Of a DNA stretch of 43,067 nt, positions 1 through 43,067 are shown piece after piece. The number at the start of each line of letters is the position of its first letter. Positions within the stretch are counted from its first letter, which is position 1. Source of the DNA: a virus (Duplodnaviria; Heunggongvirae; Uroviricota; Caudoviricetes); the IMG/VR virus record IMGVR_UViG_2657244961_000008, positions 1 through 43,067 of that record, one strand, 5' to 3'. A program made the translations under genes and the position numbers. A model generated the notes under the pieces. It ran no database searches. It was given only the letters and a program-made list of their open reading frames with translations, and had not been told where the DNA came from.

Positions 1-582
1 TTACTCTGCAGGTGAAGTCGGCCACTCAATATCAGGTGCAGTTGATGTATCAACACGATTCAACAACACCCGATATGTCTTCCATGCGGCCAGTAACGAT
101 TTCTCCTCCTCCGTCGCAATATCCAAATCTACGGCATCCTGAAGTGGCGCAATATGCTCACTGGCTACCTGCATCAGGCTGTTTTTTGTTTCTTCCGCCT
201 CTCGGATCCGGAACAGTTTTTCTGCTTCTGCATCTTTCACCCAGGCTGTGCCGTTCCACTTCTGAAACTCCCCTTCCGGCGATAACCAGGTAACATTTTC
301 CGCTAACGGACCGAGTTCAGAAATAAATAACGCGTCGCCGGAAGCCACGTCATAGACCGTTTTACCCCGATGGTCTTCAACGAGATGCCACGATGCCTCA
401 TCACTGTTGAAAACAGCCACGAAGCCTGCCGGAATATCTGGTGGTGCAATATCGGTACTGTTTGCTGGCAGACCTGTATGAGGCGGAATATATGCGTCAC
501 CTTCACCAATAAATTCATTAGTTCCGGCCAGCAGATTATAAATTTTTATGGTCCGTGGTTGTTCACTCATTCTGAATGCCAT
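1..582 (-). CDS. tfa: tail fiber assembly protein (Tfa)
   Basis: 193-aa ORF, complete (ATG at 580-582, stop at 1-3). Its start overlaps the stf stop (TAAATG arrangement). Sequence is typical of lambdoid Tfa chaperones. Confidence 0.8.
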
Positions 583-3500
583 TATGCAAGCCTCACAATA
601 TAGTTAAATGCGATGTTTTTGACGGTGTTTTCCGCGTTACCAGCAGCGTTAACGGTGATGGTGTGTCCATGTGAACCAATCGCAACGGAGTGCGTATGAG
701 CACCAATACCGACAGTATGTGTGTGTGCACCTGCGCTTGCAGCAGTACCTGACACCGGGTGGGTATGCGCTCCGGCTGACGATGTGCCAGTACTCGAGCC
801 TGCACGAGACGCACCTTTGAGGGCTTTATCGCCCTGCTCGGTATCGCCAGGTGGGTAACAGGCAACCGTGTGTGTATGTGCCCCTGCAGAAGCAGCCGTA
901 CCACTGACACTATGGGTGTGCGCTCCGGTGTTATTCGTGGATTTAGTGCCGTAATCAAACGACGATGTGGTTTTCGTCCCCAAATCCGTACTGGATGCAC
1001 TGGCGCTGTGGGTATGCGATTTTATGCCGTCCTGTTCCTGAGACAATACGGCACGACCACTGGCGGGCTTGCCCTTAATCGTCCAGCCACGCATATCAGG
1101 GATCACGCCTGACGGATAAGCGGCTGCAAGTTTCGGGTAAGCAGATTTGTCAAAAGTCTGCCCCTGCATCAGGGCATAACCAGACGGAACGGTATCTGAT
1201 GGCCACGGGATTGGTGCGCCAGGCGGATAAAACTGCTCTGATGGCGTATAGAGTGAATAAACTGTACCGTCCGTTAACCCTTCCGGCTTATTAGCAGAAT
1301 ATGCTGGTGACGTATGAATCGTTACGCTGGCATTACTGGTATAATCCCATTGAATATTTACACCAGTCGCATAATTTCCGATTGCAACGTAAATATCGTA
1401 AGTATCACCAGATGTATTGACCCAGGCAAAATTTGTAAACCCTGCCGATGTGCGCTGCCATAAAGCACCAGTAATCCCCTTCGGATTACCATTACCTGCA
1501 CGCAAAACAAGTTCAGATATACCTGCCTGTTGAGGTGAACCGACGTTATATCCAGCCCCACCAATCAACGTAATTGAAACAACAGAACTCGCCTGCGGCA
1601 TGGTTACCGTTGCCAGCTTGAACCATCCAGCACCACCACTAAAAGACATTGTTGTGGAGTTGATCGTGCCTATAGACCGTGGGTTAAGTTCAATATCTTT
1701 AGAACCATCAAACGAGACGCCGTTGATAGTACATGCTGTCTGCAACTTGGTCGCTGTCGCTGCATTACCGGTAGTGTCTTGATTACCTTTTGTATTCACA
1801 CCAGGCAAATCTATATCGGCTGAACCATCAAAGGATACACCACCTATGTTTATTGAACTTGCTAATTTCGTTGCTGTAGCAGCATTTCCTGAAAGACTTG
1901 AAATAAATGGATGTGAACAGTAATAACCTCGTCCATTTTTAAAGTCCAAAATTATCTTTGCATTCGTACTTTCTGATAAAGGATCAGTTGCCCCCCACTT
2001 ATAAGTGGTTTGACCAACTGCATAATCAGCCGTTGGAACAATTACGTTCAAGCCCTCCTCAGCAAATATATTGATAGGGAATGCTCTGGCTTCAACGTAA
2101 AATACACTACACAAATCGTCATCTTTCACACCTGAAATAATCGAGTGTATAGCTCGCTCAGCAGTAGAATATATTGAGAAAAAACCAGCCGCATATGAAC
2201 CGCGATCAGACCAACCGCCAGGCATAACAAACCCATTAAATTCACAATTATTCATGGCGTATCCGTCAGCTGAGGAATAAGTAGTTATCACAACTCGTGA
2301 GGCTAATTCATCGGTACTGCCTCCAGATCGGCGAAAGACTATAGGATACCACTTACCGCTTACTGCATTTGCAGGAGCAGAGAAAGTGTATTTTCGCATC
2401 CCCTTTTTCTTATCCACTTCACCTTTGCTGTAAACATTAATGTTATTCAGGAAGCGGCCCTTGTCGGGGATATCAGCACCGTTCTGGTCTTTCTGCAGAC
2501 GTTTCTCTGCATTGTCATAGGCTGCTTTTACTGCCTTTGGCGTTGCCGCCAGTGACTCGGAAGTGCTGTTGGTCGCACTGCTGAGCTGTACTATCCCCTT
2601 TTTCGTCGTGCTCGCATCCTCAAGCGCCACGGCGGATGCAATATCCTCTGCCCGTTTTGCCGCTGTCTCAGCGCGCGTTGCTGCAGATTCCGCCGTACTT
2701 TTGCTCTGAGCTGCTGCCGTCGCACTGCCAGCTGCCTCTGTCGCCTTCGTGGATGCCGTCGTGGCGCTACCCTTCGCTGCTGACGCCTGTCTGGTCGCCT
2801 CATCTTTTGAAGCAGACGCAGATGATGCCGATGACGACGCCGAACTGGCTGACGATGCGGCAGCCGTTTTTGAGGATTCTGCGCTGGTTTCCGACGCTTT
2901 CGCGTTCGTTTCGGATGTCTTCGCTGCGGAAGCAGACCTCGCTGCTGCGCTGGCCTGTTCAGTGGCTTCGCCAGCCTTCGTTGTGGCTGTTGAAGCGGAT
3001 GATGCGGCGCTTTCTGCCGATTTTCCGGCGGCGATGGCACTGGCTGAGGCCTGCCCGGCACTTGTTGACGCGGCACTGGCAGATGATGCAGCCGCTGTTT
3101 TTGAGCCTGCCGCAGCTGAGGCACTCTGTCCCGCTGCCGTTTCAGAAGACCTGGCGTTCGTCTCGGACGTTTTTGCCGCCTTCGCAGAATTTGCTGCCGC
3201 CGTTGCCGAGGAGGCTGCACTACTGGCGCTCGAGGCTGCGCTCGTTTCTGATGATTTTGCCGCCTCTTTTGAAGCCGACGCATCTCTGGCTGAGGTGGCA
3301 GCTTCTGACGCTTTCGTGGTCGCGGTGGATGCAGAAGTGGCGGCTGATTGTTGTGACGCTGAAGCATTCGTTTCTGACGTTTTCGCCGCACCGGCACTGG
3401 TGGCCGCCGCGCTTTTTGAGGACTCTGCAGCGGCAGCACTTTTTGAGGCTTCAGTGGCCTTTGTTGATGCCGTTCCTGCGCTGGAAGACGCTGACTGAGC

Positions 3501-3995
3501 CGACGTCGCGGCCTGTCCGGCTGACGTGCTGGCTGCGCGTGCTGAGTCTGCAGCATCAGTCGCATGGGTTGCCGCCTCACTGGCAGATGTGCTGGCATCA
3601 CTGGCTGACTTCTTCGCGGCTGCTGTGTTCTGTGCCACCGCGGACGCGTTACGCGCCACCTCTTCCACCATCAGTTCAAAACGTCGCAGTGCCTCCGGAC
3701 GGGCATCATCCTCCGTCATGGCACCGAGAAAATCATTCAGCGTACCGGGTTGAGAATCTTCATACACGGTGATGGTCCCGGCATGTGACGGCGGGAATCC
3801 CTCCACCAACAGAATAACGCTGTACTGACCGTACTCAACGTCCATGCTGTAACGCCCGGCTTCATCCGGATTTTCTGAGGCCAGCGTGTTCACCACCACA
3901 GTGGTACTGTTACGTTTTGCTTTCAGCTGGATTGTGCAGTTCTGTACCGGTTTTCCTGTGCCGTCTTTCAGTACACCTGAAATCTTTACTGCCAT
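582..3995 (-). CDS. stf: side tail fiber protein (Stf)
   Basis: N-terminus [26 protein letters not shown] matches lambda Stf as recalled. Long Ala/Ser/Thr-rich repeat region and C-terminal GAHTH repeats. The track ORF begins at a GTG at 4001; the first ATG is at 3995. Confidence 0.85.
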
Positions 3996-4006
3996 ATTCA
4001 CCCCAC

Positions 4007-4033
4007 AAAAAAGCCCGCCTGAACCGGCGGGCT
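4007..4033 (-). terminator. intrinsic terminator downstream of lom
   Basis: Hairpin AGCCCGCC-N6-GGCGGGCT (plus 4012..4033) followed on the minus strand by a T-run (plus A-run 4007..4012). Confidence 0.5.
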
Positions 4034-4059
4034 GTCATAACACTGTGTTACCTGGCTAA

Positions 4060-4659
4060 TCAGAATTTATAACCGACACCCACGATGAAACCGTCAGTGC
4101 GCCAGTCACCACTGCCGGAGCCTTCATAAGCAATATCAATGGCCACGGATTCGGTCGGGTTAAACTGCACGCCAGCCCCCCACGCCAGAGACGTGTTGCT
4201 GTGGCGACCGTCATCACTTCCGGTCAGCACATCGTGCGTTTTCCCCTTGTTGTCAGTTACGCGGAGATAATCCCCGGAGAAAGTCGACACACGGCTGTAA
4301 GCCATACCCGCCATCGCATACGCGCTGAACCATTCATTCACGCGTACAGACGGCCCCGCCATCACGCTGAACCAGCGGTTACGCACGGAATCTTCATGCC
4401 AGCGGGTATCGCTGTAGTGCGTTTTTTGCTCATCCTCAGCATTGGCATAACTGAAGGACGTAATCAGCCCCAGCGCGTCCGTAAACTCATAACGGTATTT
4501 CACGTTAATCCCGTTCAGATTATCGCTGCCGGGAGCGTTCGTACGGGCATGAAGATACCCCGCGCTCAGTGTGGACTGATGTTCAGACGCCCATGCAGGC
4601 GCACCGGATACGGCCAGACAGATGGCTGCGGACAAAATGGCTGCACAAACTTTACGCAT
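4060..4659 (-). CDS. lom: Lom-like outer membrane protein (Ail/Lom/PagC family)
   Basis: 199 aa with an N-terminal signal peptide and a beta-barrel-like sequence ending in Phe. Sits between J and stf as in lambda. Confidence 0.85.
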   Translation of the reverse strand: MRKVCAAILSAAICLAVSGAPAWASEHQSTLSAGYLHARTNAPGSDNLNGINVKYRYEFTDALGLITSFSYANAEDEQKTHYSDTRWHEDSVRNRWFSVMAGPSVRVNEWFSAYAMAGMAYSRVSTFSGDYLRVTDNKGKTHDVLTGSDDGRHSNTSLAWGAGVQFNPTESVAIDIAYEGSGSGDWRTDGFIVGVGYKF

Positions 4660-4683
4660 AATTACCTCTCGCTTTTCTGCAAT

Positions 4684-4707
4684 AAAAAAGGCGCCATTTC
4701 TGGCGCC
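4684..4707 (-). terminator. intrinsic terminator downstream of J
   Basis: Perfect hairpin GGCGCC-ATTTCT-GGCGCC (4690..4707) followed on the minus strand by T6 (plus A-run 4684..4689). Confidence 0.55.
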
Positions 4708-4728
4708 CGTATTGGGGTTATAAAAATT

Positions 4729-7700
4729 TCAACTGATACTGATACCGGATGCGGCTTTTTTCGTTACCGAGACCATTAAATCACTGATCCATGTTCTGGG
4801 ATCTCCACTGCCGCTCGACTGAACTTCAAATGTTAATATTACATCTCCGTCCCCCACTGGCATATCAATGATATTGCTGTACACGACTGTTGTCCTTTTC
4901 GAACCACTAGTGGATTTGTCATAGATTACATTGCCATTTTTGCGCACAATTAATCTGCAGGTATCGTAGATATTAGCGCCATCATTTCTACTAAAATATG
5001 GTGGCGCACCGTACATGATTGGTTGAATTATAATCTGCCTGTCAAAGGCATGATCGTCCTTAATATGAACGGTAAGTGAACCCTGTGGGTATTCTCCGGG
5101 GTGCGGAAATCGATGCCCTGTCGTTTTTACAAAATCACCACGCACCTGGTTAGCATCAAGCATCCCCTTAATAGTACAGCTCTCATTAATCGTGACGTTG
5201 TTGAGCGTCCCGGCGTTCGCATTCACACTGCCACTGATATCCGCATTTTTAGCAGTCAGCTTTCCGTCAGGTGTCAGGGAGAATGCCGGAGGATTGCCAC
5301 CACTGGTAATCGTGGGAGCAATAAGGAACTTGATCAGCGCCTCATTAATAAACGTCTGTCCGCCCTGTGTGACCAGTGCAGGAGTGGTGTTACCATTCGC
5401 CGGGTTAATAAATGCCACCCGGTCTGCAGCCAGCAGCACCTGACTCTGCATGCCGTCGGGGGTGTTCTCAATACCGGCACCGATACCCGCAATATAAAGG
5501 CGTCCGTCCTGCATCTGCTGCAGCTTCACTGCCCACATGCTGTTCAGGTTATTATTTGTATCAACCTGAACCTTCTGTATCTGCTGGATCGCTGCACTCT
5601 GGTCTTCCAGTTTCTTATTGACGGTCTGTGTTATTTCATTGCTGACATCCGTTATGGACGTCCTGATTTCAGTCAGGTCAGGCGCAAGCTGACCGTTATC
5701 AATCTGCGTCCACAGCTCCTGAGCCAGATGGGTTTTCCCTATCTCTCCTTTGAAAAAATCCAGATAGCCGGACGCATCATCACTCGGCTGACCAACAGCC
5801 TCCACAAATGCCGATTTGCCAACGGTGTTCACACTGCGGATATAAAAATAATAATCATGGCCCGGTTTGATATTGATACTGGCAGCTATCCAGTACAGCG
5901 CCGTGCCAAGATAGCGGGCTGTGGTTTCAACCTGCCTGATATCCGCAATCCGCTTTTCCGAGAACCAGAATTCAAACTGTACCGTCGGGTCATAAACCGC
6001 AAGATGCGGCGTGGCGGTTATCTGAAAATAGCCCGGCGTCAGCTCAATCCGCGACGGCGCTGCCGGTGCGGCAATCCGGAACGATACCGACGCCGGATCG
6101 CCCTGCTGCCCCCACGCATTTACTGCCCGGACTGTCAGCCTGTAGTTCCCCAGAGCCAGTTGTGTGAAGCGGTAAGTGGTTTCCGTCGTCCGGGCCGTGC
6201 TGACCAGCCGCTCACGGCCGTCATCCGCTGCCACGGTCAGGCGAAGCAGGAAGCTCACGCCCTTCACCACCTTCGGCGTGTCCCAGCGGGCCAGCACCTG
6301 GTATTCCCCGCTGTCTGCGGTGACTTCTGCGGTCAGATGCTGCACCGCTGGCGGCGTGACACCATTCACCGTGCCGCTCTGGTCGCCGTCAAAGTGCGCC
6401 CCGTTATCCACGATGGCTTCTTTTTCCGGTACATGCTGCACGGCGGTGATGGCATACGTGCCGTCGTCGTTCTCACGGATACTCACGCAGCGGAACAGGC
6501 GCTGGCGCAGCGTCGGCAGCTTCAGCCCCCACACGCTGTATTCTGCAACGCCGTCAGGAACACGGCTCACTTTCACCTTCACGCCGTCGGTGACGGACTG
6601 GACCTCCACGCTGACCGGATTACCCTGACCGTCAACCAGGCTTATCAGCGTGGTACCGGAGGATGGCAGCGTGATTTCACGGTCGAGCGTCAGCGTCCGG
6701 GTCTGGCTGTTCACCGCCAGCACGCGCCCGCCGGTGCTGATACCCGCATAGTCATCATCGCAGATTTCAATGACATCCCCCGGTACATGGCGAAGCCCTT
6801 CCGCACCCACGCTGAAGTCCACGGTCTGCGTTTCCAGCAGTTCCGTTTTAATCAGCCACAGCCCGGCGCGGTGCGCCTGCCCCCGGCTGGTACAGCCAAA
6901 GGCATCCATCTTCGTGACGTTACGACCGTAACGGGCAATGGCCTGCGTATCTTCAACAAGCTCTGTCGCCGTCTCCCAGCCGTTATCCGGGTCAATCCAG
7001 TTCACCTCAACGGCATTATGGCGGTCTTTCAGGGCGCTGAAACTGTAGCGGAACGGCGCGCCATCATCCGGCATCACCACATTACTGCGGTTATAGGCCC
7101 ACACCTTATCCGACGGTCGGTCCTGCACGAACGTCAGCGTCTGCCCGTTCCATACCGGCATACAGCGCATCGCCGAGCAGAAATCACTGAGCACATCCCA
7201 CGCCTTGCGCTGTGTGGTCAGGTACGCATTACAGGTGATGCGCGGCTCCGTGCCGCCAAAGCCGTCCGGCACTGACTGGTCGCAGTACTGGCCGATGACA
7301 TACAGCGCCCATTTGTCCACATCCGCCGCACCAAGACGTTTTCCCATGCCGTAGCGCGGGTGGGTCAGCATATCCCACAGACACCAGGCCATGTTGTTGC
7401 TGTATGCTGGTTTTAACGTTCCGTCCCAGATACCGCTGTATTGCCGCGTCTGCGGGTTATAATTCGACGGCACCTGCAGAATACGCCCGCGCAGATGATA
7501 ATTACGGCTCACCTGCTGGCTGCCGAACTGCTCCGAGTCCACCTGCACGCCGACCAGTGCCGTGTTCGGGTAGCACTGTTTCACATCGATGATTTCGGTG
7601 TATGACGACCAGAGCGTTTTGTTCTGCAGCTGGTCTGTAGTGCTGTCCGGTGTCATCCTGCGCATCCGGATATTGAACGGGCGCGGAGGCAGGTTATCCA

Positions 7701-8205
7701 CCATCACCGAGGCCAGATACTGCGAGGTGGTTTTGCCCTTAATGGTGATGTCTTTTTCCGTCACCCAGCCACCGTTACGCTGTATCTGAACCAGCAGACG
7801 GACTTCCGACGGATTCCTGTCACCCTTTGAGGTGGTTTCCACCAGTGCCTGCACACCGAAGGTAAAGCGCAGACGGTCGATGTTTGCCGACGTGATGGTC
7901 CGGGTAATCGGCGTGTCGTACTTCACTTCCGTACCCAGCACCGTCTCGGAGCCGGAGGATTCAAATCCCTCCGGCGGTGTCTGCTCCTGCTCACCGGCCC
8001 GGAACACCACCGTGACACCGGAGATATTGGTATTCCCCTCACTGTCCAGCACTGGCGTACTGTTCAGCAGCACACTTTTTAATCCGTCCACCGGACCTTC
8101 AATCGGCCCTTCACTGATGGCGTCTATCACGCTCAGCATCTGGGATGATTTCAGGTTGTCCTTCGCTTCGCGCGGGGTATGCCCCTTACTGCTGCCTTTA
8201 CCCAT
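4729..8205 (-). CDS. J: tail tip/host specificity protein J (central tail fiber)
   Basis: 1158 aa. N-terminus [20 protein letters not shown] and most of the protein match lambda gpJ as recalled; the C-terminal receptor-binding part diverges. Confidence 0.9.
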
Positions 8206-8265
8206 TCCTCACGCTCCATAAACGACAAAACCGCCCGCAGGCGGTTTCACATAAAACATTTTGCA

Positions 8266-8913
8266 TCAGCGACCAATCACCACAACCTGACCACCGTCCC
8301 CTTCGTCTGCCGTGCTGATCTCCTGAGAAACCACGCGTGACCCCACGCGCATTTCCCCGTACAGAACCGGCAGAACATTGCCCTGGGCAACCATGTTATC
8401 CAGTGAGGAGAAATACGTGTTCTGTTTGCCGTTATCTGTACTGGCTGCCGTGGGCGTCCTGGCTTTCGGTGCCAGCATCTGCGCCACTCCGCCCAGGATC
8501 ATACTGGCCCCTGCCGCATACATGCCCGATACAGCCGCGGCACCCAGCCAACTCACAGGATTCCACCATGCCACCGCAATCAGCGCCGCCCCAAGCACCA
8601 CCTGAAACACACCGCCACTTTTAGCTCCCGCCAGACGCGGCACGATGTGGATCACGGCACCATTTGCCAGCGGCTCATTAAGACGGGCAGATAATTCATT
8701 TTCGCCTGCATCACGCCCGGCAATGCGCACCTGATACCAGCCCTCATTCAGTTTCTGACGAAACGCCGGGAGCTGTGTGGCCAGCGCCCGGATGGCTTCG
8801 GCCCCCGTTTTCACACGAAGGTCGATGCGGCGGCCAAATCGTTGCAAATCCCCGTAAAGGCAGATGCGTGCCATGCCCGGTGACGCCAGAGGGAGTGTGT
8901 GCGTCGCTGCCAT
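8266..8913 (-). CDS. I: tail assembly protein I
   Basis: 215 aa in the lambda I position between K and J, with a hydrophobic C-terminal half. Confidence 0.8.
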   Translation of the reverse strand: MAATHTLPLASPGMARICLYGDLQRFGRRIDLRVKTGAEAIRALATQLPAFRQKLNEGWYQVRIAGRDAGENELSARLNEPLANGAVIHIVPRLAGAKSGGVFQVVLGAALIAVAWWNPVSWLGAAAVSGMYAAGASMILGGVAQMLAPKARTPTAASTDNGKQNTYFSSLDNMVAQGNVLPVLYGEMRVGSRVVSQEISTADEGDGGQVVVIGR

Positions 8914-9554
8914 TTGTCGGTATACCTCTCTCGTTTGCTCAGTTGTTCAGGAATATGGTTCAGCAGCTCGCCGTCGCCGCAGTAAATAGCGGCATGATTC
9001 GGCACCGATGAACCAAAACAGCACAGCAGCACATCGCCCGGCTGCGCCGCTGACAACGGCACCTGATATAGCCCAGTTGCCTCCAGATTATCCAGATAGA
9101 GATTCTGACCGTGACGCCACCAGTCATCCTCACGATGAAAATCCGGCATCTCAATCCCCGCCAGATGGTAAGCATCCCGGAACAGCGTGTAACAGTCCGT
9201 CACCCCGTGCTCAAAGCGCCGCCCGGTGAGATGCGGCACACAGCGGAATTTATGAATCTCACCCCGGCAGACCAGCCACCACGGCAAATCACTCTGCACC
9301 TGCAGCCGCCGGTCAGCCTCACTCAGCCAGGGCAGACCACCGGGGTGGCTGTGGACCAGCGCCACAATCTCACCCTGCATCTCTGCCTGCAGCCAGTCCT
9401 CAGGCGACATCCGGAAATAATCCTCCGGCTCACCGGAGATATTCACGCAGGGAAAATATCTTTCCCCTTCCGGCGTTCTCACCACGAAGCCGCACGACTC
9501 CGCTGGCGCACATCGCCGGGCGTGCGCCAGAATCGCTGATTCTGTCTCTGTCAT
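8811..9554 (-). CDS. K: tail assembly protein K (JAB/MPN plus NlpC/P60 domains)
   Basis: 247 aa. JAMM-like motif HSHPGG...SEAD and a Cys/His peptidase signature. The 3' end overlaps the I start by about 100 nt. Confidence 0.8.
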   Translation of the reverse strand: MTETESAILAHARRCAPAESCGFVVRTPEGERYFPCVNISGEPEDYFRMSPEDWLQAEMQGEIVALVHSHPGGLPWLSEADRRLQVQSDLPWWLVCRGEIHKFRCVPHLTGRRFEHGVTDCYTLFRDAYHLAGIEMPDFHREDDWWRHGQNLYLDNLEATGLYQVPLSAAQPGDVLLCCFGSSVPNHAAIYCGDGELLNHIPEQLSKRERYTDKWQRRTHSLWRHRAWHASAFTGICNDLAAASTFV

Positions 9555-9559
9555 GGGAT

Positions 9560-10258
9560 TTACTGCGAAAGTTTGTTAATGGAAAGGAAGCCGCCAAAGT
9601 TGCCGACGTTATTGCGGAACTTACAACCACTCAGGCATTTGCTGCATTTATCCTTCGTGATATCGGACGTCGGCTGGTCATATTCATCCGCAACCGCCGG
9701 ACCGTGATAACCGCACTCATCACCGCGATAGGTCCAGGTGCAGGTGTTGGCCAGCATGGTACGTCCCGGAAAAACAGCACCATCCGTTTCCGTCGGCGTG
9801 GACAGTACAAAAGAGGCACTCACCGCGCTCAGTTCGCTGCACTGCTCGATGCGCCAGCGGCTGATCACCTCCTGCTCCGGATCGGCTTCGCTGTTTCCGT
9901 TGACGAAGTTCACCACATCCAGAAAACGGGCGTAAACCTTACGCCTGACCACCGTTCCGCCGACCAGACTCTGCAGGTCTTCCGCCATCCCGGTGACCAT
10001 GCCGTGCAGATTAGAGACTTTCAGCGTTGGCCTTGCACTGGCTCCTTTGCCGTTCATCTCAAATCCACTTCCCTGAATGGGATAGGCCTGATACTGCCGC
10101 CCCTGCCAGGTGACTGGTTCACCTTTTTCGTTCTGCTCATTACAGAAGAAATAACGATCTCCGCCGACCTCTGTCAGATCAATTTCCCAGAGCACGACCA
10201 GCGCGGATTGCTCCGTTTTAGTGCACTCATTGAGTGTTTCCTGCTGTATATCCTGCAT
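9560..10258 (-). CDS. L: minor tail protein L
   Basis: 232 aa, the same length as lambda L, with a Cys-rich C-terminus. Lies between M and K. Confidence 0.85.
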   Translation of the reverse strand: MQDIQQETLNECTKTEQSALVVLWEIDLTEVGGDRYFFCNEQNEKGEPVTWQGRQYQAYPIQGSGFEMNGKGASARPTLKVSNLHGMVTGMAEDLQSLVGGTVVRRKVYARFLDVVNFVNGNSEADPEQEVISRWRIEQCSELSAVSASFVLSTPTETDGAVFPGRTMLANTCTWTYRGDECGYHGPAVADEYDQPTSDITKDKCSKCLSGCKFRNNVGNFGGFLSINKLSQ

Positions 10259-10599
10259 CAGTGAGTGACCTCTTCAAAGGTACAGTTAAAATCGGTATAC
10301 ATGGCATTATCCGAAATGCTCCACTCCCTGCAGACAACCCGGACAGTCCTGTTGTGTTTTGGCGGACGCCACAAAAAAGCACGAACCCCGGCATGACGGG
10401 ATAAAAAACTGTCCAGCGCGGCACGGGAATATTCATCCGTGACACGAAATACCGGTTTAAACGTTTTCAGATCTGCATTCAGACCACCAGCCCGTCGCTG
10501 TTCATATCCGTCACCGAACTTTACCGTAATAACAGATGGCTTTCGTGTCGTCTCCATCCCCTCGCGGGGGATCCAGTTAAAAACTTCAGACTCAGGCAC
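10258..10599 (-). CDS. M: minor tail protein M
   Basis: Conserved FGDGYEQR motif as in lambda M. The track ORF starts at a TTG at 10644; a GTG at 10599 preceded by GGAGGA gives about 114 aa and overlaps the H stop by 8 nt. The start is uncertain. Confidence 0.65.
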   Translation of the reverse strand: MPESEVFNWIPREGMETTRKPSVITVKFGDGYEQRRAGGLNADLKTFKPVFRVTDEYSRAALDSFLSRHAGVRAFLWRPPKHNRTVRVVCREWSISDNAMYTDFNCTFEEVTH

Positions 10600-13500
10600 T
10601 GCATAATCCTCCGTCCCGACGTGATGACTGCATAATTGACACAACCCTGCTGTCGATCAGATCCACCAGTCCCCTGGCTGAGCGCGCATCTATCTCGCCA
10701 TTGCTCCCTTGATTCTGAATGCTGATGTGATACACGGGAGAATAAACAAATCCACCGCCACCATTCACATTTCCAATGGCCCTGACCCCAAGAGAGCCGT
10801 CCGCTGCCCGTGTCAGTGGCATGATTGCTTCAGGCCCGGCCTCGCCCATCAACCCGGCACCTTTCGCAAAAGCAAAATACGTCGGTGTATCCACAATAGT
10901 GTTACTGTAAGCACTCAGATTTGCCGATGTATAAACACCACCTTTTGCGTTTGCCACTGCACCGGACAGCCAGTCGCCGACTGTACCAAGCCATCCTCCG
11001 GCACCGGACATGCTTTTGGAAAGTGACTTCAGCCCGTTAACGATGGCAGCGTTCATCAGAATTTTTGAAACTTCCTGGAGAATTGAACTCCCCCAGTTTC
11101 TCCAGTCCACAACATTTCCGGCCAGTGCATCGGAAATATTTGATACCAGCCCGTCCATAGTGGAAACGACAGCATCTGCCGCCTGCGAAGCATAATCAGT
11201 GGCACTGTCTGCCCAGTTCGTCAGCCCCTCCTGGAGTCCGGCATTCCAGTTACTGCGTAAAGCATCAGCCTTTGCATAATAATCCTGCTGATCGCTGAGA
11301 CGCTCTTCCAGATATTTTTTATTCAGTTCTTTCTCCTGTTTCCACAGGGCTTCTTCAATTTCTCCGGCCTGATACTGTCTCAGCAGCTCGTTATTTTTCT
11401 GCTCAAACGCCTGCCGGATACTCCACATTTCCTGGAGTCGTTCACGCATCCGTGAGCCTTCACCATATCCCAGCAACTGCGCGTCGTCAGATGCCCGGGC
11501 GCTGGCATTACTGTCCGCCAGACTGCTTTCATACGCGGCAAGCTGCTCACGAATCTTTTTCTGGTCGATGAGTGCCGCATTCTGTAAAAGCGTTTTTTTC
11601 TGCGCTTCTGACAGGGTTGATAATTCGCCCTGACTGACCTGATATTTCATCTTAGCCAGTTCAGTATTCTGCCCTGCCAGTGCTATTTGTTCTTTTTGCT
11701 GTTTAATCAGCCGTTTATAAATATCTTCTGTTTTTTCCGCTTCGGTCTTTTTATGCGCTTTGGGTTTATTTGCCTGGTTATTTCGCCAGGCATCCAGTGA
11801 GTTATTGATATAATTCTGTCTGGCTGTCTGATACGCCTCTCCCACAAAGCCGAGATCATCCGCAGCATAACCCAGTCGGGCACGCTCACGGGCTTCCCCC
11901 TTCAGGCGGGACAGAGCCAGTTCGCGCTCGCTGTTATTCAGTGCGGTCTGCTGTTTATCATCCAGGGTTGCCTGTGGTAGCCGTAATGGTGCATTCACCA
12001 GCCCCTGTCGCTGCTGAAGTAATTCATTACCAAGCCCGAGAAGACGATTAAACTCGGTATGCTGCCCATTCATGATCAACAGGGACTGATACGCTTTGTT
12101 TTGTTCCGCCGCCTGTTGACGGATCAACGCCACCCGTCGCTCCTCCAGCCCGGCAAGCACATCCTGAATAGATTGCGCTTTGCCCTGCATTTGAGTGAGG
12201 CGAGACTGTTCAACTGCCAGTTGATTTGTTGCTTCTGCAAGCCCTTCTGTGACAGTTTTCACCGACGTCATATGGTTAATCATAAAACCGTTATCGGTTG
12301 TCCAGCCCGGGTTTGCCAGCACATACTGATAGCCAGCAATTTTTTCCTGTAAGGATTTAATCTTACTTTTCTGCTCGTCAATTAACCTGTTTTGCTCATC
12401 AAGTGCCTGCCGCGTCTTTTCTTCATTATCTGACGTTTCAGGAAGCGACATTGCCGACGTTTTCTGGCGAATTTCGTCGATTGTTGCGGCATACTGGCGT
12501 GCAGATTCTCTGGCCTGCTCCTGATTCTGATACATCGTGTACCAGGCCGTCGCCCCCAGCATGACGAGTCCCGGCACACCACCAACCAACCCCAGCGCAC
12601 CACTTAACAGACGACTCCCCACTGACGTGACAGTATTCAGCGTTGTCTGTGCCGCTGTTCTGGCCGCAATATTACGGGTAAGTGACGCCTGGGCAGCTGT
12701 CAGCTTCGCTTCTGCTGCGGCCTGCCTTTCGGTACCGCGAGCAGCAACAACCGCCTGTTGCGCACGATAAACCGCCGCACGCGCCCTGGCGGTTGCTATC
12801 TGTGTCCCCCGAAGTTGCGCTTCAGCAAGAGCCACTTCGTTTCTGGCTGCAGTAATTAATCCGGCAGTTGCAGATCCAGCAGACGACGCCATATTGCCAA
12901 AATATCGGGCTACCCCGACGGCAACCAGTGCGCCAGCTGCAGCAGCCACGGTATCAATATTGTCTGCAACACCATTCAACACCCCGGTGAGTGTCTTTGT
13001 CACTCCGCTTGCCTCGTTCGCACCACCAACCCAGGCCATAAAGGCGTTTTCAACTTTGGTTGCAGAGGATGAAACAGTATCAGGCATTGCTGCATATTCA
13101 TCACGCAACGCCCCAAGCTGACTAATCAGTGCAGGAACAACCTTATCGGCGGTCAGTTTTCCGTTATCCGCCATGGCCTTCAGATCTTTACGGGCAACAC
13201 CCATTCCCGCAGCCAGCGCACGAATAACACGATCGCCGTTCTCATTCACAGAGTTAAATTCTTCACCGCGCAGCACTCCCTGCGCCAGTGCCTGACTGAA
13301 CTGCGTGATCACCGAACTGGCTTCTGCTGTACTGGCACCGGATAATTTCAGGCCCGTGGAGATCGCCTCGGTGACTTTCAGTACCTCCTCAGAACTGTAG
13401 CCATACTCCCGCATGGAAGCTGCAGAGCGGGCAAAAAGGCTGGCGTTATCAGAAAACGCCGTTCCCGTTCTCTGGCTGATTGCCATTAATTCACGTTGTG

Positions 13501-13837
13501 ATACCTGAAAATCATCACTGGACTGTGAAGCCTGCTTCAGACGGGCATTTACTGAATTCCACTCATCGGCGAGAGAAATAAGATGACCGGTAGCAAAAGC
13601 TCCGGCAAATGCCCCCGCCATATTCAGTGCCGAAGATTTAGCTGTATTTATCTGATCCGTCACTTCTGCCAGTGCACGCCGCATTTCACGGGATGCAGCA
13701 GCGGACTGCCGGCCTCCGTTCTGCATGGTACGGTAGTAATCCTGCCCCATACGCGAAGCCCGGGAGATCTCTGACTGGAATGACCGGGAATTTGCCGAGA
13801 TTTTAATAATCAGTTCACGTAATGTCGCCACACTCAT
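10592..13837 (-). CDS. H: tail tape measure protein H
   Basis: 1081 aa, coiled-coil/Ala-Gln-rich, in the canonical position after G-T. Confidence 0.9.
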   Translation of the reverse strand: MSVATLRELIIKISANSRSFQSEISRASRMGQDYYRTMQNGGRQSAAASREMRRALAEVTDQINTAKSSALNMAGAFAGAFATGHLISLADEWNSVNARLKQASQSSDDFQVSQRELMAISQRTGTAFSDNASLFARSAASMREYGYSSEEVLKVTEAISTGLKLSGASTAEASSVITQFSQALAQGVLRGEEFNSVNENGDRVIRALAAGMGVARKDLKAMADNGKLTADKVVPALISQLGALRDEYAAMPDTVSSSATKVENAFMAWVGGANEASGVTKTLTGVLNGVADNIDTVAAAAGALVAVGVARYFGNMASSAGSATAGLITAARNEVALAEAQLRGTQIATARARAAVYRAQQAVVAARGTERQAAAEAKLTAAQASLTRNIAARTAAQTTLNTVTSVGSRLLSGALGLVGGVPGLVMLGATAWYTMYQNQEQARESARQYAATIDEIRQKTSAMSLPETSDNEEKTRQALDEQNRLIDEQKSKIKSLQEKIAGYQYVLANPGWTTDNGFMINHMTSVKTVTEGLAEATNQLAVEQSRLTQMQGKAQSIQDVLAGLEERRVALIRQQAAEQNKAYQSLLIMNGQHTEFNRLLGLGNELLQQRQGLVNAPLRLPQATLDDKQQTALNNSERELALSRLKGEARERARLGYAADDLGFVGEAYQTARQNYINNSLDAWRNNQANKPKAHKKTEAEKTEDIYKRLIKQQKEQIALAGQNTELAKMKYQVSQGELSTLSEAQKKTLLQNAALIDQKKIREQLAAYESSLADSNASARASDDAQLLGYGEGSRMRERLQEMWSIRQAFEQKNNELLRQYQAGEIEEALWKQEKELNKKYLEERLSDQQDYYAKADALRSNWNAGLQEGLTNWADSATDYASQAADAVVSTMDGLVSNISDALAGNVVDWRNWGSSILQEVSKILMNAAIVNGLKSLSKSMSGAGGWLGTVGDWLSGAVANAKGGVYTSANLSAYSNTIVDTPTYFAFAKGAGLMGEAGPEAIMPLTRAADGSLGVRAIGNVNGGGGFVYSPVYHISIQNQGSNGEIDARSARGLVDLIDSRVVSIMQSSRRDGGLCSA

Positions 13838-13845
13838 TCTCCGGA

Positions 13846-13872
13846 CGAAAAAAAACCGCCGAAGCGGTTTTT
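13846..13872. terminator. bidirectional-looking intrinsic terminator between the moron and H
   Basis: Hairpin AACCGC-CGAA-GCGGTT (13854..13869) flanked by A8 (13848..13855) and T5 (13868..13872). Confidence 0.55.
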
Positions 13873-13879
13873 GTATTCT

Positions 13880-14224
13880 TTAAAGAAGTCCGGCCTTACG
13901 CCTTGCTTCCTGAAGATATTCATCATCCGTTTTTTGTGAAACGGAACTATCTGCATTGCAAATTAAATCACTACCGCAATGCTTACATTTAATAGCCTCT
14001 TCTTTGATCAACTCCGCACAGTAAGGGCATTTCTTCATGCCATTGCTTACCATTTGTTGTTCATGTGCCTTCTCATCTCTTTGGATTACTAGCGAATGAA
14101 CCAGAGCAACAATAAAGATCATCGCACCATATACCCACCATCCTAAAAATGAGCGACCTTTGCTTTTCGCAATAATAGCTGGAATTAGTCCCAAAACTAT
14201 TGAAATAAGTAAAAATTCCATCAA
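13880..14224 (-). CDS. moron: small membrane protein with C-terminal zinc ribbon, function unknown
   Basis: 114 aa with two N-terminal hydrophobic helices and a CPYC...CKHC motif. AT-rich by inspection, with its own promoter-like sequence (TTGACT...TTTATT), an AAGGA RBS and a terminator. Confidence 0.6.
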
Positions 14225-14278
14225 TGTTTCCTTACTTTCTCAATAAAATGGGAATAATAATCCAGTCAAGTGAAAAGA

Positions 14279-14590
14279 TCATCGAGCTGCAACAAATAAT
14301 GCCTTCTCAATCTCAGCAAATGGATCTGAGGTGCCTTCTGTCTGCTCCTTCTCCCACTGAAGAAGCGCATCATTCAGTGGCACTTTGACCCCCTGCGCAC
14401 CGTAAACAGCTGAAACTATCTGGGCAGCCCGGATATCAGCCCGCTCGTCACCCAGCGGGCTGAACCTGTCAAATTCTGCCCACATCATGATTTCTGATGC
14501 AGACATTTCCCGGCGTAACTCTGACAATGTGCGCCCCATCCTGAGCGCCAGCATCATCAGAAAACGCATCCCCGGAAGCGCTACTTTTTT
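14279..14590 (-). CDS. T: tail assembly chaperone T segment, expressed as a G-T fusion by -1 frameshift
   Basis: 96-aa ORF in the -1 frame relative to G, directly downstream of the slippery site. The frame arithmetic was checked by hand. Confidence 0.7.
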   Translation of the reverse strand, partial: KKVALPGMRFLMMLALRMGRTLSELRREMSASEIMMWAEFDRFSPLGDERADIRAAQIVSAVYGAQGVKVPLNDALLQWEKEQTEGTSDPFAEIEKALFVAAR

Positions 14591-14967
14591 TTAACCTCAC
14601 CGGCATCACTGATCAGTTCCAGAGACTGCCGAAGAAGCCGCGCATGCACCGGGCCATACACGGCAATCACCTGTTCACGATCATCCTCTGAAAATACAGG
14701 TTGCAGTCCGGTATCACACAGAACATCAATGAACAGTTCAACATCTGCCTCCAGATTTCGGCGGGCGCGCTCCGCAACGGATAACGGTGTCTCATCATCT
14801 TTTGCTTTAACGATCTCCTGCCAGCGCAACCAGGCTTCTGCAGAAGGTTCCCGTAATACAACCGTTGCCCCTTCCCATTCAGGCACATCAACAGTTTTAT
14901 GGCGAAACCCCGACATCGTTGCCAGTGCCAGATTACGGATATTTTTAGTCATCACATCTATCCTCAT
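14581..14967 (-). CDS. G: tail assembly chaperone G
   Basis: 128 aa, acidic, ends GEVKKK. Lies between V and T. Confidence 0.8.
   Translation of the reverse strand: MRIDVMTKNIRNLALATMSGFRHKTVDVPEWEGATVVLREPSAEAWLRWQEIVKAKDDETPLSVAERARRNLEADVELFIDVLCDTGLQPVFSEDDREQVIAVYGPVHARLLRQSLELISDAGEVKKK
14584..14590 (-). promoter_or_regulatory. programmed -1 ribosomal frameshift slippery heptamer A AAA AAG
   Basis: Minus-strand sequence GTT AAA AAA AAG TAG at the end of G. The heptamer is of the dnaX type, and a -1 slip continues into the T frame (K-K-V-A-L-P-G-M-R-F...). Confidence 0.65.
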
Positions 14968-15671
14968 TAACTGACGGTAACAGTGCAGGAAGTGGAGGTC
15001 ACCTTGTTAACCGGGCTTGCTGAATCAGAAATCTCGCAGGTATATGCACCCGCATCACCGGATACTGCGGATGCCTTACTGAACGTTGCCGCCGTCTGTC
15101 CGGAAACAGGAGAACCACCTTTCTTCCAGACATAAGAATAAGGCGGCACACCACCGGCAGCCTCAACCGCCATTTCAAGTTTCGCTCCGGCAGAAACCTG
15201 CAGCGTGCTGTTTAAATCGACCTTCACTTTTAGCGGCTCTGTCGTCAGCACAGGTTTACCTTTCAGACGCAGGGAAAACGTTGCAGCCACAACACCATTG
15301 GTTCCTGCAGACCAGGTATGCTGACGCACCTCTGCCATAAAGGTAAATCCGTTGCCTGACGGAAAAATAACTTTAAAGCCATACGTGGTGTCATTGTCAT
15401 AGGCACTGCGCAACGCGTTCTGGGCAGCATTGAGGTAAAAGTTGCCTGACATGGAAATCTCTGACGCGGCACCAAGGCCGTTAATATTTTCCTGCTCAAC
15501 AGAACACAGCGTGGTGACATCAATATCCTGCTTTTGTCCTGCGGTAAACTGCACCTCTTTAATCGTACAGCTCAGTTCAAGAAAACTGGCAGAACTCAGC
15601 GTTTCTGCCGTTACCGGCGCAGACGAGATCATGACTTTGGTCTGCTGAGAACGTTCAAAATTAGAGGACAT
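14967..15671 (-). CDS. V: major tail protein V with C-terminal Ig-like domain
   Basis: 234 aa. C-terminal segment GGVPPYSYVWKK...AYTCEISD is typical of a Big_2/Ig-like domain. Confidence 0.85.
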   Translation of the reverse strand: MSSNFERSQQTKVMISSAPVTAETLSSASFLELSCTIKEVQFTAGQKQDIDVTTLCSVEQENINGLGAASEISMSGNFYLNAAQNALRSAYDNDTTYGFKVIFPSGNGFTFMAEVRQHTWSAGTNGVVAATFSLRLKGKPVLTTEPLKVKVDLNSTLQVSAGAKLEMAVEAAGGVPPYSYVWKKGGSPVSGQTAATFSKASAVSGDAGAYTCEISDSASPVNKVTSTSCTVTVS

Positions 15672-15685
15672 ACTCGTCTCCTGAA

Positions 15686-15710
15686 AATAAAAAAACCCGC
15701 CAGCGGCGGG
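15686..15710 (-). terminator. hairpin plus T-run between the U-like gene and V
   Basis: Stem CCCGCC/GGCGGG (15696..15710) followed on the minus strand by a T-rich run (plus AAATAAAAAAA, 15686..15695). Confidence 0.4.
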
Positions 15711-15731
15711 TGGGTAAAATCATTAACGATC

Positions 15732-16076
15732 TCAGGCTATTACCTGAAATTCAAGCGTGGCTCTGCTCAGACGGGAATCAGGATCATAACCCTGCGTTTT
15801 AGAAATAACGGAGGGTGCCAGTTGCCTTACCGCATCAAGCGCCTGCTCACGGATATCATCTGCGTCATCAGGTACTGTCGCCCAGACATCGATCTGCACG
15901 GTAATTCTTGATTCAGCCTGACCATCAAGCACATCAGATGCCGTGTCAGACACCACAGAAAACACCAGCCATGGCGGAGATACCGCAGGCTTTCCCTCCG
16001 TCAGCGGGACCACATAAGGATAAACCTGTCCTCCGGCCAGTTGAGACAGCAGTGAATACAGTGTGGTCTCTCTCAT
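15732..16076 (-). CDS. tail terminator protein (U-like)
   Basis: 114 aa immediately upstream of V. Called by position and size only. Confidence 0.55.
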   Translation of the reverse strand: MRETTLYSLLSQLAGGQVYPYVVPLTEGKPAVSPPWLVFSVVSDTASDVLDGQAESRITVQIDVWATVPDDADDIREQALDAVRQLAPSVISKTQGYDPDSRLSRATLEFQVIA

Positions 16077-16522
16077 TTACTTAAGACCTCATCAATAGCC
16101 TGATTCATTCGCTGTATGGCAATCTGTGCTGCCAGTTCCTCTGTCGTATCGAAAGCCGGGCGAATGAACGGATGCGCGGGCATGTTTATCGTTCCCAGCT
16201 CCACAAAGCGCCAGTAAAACGCATTACGGGGATCGCTGGCTTTCATGCTGTTATCACTGTTTCCGGTTCGCAGGTTCCGTCCACGAATGTGGACACCCGA
16301 GATAATTTCCCCCCGACGCTTTGAACGCTGAGTGAGAACAACCACATTTTTCTTCAGTTTCCCGGTTCGCTCCGGCGCACGTTCAACAACTGCATCCCGC
16401 ATAACTTCAGCACCGGCACGGGTGGCATCGCGCAGCACCTTATTGTTTTCTGCCCTGCTGAGCGTCTCCAGATCCCGTGCAATATCCGCCAGACCTGAAA
16501 AATCAAGACTGAAATCCATCAC
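16073..16522 (-). CDS. HK97 gp10-like tail completion/neck protein
   Basis: 149 aa with a 4-nt overlap to the neighbouring gene. Position matches the HK97-type head-tail gene order. Confidence 0.55.
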   Translation of the reverse strand: MMDFSLDFSGLADIARDLETLSRAENNKVLRDATRAGAEVMRDAVVERAPERTGKLKKNVVVLTQRSKRRGEIISGVHIRGRNLRTGNSDNSMKASDPRNAFYWRFVELGTINMPAHPFIRPAFDTTEELAAQIAIQRMNQAIDEVLSK

Positions 16523-16857
16523 ACATTCCCCTTCTGAGAACAGAGTATCTCAAGCCGGGTGGCACGGGCATCCGGTATCGGCGGACCGTCTATACTCAGA
16601 ATCGCGCCTTTGAATGCGCCAGTCAGCACTTTCAGACATGAAGTTGCTGTCACATCTCGCCGGAATCTCATCCAGACCCTCACTGTAGCCTGAGCAGTTT
16701 CTGCGCCTCCGGATATTCTCTCCCTGCCACTGATCCCCTTAACTTCTGCCCATATGGTTGCCCCTTCCGTCATTGTTTCCACAGGGTGCCCTGATGGAGA
16801 CCGAACGGTGGTGGCATTCAGAATAACCACACGATCACGTAATCTTCCTGCCTGCAT
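16519..16857 (-). CDS. head-tail joining (head closure) protein
   Basis: 112 aa. Called by position in the HK97-like connector block. Confidence 0.55.
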   Translation of the reverse strand: MQAGRLRDRVVILNATTVRSPSGHPVETMTEGATIWAEVKGISGRERISGGAETAQATVRVWMRFRRDVTATSCLKVLTGAFKGAILSIDGPPIPDARATRLEILCSQKGNV

Positions 16858-16865
16858 GAATCCTC

Positions 16866-17171
16866 CTATGTCCCGGGATGAAACCGATACATCCGCAGTC
16901 CGGTATAGAAAAAATCAGGCACTGCATCCTGCATTTCCCTGTTCTCGTACCAGTAGCCAACCAGTTGCATAAGACGCAGTTTTATCAGAGGTGTTATTAC
17001 AAGCCCGGTCGTATCCTGCTCAGAAACAGTTTCATCGTAAAGCGTCCGGTTTAAAAACTTTTCAGCCTCTTCCCTGGCGGCAGCCAGATACATCATAAGA
17101 AGAGAATTCTCCTGTTCATTGTCATCATCAATCCGGCACTGAACACGAAGCTCTTCCAGAGTGGGCATCAT
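16866..17171 (-). CDS. gp6-like head-tail connector protein
   Basis: 101 aa. Called by position downstream of the major capsid gene. Confidence 0.55.
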   Translation of the reverse strand: MMPTLEELRVQCRIDDDNEQENSLLMMYLAAAREEAEKFLNRTLYDETVSEQDTTGLVITPLIKLRLMQLVGYWYENREMQDAVPDFFYTGLRMYRFHPGT

Positions 17172-17182
17172 TTGGGCAACCT

Positions 17183-17371
17183 CTATGAATGCTGTTTTTT
17201 AGACTTATCAGCCCCCCGCGCAACAGGTGTTCTCTTTTCAGAGACAATCCCAGCTGCAGTGGCAATTTCGCGTACCCGTTCGGGTAATTCTTTATCTTCA
17301 TACTCACCGGCCCGAATAATCTCAACACGCATACCGTCCGGTGACCATTTCAGATCTTGTTTCAGGATCAT
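17183..17371 (-). CDS. small hypothetical protein
   Basis: 62 aa with an AGGTGA RBS 7 nt upstream. Follows a GC hairpin downstream of the capsid gene. Confidence 0.4.
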   Translation of the reverse strand: MILKQDLKWSPDGMRVEIIRAGEYEDKELPERVREIATAAGIVSEKRTPVARGADKSKKQHS

Positions 17372-17421
17372 GATTCTTTCACCTGTCAGAACAGGGGCGC
17401 ACTTCTGCGCCCCCTGAATGA

Positions 17422-18627
17422 TTACGCCGCTGCAATCTTCAGCAGTTTGATGGCCTGCGAATCGACCAGCATGCCGCCGGTGCGCTTGGTGGTATAAAAA
17501 CCGACAAACGGTTTATTGGTGTACGGGTCACGCAGAATGCGGGTACCGATACGGTCAACGATGGTGTAACCCCGTTTGAAGTTACCAAATGCAATGGCTT
17601 TCGCATCAGCGGCAATATCCGGCATCTGTTCGTTTTCAGCGATACCGTAACCCGCCAGAGAGGACGGCTGCCCCAGCTCCAGCCCCGGACGCCACAGATA
17701 GTTACCCTCTGTGTCTTTCAGCAGACGAATGGCAAACAGGCTGTTGTTGTTCATCATGAACTTCGCGCCGGTGCGGTGTGCCTTACGCAGCGTGTAAATC
17801 AGTTTGATAATGGCATCTGCAGTCACTGCCGTCGCTTCGCCGGATACAATATGCTGAAGTTTGCCGAACGCCCGGATCTTGTCGGTTTCATCAGTGGATT
17901 CATACGCCAGGAACCCTTTCGGCTTCTTGGTACCATCGCCGGTGGTAAAGGCAATTTCTTCCTGTTCGGCAAATTCGGTTGCCAGCTCGCTGTTGATCCA
18001 GGCCTCCACGTTGAAAAAGGCATCATCCAGCATTTTCTGGGTGGCCTGCGGGTTACCGTAGATTTCCCCCATGAAAGGTTCAATCAGTCCCAGTTTTGAG
18101 GTGGCAGTCTGGGAGCGCGCGTCAGTCTCGCCAACCCATCCGGAAGCCGTGCCGCCCAGATTCACCAGTTTTTTGTAGTCGGAACCGCCAACGGTGATCA
18201 CCGTGGCTTCCTGGCGCATCACCACTTCATCTTTCAGCAGGTTGAGAATGTTGCGATCCAGTGCTTCCGGCACGGCATAGCCACCGTCTTCATCGGTGCC
18301 CACCTGCAATGCCTTACGCTCCAGATCGCGCAGACCGTCTTCACGGCCTTTACGCAGGAAGCCCACAAACGCCTCTTTATGCTCGGTGGCCAGTTTATTT
18401 TGCGCACCACCTGCCGGACGTTTCAGCTCAAGCAGCTCTTTTTCAAGGTCGCTTTTGAGATTTTCCAGCTCACTGAGTTTCCCGTTCAGGGTTTCCACCT
18501 GCCCGGCAAGCTTGCCTTTTTCCTGCTCAATCGCATCCACGCGCTTGTCGTTCTTTGCCTTGAAGTCGTCAAACTTCTGCTGCAGCTCCTGCGCGACCTG
18601 TTCGACATCTTTAATATCAACCGCCAT
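17422..18627 (-). CDS. major capsid protein, HK97 fold, with N-terminal coiled-coil delta domain
   Basis: 401 aa. N-terminal 100 aa are coiled-coil. Follows the prohead protease gene. Confidence 0.9.
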   Translation of the reverse strand: MAVDIKDVEQVAQELQQKFDDFKAKNDKRVDAIEQEKGKLAGQVETLNGKLSELENLKSDLEKELLELKRPAGGAQNKLATEHKEAFVGFLRKGREDGLRDLERKALQVGTDEDGGYAVPEALDRNILNLLKDEVVMRQEATVITVGGSDYKKLVNLGGTASGWVGETDARSQTATSKLGLIEPFMGEIYGNPQATQKMLDDAFFNVEAWINSELATEFAEQEEIAFTTGDGTKKPKGFLAYESTDETDKIRAFGKLQHIVSGEATAVTADAIIKLIYTLRKAHRTGAKFMMNNNSLFAIRLLKDTEGNYLWRPGLELGQPSSLAGYGIAENEQMPDIAADAKAIAFGNFKRGYTIVDRIGTRILRDPYTNKPFVGFYTTKRTGGMLVDSQAIKLLKIAAA

Positions 18628-18641
18628 CGTATTTCTCCTGA

Positions 18642-19328
18642 TTAGAAGTTCAGATTTTTCAGTGCATTCAGTGCAGAGCCCACATCCTCAGCGTCGCGCA
18701 GGGACAGTGCGCCATAGCCCCCGGCCATGAATGCTTTGGCCTGGGTACGGGAGAGTCCGACATCACGCAGGACTCTTTCGATTTTTTTCTGTTCGGGGAT
18801 TTCCCCGCGGGCCAGTGCGTTCTTGACGTCGCTGATCCGCGCCTCGTCGTTAGACGGGAACGTCACCAGGCTGACTTCCCAGAGGTCGATTTCTTTCAGC
18901 AGAAAGGCTTCTTTGCTCCTGTCGTATTCCCAGTCTTTCAGGACGTACCCAATAGAAAGGCCGGTTAACGAACCGGCCTTCATGTGTGCATGTGCGCGTT
19001 TTGCGAGGGGATCATCATCAATAAGCAACCGTCCCCTGACGTAAAGCCCGACATCGTCTTCCTTCATTTCGGTGTAAACACCGATGGGTTCATCCATGCG
19101 GTGCTGCCAGAGCAGCGCAGGTAACGCTTTTCTGTCACTCCACGCCCGCAGGGAAGCAGCAAATGCCCCGGACATCACCACATCATCGTGGCTGTCCTTT
19201 ACACCAAAGACGGAGCCATACCCTTCAAACTCACCGGAGTCACTGACAGATTTCAGACTCAGCGGTACATCAAGACGTTGTTTCGTCTGCATTGGCGTTA
19301 TCCTTCTGCTTACCGGCTTTACTGCCAT
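18642..19328 (-). CDS. prohead protease (HK97 family)
   Basis: 228 aa between portal and capsid. The start overlaps the portal 3' end, so the true start may be an internal Met. Confidence 0.8.
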   Translation of the reverse strand: MAVKPVSRRITPMQTKQRLDVPLSLKSVSDSGEFEGYGSVFGVKDSHDDVVMSGAFAASLRAWSDRKALPALLWQHRMDEPIGVYTEMKEDDVGLYVRGRLLIDDDPLAKRAHAHMKAGSLTGLSIGYVLKDWEYDRSKEAFLLKEIDLWEVSLVTFPSNDEARISDVKNALARGEIPEQKKIERVLRDVGLSRTQAKAFMAGGYGALSLRDAEDVGSALNALKNLNF

Positions 19329-28594: not shown

Positions 28595-28631
28595 CTGTAA
28601 AAATCCTTCTAACGTCAGGCATAAAACGCCC

Positions 28632-28671
28632 ATCGTTAGTGCGAATTTACCACGGATTCGGGAAAAATCAA
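28632..28671 (-). promoter_or_regulatory. late promoter pR' with qut-like pause element
   Basis: Minus-strand TTGATT (-35, 28671..28666), 16-nt spacer, TAAATT (-10, 28649..28644), then CGCACTAACGATGGG. This closely parallels the lambda pR' sequence TAAATTTGACTCAACGATGGG as recalled. Confidence 0.6.
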
Positions 28672-28676
28672 CAACA

Positions 28677-29498
28677 CTATCGCGTTACCCTCTTTAACTG
28701 CCGCTCCGCCCATGCCTCCTCAATGTCAAACCGAACCACCAGCGTATCGTAAAAACGCTTCACTGATTTTTTCCACGTATCAAGAGTAATAGCGCTCGTC
28801 ACTTTGCATATGGCATTAAACGCCTCTGTTGACGGCAATCTTTCATAGCCACGACCACCACAACGCTGGCAGTCTCTGATAACAGGCATACCACGTTTTA
28901 CCGACTCCTCACGATGAATGGCGACCCCACGCCCACGGCAATCCTTACAGGCGGTGGAGACCTCCCCCTTCCCTTTACATTCAGGACAGGAGACTTTCAC
29001 CACCTCCCGGACTCTTTTCCATTCTTCCCAGTAAGACGGATACACACCTTTCGTACACTTTGCCCATACCGGCGGCTTACCATCCGGATACTGGACCTTG
29101 TTTGTAAAAACTACGCTTTCAATAAATTTTTCCCCATAGCAACAAGGGCACTGCTTTTTACTCGCTGCGCTGCGGGCATAATCCTCAAAAGCATACGAAG
29201 CCATAATGCGCATCACTAACGGTTTTATTTCTGCCGGAAGTTTTCTCAACGCCGCCACACGATCGCACCGACTGAGTGCATAATCTGCCAGTAATTCTGT
29301 TGCCCGCGCCCTGTCATTCATACTGATGCCCATTTTCCCCAGGAACGCAGAAAACCCCATCTCAGCCCGATTCTGTGTCATGCCCTGCGCGGCCATCACA
29401 TCAGTGATACTCAGCGCATCTTTTGACGTTGAGGCCGATGCATCGGTCAGGCCAGGGGATTTTGGGGAGTAGTATTTCGGTAAATCTTCCAGTTTCAT
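28677..29498 (-). CDS. Q: late-gene antitermination protein Q
   Basis: 273 aa with several CxxC zinc-binding motifs. Follows RusA and is followed by the pR'/tR' unit. Confidence 0.8.
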   Translation of the reverse strand: MKLEDLPKYYSPKSPGLTDASASTSKDALSITDVMAAQGMTQNRAEMGFSAFLGKMGISMNDRARATELLADYALSRCDRVAALRKLPAEIKPLVMRIMASYAFEDYARSAASKKQCPCCYGEKFIESVVFTNKVQYPDGKPPVWAKCTKGVYPSYWEEWKRVREVVKVSCPECKGKGEVSTACKDCRGRGVAIHREESVKRGMPVIRDCQRCGGRGYERLPSTEAFNAICKVTSAITLDTWKKSVKRFYDTLVVRFDIEEAWAERQLKRVTR

Positions 29499-29869
29499 TT
29501 TTTGACCTGCTCTTCATGCATTATGGGGTAAATCTTCACCCCCAGACGTCCACCAGATACTGGCTGACCACGAACGATATTGATTTCATCAAACTGCTCA
29601 TCGTCCATTAACACTCCCGCATGCGTCAGCGCATCCAGCGGTGCTTTCAGGATATTGTCCAGGTCGCGACGACGCTTATCCGGTGGCTCTGCAATCACCT
29701 TTATCGCCAGCCTTCCGGACAGGCTTAATTTCAGCCGCTGCTGGCGAACAATAAGCGCCACAGCCCGGCGATAACGCTTTCCCTCCTCCGAGATAAAATA
29801 TGTGCTGCCACGGCGTCGCCAGTAAGTGTTCACCGTCGGCGGGTAAGGTAAAACCAAATCTATGAGCAT
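29495..29869 (-). CDS. rusA: Holliday junction resolvase RusA
   Basis: 124 aa, basic, in the typical nin-region position just upstream of Q (ATGA overlap with Q). Confidence 0.8.
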   Translation of the reverse strand: MLIDLVLPYPPTVNTYWRRRGSTYFISEEGKRYRRAVALIVRQQRLKLSLSGRLAIKVIAEPPDKRRRDLDNILKAPLDALTHAGVLMDDEQFDEINIVRGQPVSGGRLGVKIYPIMHEEQVKK

Positions 29870-29881
29870 CAGTCACCTCTT

Positions 29882-30928
29882 TTACCCAAGCACGCCAGTT
29901 GCAAAGGCGTGATCAAGAAAACGAAAAATTAAATCAACCTGGGAACCATGCTTTTCTTCGAACGCCAGCGGATCCACATGAAGTTCGTTGTGATGTTCCC
30001 GGCACAGCGGTAGCGTGAAAATATCGTGGGATTTCGTCCCCATTCCGCCCTGACCATGACCAATCAGGTGATGGGGATCGTCGGCTGGCTTACCACAACA
30101 CGCACACGGCTGTGTCTTTACCCAGCGCGTGTATTTCTCGTTAACCCAGCGGCGACGTTTAGGTCGTTTCATGAAAGATTCCGGAGACTCCGGATCAACG
30201 GCAATGCTGACCACCGTCTTTTCCTGTGGCGGGTTTTGCTGGTGGGCGTGAGGCAGCGGCGCAAGATTTTTTGTGCGCTGCTTCAGTATGCTGGTGGCGG
30301 TCTGCTCTCCCGGTACGATGTCGCTTTCACGGTACATTGAACGGATTTTTTCCGCACGCAACCCCAGCGAACGACGTAATACCGCTTCCGGTAGCGCGTC
30401 CGCCACCTGATTGCGGACTGCCCACCAGGATAATTCAGCCAGAGATAATTCACGCTCCTGCGTACCGCTTACTGCGTGACCGATGACGTCAATCATCCAT
30501 GCTGCCAGGTTTTGTTGAGCCAGATGTTCCAGTGATTCGGAGGTCTGGTCACGCAGCTGGTTGTCGCAGTGCCAGCACAACACCATCGCGCCGGTACCGT
30601 AACGATGTATGACGGTTTCACTGTGATGGTAGTCACCATGAGGCCACTGGCAGGATTTGACATGACGCAGTAGCCAGTCAGACAGTGCACCAGCGCCGCC
30701 GGCAGCACGAATCACCCGCTCATCGCTGAAAAATGGCAGCAGAGATTTGTCTTCCGCCAGCGGCTGGCGAACGGCAGGAACGACCCCGGACGGCAGACCG
30801 CGCATGCTTTTTGGTTCCGGCTCGACCAGTACACGCCCCTGCATAAACAAAGGCATCGCATCAGGACCGGGCCTGAAAAGTACAATCCCCAGACGGTGAG
30901 CAATTTCAGGAGTCACTAATACCCTCAC
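29882..30928 (-). CDS. DUF968-type protein with C-terminal HNH-like zinc-finger motif (YdfU-like)
   Basis: 348 aa. C-terminus CACCGKPADDPHHLIGHG...CREHHNELH. Size and position match Qin YdfU. Confidence 0.7.
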   Translation of the reverse strand: MRVLVTPEIAHRLGIVLFRPGPDAMPLFMQGRVLVEPEPKSMRGLPSGVVPAVRQPLAEDKSLLPFFSDERVIRAAGGAGALSDWLLRHVKSCQWPHGDYHHSETVIHRYGTGAMVLCWHCDNQLRDQTSESLEHLAQQNLAAWMIDVIGHAVSGTQERELSLAELSWWAVRNQVADALPEAVLRRSLGLRAEKIRSMYRESDIVPGEQTATSILKQRTKNLAPLPHAHQQNPPQEKTVVSIAVDPESPESFMKRPKRRRWVNEKYTRWVKTQPCACCGKPADDPHHLIGHGQGGMGTKSHDIFTLPLCREHHNELHVDPLAFEEKHGSQVDLIFRFLDHAFATGVLG

Positions 30929-30929
30929 A

Positions 30930-31202
30930 TTACCTCCAGATGCGTTGCTGGAATGTGCGGGACGGACGCGGCGGGCGTTCGGAATAAGGGAGCCTGACGT
31001 AGATTATCCAGTGACGGTAGTCGAGGCTAAGGGCTTTCTTAAACTCATACCCACGTCTGCGGTAGTTATGAATCAGCCATTCGGCCTGTTCTTCAGTGCA
31101 GGGATCGTGCTGATACCAGTCATATTTGAATGCGTGAGAACACAGCCCGCACCTGCTGGCAAGGTCGGTATCAGAATTGTGATATTTGGTATTGTGCGCC
31201 AT
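30930..31202 (-). CDS. hypothetical protein
   Basis: 90 aa from the ATG at 31202. The longer track ORF (to 31331) would include the hok terminator hairpin. Confidence 0.4.
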   Translation of the reverse strand: MAHNTKYHNSDTDLASRCGLCSHAFKYDWYQHDPCTEEQAEWLIHNYRRRGYEFKKALSLDYRHWIIYVRLPYSERPPRPSRTFQQRIWR

Positions 31203-31274
31203 CGGTTGTCTCTGCTGGCGCAGCAGGTGCCAGTTGTTCAGGCTGGCGTGCGAATTGTAAACCAGAATGCCAGG

Positions 31275-31300
31275 AAAAAACAAAACCCGCCGAAGCGGGT
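31275..31300 (-). terminator. intrinsic terminator downstream of hok
   Basis: Stem ACCCGC-CGAA-GCGGGT (31285..31300) followed on the minus strand by TTTTGTTTTTT. Confidence 0.5.
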
Positions 31301-31369
31301 TACGTGCGGGTGCGTTGAGGATGCCTGACACATCAGAGGTGGCGAGGGATTTCTCCCCCGCCTGGTCTC

Positions 31370-31525
31370 TTACTCCTCAGGTTCGTAAGCTGTGAAGACA
31401 GCGACCTCCGTCTGGCCGGTTCGGATTCGTACCTCGCAGAGGTCTTTCCTCGTTACCAGTGCCGTCACTATGACGGTTAAACAGATGACGATCAGGGCGA
31501 TTAACATCGCCTTTTGCTGCTTCAT
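31370..31525 (-). CDS. hokD: Hok-family type I toxin (HokD/RelF-like)
   Basis: Hand translation gives MKQQKAMLIALIVICLTVIVTALVTRKDLCEVRIRTGQTEVAVFTAYEPEE (51 aa), matching E. coli HokD as recalled. Absent from the ORF track because it is under 60 aa. Confidence 0.85.
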   Translation of the reverse strand: MKQQKAMLIALIVICLTVIVTALVTRKDLCEVRIRTGQTEVAVFTAYEPEE

Positions 31526-31815
31526 AGCCTGCTTCTCCTTGACCTTTCGGTCCGTAAGAGGCTAATCTCTATGTGTCGCATAGATATGGCCTCAGATTAA
31601 TGTTAAGCGTCTTGCAGGACGCGTAATGTTAACTGGGGCTTTTCTCTATCTGCCTTTTGGTGTTCATGCCTGAGACAGATAGCCTCAAGCACCCGCTGCA
31701 ATTCTACTTAACTCTCCTTTTCCCGCAAACCGTTTTTATCCCCAGCGGCAAATCGAATACACCACCAGCGCCGCCGCCATTGCAATTCCTGCCGTTGTAA
31801 ATGCCTCAGGCCAGG

Positions 31816-32331
31816 TCATCGTAAAACATCCTCCACGCTTATCAGTCCATTTCGTTTCAGGTAATGCATCGCCATCTCCGGTAATTTGCAGTCTGGATTA
31901 GCTTTTTTCAGTTGACTGACCAGTCGTTTAACCCACATTGTTAATTCGCCAACCTGATTACTGGATGCTAGTGGATTGTCGGCTTTACCCAGAATGACAG
32001 CACAGCAGGCCTCTTTGAGCACCCAGTCAACAGCGTCTTTCCATGCTCCTGTTTCGGCTGGCGGATTTTCACGCTTTACCTGTTCATAAAAGCGCACGGC
32101 TTTAACCAGTCCTTCTGATATCACCGGGACTGGCGGGGTAGTGAATAATGCCTGAATCTCATAGCTCGGCCTGTCGTTGCAATCCTCTTTTGTCGGTACA
32201 TATTTCCAGTCACCAACCCACATCTTCTCCTGAAAGTCCGTAACGCCTTTTTTCACGTAGCGATATCGCCATGCAACTGGTTTTGCCTGCCCTGCCGTTT
32301 CATGCCCTTCCTGATAATTAATCTCGCTCAT
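31816..32331 (-). CDS. hypothetical phage protein
   Basis: 171 aa with an ATGA overlap to the upstream small ORF. Confidence 0.6.
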   Translation of the reverse strand: MSEINYQEGHETAGQAKPVAWRYRYVKKGVTDFQEKMWVGDWKYVPTKEDCNDRPSYEIQALFTTPPVPVISEGLVKAVRFYEQVKRENPPAETGAWKDAVDWVLKEACCAVILGKADNPLASSNQVGELTMWVKRLVSQLKKANPDCKLPEMAMHYLKRNGLISVEDVLR

Positions 32332-32504
32332 TCATAGCCCCACTCATCACAATATGCTTCGACCGGAGTTTTTCCTGCTTCATAGTCATCACGCCATGCT
32401 TCAGCATCGGCGGCACTTCCACCGCGTAACTCTGCATAGTCCATTAACAGTTCATGCCATTCTTCAAAACTGGCGTTATATTTAGTTGAACCAAAATCAG
32501 CCAT
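32328..32504 (-). CDS. small acidic hypothetical protein
   Basis: 58 aa (MADFGSTKYNASFEEWHELL...), found by hand translation. Overlaps both neighbouring genes. Confidence 0.4.
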   Translation of the reverse strand: MADFGSTKYNASFEEWHELLMDYAELRGGSAADAEAWRDDYEAGKTPVEAYCDEWGYE

Positions 32505-32679
32505 TTTGTTCTTCCTCTTCGTCTTTTATTTCGTGATATGAGTAATTGCAGTAGTTAAAGAAAATTTCTTTTGCTTCGTCATGAATTTCATCAGGTGTTG
32601 CGTCATCGTCCACTTCGAATACATCCTCAAAATCTCCACCAGCTATTCCAGTTTCAATAATTACTTTGAACTTTCGCAT
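32497..32679 (-). CDS. small acidic hypothetical protein
   Basis: 60 aa with a very acidic C-terminus. Confidence 0.45.
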   Translation of the reverse strand: MRKFKVIIETGIAGGDFEDVFEVDDDATPDEIHDEAKEIFFNYCNYSYHEIKDEEEEQNG

Positions 32680-32774
32680 TTCACTACCGCCCTTTCGGGT
32701 GGCCTCCTGCTGTTCTGAGGGTGTAGAAATCCCTCCGGTTAAGGATTAAATTTTATTTACAGTGATAAATTTAT

Positions 32775-33374
32775 TTATTCTGGAGCGCGAAGCTGTTCTA
32801 CACAATGCAGCAGCGCATCCATCACTTCCTTAAGCGTTACAGTATCGGCATCATCCAGTTCTGCAACTTTTGCATGCCTGACAAACGCCGCGCGAAGCTC
32901 GTTAAACGCCACCGCCTGTATATCAACCAGGAAAGCGTCAGTAGCTGGCGTTTCAGGCTTGAATCCATTTGCATCGCGTGGGCTGATGTCATCGCTTGTA
33001 TAAATAAAGCAATCATCCTTAATGAATTTATTTAACCCCACATTCTCCACTGCCAGCGTCGCAAAATTAGCTTCCAGTTCTGCAATGCGTTTGCTTTGGG
33101 CTTCCCGTTCATCCAGCAGCGCCTGCACTACTTCAGGGTTGAAAGCTGCGATATAACGAGCGTTGTTCTCTGCGTTTTTCTGTCCGTCGAATCCAGGCCA
33201 GTCGACAATATCTCCGTGATGATTATCTCCTGGCGTGTGCACGGCGTACGTGCCGTATTTGCCCGGCGAAATAAATGCGACCCATTCGCCTTGTGTTGCC
33301 TGTTTTGCTATCTCACGTAGCGCCTGATAATTAATTTTTCTCACTGGTTGCCTCCTGGCAAAGCTGGGCGACAA
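32775..33374 (-). CDS. hypothetical protein, possibly Ead/Ea22-like
   Basis: 199 aa with a coiled-coil centre. The family assignment is from memory of the motif only. Confidence 0.5.
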
Positions 33375-34056
33375 TATCGCGATATTTATTCAGCTCCCGC
33401 AGCGCGGCACAGACTCGCTCCCATTTCCTGATATCACTTTTCGCCCTGCGCAGCGCCAGGTTTGCCCTGCGAAGGGACGGAAAAATCAGCTCATCTGCTT
33501 GCGTTTCGGTAAACGATGGCAACGGCTGCACAATGTCCGCCACAGTTTCTGTTTTAATATCTTCCTGTGTTGCAGCTTCCTGTACTGGTAACGCAACACA
33601 TGCAGGCTGAGGAAAGGCTTTACCATCAGTTTCCGCTACCGATGCCGCTTTCGGCTCTGCTGGTAAATTCTCGCCCGGCATGCAGTAACGAAATTTACCG
33701 TTCTGATTAACACGAATCAGACGACCTTTGCTGATTGCCATTGCCAGCGTTGAAGCCACTTTGCGGGATGTTGTACCGAACAGCGTAGCCAGTTCATCCG
33801 CCGTTTGTGGTCCGCGTTGTTCAATCGTCGCGGTTAAATCGCACTCTGAGATTTTCGCTACTGTCGCCGTGGTGGTTTCTTCCGGCTGTTCTTCTGGCGC
33901 TGGCTGTTCCTGCTGAACGTTGTTATCAGCCACACGCCAGGTGTACGCGCTTTTATCAACAAAACCAGCCTTTTTCAGTTCCCACAGCTCGTTCAGTACT
34001 TCTTCACGACTGATATCAAGTCGCGCAGCCAGCTCTACCGACGTGGCTTTTCCCAT
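33331..34056 (-). CDS. hypothetical phage protein with N-terminal winged-helix-like region
   Basis: 241 aa immediately downstream of the DnaC-like gene. Confidence 0.6.
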
Positions 34057-34107
34057 CGCTTTCAGTGCGTCAAAAAACAGTCTCCATAAATTTCCTCCCG
34101 GTAAAAA

Positions 34108-34854
34108 TTACTTTTCAATACCTGGCTGACCAACATTCGGGCGCCAGCTCTCCCAGTTAAAATTCACCCAGCGACCACCGTTCATGGTCATGCGGTCCAT
34201 CACGCGTTCGCCAAGCAGCGTATTCATCGCTGCGTGGTTCAGGTTTGTCAGCATCCCGACGCTGTGCATCGAGGCCGTTCTGCGATCGACTATCTGGTTC
34301 AGTGTGACCTGTTCGTTACGCGTATCCCGCTGCATACCGATTTCATCCAGGATAAGCAGGTCAACTTCACACAACCCCTGCAAAAATTTTTCGCCTGAGT
34401 TTTTGTTGTCGTAGTTGCCGTGTAACGCCAGCATCACATCCGCCACCGTCACCACAATCACGCTGCGACCTTTCGCCAGAAGATGGTTGCCAATGGCTGC
34501 TGCCAGATGATTCTTTCCGGTACCCGGCTTACCGCTGAACACAAAATTCGTGCACCCGGTTATCAGTTCGCCTGCAATGGACTTCGCCTGGCTGAGTGCA
34601 TGACGCTGTCCGTCGTTCTGCACCTGGTAATTCGCAAACGAACATTTCTGGTGCAACGGCTGGATACCGGAACGATTCAGGAATTTTTCCACCCGTAACT
34701 GGCGATTCTGGCGGTTGATCTCCTCGCTACGTTTTCGCCCTTCTGCAAGCTGCCACTCCCGCCACTCGTCCACTGTCCGGTACGCCGCAGTTACATGCTG
34801 CGGGGCCAGCTTACGGATACGCTCAAGAACACCATCTGCCGCAATATTTTTCAT
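34108..34854 (-). CDS. DnaC-like replication helicase loader (IstB-like AAA+ ATPase)
   Basis: 248 aa with Walker A GKPGTGKN and Walker B LLILDEIG. Confidence 0.85.
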   Translation of the reverse strand: MKNIAADGVLERIRKLAPQHVTAAYRTVDEWREWQLAEGRKRSEEINRQNRQLRVEKFLNRSGIQPLHQKCSFANYQVQNDGQRHALSQAKSIAGELITGCTNFVFSGKPGTGKNHLAAAIGNHLLAKGRSVIVVTVADVMLALHGNYDNKNSGEKFLQGLCEVDLLILDEIGMQRDTRNEQVTLNQIVDRRTASMHSVGMLTNLNHAAMNTLLGERVMDRMTMNGGRWVNFNWESWRPNVGQPGIEK

Positions 34855-34860
34855 AGCCCG

Positions 34861-35826
34861 TTACCCCCTGAACCCCGGCGGAATTTCGGTGTCCGGTTCA
34901 GAAATGTGATTCACGCAACGCTGTACAGGCGAACGCCCCAGACGAATAACCAGCTCATCCCATTTTTCGCGAAGCTTTGACGGGCTCATGACGTTTTTTA
35001 CCCAGAATGGATCCCGCTGTACCCGACCAAACATTTCGCAAATTTGTCTGTGAGTTCTGCCATCCAGCATCCGCATTGTGCGCACATCATTGGCCCATGC
35101 AGTCCAGTTTGGTTCTTTCGGTCGCATGATTTCGCCATCATCGCTGGCAGCCTGCTCGTAAAGACTCACGATTCGTCCCCAGATCCACTGCGCACACGCT
35201 AAATCTTCCTGGCTGCCCCACTGGCGTTTTTTCGCACTGAACACAACCGCGTCAGGGTGTCGGTTTAAAAAATCCTGTTCAGCCGTCTGCATGTCCGGTT
35301 GCGAAGCTTCCGGACGAGAAGTTTTTTTATTCTCTGTAGTAATCTCTGTTGTATTCTCTGTAAGATCATCAGGCCATTTTGACCCGATGACATTGGGTCG
35401 TTTTGAACCAATGGAGCGTGCCATTTTGACCTCTTCCATCGTGTCATTTTGACCTGATGGAGCGGCGCATTTTGACCTGATGGATTCGTTCACTTTGCCA
35501 CCATCTAAAAGCTCGCTCTCGTAATTAATCGTGTAAAAATTAGTCATATCACGCTTTGATTTGTTGAGCTTTTCGCAACGCAAAAGCCCCAGCGTTTTCA
35601 GACTTGCAAATGCGCGTTTTAACGTTGACTCTGACCAGAACGGGAACTGTTCCAGCCATTGTTCTGTTGTGTTATAAATCCAGCGAACACCATCACATTC
35701 CATGCCGGAACTGGTATCTCTCAACCAGTAATGCAGCTGCTGCAACACGATGGCTTCGTTCAGACCAATTTTCATCGCCAGCTGCGTGTTTATAACCAGC
35801 GGACGTTCAGCAAAAAGGAGCTTCAT
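34861..35826 (-). CDS. replication initiator (O-like/YdaU-like), containing the putative origin
   Basis: 321 aa directly upstream of the DnaC-like gene. Contains an internal iteron array. Confidence 0.7.
   Translation of the reverse strand: MKLLFAERPLVINTQLAMKIGLNEAIVLQQLHYWLRDTSSGMECDGVRWIYNTTEQWLEQFPFWSESTLKRAFASLKTLGLLRCEKLNKSKRDMTNFYTINYESELLDGGKVNESIRSKCAAPSGQNDTMEEVKMARSIGSKRPNVIGSKWPDDLTENTTEITTENKKTSRPEASQPDMQTAEQDFLNRHPDAVVFSAKKRQWGSQEDLACAQWIWGRIVSLYEQAASDDGEIMRPKEPNWTAWANDVRTMRMLDGRTHRQICEMFGRVQRDPFWVKNVMSPSKLREKWDELVIRLGRSPVQRCVNHISEPDTEIPPGFRG
35375..35500. repeat. iteron array, putative replication origin
   Basis: Five to six direct repeats of CATTTTGACC (with variants CGTTTTGAAC and CACTTTGCCA) at a 23-bp period, starting at 35375, 35399, 35422, 35445, 35468 and 35491. 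Confidence 0.6.
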
Positions 35827-35847
35827 CCCCTCCCCCAGAACACGTTA

Positions 35848-36273
35848 TCAATGCACCACCACGGCATTTCCCGCCGGACCACCACGATTCATCTGATTGA
35901 AACCAGCGATCGCCACTGCGACAAAATCATCAGCGTCTCTCACCAGTCGTTCCCGCATCTCCACCAGCTCCCGAAAATAGGCTGAACTGTGGCTGCGCAT
36001 TCGGGCCACCAGCAAAGGTGGCATTGCCTTTTCGATCGCTGGTAACAACGCCTGAATTTTTTCAACTGCATCAGGGGTGTCTTTCTCTACCCAGCGGAAA
36101 ATTTTCTGGGTATTGCGAGCCAGGGCTTCCGGATGGCTGTCGTCATACAGTTCCGGGAACGTCATTCCCAGCTCGAAATACGCTTTGGTAATTTTCGCAG
36201 CCGGTACTTTTTCGCCGTCCGGATGCGCCCAGGCATTCATCGCCATGCGGATATGTTCATGTTTGATTTTCAT
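35848..36273 (-). CDS. YdaT-like protein (Rac ydaT family)
   Basis: 141 aa beginning MKIKHEHI, directly downstream of the cro-like gene as in Rac ydaS-ydaT. Confidence 0.55.
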   Translation of the reverse strand: MKIKHEHIRMAMNAWAHPDGEKVPAAKITKAYFELGMTFPELYDDSHPEALARNTQKIFRWVEKDTPDAVEKIQALLPAIEKAMPPLLVARMRSHSSAYFRELVEMRERLVRDADDFVAVAIAGFNQMNRGGPAGNAVVVH

Positions 36274-36497
36274 GAATCACTCTTCCTTTTGTCCCGGGTG
36301 GTATCCTTCTTTTTGTAAAGCTCTGGGTTCAAAGATAATTTTCCCTTGGAGTATGCAGCAGCTTCCGCAGCTCTCCCTTTCGGAACTATTTCACCGGGGC
36401 GCTTACGCCACATGTAAATAGCTTCGCGGGTTATCCCATAAAAATCAGCGACCCTCTGAACAGAGCCAAAAAACTGAACAAGTTCATCAACTCGCAT
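36270..36497 (-). CDS. Cro-like HTH regulator
   Basis: 75 aa with a basic C-terminus, divergent from the repressor gene. AGGAGAG RBS. Confidence 0.7.
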   Translation of the reverse strand: MRVDELVQFFGSVQRVADFYGITREAIYMWRKRPGEIVPKGRAAEAAAYSKGKLSLNPELYKKKDTTRDKRKSDS

Positions 36498-36593
36498 TTC
36501 ACTCTCCTAAAATCTAAGTATTTTTAGATTACAGGATAATTTTTTTTAGGTCAATGCAATCTAAAATAATTTATATTCAACTCGCGGGAGAAA
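36498..36593. promoter_or_regulatory. divergent promoter/operator region between cro-like and repressor genes
   Basis: Inverted repeat AATCTAA-N6-TTAGATT at 36511..36530, with a further AATCTAA at 36558..36564. AT-rich. Confidence 0.55.
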
Positions 36594-37241
36594 ATGATGG
36601 AAAGCCTTGGCATCAGGCTTAAGAAACTCAGAAAAGATAAGGGACTCACCCAAGTAGAACTGGGTAAGCTTTCAGGCGTGACTGGGGTTACTATAGGGTA
36701 CTGGGAGAAAGATCTAAACGAACCCGGCAGCAAAGCTCTAAGTAAGTTAGCCCAGGCATTAGGAACTACTGAGTCCTATCTCCTGTATGGAGTATCGTCT
36801 CCTGAACTATCTTTTGTGCAGAGCAATCCAGGCACCAAGATCCCCTACTTTCCGTGGGGTGACGCGATTTCTTTCCTAATCTTAGAAGGAGAGAAAACAA
36901 TGGGAAATGTCGATAGGATCACCACATTCTTTGATGTAGTGGAAGGTGATTTTGCCGTTTCAATGCCTGATGACACTATGCATAACCCCTCAGGGTCACC
37001 AAGTATCCCGGTTGGTGCCACTGTGATCCTAAGACCAGGAGAGAGTTATAAAAATGGCAGTATCGTCGCTGTAATAGTTCCAGATCCACTTACAAATGAA
37101 CCGTCTATGACTATAAAAAAATTAGTTATTGATGGAAAACTTGTGTATTTAAGCCCTCTCAATCCGCGCTATCAATCATCCTTGCTTACGCCAGAGTGTA
37201 AAATTGTTGCCGTAGCAAAAGGTGTGCAGTTCAACCTATAA
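36594..37241 (+). CDS. CI-like repressor (N-terminal HTH, C-terminal S24 LexA-like peptidase domain)
   Basis: 215 aa. HTH near LTQVELGKLSGVTGVTIGYWE and a C-terminal S24-like domain. Confidence 0.85.
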   Translation: MMESLGIRLKKLRKDKGLTQVELGKLSGVTGVTIGYWEKDLNEPGSKALSKLAQALGTTESYLLYGVSSPELSFVQSNPGTKIPYFPWGDAISFLILEGEKTMGNVDRITTFFDVVEGDFAVSMPDDTMHNPSGSPSIPVGATVILRPGESYKNGSIVAVIVPDPLTNEPSMTIKKLVIDGKLVYLSPLNPRYQSSLLTPECKIVAVAKGVQFNL

Positions 37242-37262
37242 CCCTGCCATGTCCTTGAACTT

Positions 37263-37290
37263 AAGGTCGGTTATGCCGACCTTTTTTTTT
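37263..37290 (+). terminator. intrinsic terminator after the repressor gene
   Basis: Hairpin GGTCGG-TTATG-CCGACC followed by T9. Confidence 0.65.
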
Positions 37291-37309
37291 AAATTAATTT
37301 AGATTCCCC

Positions 37310-37338
37310 TTGACTATAAAACTAAATACTTTTAGATT
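37310..37338 (+). promoter_or_regulatory. pL-like promoter candidate with TTAGATT operator half-sites
   Basis: TTGACT (37310..37315), 17-nt spacer, TAGATT (37333..37338). TTAGATT motifs recur nearby. Confidence 0.35.

Positions 37339-43067: not shown

Follow-up and report, generated by a model that had tools for sequence, protein, structure and literature searches.

The HK97 gene 15 moron, encoding the YebO-like protein gp15, is reportedly the subject of work by Juhala et al. in 2000 and by Cumby et al. in 2012. By its discoverers' account gene 15 was the first element to be named a moron, and its product is an inner-membrane protein with proven superinfection exclusion activity, which stops genome entry by HK97 and HK75 (PMC3594210). 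Exclusion by gp15 is lost once the tail region is replaced by that of HK022, and it depends on the tail/tape-measure region of the incoming phage (PMC3594210; PMC10883804); in TP-J34 as well as in HK97 it is the tape-measure protein that decides sensitivity to exclusion (PMC10883804). DNA injection is also blocked by T4 Imm (PMC11436027), and a small prophage moron, Tab of JBD26, targets the tape-measure protein after entry (PMC10884400). Entry of DNA is likewise stopped by other envelope proteins expressed from prophages, among them SieA of P22, Sie2009 of Tuc2009 and Ltp of TP-J34.

Here we describe a small membrane-protein gene in the tail operon of an Escherichia coli prophage. The DNA analysed, which we call the window, is a stretch of 43,067 nucleotides in which a sequence-only reading had picked out a self-contained moron between the tail assembly gene T and the tape-measure gene H, with superinfection exclusion or another envelope function among its possible roles. 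We compared the locus with HK97 gene 15, with insert-free relatives in phages and chromosomes, and with the wider family of its protein, and we then weighed what the gene may do.

Results

The window is a lambdoid prophage of the HK97/lambda-like type which is integrated next to potC in E. coli 20AR1039 and is 100% identical to NZ_CM132269.1. Its late genes are on the minus strand, where the genes for the tube protein (14967-15671), for G (14581-14952) and for the tail assembly protein T (14279-14569) are followed by the zinc-ribbon ORF studied here (13880-14221) and then by the tape-measure gene (CDS 10592-13831). The longest tape-measure ORF opens at an ATG at 13837; the GTG start at 13831 is the one backed by RefSeq and by homologues (N-terminus MATLREL...), and it stands 7 nt after a GGAG ribosome-binding site at 13842..13839 (site and start together 13829-13842, minus strand). 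A complete and separate lysis cassette occupies 23912-25543, and a Q-family antiterminator gene is found at 28081-28467. The prophage carries other accessory genes as well. A second classic moron, encoding an outer-membrane protein of the Ail/Lom family, lies at 4059-4658 between J and the tail-fibre gene, a DNA methyltransferase gene (25611-26663) stands between Q and the lysis genes, and hokD (30718-30873) and dicB (37667-37855) are present elsewhere. For DicB, phage protection via action on inner-membrane proteins is reported (PMC6832061).

HK97 gene 15 occupies the same slot between T and the tape-measure gene of an HK97-type tail operon and, like the cassette in the window, is optional in related phages. 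The layout is also the same, a short intergenic promoter-like region being followed by a ribosome-binding site, a small membrane-protein ORF, a hairpin with a T-run and the tape-measure ribosome-binding site. Cargo at this position of the tail operon had been called unusual when the sequence was first read; because HK97 gene 15, the first moron, sits in this very gap, it is not, and relatives of the window gene itself are found there in Salmonella, Cronobacter, Enterobacter and Pseudomonas phages. The two proteins, in contrast, show no sequence similarity to each other (BLASTP E 0.3): gp15, 62 aa long, lacks a zinc ribbon and gives a match to Pfam YebO (PF13974), which the window protein does not. 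They differ too in the standing of their functions, that of gp15 having been shown experimentally and that of the window protein being a proposed one. With P22 SieA, Tuc2009 Sie2009 and TP-J34 Ltp we detected no sequence relationship either, and those proteins are encoded at different genome positions.

To learn whether T abuts H directly in related prophages, a check that the sequence-only reading had itself put forward, we compared the junction with those of eleven sequenced E. coli phages and of the complete E. coli genomes (n = 5,426), counting as insert carriers those genomes that covered at least 80% of the query. The eleven phages were 97-98% identical to the window over ~600 bp of the 1-kb site region, and the ~400 bp of the insert were absent from them. 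The tail locus was present in 903 of the 5,426 genomes; 44 of these 903 had the insert, and about 859 (~95%) had an empty T/H junction between flanks that were likewise 97-98% identical. In phage Evi and in three E. coli chromosomes, the empty site consists of the T stop codon, then GTCAACAT, then directly the hairpin found in the window and the tape-measure start, the differing segment measuring ~443 nt in the window versus ~45 nt at empty sites. In HK022, the T/H junction has neither cargo nor hairpin. As expected of a moron, the insert is extra DNA between genes that are adjacent in related phages and has a base composition unlike that of its neighbours, with a GC content of 0.34-0.42 in the cassette versus 0.51-0.59 in the flanks in all seven cassettes examined. 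We conclude that the moron-type insert is sharply bounded and truly polymorphic for presence or absence and, since ~95% of near-identical tail loci do without it, that the virion does not need the gene. When aligned with phage Evi and the three chromosomes, the window differs from insert-free relatives over 13873-14315 (minus strand), a segment comprising the cassette together with the T 3' end, which is diverged. The final ~12 T codons (14279-14315) thus accompany the cassette, and they resemble those of another insert-bearing allele (L109). The cassette has probably spread by homologous recombination in the conserved T 3' end and in the hairpin/tape-measure 5' end, and not by insertion at a point.

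The ORF encodes 113 aa from the ATG at 14221, or the 114 aa of the first reading from an in-frame TTG at 14224, and ends in a stop codon at 13880-13882. An AAGGA ribosome-binding site lies 7 nt upstream of the ATG (14233..14229, minus strand), as had been noted, and the AT-richness judged by eye was borne out by measurement, the GC content being 38.6% in the CDS versus 53.5% in the flanks. In RefSeq this CDS bears the accession WP_000394908.1 and the name 'zinc ribbon domain-containing protein', and the protein matches PHROG 8436 over its full length (E 2e-50; residues 1-111 against positions 1-108 of the 110 in the profile), a family annotated as 'unknown function'; both names are labels, not functions. 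An AlphaFold model (pLDDT 74) has helices at residues 2-20, 25-45, 50-59 and 99-109, with a small beta ribbon between the last two. The two hydrophobic helices and the CPYC...CKHC pair of the sequence-only reading were recovered. Predicted TM helix 1 (residues 2-20; 14162-14218) carries a conserved G..IPA.IA motif, and predicted TM helix 2 (residues 25-45; 14087-14149), which follows a basic loop KSKGRS, carries a conserved WW.YG...A..H motif. The HMM search for zinc-ribbon families, also suggested there, found the Cys4 ribbon at residues 62-86 (13964-14038) as Pfam Zn_ribbon_3 (PF13248; E 1.1e-8), with 34.7 bits against a gathering cut-off of 27. A charged C-terminal helix (residues 99-109; 13895-13927, like the foregoing features on the minus strand) is typical of the 111-115-aa forms in the T/H slot. 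Beyond the ribbon, the searches gave little: the PADLOC 2.0 defence models returned two weak hits only (E 0.0012 and 0.0067), both over zinc-ribbon residues, and none above noise; the NCBIfam scan gave only weak matches over the same residues; and Foldseek of the AlphaFold model against the PDB found nothing below E 0.27, with generic NZF/RanBP2-type ribbons only.

An alignment of 43 homologues has 18 invariant positions, among them G11, P14, K21, G22, W28, W29, Y31, G32, H42 and all four cysteines (C65, C68, C79 and C82), while the C-terminal tails vary in content and length. Between seven cassettes dN/dS was 0.04-0.16, with synonymous sites at or near saturation, and the ORF is under purifying selection. 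The loop between the helices has on average +2.2 K/R and no D/E, and helix 2 is followed by a net acidic stretch of 16 residues, so that by the positive-inside rule both ends of the protein, and hence the ribbon, are predicted to be periplasmic. A periplasmic ribbon, as this rule predicts it, would be odd for a Cys4 zinc site.

Between the ORF and the tape-measure gene stands a hairpin, AAAAACCGC-UUCG-GCGGUUUUU followed by a U-run (13872..13848, minus strand), which is common to insert-free relatives. It has a 9-bp stem and a UUCG loop, a centroid energy of -11.3 kcal/mol and a z-score of -1.5 versus shuffles; with a z-score of only -1.5, it has the shape of a typical intrinsic terminator and is not exceptionally strong, so that of the strong hairpin terminator once read here the hairpin and T-run hold and the strength does not. 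Empty sites carry the identical hairpin base for base, and it is therefore not part of the insert. The term 'self-contained' accordingly fits only in part: the hairpin is a feature of the T-H junction, and the promoter-like arrangement that is conserved is not the one first noted but another. The hairpin is nearly unchanged among cassettes saturated at synonymous sites, its variants preserve the stem, as in the CCCCGC...GCGGGG of Cronobacter, and a perfect hairpin with a T-run lies between the gene and the tape-measure ORF in 69 of 80 viral loci. Judged by this conservation, the hairpin looks functional. At cargo-free T/H sites, where it is also found, its candidate roles are those of an attenuator, an RNA end or a recombination anchor.

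Two sigma-70-like promoter candidates were considered, both of them weak, with 8-9 of 12 consensus matches. The one first noted, TTGACT (14269..14264), 16 nt and TTTATT (14247..14242; site 14242-14269, minus strand), is present as written. However, its TTTATT -10 has no A at position 2, it is absent from a consensus promoter scan, and it recurs in E. coli alleles only. The other candidate has a -35 element ATGATC (14282..14277), which straddles the TGA stop of T, a 17-nt spacer and a -10 element TATTAT (14259..14254; site 14254-14282, minus strand). This arrangement, [A/G]TGA[C/T/A]N-17 nt-TA..AT, is kept in position in all seven diverged enterobacterial cassettes (7/7) while the spacer sequence varies, other cassettes having GTGACA or GTGACT at -35 and TAGGAT, TATGAT or TAATAT at -10. 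The consensus scan, covering 10000-19000, found 5 sites versus 6.5 expected from shuffles and listed neither candidate. The conserved pattern points to a promoter-like element, which is not proof of activity.

Clustered at 90% identity, the homologues returned by a word-indexed protein search form at least 1,623 clusters, for which 'zinc ribbon domain-containing protein' is the sole name given. Close relatives (61-100% identity) occupy the same T/H gap, annotated examples being those in Salmonella phage FSL SP-016, in Cronobacter prophages and in another E. coli allele. Directly downstream of the gene in 78 of the 80 closest IMG/VR loci is a tape-measure-sized ORF, defined as one of at least 600 aa, or cut by the contig end, that starts within 250 nt, and the 111-115-aa subfamily is found almost exclusively in this slot. 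Pseudomonas phages have homologues at 32-37% identity between the chaperone and tape-measure genes. Longer family members reside in other cargo slots, namely between K and I, after the tailspike at a prophage end, and near Rha/KilA in Klebsiella phage KP12. Outside phages, proteins with 35-57% identity to the core (residues 1-86) are encoded in varied chromosomal surroundings in Bryobacteraceae, Planctomycetes, Nitrospirota and other phyla, and since the core is so widespread in non-phage chromosomes, a general membrane role is possible. In six MAG loci (L045, L056, L058, L059, L064 and L070), labelled Thermodesulfovibrionales/Thermodesulfovibrionia, Nitrospiraceae, Ignavibacteriales and Desulfobacterales, an SPFH/Band 7 gene of 285-308 aa (Pfam E 3e-33 in L056) is followed at a distance of 28-36 nt by a homologue of ~89 aa. 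Such an arrangement may reflect an ancestral function connected with membrane-scaffold proteins.

Some of these loci have features of their own. In Atlantibacter prophages (L103-L106) a 184-aa family member stands between K (NlpC/P60) and I, where HK97 too has an annotated putative terminator, and the K/I junction looks like a second recurrent cargo slot of the tail operon. The T/H gap of Pseudomonas phage vB_Pae_U7 holds two cargo genes (L016:3599-3928 and L016:3965-4276), for a BamE-like lipoprotein and for an intact 103-aa ORF with two TM helices and a zinc ribbon; the latter is missing from the annotation of the record, in which two short CDSs are annotated over it. In one of the 80 viral loci (L155; gene at 5001) a premature stop leaves 30 codons, an occasional pseudogene in a well-conserved family. 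The ORF downstream of the cassette in a decayed Cronobacter prophage (L006:7334-9289) consists of a tape-measure fragment and UmuC/DinB-type (IMS) domains, which suggests that a deletion fused the tail region to unrelated DNA.

The T/H slot of Pseudomonas phage YMC11/02/R656 (NC_028657.1) provides a link to a known exclusion family. In its gene product gp065 a zinc ribbon comes after a match to Pfam Imm_superinfect (PF14373; E 1.6e-18); the Imm domain has matches among the Imm genes of T4-like phages, and fusions of Imm and zinc ribbon recur in several other proteins. Over residues 3-86 gp065 is 33% identical to the window protein (BLASTP E 5e-15), most of the score coming from the zinc ribbon. 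The order of parts is shared, in that in both proteins a two-helix hairpin, which has a basic loop and a PA.IA motif, precedes a ribbon of the form CPYCAE..K..A.KC..CG; they differ in an extra C-terminal domain of ~85 aa in gp065 and in the inter-helix loop, which is 10 residues shorter in the window protein. For this extra domain we considered a SPOR domain, which would make that end periplasmic, and set the idea aside at a Pfam E-value of only 0.23. The two small genes upstream of gp065 (L015:3156-3781) are by position the G and T chaperones, and RefSeq calls them 'tail length tape measure protein'. The window protein itself has no match to PF14373 in Pfam at E <= 1, and the family is not listed for any of the 43 aligned members. 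When only the N-terminal hairpin was aligned with the Imm profile, hhalign gave a score of 22.8 (P 1.2e-4, probability 55%), the confident columns being those of helix 1 only, and column-shuffled controls had a mean of 10.7 and an SD of 2.9, with 1 of 200 reaching the real score. We conclude that the window protein is similar to, and probably a distant relative of, the Imm-plus-ribbon type, although it is not filed in PF14373. The Fc02, SNIPE and Tab proteins were set aside, their published descriptions being those of unrelated proteins, and a literature search on PF14373, and on zinc-ribbon morons beside tape-measure or tail assembly chaperone genes, found nothing.

Discussion

Having a dispensable, selected and probably mobile membrane-protein gene in the slot of HK97 gene 15, we propose a joint reading of the locus, which as a whole we judge to stand at about even chances of being right. 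In the lysogen, the gene would be transcribed from its own weak sigma-70 promoter, with the -35 element overlapping the stop codon of T, and transcription would end at the hairpin just ahead of the tape-measure gene, a stop which, as proposed, would keep the tail genes silent. During lytic growth, late transcription antiterminated by Q would pass the hairpin. The protein, residing in the inner membrane, would halt genome entry of superinfecting long-tailed phages at the point where the tape-measure protein of the invading phage creates a passage across the membrane. The precedents for this model are HK97 gp15, from the same slot, and T4 Imm, with its distantly similar hairpin, and it is this slot precedent together with the link to T4 Imm-type proteins that strengthens superinfection exclusion as a plausible function.

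The main rival reading takes the gene for a lysogenic-conversion membrane protein, borrowed from a widespread bacterial family, with a role in the host envelope such as membrane organisation or stress tolerance, and we regard it as a serious but doubtful possibility. It draws on the occurrence of the 2TM and zinc-ribbon core in many phyla and outside tail operons, on the homologue that follows an SPFH/Band 7 gene in six MAG loci, and on HK97 gp15, which also derived from a host family, YebO. The distribution within phages argues against it, however, because the 111-115-aa subfamily keeps almost only to the T/H slot by the tape-measure gene (78/80), other forms occupy phage cargo slots (K/I, and after the tailspike), and the protein aligns with Imm-plus-ribbon proteins from the same slot of Pseudomonas phages. 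A gene that serves the phage's own lytic cycle, expressed in the late tail operon only, might instead tune lysis or injection, or spare progeny genomes from entering already infected cells. It is oriented like the late operon, so that the antiterminated polymerase will transcribe it, its promoter candidates are weak, and small proteins with two TM helices and a charged tail bear a superficial likeness to class II holins. Yet ~95% of near-identical tail loci lack the gene, and a purely late gene would not need a position-conserved promoter-like element and a terminator. With a complete lysis cassette already present in the prophage and no holin family among the Pfam matches, a class II holin or pinholin in particular is rejected, and the lytic-cycle explanation in its broader form seems distinctly unlikely to us.

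More improbable still is an abortive-infection or toxin-like membrane protein triggered by an incoming phage, or a Tab-like blocker of tail assembly acting on the tape-measure protein of the invader. Small morons that target tape-measure proteins, such as Tab, do provide a precedent, and a membrane location fits a depolarising effector, but no PADLOC model shows similarity above noise, no partner gene lies within the cassette, and Tab is soluble and encoded between terminase genes (PMC10884400). As for a chance ORF or a decaying, functionless remnant, to which the truncated copy in one of 80 viral loci might point, the conservation data refute it: dN/dS is 0.04-0.16 with saturated synonymous sites, 18 residues are invariant in 43 homologues, and homologous clusters number at least 1,623, which leaves this explanation with next to no credibility. 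Block of tape-measure-dependent DNA entry by a lysogen-expressed inner-membrane protein is the reading we prefer.

A bolder extension of the DNA-entry block can be imagined, which we offer as a speculation that is probably wrong in its full form. The 2TM and zinc-ribbon proteins may constitute an unrecognised, very widespread branch of T4 Imm-type injection blockers beside the tape-measure genes of Enterobacterales and Pseudomonas siphophages; the periplasmic Cys4 'ribbon' might capture the incoming tape-measure protein, and the conserved T-H hairpin might serve as a fixed landing pad for the exchange of exclusion cassettes.

In summary, the cassette is a real and fairly ordinary candidate superinfection-exclusion gene, an annotated gene in a textbook position. 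If it truly blocks genome entry, a large and easily recognised family would join the small number of inner-membrane superinfection-exclusion proteins known so far, a link would run from prophage cargo of long-tailed phages to the T4 Imm type, and the gap ahead of the tape-measure gene would be a general depot for exclusion genes. Since the cassette is present in 44 of 5,426 complete E. coli genomes, including that of the source strain, which was isolated from urine, it could alter susceptibility to therapeutic siphophages.

Follow-up and report, generated by a model that had tools for sequence, protein, structure and literature searches.

The G/G-T frameshift of phage lambda is reportedly described in studies by Levin, Hendrix and Casjens from 1993 and by Xu, Hendrix and Duda from 2004, 2013 and 2014, and a -1 frameshift in the G/GT chaperone genes is said to be conserved among the long-tailed phages (Xu et al. 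2004, Mol Cell). What is stated here about the latter paper is taken from the citations of it in PMC5009743, PMC3711429 and PMC10274946, and reaches as far as those citations do. The lambda products are made at a G to GT ratio of about 30:1, which is critical to tail assembly (PMC5009743). The locus described below follows the same logic as lambda, with a low-efficiency -1 shift near the end of G and a T domain of the same family (PF06223), but the lambda heptamer is G_GGA_AAG whereas that of our locus is A_AAA_AAG. Lambda G is not known to be a member of PF06222, the HK97-type family that is matched by G of our locus, and the G proteins of the two phages would thus be of different families.

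The gene pair gp13/gp14 of phage HK97 belongs to the same families as the genes of our locus, with a G that is 64% identical and the same T domain, and the two phages share the gene order major tail protein, G, T, an optional moron and tape measure protein. The same -1 fusion of about 224 aa is annotated in HK97 as 'translated due to a -1 frameshift', and the homologs in HK97 and HK446 are both given as -1 frameshift joins. The shift site of HK97 is CGG GAA AAG, located 15 nt before the G stop in a 52-nt overlap and an imperfect X_XXY_YYZ, whereas our locus has a perfect A_AAA_AAG abutting the stop in a 10-nt overlap. The core A_AAA_AAG_TAG with its adjacent stop is identical in the Stx-phage or BP-4795-type junction (GeneTack cluster Phage_TAC 862991913), where G is 67% identical to ours and the -1 linker follows the same pattern, KKVAxP; the two differ in the length of the A-run, which is A6 (AGA AAA AAG) in the tested site and A8 (GTT AAA AAA AAG) here, and in the spacer after the stop, CCC GCC CGG and CGC TTC CGG respectively. 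A junction AGA AAA AAG TAG, identical to the BP-4795 type, gave 7% frameshifting in an E. coli reporter (Antonov 2013; PMC3711429, Table S2), and a relative with G_GGA_AAG gave 6% +/- 0.61 in the same reporter, these being the two tested members of the 'Phage_TAC' cluster (PMC3711429). The heptamer A_AAA_AAG, read by the same single tRNA-Lys, is also found in the dnaX gene of E. coli (PMC5009743), where gamma and tau are produced and the shift reaches about 50% with an upstream Shine-Dalgarno-like element and a downstream stem-loop (PMC3711429, Figure 1 legend). Neither of these two stimulators is conserved at the G-T site studied here.

The window, by which we mean the whole 43,067-nt stretch of DNA that was analysed, very probably contains the G/GT programmed -1 frameshift site of the tail assembly chaperone of an HK97-like E. 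coli prophage, since the identities of the genes, their order, their frame relationship and the slippery heptamer all fit this reading. On the minus strand the order is major tail protein (15671..14967), G (14952..14581), T (14569..14279) and tape measure protein (13837..10592). G matches PF06222 (Phage_TAC_1, E 2.8e-58) and phrog_344, and ends with ...GEVKKK before a TAG stop. The start of G is most likely the ATG at 14952, giving a protein of 123 aa beginning with MTKNIRNL, and not the ATG at 14967 which would give 128 aa, because a GAGGA sits 8 nt upstream of the former, the Pfam match begins at residue 6, and both the phi467 and the PGAP annotations begin G at MTKN. At 14967 the mechanically called start codon shares bases with the stop codon that ends the major tail gene. 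The 96-aa ORF of T has a match to PF06223 (Phage_tail_T, E 1.6e-20) that lies well above the Pfam threshold. The product of 10592..13837 is a tape measure protein of HK97/lambda type, matching the HK97-type family PF06120 (E 1e-94) as well as PF20155 and PF09718, and by analogy with lambda it would be the binding partner of G and GT.

The gene upstream of G (14967..15671, minus strand) encodes the major tail (tube) protein, which carries an Ig-like domain at its C-terminal end, as indicated by phrog_158 (E 4e-109) and by an Ig_2 match above its cut-off (E 4.5e-07); three tail-tube Pfam families also match, all of them below their cut-offs. The Ig-like domain is in frame, covers approximately residues 154-233 with matches to Ig_2 and Ig_3, and resembles Hoc-like decoration PHROGs, and PGAP names the whole protein just 'immunoglobulin domain-containing protein'. 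The slot between T and the tape measure gene holds an ORF of 114 aa (13880..14224, minus strand) with a hydrophobic N-terminal part, a zinc-ribbon (PF13248, E 1e-8) and a match to phrog_8436. The GC content of this segment is 35-41%, against 50-57% in the flanks, and a terminator-like hairpin, AAAAACCGCCGAAGCGGTTTTT, is located at 13851..13872 just past the stop. The ORF is missing in phi467 and vB_EcoM-606R7 and, by the same alignment gap, in other close phages; the distance from T to the tape measure gene in these phages is about 45 nt. In HK97 the slot is occupied by a different gene, gp15, annotated as 'moron product', and in Klebsiella phage MC05 by a different ORF of 173 aa. The 114-aa ORF thus looks like a classic moron, of a family (phrog_8436) without known function.

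The 3' end of G on the minus strand reads ...GCC GGT GAG GTT AAA AAA AAG TAG, and the last codons contain a run of eight A's (14592..14585) followed by a G, which together carry an in-frame slippery heptamer A_AAA_AAG at 14590..14584, with the zero-frame codons AAA at 14589-87 and AAG at 14586-84. The G stop, TAG at 14583..14581, follows immediately 3' of the heptamer. Immediately 5' of it, the -1 frame, i.e. the frame of T, is closed by a TAA at 14593..14591, whose last two bases are the A's that begin the run. From 14590 onward the -1 frame contains no stop until the TGA at 14281..14279 and includes the 96-aa ORF of T; after the TAA it reads AAA AAA GTA GCG CTT CCG GGG ATG CGT TTT, corresponding to the peptide KK-VALPG-MRFLMM... 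The stops of the two frames are 10 nt apart and the overlap is exactly filled by the heptamer, which leaves the A-run as the sole place where a shift could connect G with T. The original prediction had described the end of G as GTT AAA AAA AAG TAG with an A AAA AAG heptamer, a -1 frame open from there into the 96-aa ORF and closed by a TAA just upstream, and slippage at this site as the only route to a fusion, and each of these elements is borne out by the sequence. As a bare motif AAAAAAG is not enriched in the 43,067 nt of the window, with 11 copies where 9.85 are expected, and the significance of this copy comes, as judged from the sequence, from its context, since it is in frame, at the sole position permitted, between the PF06222 and PF06223 genes, and kept in 49 of 79 homologous loci. 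The +1 frame is also open for 38 codons past the A-run, within a mechanically called ORF of 46 aa (14469..14609, minus strand), and a -2/+1 shift or the deletion of one A from the transcript would add an unrelated tail of 38 aa to G.

Ribosomal -1 slippage of tRNA-Lys on A_AAA_AAG is the best-supported mechanism for joining the two genes. Most ribosomes should translate G to ...GEVKKK and stop at the TAG, giving the chaperone G. A minority would slip back by one base, with the single E. coli tRNA-Lys species on the AAA and AAG codons of the heptamer, and some may do so once AAG has reached the P site and the A site holds the TAG, which is decoded slowly. After the shift the G at 14584 and the TA of the stop codon form GTA (Val) in the -1 frame, and the ribosomes would continue through GTA GCG CTT CCG GGG ATG... 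to make a G-T fusion of 224 aa, ...VKKK-VALPG-MRFLMM... The -1-frame segment, 14584..14279 on the minus strand, thus consists of the linker VALPG and the T domain and ends at the TGA at 14281..14279. The coding sequence of the conceptual GT runs through 14952..14584 and then through 14584..14279, so that base 14584 is used two times, and the protein contains residues 1-123 of G, then VALPG, then the 96-aa ORF. It aligns in one continuous stretch to profile positions 1-222 of the 224 in phrog_14766 (E 8.4e-91), a family of proteins of the length of the fusion. If the parallel with lambda holds, the G part common to both products would attach to the tape measure protein, the T part would bring in the major tail protein, and the frequency of the shift would set the G to GT ratio required for tail assembly. 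From the homologous systems we infer that the window site itself shifts, along with its efficiency, expected to be a few percent, and the roles of G and GT.

For a census of the shift sites in relatives, phage records were combined with 72 loci from different bacterial species, found with a search from an alignment of 7 sequences, to a total of 81 loci. The T domain lies in the -1 frame in 79 of them, and the counts of shift sites rest on those 79. An in-frame A_AAA_AAG is present in 49 loci, 34 of which have the G stop directly 3' as in the window, while the lambda-type G_GGA_AAG is found in 6, and 24 contain A_AAG alone after a non-slippery codon, a group that includes CGG GAA AAG of HK97; in 14 of these 24 a stop follows right after the AAG. 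A_AAA_AAG is thus the majority shift signal predicted from the sequences of this G-T family. The original prediction had pointed out A AAA AAG as used rather than G GGA AAG of lambda; the heptamer is correctly identified, but the novelty that was implied does not hold, with 49 relatives against 6 having the respective signals. The A-run is A6 in 5, A7 in 34, A8 in 9 and A9 in one of the 49 A_AAA_AAG loci, i.e. merely six or seven nucleotides long in 39 of them, and the conserved element is therefore the in-frame heptamer and not a long homopolymer. In three of the 72 chromosomal homologs, L105, L118 and L149, G or T is disrupted or truncated, in that the -1 frame does not contain a T domain or G has a premature stop, and these three are probably decaying prophages.

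Some relatives, among them loci from Klebsiella, Pantoea and Erwinia, do not contain any X_XXY_YYZ but just (G/A)(C/A/T)A AAG followed by TAA; loci without X_XXY_YYZ include L086, L107, L109, L110, L123, L124, L129, L130, L132, L152, L154 and L159, and in some of the relatives without a heptamer the -1 frame opens only 10-16 nt upstream. A_AAG alone supports -1 shifting (PMC5009743), and slippage of a single tRNA on A_AAG, while a stop codon occupies the A site, would be the only plausible shift in these relatives. That they keep A_AAG directly before TAA suggests that in the G-T family the neighbouring stop belongs to the functional signal.

The auxiliary signals that could be expected around the heptamer are not conserved in the family. 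The original prediction had proposed folding of 14500..14583 as a way to find a downstream stimulatory structure, and hairpins are indeed predicted in the window, starting 1 nt and 22 nt past the heptamer and with z values between about -2.3 and -2.8 (a fold of 64 nt has about -2.8), the one at 22 nt (z -2.8; 14520..14561, minus strand) seen in the window sequence only; comparative analysis with RNAalifold and shuffled alignments of 25 relatives, on the other hand, gives no support to them. RNAalifold found 0 consensus pairs downstream of the site in 25 diverse relatives with the same junction of A_AAA_AAG and stop, the window hairpins show no excess pairing in the relatives (58.8% of cells, against 57.9% in column shuffles), and their covariation is not above that of the shuffles (score 0.072 against 0.073). 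Pairing did exceed that of slid-partner controls (39.5-49.4%), which is expected since the structure was derived from one of the aligned sequences. The shift site of HK97 is located about 15 nt farther upstream, yet the same coding sequence LALRMGRT stays in place. A downstream stimulatory structure was hence rejected as a conserved signal, on the missing consensus pairs, the lack of excess pairing and covariation, and the displaced HK97 site. A stem-loop of the dnaX type, about 5-9 nt past the heptamer, was not found in the window, where the local hairpins begin at 1 nt and 22 nt.

Upstream of the site a GAGGU ends 3 nt 5' of the heptamer. SD-like tetramers are present in 11 of 27 relatives with variable spacing, so that no conserved upstream SD stimulator was found among these, and sequence comparison shows that the homologous junction measured at 7% does not have any SD-like motif. 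An upstream Shine-Dalgarno stimulator was accordingly rejected as a feature of the family, the GAGGU being only 3 nt from the heptamer and not conserved. A spacing of about 10 nt is the one reported (Larsen et al. 1994) to stimulate -1 shifting in dnaX, and at its nearer position the GAGGU might even damp the shift. The signal therefore appears, from the sequences compared, to be the heptamer itself, possibly aided by the adjacent stop codon.

The locus is widespread. A region of 1.9 kb is 96-98% identical to the E. coli phages phi467 and Evi and to several vB_Eco isolates, the G-T segment was found in 901 of 5426 complete E. coli genomes with 95-100% conservation, and at least 80 IMG/VR contigs carry the G-T locus with 99-100% identity at the protein level. 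The scan of viral contigs gave just loci that are 99-100% identical, and informs on the stability of the A-run and not on diversity; the run is A8 in 81 of 82 near-identical contigs and A7 in one. The latter (L057, IMGVR_UViG_2531839448_000005) has the junction GAGGTTAAAAAAAGTAG, where A7 places the +1-frame tail SSASGD... of 38 codons behind G and makes T inaccessible, and is either a homopolymer sequencing error or a dead copy. The records of phi467 and vB_EcoM-606R7 and the RefSeq annotation of the one E. coli genome inspected list separate CDSs for G and T, without a slippage join and without the 224-aa GT; the RefSeq product names in seven more genomes likewise give G and T apart.

The annotations are in line with T being a free protein of 96 aa, started at the ATG at 14567..14569, be it on its own or through termination-reinitiation following the stop of G, in which case a fusion would be unneeded. 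PGAP begins a separate 'tail assembly protein T' at this ATG, phage records also give T as a separate CDS, and the codon comes 11 nt after the TAG of G with GGGG just before it. The GGGG abuts the ATG with zero spacing, however, and a properly spaced SD is lacking. An ATG is found at the aligned position in just 23 of 79 relatives, and in two near-identical contigs the codon is ATA and GTG respectively. Among the 79 relatives, 74 have the Met of the conserved FLM motif; this Met lacks a conserved SD and lies downstream of the conserved linker. Conservation of the T-frame protein starts at the shift site, upstream of the ATG, with the pattern V-x-x-P; the -1 linker is V-[A/K/N/T]-x-P, where 25 of 28 distinct sequences have the Pro and CCT, CCA, CCC and CCG all serve as its codon, and such synonymous codons are a signature of translation in the -1 frame upstream of the ATG. 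The -1-frame stop is located exactly before the heptamer in the window and in other lineages, the fused proteins of 224 aa constitute a family of their own (phrog_14766) that conceptual GT matches end to end, and in lambda the connection between tape measure and tail tube protein is made by the fusion (PMC5009743). A free T protein is thereby highly improbable, and from the rarity of the ATG, its ATA and GTG variants and the conservation of the linker from the shift site we conclude that independent initiation of T would not be the functional route; the codon at 14567..14569 is probably an internal Met codon of GT. The notion of a chance homopolymer at the junction of a decaying prophage, where recoding would not take place and T would not function, could draw on the ordinary frequency of AAAAAAG in the window and on the many prophage copies that are cryptic, but the probability of this is vanishingly small. 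The locus is conserved to 95-100% in the 901 complete E. coli genomes and occurs in phages that are inducible or have been isolated, phi467 and Evi among them, the A8 run is retained in all but one of the 82 contigs, and T scores well above its Pfam threshold, and the conservation data would thus effectively refute a junction made by chance.

A different origin of the same fusion is slippage by the RNA polymerase, which might add one A on the A8 run so that mRNAs with A9 would have G and T in frame and give the fusion by standard translation. The product predicted from the sequence would be the same as the ribosomal one (...EVKKKVALPGMR..., i.e. ...VKKKVALPG...), and proteomics or mass spectrometry cannot separate the two mechanisms since the same protein arises from both. 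The run in the window is eight A's long, programmed transcriptional realignment takes place on homopolymers of at least eight (PMC3711429), and other members of the family include nine with A8 and one with A9. A8 is nevertheless a borderline length for polymerase slippage, whose onset is given as n > 7 (PMC3711429) or as 9, runs of 9 being the usual bacterial case (PMC5009743). The 39 loci of the 49 with A_AAA_AAG that have only A6-A7 speak against this mechanism, as does the tested A6 junction which still gives 7%, and a homopolymer is lacking altogether in the relatives that have G_GGA_AAG or just A_AAG. The conserved feature is moreover the frame of the heptamer, which concerns ribosomes and not RNA polymerase. 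Transcriptional slippage as the main source of the fusion is for these reasons very improbable, and since most relatives manage with A6-A7 or without any homopolymer it should make at most a minor extra contribution in the lineage of the window.

Ribosomal slippage on the heptamer is very probably the main route, and it is conceivable, but on balance unlikely, that in the lineage of the window three overlapping events on one element of 11 nt could together set the G to GT ratio, namely two-tRNA slippage on A_AAA_AAG, a shifty stop, where tRNA-Lys would slip in the P site during the wait of the TAG for release factor, and RNA polymerase slippage on A8, with the adjacent stop as a selected stimulator replacing RNA structures; such adjacency is seen in 34 of the 49 loci with A_AAA_AAG, as well as in all 14 relatives where just A_AAG comes before a stop. 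The mechanism, the gene family and the exact arrangement of heptamer plus stop are already documented and a close homolog has been measured, so biologically the site does not constitute anything new but is a textbook element. Its practical value lies in annotation, where the site should be given as a ribosomal-slippage join in a widespread lineage of E. coli prophages, and the census, with A_AAA_AAG as the majority signal, usually abutting the G stop and without a conserved RNA structure, could guide frameshift predictors.

Follow-up and report, generated by a model that had tools for sequence, protein, structure and literature searches.

Two stem-loops interrupt the late operon of the prophage analysed here, one just after the major capsid gene and the other between the gene for the tail terminator and that for the major tail protein V. 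The question that they raise is whether both are maintained as RNA structures, and, if so, whether they have the same role in the expression of the structural genes around them. A first-pass annotation of the same DNA had proposed that such structures can set differential mRNA stability or partial termination around highly expressed structural genes. Throughout the text we refer to the whole stretch of 43,067 nucleotides that was analysed as the window. It is a lambdoid E. coli prophage with its late genes on the minus strand, in an order that begins with Q, the lysis genes and the gene for an HNH endonuclease, continues with those for the small and large terminase, the portal, the protease, the capsid, a 62-aa protein, the gp6-type connector, the head completion protein and the HK97-gp10-like protein, and goes on to tail terminator, V, G/T chaperones and tape measure (Table 1). 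The operon is composed of a head module of the SfIV/ST64B type and a tail module of the HK97 type, under a Q-dependent late promoter. Among sequenced phages, Escherichia phage phi467 comes closest, with 98.7% identity over positions 14900-18700, and homologues of the 62-aa gene sit after the capsid gene in many relatives. The gene labels capsid, U-like and V used in the first-pass annotation are right, as judged from the family matches listed in Table 1. In this copy of the prophage Q is separated from the lysis genes by an IS element, and for this reason the prophage may not be fully functional.

Table 1. Coordinates, in the window, of the two hairpins and of the genes and signals discussed with them.
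Feature	Position	Strand	Evidence
Major capsid protein gene (HK97 fold)	17422..18627	minus	PF05065, E 4.8e-79
Post-capsid RNA hairpin	17394..17413	minus	Folding, single copy, conserved position
62-aa gene of unknown function, after the post-capsid hairpin	17183..17371	minus	phrog_1020
Tail terminator / tail completion gene ('U-like', HK97 gp11 homologue)	15732..16076	minus	PF11367; PHROG 'tail terminator'
Pre-V hairpin, predicted canonical intrinsic (Rho-independent) terminator	15684..15711	minus	Terminator scan, folding, HK97 orthology, conservation
AGGAG Shine-Dalgarno of V, directly after the U-tract	15678..15682	minus	Read from sequence
Major tail protein gene V, C-terminal Ig domain	14967..15671	minus	phrog_158 (PHROG 'major tail protein'), E 3.6e-109
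Further sense-strand terminator, AAAAACCGC-UUCG-GCGGUUUUUUUU, between moron ORF and tape-measure gene	13851..13872	minus	Terminator scan, folding
Late antiterminator Q gene	28677..29498	minus	PF03589 'Antitermination protein Q', E 1.1e-52
Candidate tR'-type terminator just downstream of Q	28577..28596	minus	Assignment by position only

The hairpin with a T-run that had been noticed between the U-like gene and V is present, and by its signature it is a genuine predicted intrinsic terminator. In the minus-strand RNA it reads ACCCGCC-GCU-GGCGGGU (15711..15695), with 7 base pairs, 6 of which are G-C, and a 3-nt loop; the tail that follows, UUUUUUUAUUUU (15695..15684), corresponds to U7AU4. Both components expected of an intrinsic terminator are thus found, a G+C stem-loop in the range of 5-14 bp and a U-tract of ~7-9 nt (tail score 5.2), and the site ranks first in the terminator scan of the window. 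Under strict terminator criteria the window contains 6 sites, 5 of them on the minus strand, against 0.43 ± 0.67 in Markov simulations. The U-tract of the element abuts the Shine-Dalgarno sequence of V, and the hairpin ends 23 nt before the start codon of that gene (ATG at 15671). No promoter-like site was found by the window scan between the hairpin and the ribosome binding site of V; V and all the tail genes downstream of it would therefore depend on read-through of the terminator.

The hairpin after the capsid gene lies exactly where the first-pass annotation had located it. Its plus-strand letters, GGGGCGCACTTCTGCGCCCC, occur once in the window, and its minus-strand RNA is GGGGCGCA-GAAG-UGCGCCCC, which gives a G+C-rich stem of 8-9 bp capped by a GAAG loop; with additional C-G and A-U pairs the structure extends over 17391..17417. 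It starts 8 nt after the capsid stop codon (TAA, 17424..17422) and ends 22 nt before the ATG of the 62-aa gene (17371). RNA folding had been proposed as the way to check the two structures, weak energies being what would speak against them; the values that we obtained, −18.8 kcal/mol for the 28 nt of the post-capsid hairpin (z = −4.72, with 0 of 200 shuffles as good) and −12.6 kcal/mol for the pre-V hairpin (z = −2.7), are not weak. The post-capsid hairpin ranks in the top six for stability when the entire 43-kb minus strand is folded in 32-nt windows, and it is still present when 150 nt of context are folded. It is not followed by a U-run: its 3' tail is CUGUUCUGAC, the tail score is 2.07 as compared to that of the pre-V element, and the terminator scan of the window does not report it. 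Of the two components of an intrinsic terminator it thus has the G+C stem-loop and lacks the U-tract directly 3' of it, and it is a candidate decay barrier of the puf/REP type, being stable, 3' of the more abundant cistron, and conserved in structure. Two other classifications were tried and rejected for both elements: a REP-like repeat, as a search of the window at up to 3 mismatches found each hairpin in single copy, and an antisense terminator, as there is no T-run on the plus strand at either one.

The pre-V hairpin is invariant in 21 close relatives. At 15 more diverged genomic loci, in which the V homologues are 30-69% identical, a canonical terminator with a different stem occupies the same place in 13; the two without it are both from Xenorhabdus. 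Scans of IMG/VR with HK97 gp12 and with a Proteus V homologue gave 160 loci with 73 distinct upstream regions, in 68 of which a hairpin and T-tail end 19-26 nt ahead of the start codon of V, and most of the remaining 5 seem to carry the element as well, with a mismatched stem. The order of hairpin, U-tract, GGAG and ATG is kept in the relatives together with the stem-to-start spacing (19-26 nt), and at least six different cores are found among the stems. Since a MAFFT alignment set several of these sequences out of structural register, a loop-anchored register was used instead: 96% of the cells are paired in this register and double-sided changes occur in 6 of the 7 pairs, as compared to at most 1 in shifted controls, both counts being biased towards pairing because the register derives from the hairpins themselves. 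Among 26 tetraloops 17 are UNCG, and 15 of these have a C-G closing pair. Judging from these comparisons, the element is under selection as RNA and keeps hairpin and U-tract alike, as is characteristic of a terminator.

In IMG/VR, 80 relatives with 99-100% identity in the capsid keep the post-capsid hairpin, with differences among them in the loop and in the pair that closes it (A-U, G-C, U-G). Formal covariation in this close family is not significant (double changes are seen in one pair, and a score as high arises in 22 of 500 shuffles), so that the case for this element is built on a position shared by non-homologous hairpins. A diverged set of 58 genomic loci with capsids 41-99% identical was drawn from Shigella, Klebsiella, Serratia, Morganella, Proteus, Xenorhabdus, Gilliamella and alphaproteobacteria: most of these loci have a G+C hairpin, unrelated in sequence, a few nt past the capsid stop, and a 30-nt folding window of the top 0.3% is found within −5 to +45 nt of that stop in 47% of them, versus 3.6% of random positions. 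Sequence-unrelated post-capsid hairpins are present also in phiP27, Klebsiella phage Kp4882-1, lambda (between E and FI), HK97 and SPP1. After the 39 strong post-capsid hairpins the T-tail is strong in 6 and weak in 26, and 10 of the 18 loops of 4 nt are UUCG or GNRA. Because strong T-tails are few and such loops many, what is conserved after the capsid gene is, on this comparison, a stable RNA hairpin rather than a full terminator.

The variation of the stems with pairing kept, and the abundance of UNCG in the loops, argue for selection at the level of RNA: as far as sequence comparison can tell, both hairpins are under selection as RNA structures and neither is there by chance. To this extent the proposal of a role in mRNA stability or partial termination holds; the two elements are not equivalent, however, as only the one before V is a canonical terminator.

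HK97 offers the closest comparison with a known system. Its RefSeq record (NC_002167) marks as 'putative terminator' a feature at 5192-5213 after gp5, one at 6692-6719 between gp11 and gp12, one after gp12, and one at 8398-8422, after the gp15 moron and before the tape-measure gene. The element before gp12 consists of ACCCGCC-AGAU-GGCGGGU, a U-rich tail, AGGAG and ATG; since it occupies the same slot as the pre-V hairpin of the window and is homologous to it in sequence, the two are plainly orthologous. Protein identities between HK97 and the window are 72% for V (gp12), 79% for the gp10-like protein, 63% for the head completion protein, 51% for the tail terminator (gp11), 64% for G and 61% for T, while the capsids are just 26% identical. 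After the capsid gene only the position of the hairpin is shared with HK97: in that phage GGGCGGG-GAAA-CCCGCCC comes right after the gp5 stop and is followed by UUUU, whereas the hairpin of the window is unrelated in sequence and has no U-run. The extra hairpin that HK97 carries after gp12 is absent from the window. The slot of the HK97 feature at 8398-8422 is taken in the window by the further sense-strand terminator of Table 1, which closes a low-GC moron ORF (13880-14221, coding for a 113-aa membrane/zinc-ribbon protein, phrog_8436) in the place of the gp15 moron; two more terminators flank the lom moron.

Lambda has a hairpin between E and FI, AUGGCCC-UUCG-GGGCCAU, that resembles the post-capsid hairpin of the window in its location a few nt past the capsid stop, its stable tetraloop, its poor U-tract and its presence in a Q-antiterminated operon, and differs from it in sequence and in belonging with an unrelated capsid family. 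There is no terminator between U and V in lambda, where the gap between the two genes is 8 nt; as the pre-V element is missing from lambda and from the two Xenorhabdus relatives, it is not essential for tail expression. SPP1, a Bacillus phage that is not known to use Q-type antitermination, differs in its Gram-positive host and in the location of the tail-associated terminator, which comes after, not before, the major tail gene. A Rho-independent terminator is predicted directly after its major capsid gene 13, and stem-loops delimit its late gene clusters (PMC6316719). The T-phi terminator of T7 has a stem-loop located after capsid gene 10, in a position like that of the post-capsid hairpin, and is cited as an inefficient terminator that sets relative expression (PMC9163698); likewise, in the puf operon of Rhodobacter and with REP in malEFG, a stem-loop 3' of the higher-expressed cistron is cited as a decay barrier (PMC7509114). 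The hairpins of these three systems have no sequence relation to those of the window.

These observations can be interpreted in the light of what is known of phage operons and of mRNA decay. Q antitermination is what turns on the late operons of lambdoid phages (PMC2629481), and phages balance gene expression with inefficient terminators (PMC9163698). A hairpin at the 3' end of an RNA stops exonucleases, and processing divides polycistronic transcripts into segments of unequal stability (PMC7509114). The interpretation that we consider probable is that of a pre-V terminator passed by Q-modified polymerase, combined with a post-capsid hairpin that acts as a decay barrier or weak terminator. The pre-V terminator would stop unmodified polymerase at the boundary between head and tail genes, whether it comes from stray transcription in the lysogen or from internal starts, and the tail genes would thereby be insulated from stray transcription; read-through would most likely be accomplished by Q-modified RNA polymerase. 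Transcripts ending at this site would carry a protective 3' hairpin, as is the general principle for terminated transcripts (PMC7509114, PMC8835761), and, more speculatively, the U-tract abutting the Shine-Dalgarno sequence of V may also aid the translation of V. Partial termination as originally suggested does not by itself account for this element, because V, having no promoter of its own, needs read-through, and because the phage encodes Q: simple attenuation that tunes stoichiometry is insufficient.

After the capsid gene, the hairpin most likely does not terminate with efficiency, and would work mainly after transcription as a barrier to 3'-to-5' exonucleases, by which the terminase-portal-protease-capsid segment of the mRNA could outlive that of the low-copy connector genes downstream; alternatively, it may be a weak terminator. 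A role of either kind is favoured because the U-tract is missing here and in about two thirds of the relatives. Against this interpretation stands the classical work on lambda (Sampson et al. 1988), which is reported to have traced late-gene stoichiometry mainly to translation initiation, not to mRNA level.

According to the rival explanation that survives best, which we nonetheless regard as unlikely, both hairpins are leaky terminators that produce, independently of Q, a stepwise drop in transcript matching the stoichiometry of the virion. The capsid protein is indeed needed in far larger numbers than the connectors encoded after the post-capsid hairpin, a full U-tract follows the capsid hairpin in five relatives, and weak terminators are so used in T7-like and N4-like phages (PMC9163698). 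This explanation is challenged by the lack of a U-tract after the post-capsid hairpin of the window, and by the fact that V is the most abundant tail protein, so that attenuation before its gene would be contrary to demand. In lambdoid phages Q is expected to suppress intrinsic terminators, and Q is encoded by this phage.

The arrangement of the pre-V element also admits explanations in which V itself is served. It is conceivable, in our estimate at rather long odds, that the element is a conserved dual-purpose fusion of terminator and ribosome binding site, specific to the HK97-type tail module, which would act both as an insulator between head and tail genes and as the stabilising 5' end and translational enhancer of the major-tail mRNA; were this true, tail expression would strictly need antiterminated transcription, and the fixed spacing to the V start would reflect joint selection on both functions. 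We consider it more doubtful still that hairpin and U-tract mainly serve V, with cleavage in an A/U-rich spacer upstream producing a V-G-T mRNA whose 5' end the stem-loop protects, and with the U-tract next to the Shine-Dalgarno sequence as a translational enhancer of the ribosomal-protein-S1 type. That the hairpin keeps its distance of 19-26 nt to the ATG, and that the U-tract abuts GGAG in nearly all relatives, would fit such a function, as would the high copy number of V in the tail and the observation that 5' stem-loops stabilise mRNAs (PMC7509114); a G+C hairpin followed by at least 7 U, however, is a terminator signature that neither of these roles needs, and the two relatives and lambda have V homologues without the element.

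Two other explanations appear highly improbable. In the first the palindromes act as DNA, being recombination hot spots at mosaic joints, protein binding sites, or leftovers of lost morons: the phage is mosaic around this region, and there are terminators elsewhere in the operon that come with a moron (lom or the ORF at 13880-14221), but the homology breakpoints are away from the hairpins, at ~17295-17305 (inside the 62-aa gene) and ~16868, which led us to reject the mosaic-joint hypothesis, no ORF or low-GC insert lies beside either hairpin, and stems that differ among relatives with pairing kept, with loops enriched in the RNA-stabilising UNCG and GNRA, speak for RNA. In the second, the tail-terminator gene would give rise, from its 3' end, to a small regulatory RNA that finishes at the pre-V terminator. 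This could be suggested by isrK, an Hfq-binding sRNA of Rfam to which positions 15690-15749 have a weak match (RF01394; 19.6 bits, E 0.49). The gathering score of that family, 50, is far higher, the terminator by itself probably accounts for the match, and the minus strand shows no promoter-like site upstream; the match was rejected, as was one to rsmX (24.7 bits, sub-threshold), a permissive Rfam search of positions 13500-18000 having given sub-threshold matches only.

Read-through of the pre-V terminator by Q-modified polymerase, with a post-capsid decay barrier or weak terminator, thus remains the interpretation that we prefer. Both hairpins belong to a well-known class and their positions in HK97 had been annotated before: the finding is in this sense a rediscovery. 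The literature searched, whose scope did not extend to the original HK97 genome paper, contained neither transcript data for this phage group nor any experiment aimed directly at these hairpins in the late operons of HK97-like or lambdoid phages. What the present analysis provides is comparative data, in the form of fixed positions and varied stems, for two elements that are only 'putative terminators' in HK97. For the annotation of prophages, it means that such sites should not be taken for operon ends in prophage predictions. For the biology of these phages, it means that hairpins at the capsid and major-tail boundaries are a selected and widespread feature of siphovirus late operons, the one before V being a strong predicted terminator to which the HK97-type tail module holds faithfully, ~20 nt ahead of the tail gene with the highest expression.

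The window carries two mosaic joints, at about 16868 and at about 17295-17305, one of which falls within the 62-aa ORF that follows the capsid gene. The capsid module is shared at 91-97% identity with phages SfIV, SfI, SfII and ST64B, and this similarity includes the post-capsid hairpin as well as the initial third of the 62-aa ORF. Siphoviruses such as phage Evi share the tail module between 14900 and 16868. Two structures in succession are found 3' of the capsid stop in phage phiP27 (locus L003, 1430-1475, minus strand): the first is a weak hairpin that overlaps the stop codon and is followed by T8; the second is a G+C hairpin of 8 bp, GUGCCCGC...GCGGGCAC, immediately 5' of the next Shine-Dalgarno.

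The terminator that precedes the major tail gene V overlaps a weak match to the Rfam family isrK, an Hfq-binding sRNA, at 15690-15749 on the minus strand (19.6 bits, E = 0.49, against a gathering score of 50); the terminator by itself probably accounts for the match. In two IMG/VR relatives (L006 and L011) the hairpin of this pre-V terminator is tandemly duplicated upstream of V, with an insert of about 27-45 nt; the duplication could be an assembly artefact, because N is present in one of the two sequences. Over the entire minus strand of the window, the two most stable local hairpins lie elsewhere; they are included in the list below.

Features of the minus strand outside the capsid-V interval
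Feature	Position	Strand	Remarks
Lom outer-membrane protein gene	4060-4659	minus	phrog_108
Strong sense-strand terminators, one on each side of lom	4708..4689 and 4033..4012	minus	
Low-GC moron	13851-14290	minus	GC 0.35-0.41; tail gene T on one side, the tape-measure gene on the other
113-aa moron ORF	13880-14221	minus	phrog_8436
Terminator closing the phrog_8436 moron	13872..13851	minus	after the ORF
Hairpin, second in stability	14434-14465	minus	-23.1 kcal/mol; within the coding sequence of tail gene T
IS-type DDE transposase gene, 402 aa	25421-26629	minus	PF01609
Hairpin, first in stability	28193-28224	minus	-24.9 kcal/mol, without T-run; intergenic, phrog_331 ORF / DNA methylase gene

The low-GC moron occupies the same slot as the gp15 moron of HK97. 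Among its components is a promoter-like TTGACT hexamer near 14270, and its ORF combines a hydrophobic segment at the N-terminus with a CxxC...CxxC zinc-ribbon motif. Further along, lom and its two terminators (4012-4708, minus strand) have the J-like gene and the gene for the tail fibre as neighbours on either side; a gene bracketed in this way by two terminators is a classic moron arrangement.

Finally, the transposase gene is located within the late transcription unit, between the region of the Q antiterminator and DNA methylase and the holin gene, and it may affect late-gene expression of the present prophage copy.

Follow-up and report, generated by a model that had tools for sequence, protein, structure and literature searches.

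The hok/mok/sok locus (parB) occurs on R1 and the IncF plasmids; that of R1 is plasmid-borne and has a proven role in post-segregational killing. In R1, the hok mRNA undergoes 3' exonucleolytic processing, its duplex with Sok is cleaved by RNase III, Sok has a short half-life, and killing follows upon Sok decay (PMC9841398). Some of these processing and killing traits have also been shown for the hokW-sokW locus of Sp5 (PMC8621323). The R1 mok frame has 70 codons and overlaps the hok coding sequence, and its translation is required only as far as the hok start region: stop codons upstream of the hok start impair hok translation and abolish toxicity, whereas stops at or beyond it leave hok translation unimpaired (PMC9841398).

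In Sp5, hokW-sokW is a working type I toxin-antitoxin system, with an antitoxin activity that depends in part on RNase III and Hfq; mutation of the sokW -10 hexamer abolishes this activity and unmasks toxicity. After mitomycin C treatment, sokW vanishes and HokW is found in the inner membrane ~1 h before the endolysin, and phage release is halved when hokW-sokW is absent (PMC8621323). The corresponding locus of phage 933W has three annotated genes, hokW, mokW and sokW (AF125520; Takada et al. 2021, PMC8621323). In E. coli K-12, the counterpart is hokD (relF, b1562) of the Qin prophage. Hok loci have also been surveyed across thousands of prophages (bioRxiv 10.1101/2025.08.07.668861).

The window analyzed here is the whole 43,067-nt stretch of IMG/VR record IMGVR_UViG_2657244961_000008. 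Within it, a locus of 511 nt is 97% identical to E. coli prophage loci with the PGAP annotation 'type I toxin-antitoxin system toxin HokD'. A match to this locus is present in 4956 of the 5426 complete E. coli genomes (about 90%), with a median of 2 matching places per genome and a maximum of 11. The locus is a complete and ordinary copy of hok/sok, of the hokD/hokW type that most E. coli prophages carry, and the system is already known: it is annotated in RefSeq and GenBank, it is covered by Pfam and Rfam models, and a relative has been tested in Sp5. Taken as a whole, it is very probably best explained as a complete module of the hokD/hokW lineage with an R1- and Sp5-like mechanism, and with assistance to lysis as its most likely role.

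The locus is part of the nin region of a lambdoid prophage, where hok points in the same direction as the early rightward (PR) operon. The nin-like setting proposed in the initial annotation is borne out by the minus-strand gene order, which runs from cII, O and a DnaC-like loader to hok and then through DUF968/YdfU and RusA to Q. The landmarks, with the repressor gene on the other strand, are:

36594..37241 (+), cI-like repressor
35848..36273 (-), cII
34861..35826 (-), O
34108..34854 (-), DnaC-like loader
30930..31202 (-), 90-aa protein of PHROG 1212 (E 1.7e-37)
29882..30928 (-), DUF968/YdfU
29495..29869 (-), RusA
28677..29498 (-), Q

The prophage is a mosaic, and no identical record was found for it in the collections searched; 2-kb matches in complete E. 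coli genomes reached at best 93.5%, and the best phage match extended over 40% of 12 kb. Directly 3' of the hok terminator there is a mosaic breakpoint (31250..31283), at which other E. coli prophages hold an extra 324 bp (SK1144) or ~666 bp. The ~666-bp insert contains a 393-nt 'hypothetical protein', called 'mobile element protein' in some phage records. Elsewhere in the window, an Rfam RNA-OUT match (26622..26691, +, 97.3 bits) adjoins a 402-aa ORF (25421..26629, -), and together (25421..26691) they point to an insertion sequence of IS10 type on the downstream side of the Q region. The DicF antisense sRNA lies beyond the repressor gene (38512..38563, +, 76.7 bits), and the left end of the window matches the IS009 RNA family (41..239, -, 198.3 bits).

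Two ORFs in the program-made track overlap the locus and had been suspected of being artefacts in part. For 30930..31331 (-) the suspicion was justified only for the 5' extension, which overlies the hok terminator and fbi; the remainder is real and begins at ATG 31202, with a match to PHROG 1212 and a PGAP-annotated homologue in SK1144 that has an equivalent start. In the annotation, this ORF should be shortened to 30930..31202. The plus-strand ORF 31130..31318 gave no family match in Pfam or NCBIfam and was treated as an artefact. The same was done with a leader ORF at 31603..31701 (32 aa, TTG start), which had no family support. A hydrophobic ORF of 27 aa (MTWPEAFTTAGIAMAAALVVYSICRWG, 31736..31819, -) ends just before the hok promoter, and its ATG overlaps the stop (ATGA) of an upstream 171-aa ORF. 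The peptide is kept in 933W and in E. coli FDAARGOS_1248, with silent as well as replacement changes, and is unannotated in both. It gave no match in Pfam or NCBIfam, and its product may be a small membrane protein.

The toxin gene itself comprises the following:

31370..31525 (-), hok toxin coding sequence, 51 aa plus TAA; Pfam PF01848; 156 of 156 nt identical to K-12 hokD (b1562)
31535..31540 (-), hok Shine-Dalgarno sequence AAGGAG, read from the sequence; overlaps the Sok -35 hexamer of the opposite strand
31384..31387 (-), TACG motif, formed by the Tyr47 codon and the first base of the Glu48 codon, read from the sequence; candidate TadA A-to-I editing site, Tyr to Cys

The initial annotation had placed a 51-aa Hok-family toxin at 31525..31370 (-), and its coordinates are correct. 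The frame translates to MKQQKAMLIALIVICLTVIVTALVTRKDLCEVRIRTGQTEVAVFTAYEPEE followed by a stop, with all 51 codons of the 156-nt ORF read through and no frameshift. The Pfam HOK_GEF model (PF01848) scored 82.9 bits against it (cutoff 22, E 1.2e-23) over the entire profile (1-42 of 42), which places the protein in the Hok/Gef family of small toxins (~50 aa) with an N-terminal hydrophobic helix and a conserved Cys. The NCBIfam Hok subfamily models stayed below their strict cutoffs (48.5 against 73), which is uninformative, since the window protein is 100% identical to HokD. The proposed AAGGAG ribosome-binding site is present at 31540..31535, 9 nt 5' of the hok ATG. It had also been remarked that hok is invisible to the ORF track; it is indeed missing there, because a 51-aa product falls below the 60-aa ORF cut-off. 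For annotation, this means that the window has a real toxin gene and a predicted antisense RNA that were missed at that cut-off. Codons 47-48 of hok (31382..31387, -) read TAC GAA, which gives the TACG motif. TACG is a reported TadA A-to-I editing site, and Tyr to Cys recoding has been described for hokC, hokD and hokE (bioRxiv 10.1101/2025.08.07.668861).

The 51-aa protein and the 156-nt coding sequence of K-12 hokD are identical to those of the window, and the 3' UTR, fbi and terminator differ only by three single-base differences and a change in the T-run; within the terminator, the T-run is all that differs. The gene neighborhood agrees as well: hok is followed by a small ORF at the place of rem, then by ydfU (DUF968) and Q. 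However, K-12 has nothing of the locus upstream of the hok Shine-Dalgarno sequence: the homology ends at ~31539, where relE-relB take over. Alignment of K-12 MG1655 1645119..1645872 placed the relBE/hokD junction just 5' of the hok Shine-Dalgarno sequence, corresponding to window position 31539. Since the homology stops there, K-12 is without tac, ucb, mok and Sok, whereas the window carries the whole regulatory leader.

The transcript that would carry this leader is delimited by the following:

31701..31728 (-), predicted hok/mok promoter, read from the sequence: -35 TTGCGG 31728..31723, 16-nt spacer, -10 TAGAAT 31706..31701
31523..31694 (-), hok leader matching Rfam RF01794 'sok' (106.7 bits, model 1-157 of 157)
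31278..31694 (-), predicted full-length hok mRNA, ~417 nt, starting with tac and ending in the T-run of the terminator; from the RF01794 start and the terminator scan
31341..31362 (-), 3' UTR stem-loop GGCGGGGGAGAAATCCCTCGCC, predicted protective end of the processed mRNA; 9-bp stem in all folds
31275..31301 (-), intrinsic terminator at the end of hok, AACCCGCTTCGGCGGGTT followed by a T-run; from the terminator scan

The 172 nt upstream of hok match RF01794 over its full length, with 106.7 bits against a gathering threshold of 59 (E 6.9e-25), and have the conserved sequence and structure of the hok-leader family. Together with the Pfam match to the toxin, this score is far above what chance would give. 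On one point the initial reading of the locus has to be amended: despite its name, the Rfam 'sok' model matches the hok-sense strand, not the Sok strand. The model reads in the hok sense up to the hok AUG, so that what it identifies is the hok leader, to part of which Sok is complementary. The predicted +1 (31694) was taken from position 1 of the Rfam model and from the 5' end of R1-type hok mRNAs, GGCGCUUGAGG; the predicted -10 hexamer ends 6 nt before it. The hexamers are weak in both promoters, hok (TTGCGG-16-TAGAAT) and Sok (TTGACC-18-TAATCT), and a generic sigma-70 scan of 31000..32000 found no promoter, so the promoter assignments rest on homology, with the annotated sokW of phage 933W as reference.

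At the other end of the transcript, the terminator scan recovered the intrinsic terminator that had been noticed downstream of hok, with a 7-bp stem (5 GC pairs) at 31301..31284 and a tail to 31275. Located between Q and the replication genes and facing the same way as the PR early operon, this terminator would double as a terminator of the nin region, to be passed by early transcription on its way to Q. Upstream of it, the stem-loop at 31362..31341 is predicted to guard the end of the processed hok mRNA, by analogy with R1 (PMC9841398). Rfam also returned weak matches to isrK (27.1 bits against 50), rsmX and ceN48 over the hok 3' UTR and leader; all are below their gathering thresholds and are explained by the hairpin-plus-terminator shape.

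The hok mRNA also carries the boxes of the R1-type RNA switch. Of the elements for which a search had been suggested, mok, tac and fbi were all found, and the pairing boxes are:

31683..31694 (-), tac (translational activator), GGGTGCTTGAGG, mRNA 5' end; from the folds, and unchanged in all 97 unique related loci
31635..31641 (-), ucb (upstream complementary box, or anti-Shine-Dalgarno), AAGCCCC; from the folds
31558..31562 (-), dcb (downstream complementary box), GCCTC; partner of the mok Shine-Dalgarno sequence in the minimum free energy (MFE) structure of the RNA ending at 31345
31308..31320 (-), fbi (fold-back inhibition), CCTCAACGCACCC; 12 bp with tac and a single bulged C

In the MFE structure of the full-length mRNA (31694..31278, -172.9 kcal/mol), the 5' end is closed onto the 3' end by long-range pairing of tac with fbi (31694-31683 with 31320-31308, 12 bp and one bulge), and the CCCC of ucb (31635..31638) pairs with the GAGG of the mok Shine-Dalgarno sequence (31593..31590). 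In RNAs that end at 31345 or 31335, tac is predicted to switch to ucb (31635..31641) and the mok Shine-Dalgarno sequence is freed from ucb; its new partner is dcb (31558..31561) for the former and the new 3' end for the latter. For a nascent RNA of 55 nt, the MFE structure is a tac hairpin with 31676..31666, which corresponds to the metastable structure. The full-length, truncated and nascent conformations of ucb and tac thus each appear as a predicted MFE structure, depending on where the RNA is truncated, and the same three conformations have been described for the R1 hok mRNA (PMC9841398). RNAs ending at 31340, 31330 or 31325 give a closed 5' hairpin instead. As the MFE structures of truncated RNAs flip between open and closed with the chosen 3' end, the switch is plausible but is a prediction only. 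An R1-type locus, folded as a positive control, behaved alike and gave the same tac-fbi closure.

Comparison of 93 unique related mRNA sequences is consistent with the full-length structure, in which 95.5% of the structure cells are canonical pairs. Double-sided compensatory changes were found in the lower tac stem (31680/31648, AT to GC and the reverse; 31674/31654, CG to TA and the reverse), and three compensatory pairs were found in the 3' stem-loop (31358/31345, 31356/31347 and 31355/31348). In this set fbi is nearly invariant, and the tac-fbi pairs vary solely from G-C to G-U. Covariation does show between distant members of the family: tac is GGGUGCUUGAGG in the window and GGCGCUUGAGG in R1, and each is accompanied by a matching fbi, GCACCC and GCGCC, respectively. 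R1 has the same predicted switch, with tac-fbi closure and ucb on the mok Shine-Dalgarno sequence. It also shares the position of Sok antisense to the mok start region, the 19 mok codons that precede the hok ATG and the overlap of the Sok -35 hexamer with the hok Shine-Dalgarno sequence. Outside the conserved boxes, by contrast, there is little nucleotide similarity between R1 and the window, and the two Hok proteins are 42% identical.

On the plus strand, the antisense RNA would be specified by two features:

31539..31568 (+), putative Sok promoter by homology to sokW (AF125520): -35 TTGACC 31539..31544, 18-nt spacer, -10 TAATCT 31563..31568
31575..31643 (+), predicted Sok antisense RNA, 69 nt; mapped by alignment from the 933W sokW misc_RNA

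The plus-strand TTGACC noted earlier is present at 31539..31544, and its interpretation as the promoter of an antisense Sok RNA, overlapping the hok translation start region, is supported by homology to sokW of 933W. The putative promoter, the 69-nt RNA and its hairpin with U-run appear collinear with the annotated sokW, the generic promoter scan being negative. The predicted length also agrees with the expectation of a plus-strand RNA of 60-70 nt. Sok is predicted to fold, at -29.3 kcal/mol, into a 22-bp terminator hairpin that is followed by UUUU and preceded by a 5' tail of ~13 nt, the tail being complementary to the mok start.

The reading frame on which Sok would act is mok:

31590..31593 (-), mok Shine-Dalgarno sequence GAGG, 8 nt 5' of the mok ATG; covered by the Sok complement
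31522..31581 (-), mok ORF, window allele: ATG 31581, 19 sense codons (MRHIEISLLRTERSRRSRL), TGA 31524..31522

This candidate mok has a Shine-Dalgarno sequence of its own and is open as far as the hok start region, in a variant geometry: it reads through the hok Shine-Dalgarno sequence, and its TGA overlaps the hok ATG (ATGA). The 933W locus is 92% identical to that of the window, and in both tac, ucb, the mok start region, Sok, hok and fbi follow one another in this order, but in 933W mokW extends hokW N-terminally, in frame and with 70 codons, against the 19 codons of the window mok. In the alignment, the mok region of the window differs from 933W and FDAARGOS_1248, and from most E. coli copies, by a 2-nt deletion and a 1-nt insertion. 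The same indels turn the Sok promoter from the TTGCCT-17-TAACCT of 933W into the TTGACC-18-TAATCT of the window. The two loci differ further in the sequence of the Sok 5' tail and in four C-terminal residues of the toxin. Directly after fbi, 933W diverges and is without the terminator hairpin of the window, and its locus lies near the right end of the phage genome, while that of the window is in the nin region.

We compared 125 hokD-type loci, consisting of 119 from one IMG/VR pattern scan, that of the window and other related loci. The in-frame 70-codon mok is the commoner form (97 of the 125), the exact 19-codon allele of the window occurs in 17, and 5 have an out-of-frame mok of 68 codons that is R1-like. 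Across these three frames, mok is open to the hok start in all 125 loci, and in none of them does a mok stop lie upstream of the hok ATG. The 111-nt segment that bears the window allele has 100% identical copies in many E. coli chromosomes, and the number of E. coli records with a match of 99% or more is 1524. The idea that the frame change is a one-off mutation was rejected on these counts. Given the stop-codon genetics of R1 (PMC9841398), the 19-codon allele should still couple to hok, which suggests that it still works. The existence of the third frame makes the mok frame beyond the hok start look unconstrained rather than broken.

By homology to R1 hok/sok and to hokW-sokW of Sp5, the module could operate in five steps. 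First, the weak promoter would give rise to a stable hok mRNA of ~417 nt that is closed by tac-fbi pairing; in this form ucb would hide the mok Shine-Dalgarno sequence, such that neither ribosomes nor Sok could engage. Second, slow 3' trimming to the stem-loop at 31362..31341 would remove fbi, whereupon tac would pair with ucb and the mok Shine-Dalgarno sequence would be released. Third, the short-lived 69-nt Sok would pair with the mok start region, and RNase III would cleave the duplex, with the help of Hfq as in Sp5. Fourth, if Sok drops because the element is lost, transcription is arrested or the prophage is induced, ribosomes would translate the 19-codon mok and stop at the UGA overlapping the hok AUG, so that hok would be opened or re-initiated. 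Antiterminated PR transcription through the locus, against the Sok promoter, is a plausible route to such a drop on induction. Fifth, the 51-aa Hok would enter the inner membrane and depolarize the cell.

Sequence alone does not determine the biological role of the module. Most likely, Hok produced after induction would help lysis and phage release, as measured for hokW-sokW of Sp5, and it is the behavior of that locus that places this role first. It is an extrapolation, because hokW differs in its place in the genome, its 70-codon mok and its Sok promoter. Stabilization of the prophage by post-segregational killing and exclusion of other phages are possible as additional roles.

An alternative is that the module is functional and serves chiefly in post-segregational killing, as prophage addiction, or in abortive-infection defense, with help to the lysis of its own phage being secondary. 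We regard this as a real but rather improbable alternative. The homologue in 933W is annotated 'prophage maintenance', and, according to the introduction of PMC8621323, R1 hok/sok maintains its plasmid and has been implicated in phage defense. The window moreover preserves the architecture of a stable mRNA with an unstable antisense RNA. However, the sequence holds nothing to tell these roles apart, and the sole direct experiment on a prophage locus of the hokD/hokW type yielded a lysis and phage-release phenotype (PMC8621323). In addition, the chromosomal loci hokA, hokB and hokC gave no post-segregational killing in the work cited by the prophage survey, and the survey itself saw no enrichment of hok near defense systems (bioRxiv 10.1101/2025.08.07.668861).

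Very unlikely, in our judgment, is that the locus is a silenced or decayed hok remnant, carried passively, in which the mok indels shift the frame and leave hok untranslatable: the window allele is indeed unlike the majority form, many chromosomal hok loci are reported to be inactive (bioRxiv 10.1101/2025.08.07.668861) and nonsense mutations inside hok in 6 of the 125 related loci show that decay does occur in this lineage, but here no damage is seen in the hok coding sequence, in either Shine-Dalgarno sequence, in tac, fbi or ucb, in the Sok promoter or in the terminators, mok stops exactly where R1 tolerates a stop, and both the recurrence of the identical allele and the R1-like third frame argue against a broken leader.

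In the functional module that we favor, one segment stands out for its variation. Among the 97 unique loci, variability peaks at 31571..31590 on both strands, a stretch made up of the 5' tail of Sok, the start codon of mok and the mok codons after it. The segment (31590..31571) is the single variability hot-spot of an otherwise highly conserved hok transcript and falls into about seven major discrete alleles among 120 IMG/VR phage loci. A speculative explanation, which we consider doubtful, is that prophage copies of hok/sok may diversify the 'address' by which Sok recognizes its target, such that co-resident copies avoid neutralizing one another. In the only four same-genome pairs, the Sok-tail alleles differ in three and are identical in one, against a chance identity of 0.11. 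If the explanation were true, the window allele would be a distinct specificity and regulatory class and not a neutral variant, marked by its unique tail, by a mok of 19 codons that ends on the hok AUG and by a Sok promoter nearer to consensus.

Biologically, the locus is nothing new in kind. It shows, in intact form, what the Qin hokD locus was like ancestrally, before the relBE insertion that truncated it in K-12, and the natural alleles in all three mok frames are independent support for mok translation being of importance only as far as the hok start.

Follow-up and report, generated by a model that had tools for sequence, protein, structure and literature searches.

Two small acidic genes between the replication genes and antiterminator Q of an E. 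coli lambdoid prophage: coding status, overlapping junctions and candidate roles

Two very small and highly acidic open reading frames (ORFs), overlapping each other and the following gene, raise the question of whether they are genuine genes, whether their translation could be coupled and what their products may do. They are found in the window, a stretch of 43,067 nt of viral DNA analysed here as a whole, and an earlier note had considered that they lie in a nin-like region, that their overlaps suggest translational coupling and that proteins of this kind often inhibit host factors. The genes and junctions concerned are the following:

32679..32497, minus strand: ORF1, 60 aa, MRKFKVII...KDEEEEQNG (tail EEEEQNG), DUF7167 family, PHROG 1997
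32504..32328, minus strand: ORF2, 58 aa, MADFGSTKYN...CDEWGYE, PHROG 519, without Pfam family
32331..31816, minus strand: ORF3, 171-aa hypothetical protein, PHROG 660, third cistron of the overlapping string
32497..32504, minus strand: overlap of the ORF1 stop and the ORF2 start, 8 nt, ATGGCTGA
32328..32331, minus strand: overlap of the ORF2 stop and the ORF3 start, 4 nt, ATGA
32513..32517, minus strand: GAGGA, putative Shine-Dalgarno (SD) sequence for ORF2, 8 nt upstream of its ATG
32680..32774, minus strand: conserved leader of 95 nt between the Ead/Ea22 stop and the ORF1 start

Both small ORFs and both overlaps are thus present on the minus strand as the earlier note had described them. ORF1 contains 19 D+E for 5 K+R (pI 4.06, net charge -14) and ORF2 15 D+E for 4 K+R (pI 4.08, net charge -11), whereas the whole set of 155 ORFs of 50 aa or more in the window has a 5th percentile of pI of 4.5. 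The minus-strand gene order runs from a YdaT-family gene through O-like, DnaC-like (34854..34108), DUF1627 and Ead/Ea22 (33374..32775) genes to ORF1, ORF2 and ORF3, then to sok/hok, DUF968, RusA and antiterminator Q (29498..28677). The pair is therefore located between replication genes and Q, for which the nin-like label is appropriate, and the host element is a Rac/Qin-like lambdoid prophage of E. coli with the pair in its replaceable replication-to-Q region. Conversely, the statement that ORF2 could be found only by hand translation had to be corrected, as RefSeq/PGAP annotates it as WP_000753054.1 and the exact protein is present on 268 contigs. ORF1 has the RefSeq entry WP_001224685.1, named “DUF7167 family protein”. 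Both genes were therefore already known, as RefSeq-annotated members of catalogued families, and the observation is correct but ordinary; the literature library searched contained no mention of DUF7167 or of the two WP accessions.

The length of these ORFs is by itself no evidence of coding, because the window contains 155 ORFs of at least 50 aa. A check of frame conservation in related prophages, as the earlier note had advised, gave a clearly positive answer. Over 85 related loci, the pN/pS of ORF1 was 0.076 in the claimed frame versus 5.1 and 1.8 in the other frames of the same strand, and that of ORF2 was 0.097 versus 1.6 and 0.74 in a comparison of the same kind. Variable sites at codon positions 1, 2 and 3 amounted to 7, 9 and 29 in ORF1 and to 15, 14 and 28 in ORF2. 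ORF1 was intact in 55 and ORF2 in 53 of the 59 distinct sequences, pseudogenised copies being merely sporadic, and conservative substitutions in the protein alignments extend to Enterobacter, Salmonella, Providencia, Klebsiella and Vi01-like phages. This frame-specific conservation places both ORFs beyond chance; judged by these substitution patterns, both are real protein-coding genes under strong purifying selection.

ORF1 matches the Pfam family PF23768 (DUF7167) with 54.9 bits, above the curated gathering cut-off of 24.4, its residues 2-53 aligning to positions 1-60 of the 60 of the profile, and matches phrog_1997 with E=8e-31. Its AF2 model (pLDDT 79.5) predicts a beta-beta-alpha-beta fold with a short acidic helix or tail at the C-terminus; the alignments behind the AF2 models were shallow, with 10-14 sequences. 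A uL23-like local match of ORF1 in the PDB (E=0.042) was weak and regarded as due to chance. DUF7167 genes stand without ORF2 beside them in the Klebsiella phages ST512-KPC3phi13.3 and VLCpiS11a, as well as in Enterococcus Herelleviridae. ORF2 matches phrog_519 (E=1.3e-22) and no Pfam or NCBIfam family. Its family shares the motif F.EW..L...A...G.s.aD..AWreDYdaGkTP.eAw.dEWG, confirmed in 20 diverse members, and an exhaustive profile search collected 78 cluster representatives, most of them truncated fragments of 31-48 aa or, in the main, stand-alone proteins some 50-65 aa long, with a few longer ones. The AF2 model of ORF2 (pLDDT 81.4, from similarly shallow alignments) predicts a three-helix bundle. 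Homologues without a DUF7167 neighbour occur in Providencia, Klebsiella, Thiotrichaceae and Serratia loci and in Ackermannviridae, virulent Vi01-like phages in which the gene is located just after the major capsid gene. The name “antitoxin” given to the ORF2 homologue of phage D5lw is automatic and unsupported. From their separate occurrence, ORF1 and ORF2 are two independent families and not one split protein or an obligate pair.

At the first junction, the ORF1 codons CAA AAT GGC TGA run over ATG GCT GA of ORF2, which lies in frame +1 relative to ORF1; the sequence at the ORF2/ORF3 junction is GAATGAGC. The GAGGA ahead of ORF2 is embedded in the ORF1 codons GAA GAG GAA GAA, which encode EEEE. 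The ATGGCTGA junction is identical in 84 of the 85 related loci, the ATGA junction is kept in nearly all relatives, even with a different downstream gene, and all variants of the ORF1/ORF2 junction retain a purine-rich GAGGAAG or GGAGGAAG. The 8-nt overlap is not essential, because in L089, a relative with 75% identity, the TGA is directly followed by the ATG in the same frame, and in phage pPE4 ORF1 stops three codons earlier. The features of coupled cistrons are found together here, namely overlap or abutment, an SD inside the upstream coding sequence and a conserved arrangement. This architecture supports the translational coupling of ORF1, ORF2 and ORF3 that the earlier note had put forward: the stop/start overlaps, the internal SD and their conservation stand, and the coupling itself is predicted from them. 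ORF2 would start at the GAGGA within the Glu codons of ORF1, by means of ribosomes that terminate or unfold the mRNA 8 nt away, and ORF3 would start by termination-reinitiation at ATGA. No promoter or terminator consensus was found between the genes, which for this reason would be internal cistrons of the rightward delayed-early operon, transcribed once the prophage is induced or a cell infected. The acidic tail of DUF7167 proteins is also retained in relatives without ORF2 downstream and is therefore a feature of the protein, and not merely a by-product of the SD of ORF2.

The start of ORF1 itself is preceded by a leader with three elements:

32707..32703, minus strand: GGAGG, candidate SD, 23 nt before the AUG (32679)
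32702..32687, minus strand: predicted 16-nt hairpin CCRCCC-GNRA-GGGYGG, followed by a 7-nt spacer and the AUG
32735..32731 pairing with 32721..32717, minus strand: weaker upstream hairpin predicted in the MFE fold

The MFE fold of the leader holds both hairpins, and the pattern is unique within the window, whose copy of the 16-nt hairpin carries an A.C mismatch in the stem. Among 35 distinct leaders, the loop varies between GAAA, GGCA and GGAA, and one stem pair is A-U in place of G-C in 2 distinct sequences and an A.C intermediate in 7. What had looked like a compensatory change in the upstream hairpin proved to be a U.U mismatch, covariation over the two hairpins was overall no better than in shuffles, and Rfam yielded no family for the region or the leader at E up to 1. 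The geometry corresponds to a split ribosome-binding site, in which an SD more than 15 nt from the AUG is returned to a spacing of 5-11 nt by a hairpin: here there are 23 nt from GGAGG to AUG, of which the predicted 16-nt hairpin leaves 7 nt. In phage T4, hairpins shorten this spacing from 22 to 5 nt for gene 38 and from 27 to 11 nt for gene 25 (PMC3014915). ORF1 may thus be translated from the GGAGG, brought to about 7 nt from the AUG by a stable GNRA-loop hairpin; the hairpin could instead mask an SD, its 3' arm GGGCGGU being SD-like. In E. coli O157:H7, this leader is found before an unrelated gene of 65 aa. As a possible split ribosome-binding site reused before unrelated genes, the leader offers a neat natural case.

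DNA of this module was retrieved in 2368 of 5426 complete E. coli genomes (>40%), and only part of the related prophages carry it. E. coli ATCC 25922 is one strain with the module. The homology blocks begin at the Ead/Ea22 stop and reach at least the end of ORF2, and in several loci the BLAST block stops at reference position 473, which is the ORF2 end. As the extent of these blocks shows, the pair and its 5' leader move as one mosaic module in E. coli lambdoid phages, and ORF3 is replaceable, judging by the breakpoints at or just past the end of ORF2. In the Stx phage ArgO145, the same pair is located in the early-left exo-xis-type region, flanked by two Ead/Ea22-like genes. A scan of genome contigs, with one genome per species, returned 6 loci. 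One of them belongs to a “Collinsella” MAG and shares 97% protein identity with the query; it probably represents contamination by E. coli phage DNA.

What these proteins do has to be approached from their form and context. ORF1 and ORF2 matched no family of characterised inhibitors or of defence or anti-defence proteins, searches of ORF1, ORF2 and ORF3 against PADLOC, NCBIfam and Pfam gave no defence or toxin-antitoxin match, no significant fold match was found for the two proteins, and a PDB sequence search with both family profiles gave nothing below E=0.04. Strings of accessory genes such as this one commonly hold phage modulators of host physiology and immunity. Our favoured reading, to which we give about an even chance, is that of two separate acidic accessory genes, the product of each being a stoichiometric protein-binder most likely directed at a host or host-defence component. 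The binder role is suggested by the size, the charge, the compact predicted folds and the absence of any catalytic or nucleic-acid-binding signature. Each protein would act stoichiometrically by binding another protein, the likeliest target being a component of the host or of its defence during early phage development; for both, enzymatic activity, DNA binding or membership of an obligate pair is unlikely. Against this reading, DUF7167 is present in phages of Gram-negative as well as Gram-positive hosts, so that its target would have to be very conserved or its role internal to the phage.

A phage-internal role, in which the proteins would serve lysis-lysogeny, replication, recombination or morphogenesis without inhibiting any host or defence component, appears clearly less probable but deserves attention, considering that the pair is embedded among Ead/Ea22-like genes, that its location in ArgO145 is of the exo-xis type and that the capsid-adjacent position of the Vi01-like ORF2 homologue does not look like an early host-takeover position. 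The small exo-xis proteins Orf60a, Orf63, Orf61 and Ea22 indeed affect lysogenisation and induction (PMC8614690, PMC7093339). However, the two proteins have no similarity to lambda orf60a, orf63, orf61, ea8.5, ea22 or orf55, their module is dispensable, mosaic and restricted to part of the related prophages, and their families are present in unrelated virulent phages with different life cycles. Identity with the exo-xis ORFs of lambda, of which orf60a is also 60 aa long, was rejected for want of sequence similarity: the best BLASTP or TBLASTN match to lambda 29000-32100 had E=0.09 over 9 residues, and hhalign of DUF7167 with lambda Orf55 gave a probability of 0.1%. It is rather unlikely that ORF1 and ORF2 are subunits of a single unit, either a heterodimeric inhibitor or a toxin/antidote-like system whose stoichiometry would be set by coupling. 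ORF2 lies directly downstream in all lambdoid loci recovered with ORF1 whose block spans both genes, the overlap is nearly invariant, and the pair is retained at 75% identity and relocates jointly between genome regions. Yet each family stands alone in more distant phages and bacteria, the ORF2 family occurs in 198 phage records versus only 19 for that of ORF1, both proteins are strongly acidic, which disfavours a tight electrostatic complex, and no toxin-antitoxin or defence family was matched. The still closer association in a 118-aa protein made by programmed frameshifting, or the converse idea that the ORFs are chance open frames, has a negligible probability and is considered refuted. ORFs of about 60 aa are commonplace by chance, and the +1 position of ORF2 with an SD-like sequence upstream of the ORF1 stop might recall a frameshift site, but purifying selection is frame-specific, each family exists separately elsewhere, and the relative frame varies from the +1 overlap here to the in-frame TGA-ATG of L089 and the earlier stop of pPE4. 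Moreover, the junction has no slippery motif, and its GAGGA is 12 nt from the stop-proximal codon, too far for prfB-type +1 shifting.

The most specific alternative, that ORF1 is a distant analogue or homologue of T7 Gp2 inhibiting host RNA polymerase (RNAP) through the beta' jaw, is in our opinion very improbable. Gp2 has a similar size, acidity and beta-beta-alpha-beta order, and hhalign pairs RKFKVIIET...FEV..AT with KKFWATVES...FEVPIYAET in the same structural register; it is the one suggestive fold neighbour of ORF1 according to these predictions, but fails the sequence tests. The profile PF16857 (RNA_pol_inhib) finds Gp2 at E=4e-28 and misses ORF1 at E up to 0.1, while the hhalign probability was 0.2% with a single Gp2 sequence and 0.9% between profiles. 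The Gp2 arginines R56 and R58, near the third strand, are required to bind the beta' jaw of RNAP. Together with P59 they are invariant in five Gp2 homologues and lack a conserved counterpart in DUF7167, in which strand 3 ends in a variable residue (K, T, F or E) ahead of the acidic tail. A temperate phage depending on host RNAP is also unlikely to carry a strong inhibitor of it. Lambda Orf55 has been proposed to be Gp2-like on the same kind of evidence (PMC8614690).

Under the favoured reading of two separate protein-binders, the significance of the locus remains modest, since it concerns two catalogued conserved hypothetical prophage genes. Their worth is as candidates: both are short and very widespread, well conserved, foldable with confidence and cheap to assay. 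A bolder extension, which we regard as doubtful, is that DUF7167 and the ORF2 family each constitute a class of small acidic inhibitors directed against a widely conserved bacterial target or a common defence system. If true, it would account for the recurrence of proteins of 55-65 aa in temperate lambdoid phages, in the virulent Ackermannviridae and Guernseyvirinae and, in the case of DUF7167, also in Herelleviridae of Enterococcus. The module of E. coli would in that case serve counter-defence or host takeover as a cassette of two genes that brings its own portable translation leader.

Compared with known systems, ORF1 is an ordinary member of DUF7167 (PF23768, PHROG 1997), a family of no known function, from which it does not differ. 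ORF2 shares with Vi01_151c of Salmonella phage Vi01, also in PHROG 519, the motif ...AD..AWReDYdaGKTP.eAw.dEWG and the stand-alone format of about 58-65 aa. It spans only positions 76-137 of the 143 of the PHROG 519 model, and is located in a nin-like region whereas its Ackermannviridae relatives neighbour the major capsid gene. The predicted arrangement of SD, hairpin and AUG in the ORF1 leader, with its GNRA loop and its effective spacing of 7 nt, resembles that of T4 genes 38 and 25, to which it has no sequence relation, the likeness being one of analogy only. Finally, the exo-xis proteins of lambda and Stx phages (Orf60a, Orf63, Orf61, Orf55, Ea8.5 and Ea22) are likewise encoded by overlapping early-operon genes of about 60 aa, with Ead/Ea22-family neighbours and poorly known functions as for ORF1 and ORF2, but the module of the window does not lie between exo and xis: its place is in the rightward operon, after the replication genes and before Q.

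The window is an E. coli lambdoid prophage resembling Rac/Qin. Along its minus strand the genes run in the order YdaT-family, O-like, DnaC-like, DUF1627, Ead/Ea22-like, ORF1 and ORF2 (the two small acidic frames) and ORF3 (the next gene), continuing with sok/hok, DUF968, RusA and antiterminator Q; the label "nin-like" of the earlier note is correct. The opposite strand carries a cI-like repressor, DicF and a RecE-type exonuclease.

Features of the window (coordinates, strand, identity)
41-239, minus, Rfam "IS009" RNA match at the window start (198 bits)
25421-26629, minus, DDE transposase ORF of an IS10-type element
26622-26691, plus, RNA-OUT of the same element
27048-28100, DNA methylase gene, downstream of Q
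29498..28677, minus, antiterminator Q
31370-31525, minus, Hok-family ORF, 51 aa (phrog_251, E=2.8e-33)
31523-31694, minus, sok RNA (Rfam, 106.7 bits)
32331..31816, minus, ORF3, 171 aa
32504..32328, minus, ORF2, 58 aa, MADFGSTKYNASFEEWHELLMDYAELRGGSAADAEAWRDDYEAGKTPVEAYCDEWGYE
32679..32497, minus, ORF1, 60 aa, MRKFKVIIETGIAGGDFEDVFEVDDDATPDEIHDEAKEIFFNYCNYSYHEIKDEEEEQNG
32680-32774, minus, conserved ORF1 leader, 95 nt
33374..32775, minus, Ead/Ea22-like gene
34056..33331, minus, DUF1627 gene
34854..34108, minus, DnaC-like gene
38512-38563, plus, DicF antisense sRNA in the leftward operon (76.7 bits)

A hok/sok type I toxin-antitoxin locus (31694..31370, minus strand) lies directly downstream of ORF3, its Hok-family ORF scoring under the NCBIfam Hok cut-offs. 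Just beyond the DNA methylase gene, the transposase ORF and RNA-OUT of the IS10-type element (25421-26691) suggest an IS insertion on the late-gene side of the prophage.

Coordinates, isoelectric points and junction sequences confirm the two small acidic ORFs, overlapping each other by 8 nt and the next gene by 4 nt, that had previously been reported from the sequence. ORF1 (pI 4.06; 19 acidic and 5 basic residues) and ORF2 (pI 4.08; 15 and 4) both fall below the 5th percentile of pI (4.5) of the 155 window ORFs of at least 50 aa. Their overlap is ATGGCTGA, with ORF2 in the +1 frame, and ORF2 meets ORF3 at ATGA. Both genes had been annotated before, belong to catalogued families with no assigned function and occur extremely often in E. 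coli. RefSeq lists them, in a 98.6%-identical prophage, as WP_001224685.1 ("DUF7167 family protein") and WP_000753054.1 ("hypothetical protein"), and the exact proteins are recorded on about 998 and on 268 contigs, respectively, as hypothetical, DUF7167 or "prophage protein". ORF1 scores above the cut-off of Pfam DUF7167 along its full length (54.9 bits against 24.4) and also matches PHROG 1997; ORF2 matches PHROG 519 (E=1.3e-22, profile positions 76-137 of 143), and no family was found for it in Pfam or NCBIfam. A search of one literature library returned no mention of DUF7167 or of either accession.

Since some 60 open codons are by themselves no evidence of a gene, relatives were collected. 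The DNA of 32250..32760 was matched in 2368 of 5426 complete E. coli genomes, 1731 of which covered at least 80% of it, mostly at 90-95% identity. The 80 IMG/VR loci fetched via ORF1 and additional loci provided 85 sequences spanning both genes (59 distinct). Variable sites at codon positions 1, 2 and 3 numbered 7, 9 and 29 in ORF1 and 15, 14 and 28 in ORF2. Pairwise Nei-Gojobori pN/pS in the claimed frame was 0.076 for ORF1, against 5.1 and 1.8 in the two alternative frames on that strand, and 0.097 for ORF2, against 1.6 and 0.74. Of the 59 distinct sequences, 55 have an intact ORF1 and 53 an intact ORF2; among the rest are single nonsense and frameshift alleles, and artefacts due to recombination or to the ends of contigs. 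Two cases exemplify prophage gene decay: a Shigella flexneri copy with stops in both ORFs, and a frameshifted 46-aa ORF1 allele (protein cluster P0132, recorded on 107 contigs) that is fixed in one lineage. As sporadic decay is expected for prophage genes, these scattered disruptions do not amount to the refutation by broken frames that the earlier note named, and the conservation that it proposed as a check is borne out. The module was also found on a 3-kb contig (JAIHTM010000290.1) of a MAG labelled Collinsella sp. and assigned to Actinobacteria; its ORF2 protein is 97% identical to the query, and the bin was most likely contaminated with prophage DNA from E. coli.

As neither a sigma-70-like promoter nor an intrinsic terminator was found on the coding strand between the genes, ORF1 and ORF2 would be internal cistrons of the long rightward operon running from cro through the replication genes to Q. 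GAGGA (32517..32513, minus strand) is located 8 nt before the ORF2 ATG, within the GAA GAG GAA GAA codons of ORF1. This purine run is present in all junction variants and the ATGGCTGA overlap in 84 of the 85 related loci, and the ATGA junction is kept even where the third gene has been replaced. Overlap, embedded Shine-Dalgarno (SD) sequence and retained ATGA are the standard architecture of translational coupling, and the suggestion that the string is coupled appears reasonable in view of their conservation. DUF7167 proteins without a downstream ORF2 also finish in GEDE, GDDE or DEEG, so the acidic tail of ORF1 does not arise solely from the need for an SD.

In lambdoid phages of E. coli, ORF1 and ORF2 behave together as a single mosaic module. 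Homology blocks as a rule begin at the Ead/Ea22 stop and extend through both ORFs, several breakpoints coincide exactly with the ORF2 end, and wherever the block at an ORF1 locus includes both genes, ORF2 follows ORF1 directly. Stx phage ArgO145 carries the same pair and leader (L094 5001-5352) between two Ead/Ea22-like genes of its early-left (exo-xis-type) region, so the module moves between leftward and rightward early operons; in a 75%-identical relative the pair follows a DUF551 gene.

The two families separate at greater distance. An exhaustive profile search with ORF2 gave 78 cluster representatives, mostly stand-alone proteins of about 50-65 aa, with truncated fragments (31-48 aa) and a few longer ones; the family motif is F.EW..L...A...G.s.aD..AWreDYdaGkTP.eAw.dEWG. 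No DUF7167 gene adjoins the homologues of Providencia, Klebsiella grimontii, a Thiotrichaceae MAG and Serratia. Among 198 phage records matching ORF2, 174 are below 60% identity, and of these the ones listed are mostly virulent Vi01-like Ackermannviridae, across which the homologue (Vi01_151c) is conserved immediately after the major capsid protein gene, a context very different from a lambdoid early operon. The D5lw copy is labelled "antitoxin", a label without visible support. Only 19 phage records contain DUF7167, among them Klebsiella phages ST512-KPC3phi13.3 and VLCpiS11a and Enterococcus Herelleviridae; in these the gene that follows bears no relation to ORF2. Klebsiella together with virulent phages of the Gram-positive Enterococcus represents an unusually broad host range for a protein of 56-60 aa.

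Distant homologues of the two ORFs (locus and position, identity)
L093 2501-2695, ORF2 homologue of Salmonella phage Vi01, 64 aa, and
L092 2474-2668, ORF2 homologue of phage D5lw, 64 aa (51-58% identical)
L097 1501-1671, DUF7167 homologue of Klebsiella phage VLCpiS11a (siphovirus), and
L098 1501-1671, DUF7167 homologue of Enterococcus phage vB_Efa29212_3e (43-48% identical, same length, acidic tail shared)

The relative frame of the ORFs also varies, from the +1 overlap of the window to TGA followed directly by ATG in the same frame (L089) and an earlier ORF1 stop in pPE4. This variation and the separate occurrence of the families exclude a single protein fused by frameshifting, and the finding of each family without the other excludes an obligate pair; ORF1 and ORF2 are two cistrons from two families.

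AlphaFold2 predicts a beta(2-9)-beta(16-23)-alpha(29-39)-beta(46-51) fold with a C-terminal acidic helix for ORF1 (pLDDT 79.5) and a three-helix bundle for ORF2 (helices 13-27, 34-42 and 47-55; pLDDT 81.4), both models being compact and single-domain. ORF1 was compared directly with Gp2, the T7 inhibitor of host RNA polymerase, and the likeness is one of shape only: the Pfam Gp2 model fails to detect ORF1, hhalign gave probabilities of 0.2% and 0.9%, and the Gp2-invariant arginines have no conserved counterpart in the ORF1 family. A weak local match of the DUF7167 profile to uL23 (E=0.042; tg.a.g...vFeV..DAt..EI), corresponding to ORF1 residues 10-40 (window 32500-32679), was regarded as chance. 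Neither ORF is similar to the lambda exo-xis proteins, resembles any PDB sequence or matches a PADLOC model, and neither has a catalytic or nucleic-acid-binding signature. Small, strongly acidic, highly conserved, signature-free, predicted to be well folded and encoded within a string of mosaic accessory genes in an early operon, they would fit stoichiometric binders of another protein, which may be a host factor, part of a defence system or a phage component. Inhibition of a host factor, as advanced in the earlier note, is speculative. That the ORF2 homologue is capsid-adjacent in Ackermannviridae and that DUF7167 is present in Enterococcus phages both call for caution with a narrow E. coli-specific host-takeover scenario. 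Both ORFs are inexpensive candidates for functional screens.

The hairpin-containing leader of ORF1, between the Ead/Ea22 stop and the ORF1 start, is a small curiosity. It reads ...GGAGG-CCRCCC-GNRA-GGGYGG-UARUKAA-AUG, and Rfam holds no family for it. In an E. coli O157:H7 prophage (L103 1500-1583) an unrelated gene of 65 aa follows this leader, which is shared up to the start codon; the leader is therefore a portable cassette. GGAGG (32707..32703) stands 23 nt from the AUG, and a 16-nt hairpin at 32702..32687, present in the predicted MFE structure of the leader, would lower the effective spacing to 7 nt; its loops (GAAA, GGCA and GGAA) are all GNRA. In the window copy the stem contains an A.C mismatch, a double change was seen at one stem pair only (G-C to A-U, 2 distinct sequences), and covariation over the leader was not significant, with no excess over shuffled controls. 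Because the 3' arm, GGGCGGU, is itself SD-like, an alternative reading is that the hairpin masks an SD. The primary reading is a possible split ribosome-binding site: the ORF1 leader, with its hairpin between GGAGG and AUG, would then be like those of T4 genes 38 and 25, in which hairpins shorten an SD-AUG distance of 22 nt to 5 nt and one of 27 nt to 11 nt, respectively (PMC3014915).

Follow-up and report, generated by a model that had tools for sequence, protein, structure and literature searches.

The window analysed here, a 43,067-nt stretch of viral DNA (positions 1 to 43,067 of IMG/VR record IMGVR_UViG_2657244961_000008), encodes on its minus strand a 321-aa initiator whose gene contains two classes of short repeats. 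A helicase loader gene lies directly downstream, and further genes of the same early operon lie upstream. The locus comprises the following features:

34108..34854, minus strand: DnaC-like AAA+ helicase loader, 248 aa, directly downstream of the initiator (NCBIfam, Pfam, PHROG)
34861..35826, minus strand: initiator gene, 321 aa, modular (ORF; PHROG 391)
34864..34926, minus strand: DnaT-like C-terminal tail, VQRCVNHISEPDTEIPPGFRG (phmmer, NCBIfam)
34945..35388, minus strand: C-terminal half, homologous to lambda O residues 135-270, linker plus C-domain (BLASTP)
35322..35367, minus strand: 12-mer tract, three tandem 12-bp units then an A7 run (TRF, stability, conservation)
35368..35506, minus strand: iteron array, six abutting 23-bp units (copy search, spacing, conservation)
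35506..35484 (degenerate), 35483..35461, 35460..35438, 35437..35415, 35414..35392 and 35390..35368, minus strand: the iteron units in gene sense
35501..35571, minus strand: AT-rich stretch coding for the conserved end of the N-domain, KSKRDMTNFYTINYESELL (GC, codon-like conservation)
35512..35826, minus strand: N-terminal domain, about aa 1-105, predicted winged helix, presumed iteron-binding (AlphaFold, Foldseek)
35848..36497, minus strand: upstream genes of the same early rightward-type operon (Pfam)
35848..36273, minus strand: YdaT-family gene in the cII position (Pfam YdaT_toxin)
36270..36497, minus strand: Cro-like gene (Pfam P22_Cro)
36594..37241, plus strand: divergent cI-like repressor (Pfam HTH_3 plus Peptidase_S24)

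The initiator matches PHROG 391, 'replication initiation O-like', almost end to end (residues 18-321 against positions 13-298 of a 298-position profile, E 1.2e-95); no Pfam family matches any part of it, N-domain included, at E<=0.01. It is built of an N-terminal domain predicted to be a winged helix, a linker in whose coding sequence the putative origin lies, a C-domain like that of lambda O and a tail resembling DnaT. Along the gene, the N-domain is followed by six palindromic 23-bp iterons, then by three 12-bp repeats with an A-run, and finally by the C-domain. The first-pass annotation had correctly placed the repeats within this coding sequence; it had described the iterons as followed by an AT-rich stretch, with the 12-bp repeat just upstream, and because the ORF lies on the minus strand, both directions are reversed in the sense of the gene.

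The C-terminal half is homologous to lambda O (36% identity over 148 aa, E 6e-28, BLASTP), and its C-domain is presumed to be the platform that recruits the helicase loader. The tail, which reads EPDTEIPPGFRG in the initiator, strongly resembles the end of E. coli DnaT: it matches positions 160-179 of NCBIfam PRK02854 (E 0.004) and, in a phmmer comparison with the PDB, the DnaT entries 2ru8, 6aep and 9zbt, where it aligns to ...VNTVSEPDSQIPPGFRG. The neighbouring loader is a homologue of DnaC, with matches to NCBIfam PRK12377 (E 3e-146), DnaC PRK07952 (E 9e-94), Pfam IstB_IS21 and PHROG 50. A promoter and terminator scan of 34000-37400 gave counts at chance level.

The fold of the N-domain is a prediction from an AlphaFold model (mean pLDDT 85.8), in which the order of helices and strands is that of a winged helix. 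The best Foldseek matches in the PDB were 4pql (N-terminal domain of a DNA-binding protein) and 5kbj (Rep-DNA complex). Similarity to the Rep folds 4pql, 4pt7 and 5kbj is weak (E 2e-3, TM 0.56, 14-17% identity), with generic winged-helix regulators scoring nearly equal, and the N-domain profile found only marginal PadR-like matches in the PDB (E 0.075). These three structures, which we take to be staphylococcal RepA_N plasmid initiators with the origin within repA, are the nearest solved folds and likewise pair a DNA-binding N-domain with an exchangeable C-domain; they belong to a plasmid family, and the resemblance of the modelled N-domain to them is weak and structural. Relatives of the N-domain across phyla are 45-98% identical to it, and a protein homologue search with this domain gave mainly short fragments that carried neither names nor Pfam domains.

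Homology to the lambda O N-domain was rejected on two grounds: lambda O scores 5.7e-36 against Pfam PF04492 (Phage_rep_O), for which the window N-domain has no match at E<=0.01, and hhalign gave the two N-domains a probability of 0.05%, that is, no profile similarity. The earlier label 'O-like' therefore holds for the C-half but extends neither to the N-domain nor to the partner, which is DnaC-type rather than P-type.

Exact CATTTTGACC occurs four times on the plus strand (at 35375, 35422, 35445 and 35468), and no copy was found on the minus strand or at other sites in the 43-kb window, against 0.08 copies expected from base composition over the whole window and both strands. Two degenerate copies complete the array, CGTTTTGAAC at 35399 (2 mismatches) and CACTTTGCCA at 35491 (3 mismatches), the latter having the counterpart GGTCAAAGTG in relatives L003, L015 and L017 and AGTCAAAGTG in others. 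With four exact and two degenerate copies, the array is ordered and not a product of chance, and the 'five to six' copies counted at first were a fair estimate. The start-to-start spacings are 24, 23, 23, 23 and 23 bp, so the period, previously called strict, is nearly 23 bp: four of the five spacings agree and one does not. In gene sense the core is GGTCAAAATG (GTTCAAAACG in the unit at 35414..35392), and the consensus for Enterobacterales, tCCATCAGGTCAAAATGAcaCGATGg, is imperfectly palindromic. As in lambda-type origins, imperfect-palindrome iterons thus recur at 23/24 bp, or about two helical turns; the array occupies nt 327-465 of the gene. One unit is inverted in Trabulsiella.

Could these repeats merely reflect a protein linker that is repetitive and of low complexity, with selection acting on the peptide and the DNA having no role of its own? 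The region does code for a linker between two domains. The iteron core, however, starts at codon phases 2, 1, 0, 2, 1 and 1, which covers all three frames, and yields unrelated peptides (IRSKC, SGQND, EVKMA, GSKRP and GSKWP), so that the iterons are a DNA element rather than a repeat at the peptide level. Conservation points the same way. Across nine Enterobacterales, third codon positions in the iterons are conserved as highly as first-plus-second positions (0.88 vs 0.90), and in 56 close alleles the fractions of variable sites are likewise equal (0.23 vs 0.24), whereas in the flanking N-domain the corresponding conservation values are 0.71/0.95. The constraint on the iterons is therefore independent of reading frame, with the core in three codon phases and no codon periodicity. 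Iterons were present in all close homologues examined, as the earlier note had proposed checking, and the array stays in register in relatives.

The second repeat class consists of three 12-bp units at 35328-35363, reading TATTCTCTGTAG, TAATCTCTGTTG and TATTCTCTGTAA on the plus strand and ACAGAGAATACA, ACAGAGATTACT and ACAGAGAATAAA in gene sense (repeat motif ACAGAGAWTAC), after which, in gene sense, comes an A7 run at 35322-35328. Three copies of about 12 bp had been noted before at 35318..35355; their number stands, and their true place lies about 8-10 bp rightward. TRF reports a period of 12 at 35331-35362 (2.7 copies). Of all 40-mers in the initiator gene, the one starting at 35319 is the least stable (dG -44.3; regional mean -54.8; within the top 0.6% of the window), so that a low-stability, AT-rich stretch (35319-35367) adjoins the last iteron on its 3' side. 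The 35300-35379 flank has a GC content of 0.32-0.38 and is as AT-rich as 35500-35579. The tract itself is only moderately AT-rich (GC 0.33-0.42), less extreme than the region in lambda, and moderately strand-asymmetric (purines 31/49).

In favour of the peptide, the 12-mers encode a TENT/TEIT repeat and their units share one reading frame in 99/105 cases. Nonetheless, codon periodicity of conservation is gone from both repeat classes: in the 12-mers, third and first-plus-second positions are conserved at 0.91/0.88 in the nine Enterobacterales, with the same pattern in the 56 close alleles. Synonymous sites of the TExT units are fixed, with ACA in 49/51 and GAG in 49/51 against backgrounds of 0.26-0.32 and 0.36-0.49, across phyla of differing codon usage; at conserved N-domain columns of the same genes, by comparison, the major codon accounts for only 50%. 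The units of Bacillus phage TP21-L, spaced 11/10/12 nt apart, fall in different frames. On reading frames and codon statistics we rejected the peptide-repeat explanation, which is largely refuted for the iterons, and we consider it highly improbable for the locus as a whole, although peptide-level selection on TExT may contribute to the conservation of the 12-mers.

Which flank would open is a separate question. The first-pass annotation had pointed to an AT-rich stretch at about 35500..35570, and if that were the unwinding region, the 12-bp repeat would be unrelated. Its composition is as described (GC 0.33-0.38 across 35500-35579), and its 40-mer at 35522 (dG -45.1) comes close in instability to the 12-mer side (-44.3), so that duplex stability fails to decide between the two flanks. 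Position and conservation, on the other hand, speak against an origin role. In gene sense the stretch precedes the iterons, on their 5' side, the opposite of lambda, and it codes for the conserved end of the N-domain, with codon-like conservation in which third positions vary freely (0.76) and first-plus-second positions are 98% conserved (0.98). Variable sites are distributed accordingly in the 56 close alleles (0.43 vs 0.10), and by codon-position conservation we saw no DNA-level constraint at 35501..35571. In most relatives the GC content of the counterpart stretch is 0.42-0.46, while the 12-mer tract is invariant. Opening at 35500..35570 is, on this evidence, quite unlikely. Codon periodicity is lost in the 12-mers and kept in 35501..35571; we therefore assign the role of the lambda-equivalent unwinding region to the 12-mer tract, which is the more strongly DNA-constrained element and occupies the position of the lambda AT-rich region, directly 3' of the last iteron, rather than being the separate feature it was first taken for. 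Opening of the origin at this tract is moderately probable, less certain than the origin role of the array itself, a placement drawn from conservation and from analogy with lambda.

The comparison with lambda is close in several respects and supports the arrangement proposed at the outset, that of ori within O with different iterons. In lambda, iterons occupy nt 349-433 of the gene at spacings of 20/24/23, followed 3' by an AT-rich region. Both loci have iterons inside the initiator ORF at a matching position, between the N-domain and a homologous C-domain; both have imperfect-palindrome iterons with an A-tract centre, in which lambda TCCCTCAAAACGAGGGA and window GGTCAAAATGACC have TCAAAAYG in common; and in both, spacing is 20-24 bp and a low-stability region lies 3' of the last iteron. 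They differ in that the window has six iterons and lambda four, that the candidate unwinding region in the window consists of three 12-bp repeats, and that the partner in the window is a DnaC-type AAA+ loader instead of P, with a DnaT-like tail on the initiator.

Other lambdoid systems frame the same layout. In Stx phages P27 and 933W, gene O contains six iterons with an AT-rich region after them, and synonymous changes in Stx-phage iterons abolished plasmid replication (Kozlowska et al. 2020, PMC7466680); the window resembles them in iteron number and location, and differs from their lambda-type O proteins and lambda-type iterons. In lambda, P22 and L, each initiator type has its own iterons in its coding region (Casjens et al., PMC8022706). 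Gene 18 of P22 and gene 18 of L carry other iterons than the window (L: TGTCCAACGGA) and have a DnaB-type helicase as partner. The Rac ydaS-ydaT-ydaU-ydaV genes (oriJ region) have the same order of Cro-like gene, YdaT-family gene, initiator and 248-aa DnaC-like loader, and YdaU ends in the same tail (...IPPGFRG). Its N-domain, by contrast, is DUF1376 (PF07120, 2.7e-26), for which the window initiator has no match, and it has GATGTTCAAACA-like repeats and lacks the 12-mer tract. In the comparison with Rac ydaU suggested earlier, the repeats thus differ, and the tail and the types of neighbouring genes are all that the two have in common.

Iterons need not mark an origin. Plasmid iterons also act in control, and cloned lambda origin fragments inhibit phages of the same replication type (PMC3349717, PMC4488673), so the array might mainly serve as control sites, through autoregulation, an operon roadblock, titration, or handcuffing and exclusion of related phages, with the origin elsewhere. 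Against this stand the lack of any further core copy in the 43-kb window, the constant joining of the array to a low-stability tract at fixed distance and its adjacency to helicase or loader genes, and the fact that such arrays are the origin in all studied lambdoid relatives (PMC7466680, PMC8022706). We give a control-only function little credence.

The distribution of the cassette bears on both repeat classes. Arrays of GGTCAAAATG-like units at 21-24 bp follow the N-domain on its 3' side in Enterobacterales, Gilliamella, Geobacillus, Anoxybacillus, Staphylococcus, Oceanobacillus and several MAGs of other phyla, including distant relatives in which N-domain identity is only 45-55%, and the cassette is found in the cultured Staphylococcus phage 96 and Bacillus phage TP21-L. 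In all, several hundred loci carry it, and strain TUM9757 (NZ_CP128931.1) has a prophage 100% identical to that of the window. Across 55 loci, CAGAGA is 26-fold enriched 3' of the iterons, its first occurrence lying 21-24 nt past the last iteron core, and TCAAAATG is enriched about 10-fold in array-bearing relatives, on the gene strand only. N-domain, iterons and 12-mers are thus co-inherited across Enterobacterales, Bacillaceae, Staphylococcus and other phyla, with interchangeable C-domains. In Klebsiella phages, N-domain, iterons and tract are exchanged as one (match 35328-35769), and the C-half is exchanged apart from the N-domain; in many E. coli, the C-half alone (query 1-470) comes after a different N-domain with 15-bp repeats, and other initiator types have their own repeats at the matching gene position.

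Such mosaicism suggests another role for the 12-mer tract, as a recombination joint kept for module exchange and without a part in initiation. Breakpoints fall at the edge of the tract, near 35328-35330; the tract joins N-domain subtypes to at least three C-domain types; and Stx-phage initiators have only these 40 bp in common with the window, at 97.5% identity. Recent exchange cannot, however, explain conservation of the tract from Firmicutes to Proteobacteria while the N-domain beside it has randomised synonymous sites, and the fixed distance to the last iteron points to a structural role. The two roles are not mutually exclusive, and a joint without any initiation role appears unlikely. The tract is also invariant in A1.

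In the initiator of Stx1_14040 (L006), the 12-mer tract is the sole element in common with the window; this locus has its own GGGAAACCC iterons and a helicase gene downstream. We rejected the view that its N-domain is unrelated, as hhalign aligns 103 columns (E 4e-4). Single-linkage BLAST, moreover, unites 63/69 tract-bearing ORFs, and from these two results the tract marks a single broad N-domain superfamily whose iterons are diverse, rather than a set of unrelated families. A wider proposal, which we advance tentatively and on somewhat less than even terms, is that the ACAGAGAnTAC repeats amount to more than an AT-rich patch: they would be a sequence-specific origin element, conserved across Proteobacteria, Firmicutes and Bacteroidota and located one iteron period past the last iteron. 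The winged-helix phage initiators sharing it would form a broad superfamily whose members vary in iteron specificity, C-domain and helicase partner. The initiator, or a replication protein that all these hosts possess, could recognise the element in single-stranded form, as a strand-specific pad.

Taken together, the iteron array is probably (at a probability of about 0.78) the vegetative replication origin of a lambdoid E. coli prophage, lying in the central, linker-coding part of the prophage's initiator gene. In favour of an origin we counted the lambda layout, C-domain homology, co-conservation, modular exchange and the adjoining DnaC-like loader gene; counted against it were the degenerate sixth iteron, the similar stabilities of the flanks and the weak, generic winged-helix matches. 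From anatomy and homology we infer a possible course of initiation. Dimers of the winged-helix N-domain would bind the six palindromic 23-bp iterons through the core GGTCAAAATG, and the phased protein-DNA array would bend or wrap the DNA. The array, supercoiling and transcription through the gene might then melt the 12-mer/A-run tract (35322..35367), which begins one iteron period past the last iteron. Finally, the lambda-O-like C-domain and the DnaT-like tail would bring the phage DnaC-like loader, with host DnaB, onto the opened tract.

Origins inside initiator genes are well known; the present version, second short repeat included, is conserved among phages of E. coli, Staphylococcus and Bacillus. 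Our literature search, which covered the iteron and tract sequences, ydaU/oriJ and replisome organisers with iterons, found no paper describing this element; subscription journals lay mostly outside it, and an earlier description is possible. The combination of N-domain, GGTCAAAATG iterons and ACAGAGAWTAC repeats may offer a simple signature, in lambdoid, staphylococcal and Bacillus phages alike, for locating prophage origins and for classifying replication specificity, with what follows from it for incompatibility and exclusion. The initiator gene or parts of it are matched in 3080 of the 5426 complete E. coli genomes searched (more than half), at full length in 1846, and are mostly annotated 'hypothetical protein'. 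The DnaT-like tail, in turn, ties phage initiators to the host dnaT-dnaC pair.

The conserved 12-mer tract also raises the question of whether an unwinding element needs a specific sequence. The unwinding elements of oriC and RK2 oriV contain repeated 13-mers, and in those origins the exact sequence of the unwinding region matters (review PMC5043065). Like them, the window has short tandem repeats in a low-stability region adjoining the presumed initiator binding sites; its unit differs from theirs in being a 12-mer, ACAGAGAWTAC, of unrelated sequence and in lying inside a coding region.

The whole repeat region lies within the minus-strand ORF 34861..35826 (321 aa), which PHROG 391 ('replication initiation O-like') matches at E 1e-95 and for which a Pfam search returned no family. 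The operon is of the lambdoid early-right type, with a divergent cI-like repressor, a Cro-like gene, a YdaT-family gene, the initiator and a 248-aa DnaC-like AAA+ loader, in that order. Phage initiator genes with the origin in their linker-coding part are textbook knowledge, and the TIGRFAMs description of TIGR01714 mentions low-complexity regions reflecting origin repeats.

Parts of the initiator gene, in gene-sense order (falling coordinates)
35826..35512, minus strand: N-domain, ~105 aa, first
35571..35501, minus strand: AT-rich stretch, still encoding the conserved end of the N-domain
35506..35368, minus strand: six iteron units, third
35367..35322, minus strand: 12-mer tract and A-run, fourth
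3′ of the 12-mer tract, minus strand: C-terminal half, last

The repeat CATTTTGACC has four exact plus-strand copies, starting at 35375, 35422, 35445 and 35468, and no other exact copy on either strand of the 43-kb window (0.08 expected from base composition). With a two-mismatch copy at 35399 (CGTTTTGAAC) and a three-mismatch copy at 35491 (CACTTTGCCA), the six starts are spaced by 24, 23, 23, 23 and 23 bp. The core idea of the first-pass annotation, a putative iteron origin within an O-like gene, is borne out by this array and its lambda-like layout; its five to six copies at a strict 23 bp become four exact and two degenerate copies, one spacing being 24 bp. The degenerate sixth unit has GGTCAAAGTG as its counterpart in three related loci (L003, L015 and L017). 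At about gene nt 410–425 in the Trabulsiella guamensis locus L018, one unit is inverted, GGTCATTTTGACC replacing GGTCAAAATGACC, which fits a putative symmetric dimer site whose central A-tract may point either way.

A peptide-repeat reading of the iterons is rejected on several counts. First, the gene-sense core GGTCAAAATG falls in codon phases 2, 1, 0, 2, 1 and 1. Second, the peptides that it encodes are unrelated (IRSKC, SGQND, EVKMA, GSKRP, GSKWP). Third, codon position makes little difference to iteron conservation, whether scored as conserved sites in 9 Enterobacterales homologues or as sites that vary among 56 distinct close alleles taken from viral contigs.

Conserved fraction in 9 homologues and variable fraction in 56 alleles, each as 3rd / 1st+2nd codon positions
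N-domain: conserved 0.71 / 0.95; variable 0.52 / 0.07
Stretch 35571..35501: conserved 0.76 / 0.98; variable 0.43 / 0.10
Iteron array: conserved 0.88 / 0.90; variable 0.23 / 0.24
12-mer tract: conserved 0.91 / 0.88; variable 0.22 / 0.08
C-domain: variable 0.59 / 0.13

The codon-position pattern of the iterons and 12-mers therefore marks both, as far as sequence comparison can tell, as DNA elements under selection rather than peptide repeats. By the same measure the AT-rich run at 35500..35570, earlier put forward as part of the origin, shows ordinary coding constraint only (0.76 / 0.98) and encodes the end of the N-domain. The second short repeat stands as three 12-bp units at 35328–35363 (TATTCTCTGTAG, TAATCTCTGTTG and TATTCTCTGTAA, preceded on the plus strand by a T7 run), now read as DNA-constrained and directly 3′ of the iterons. 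The iteron array is AT-rich on either flank, with GC content 0.32–0.38 at 35300–35379 and 0.33–0.38 at 35480–35579. Among the gene's 40-mers, the one from 35319 has the lowest duplex stability (dG -44.3, against a regional mean of -54.8, sd 4.4) and the 40-mer at 35522, on the other flank, is almost equally unstable (-45.1), so that duplex stability by itself does not decide between the two; the 12-mer side is favoured by its gene-relative position and by conservation.

The four iterons annotated in lambda begin at gene nt 349, are spaced by 20, 24 and 23 bp and lead into the AT-rich region. Here the array begins at nt 327 (first good unit at 350) and the 12-mer tract comes next. The lambda iteron ATCCCTCAAAACGAGGGA and the window iteron ATCAGGTCAAAATGACAC, both imperfect palindromes, have the centre TCAAAAYG in common, possibly by chance. 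Initiator residues 147–294 align with lambda O 135–270 at 36% identity (E 6e-28); BLASTP, Pfam and hhalign detected no similarity between the N-domain and lambda O.

The ~105-aa N-domain has neither a Pfam nor an NCBIfam model. Its structure prediction is a winged helix (mean pLDDT 85.8), nearest to 4pql (DNA-binding protein N-terminal domain) and 5kbj (Rep–DNA complex), with generic winged-helix regulators next in the ranking (E about 2e-3, TM 0.56). Entries 4pql, 4pt7 and 5kbj are staphylococcal plasmid RepA initiators, a group whose origin also lies within repA. The C-terminal 21 residues, VQRCVNHISEPDTEIPPGFRG (34864..34926, minus strand), closely match the C-termini of E. coli DnaT and Rac YdaU; the end VNHISEPDTEIPPGFRG is nearly identical to that of DnaT, VNTVSEPDSQIPPGFRG, and to that of Rac YdaU. 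In both the window and Rac a DnaC-like gene directly follows the initiator, resembling the host dnaT–dnaC pair. By analogy, this suggests that the tail may be a common loader- or helicase-recruiting peptide. Phages mEp460_ev081, mEp460_4F5 and Klebsiella phage ST147-VIM1phi7.2 carry this N-domain with its iterons and tract, followed by Dam methylase or small unknown genes and no DnaC-like gene. Their initiators retain the ...IP(P/A)GFR(G/S) end without a phage loader and therefore presumably use the host's, which is compatible with a tail that would touch the host loader or helicase.

With the 115-aa N-domain as query and one genome per species, 64 loci were recovered, at 54–98% N-domain identity in Enterobacterales and ~45–55% in Bacillaceae, Staphylococcus, Clostridium, Acinetobacter and MAGs of Bacteroidota, Nitrospirota and Alphaproteobacteria. 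Copies of the domain are present in thousands of E. coli genomes as well as in phages of Staphylococcus, Bacillus, Listeria, Pseudomonas and Vibrio. In most loci 3–7 GGTCAAAATG-like units follow, 21–24 bp apart; TCAAAATG (≤1 mismatch) is enriched ~10-fold in the zone after the N-domain, on the gene strand only, and the iteron consensus is nearly identical in Enterobacterales and Firmicutes. Immediately after the last unit come 2–5 copies of (A/C)CAGAGAnTAC, the first CAGAGA lying 21–24 nt from the last core; this hexamer is enriched 26-fold after the iterons, with at least two copies in 36 of 55 loci. T-E-x-T units use ACA in 49/51 and GAG in 49/51 cases (background 0.26–0.32 and 0.36–0.49), and conserved degenerate N-domain residues of the same genes use the major codon in 50% only. 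The 12-mer units of Bacillus phage TP21-L are 11, 10 and 12 nt apart and therefore do not share one reading frame; the cassette of N-domain, iterons and tract is present in Staphylococcus phage 96 too. Three MAGs labelled Veillonella parvula, Bacillota and Collinsella carry the E. coli prophage gene at 95–96% protein identity, labels that most likely reflect binning contamination and not genuine hosts.

Viral contigs were scanned for exact matches to CAGAGANTACNACAGAGA, which gave at least 80 loci. Among the matches listed, 69 of 80 place it 330 nt or more from the start of an ORF of ≥230 aa, these ORFs have this N-domain type or that of Stx1_14040 with at least three C-domain types, and single-linkage clustering unites 63 of the 69. 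In hhalign the N-domain aligns with the Stx1 type at E 4e-4 and with the HTH_36 type at 1.3e-5. Judged by sequence, the N-domains of tract-bearing ORFs are one broad superfamily. Searchable literature yielded no description of this iteron specificity, of the N-domain that lies outside Pfam, the cross-phylum conservation of the cassette or a sequence-conserved 12-mer tract.

The gene or parts of it matched 3,080 of 5,426 complete E. coli genomes (full length in 1,846; 100% identity across the gene in strain TUM9757), and E. coli and RefSeq copies are mostly annotated 'hypothetical protein'. In phages mEp460_ev081, mEp460_4F5, PhiR42_1 and HannyBb, and in Klebsiella phages, the six units stay in register and the tract is unchanged. 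Mosaic breakpoints fall at about window 35328–35330: Klebsiella phages have the N-domain, iterons and tract (35328–35769) in common, fused to a Phg_2220_C domain, and many E. coli have only the C-half (34861–35330), preceded by an HTH_36-type N-domain. HTH_36-type initiators carry their own repeats, as in L007 (E. coli 2015C-3101), where TTGACCCGTCAA recurs with a 15-bp period at gene nt 347–400; these are in frame and encode a DPS(N/T)(V/I/F) peptide repeat. Lambda, Stx1_14040 (GGGAAACCC, 23 bp) and Rac YdaU likewise carry repeats of their own at this gene position, those of Rac ydaU being GATGTTCAAACA-like at gene nt 388–445. The internal repeats of L007 and Rac ydaU are likely those initiators' own origins. 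These data agree with the rule for lambda, P22 and L that each initiator type has its own repeats in its gene (PMC8022706), and with Stx phage origins of six iterons (PMC7466680).

Beyond the anatomy, DNA-level constraint, co-inheritance and homologies established in this analysis, lambda and iteron plasmids (PMC5043065; PMC7466680) suggest by analogy how such an origin might fire. Initiator dimers would bind to the iteron palindromes, the phased array would distort the DNA and open the adjoining 12-mer tract, and the C-domain and tail would recruit the DnaC-like loader with DnaB.

Elsewhere in the prophage, a 402-aa ORF (25421..26629, minus strand) adjoins an RNA-OUT match (26622–26691, plus strand), and 25421..26691 looks like an IS10-type insertion. 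Rfam matches above the gathering score to sok antitoxin RNA (31523..31694, minus strand), DicF antisense RNA (38512..38563, plus strand) and the IS009 RNA family (41..239, minus strand) are cargo typical of lambdoid or Qin-like prophages.
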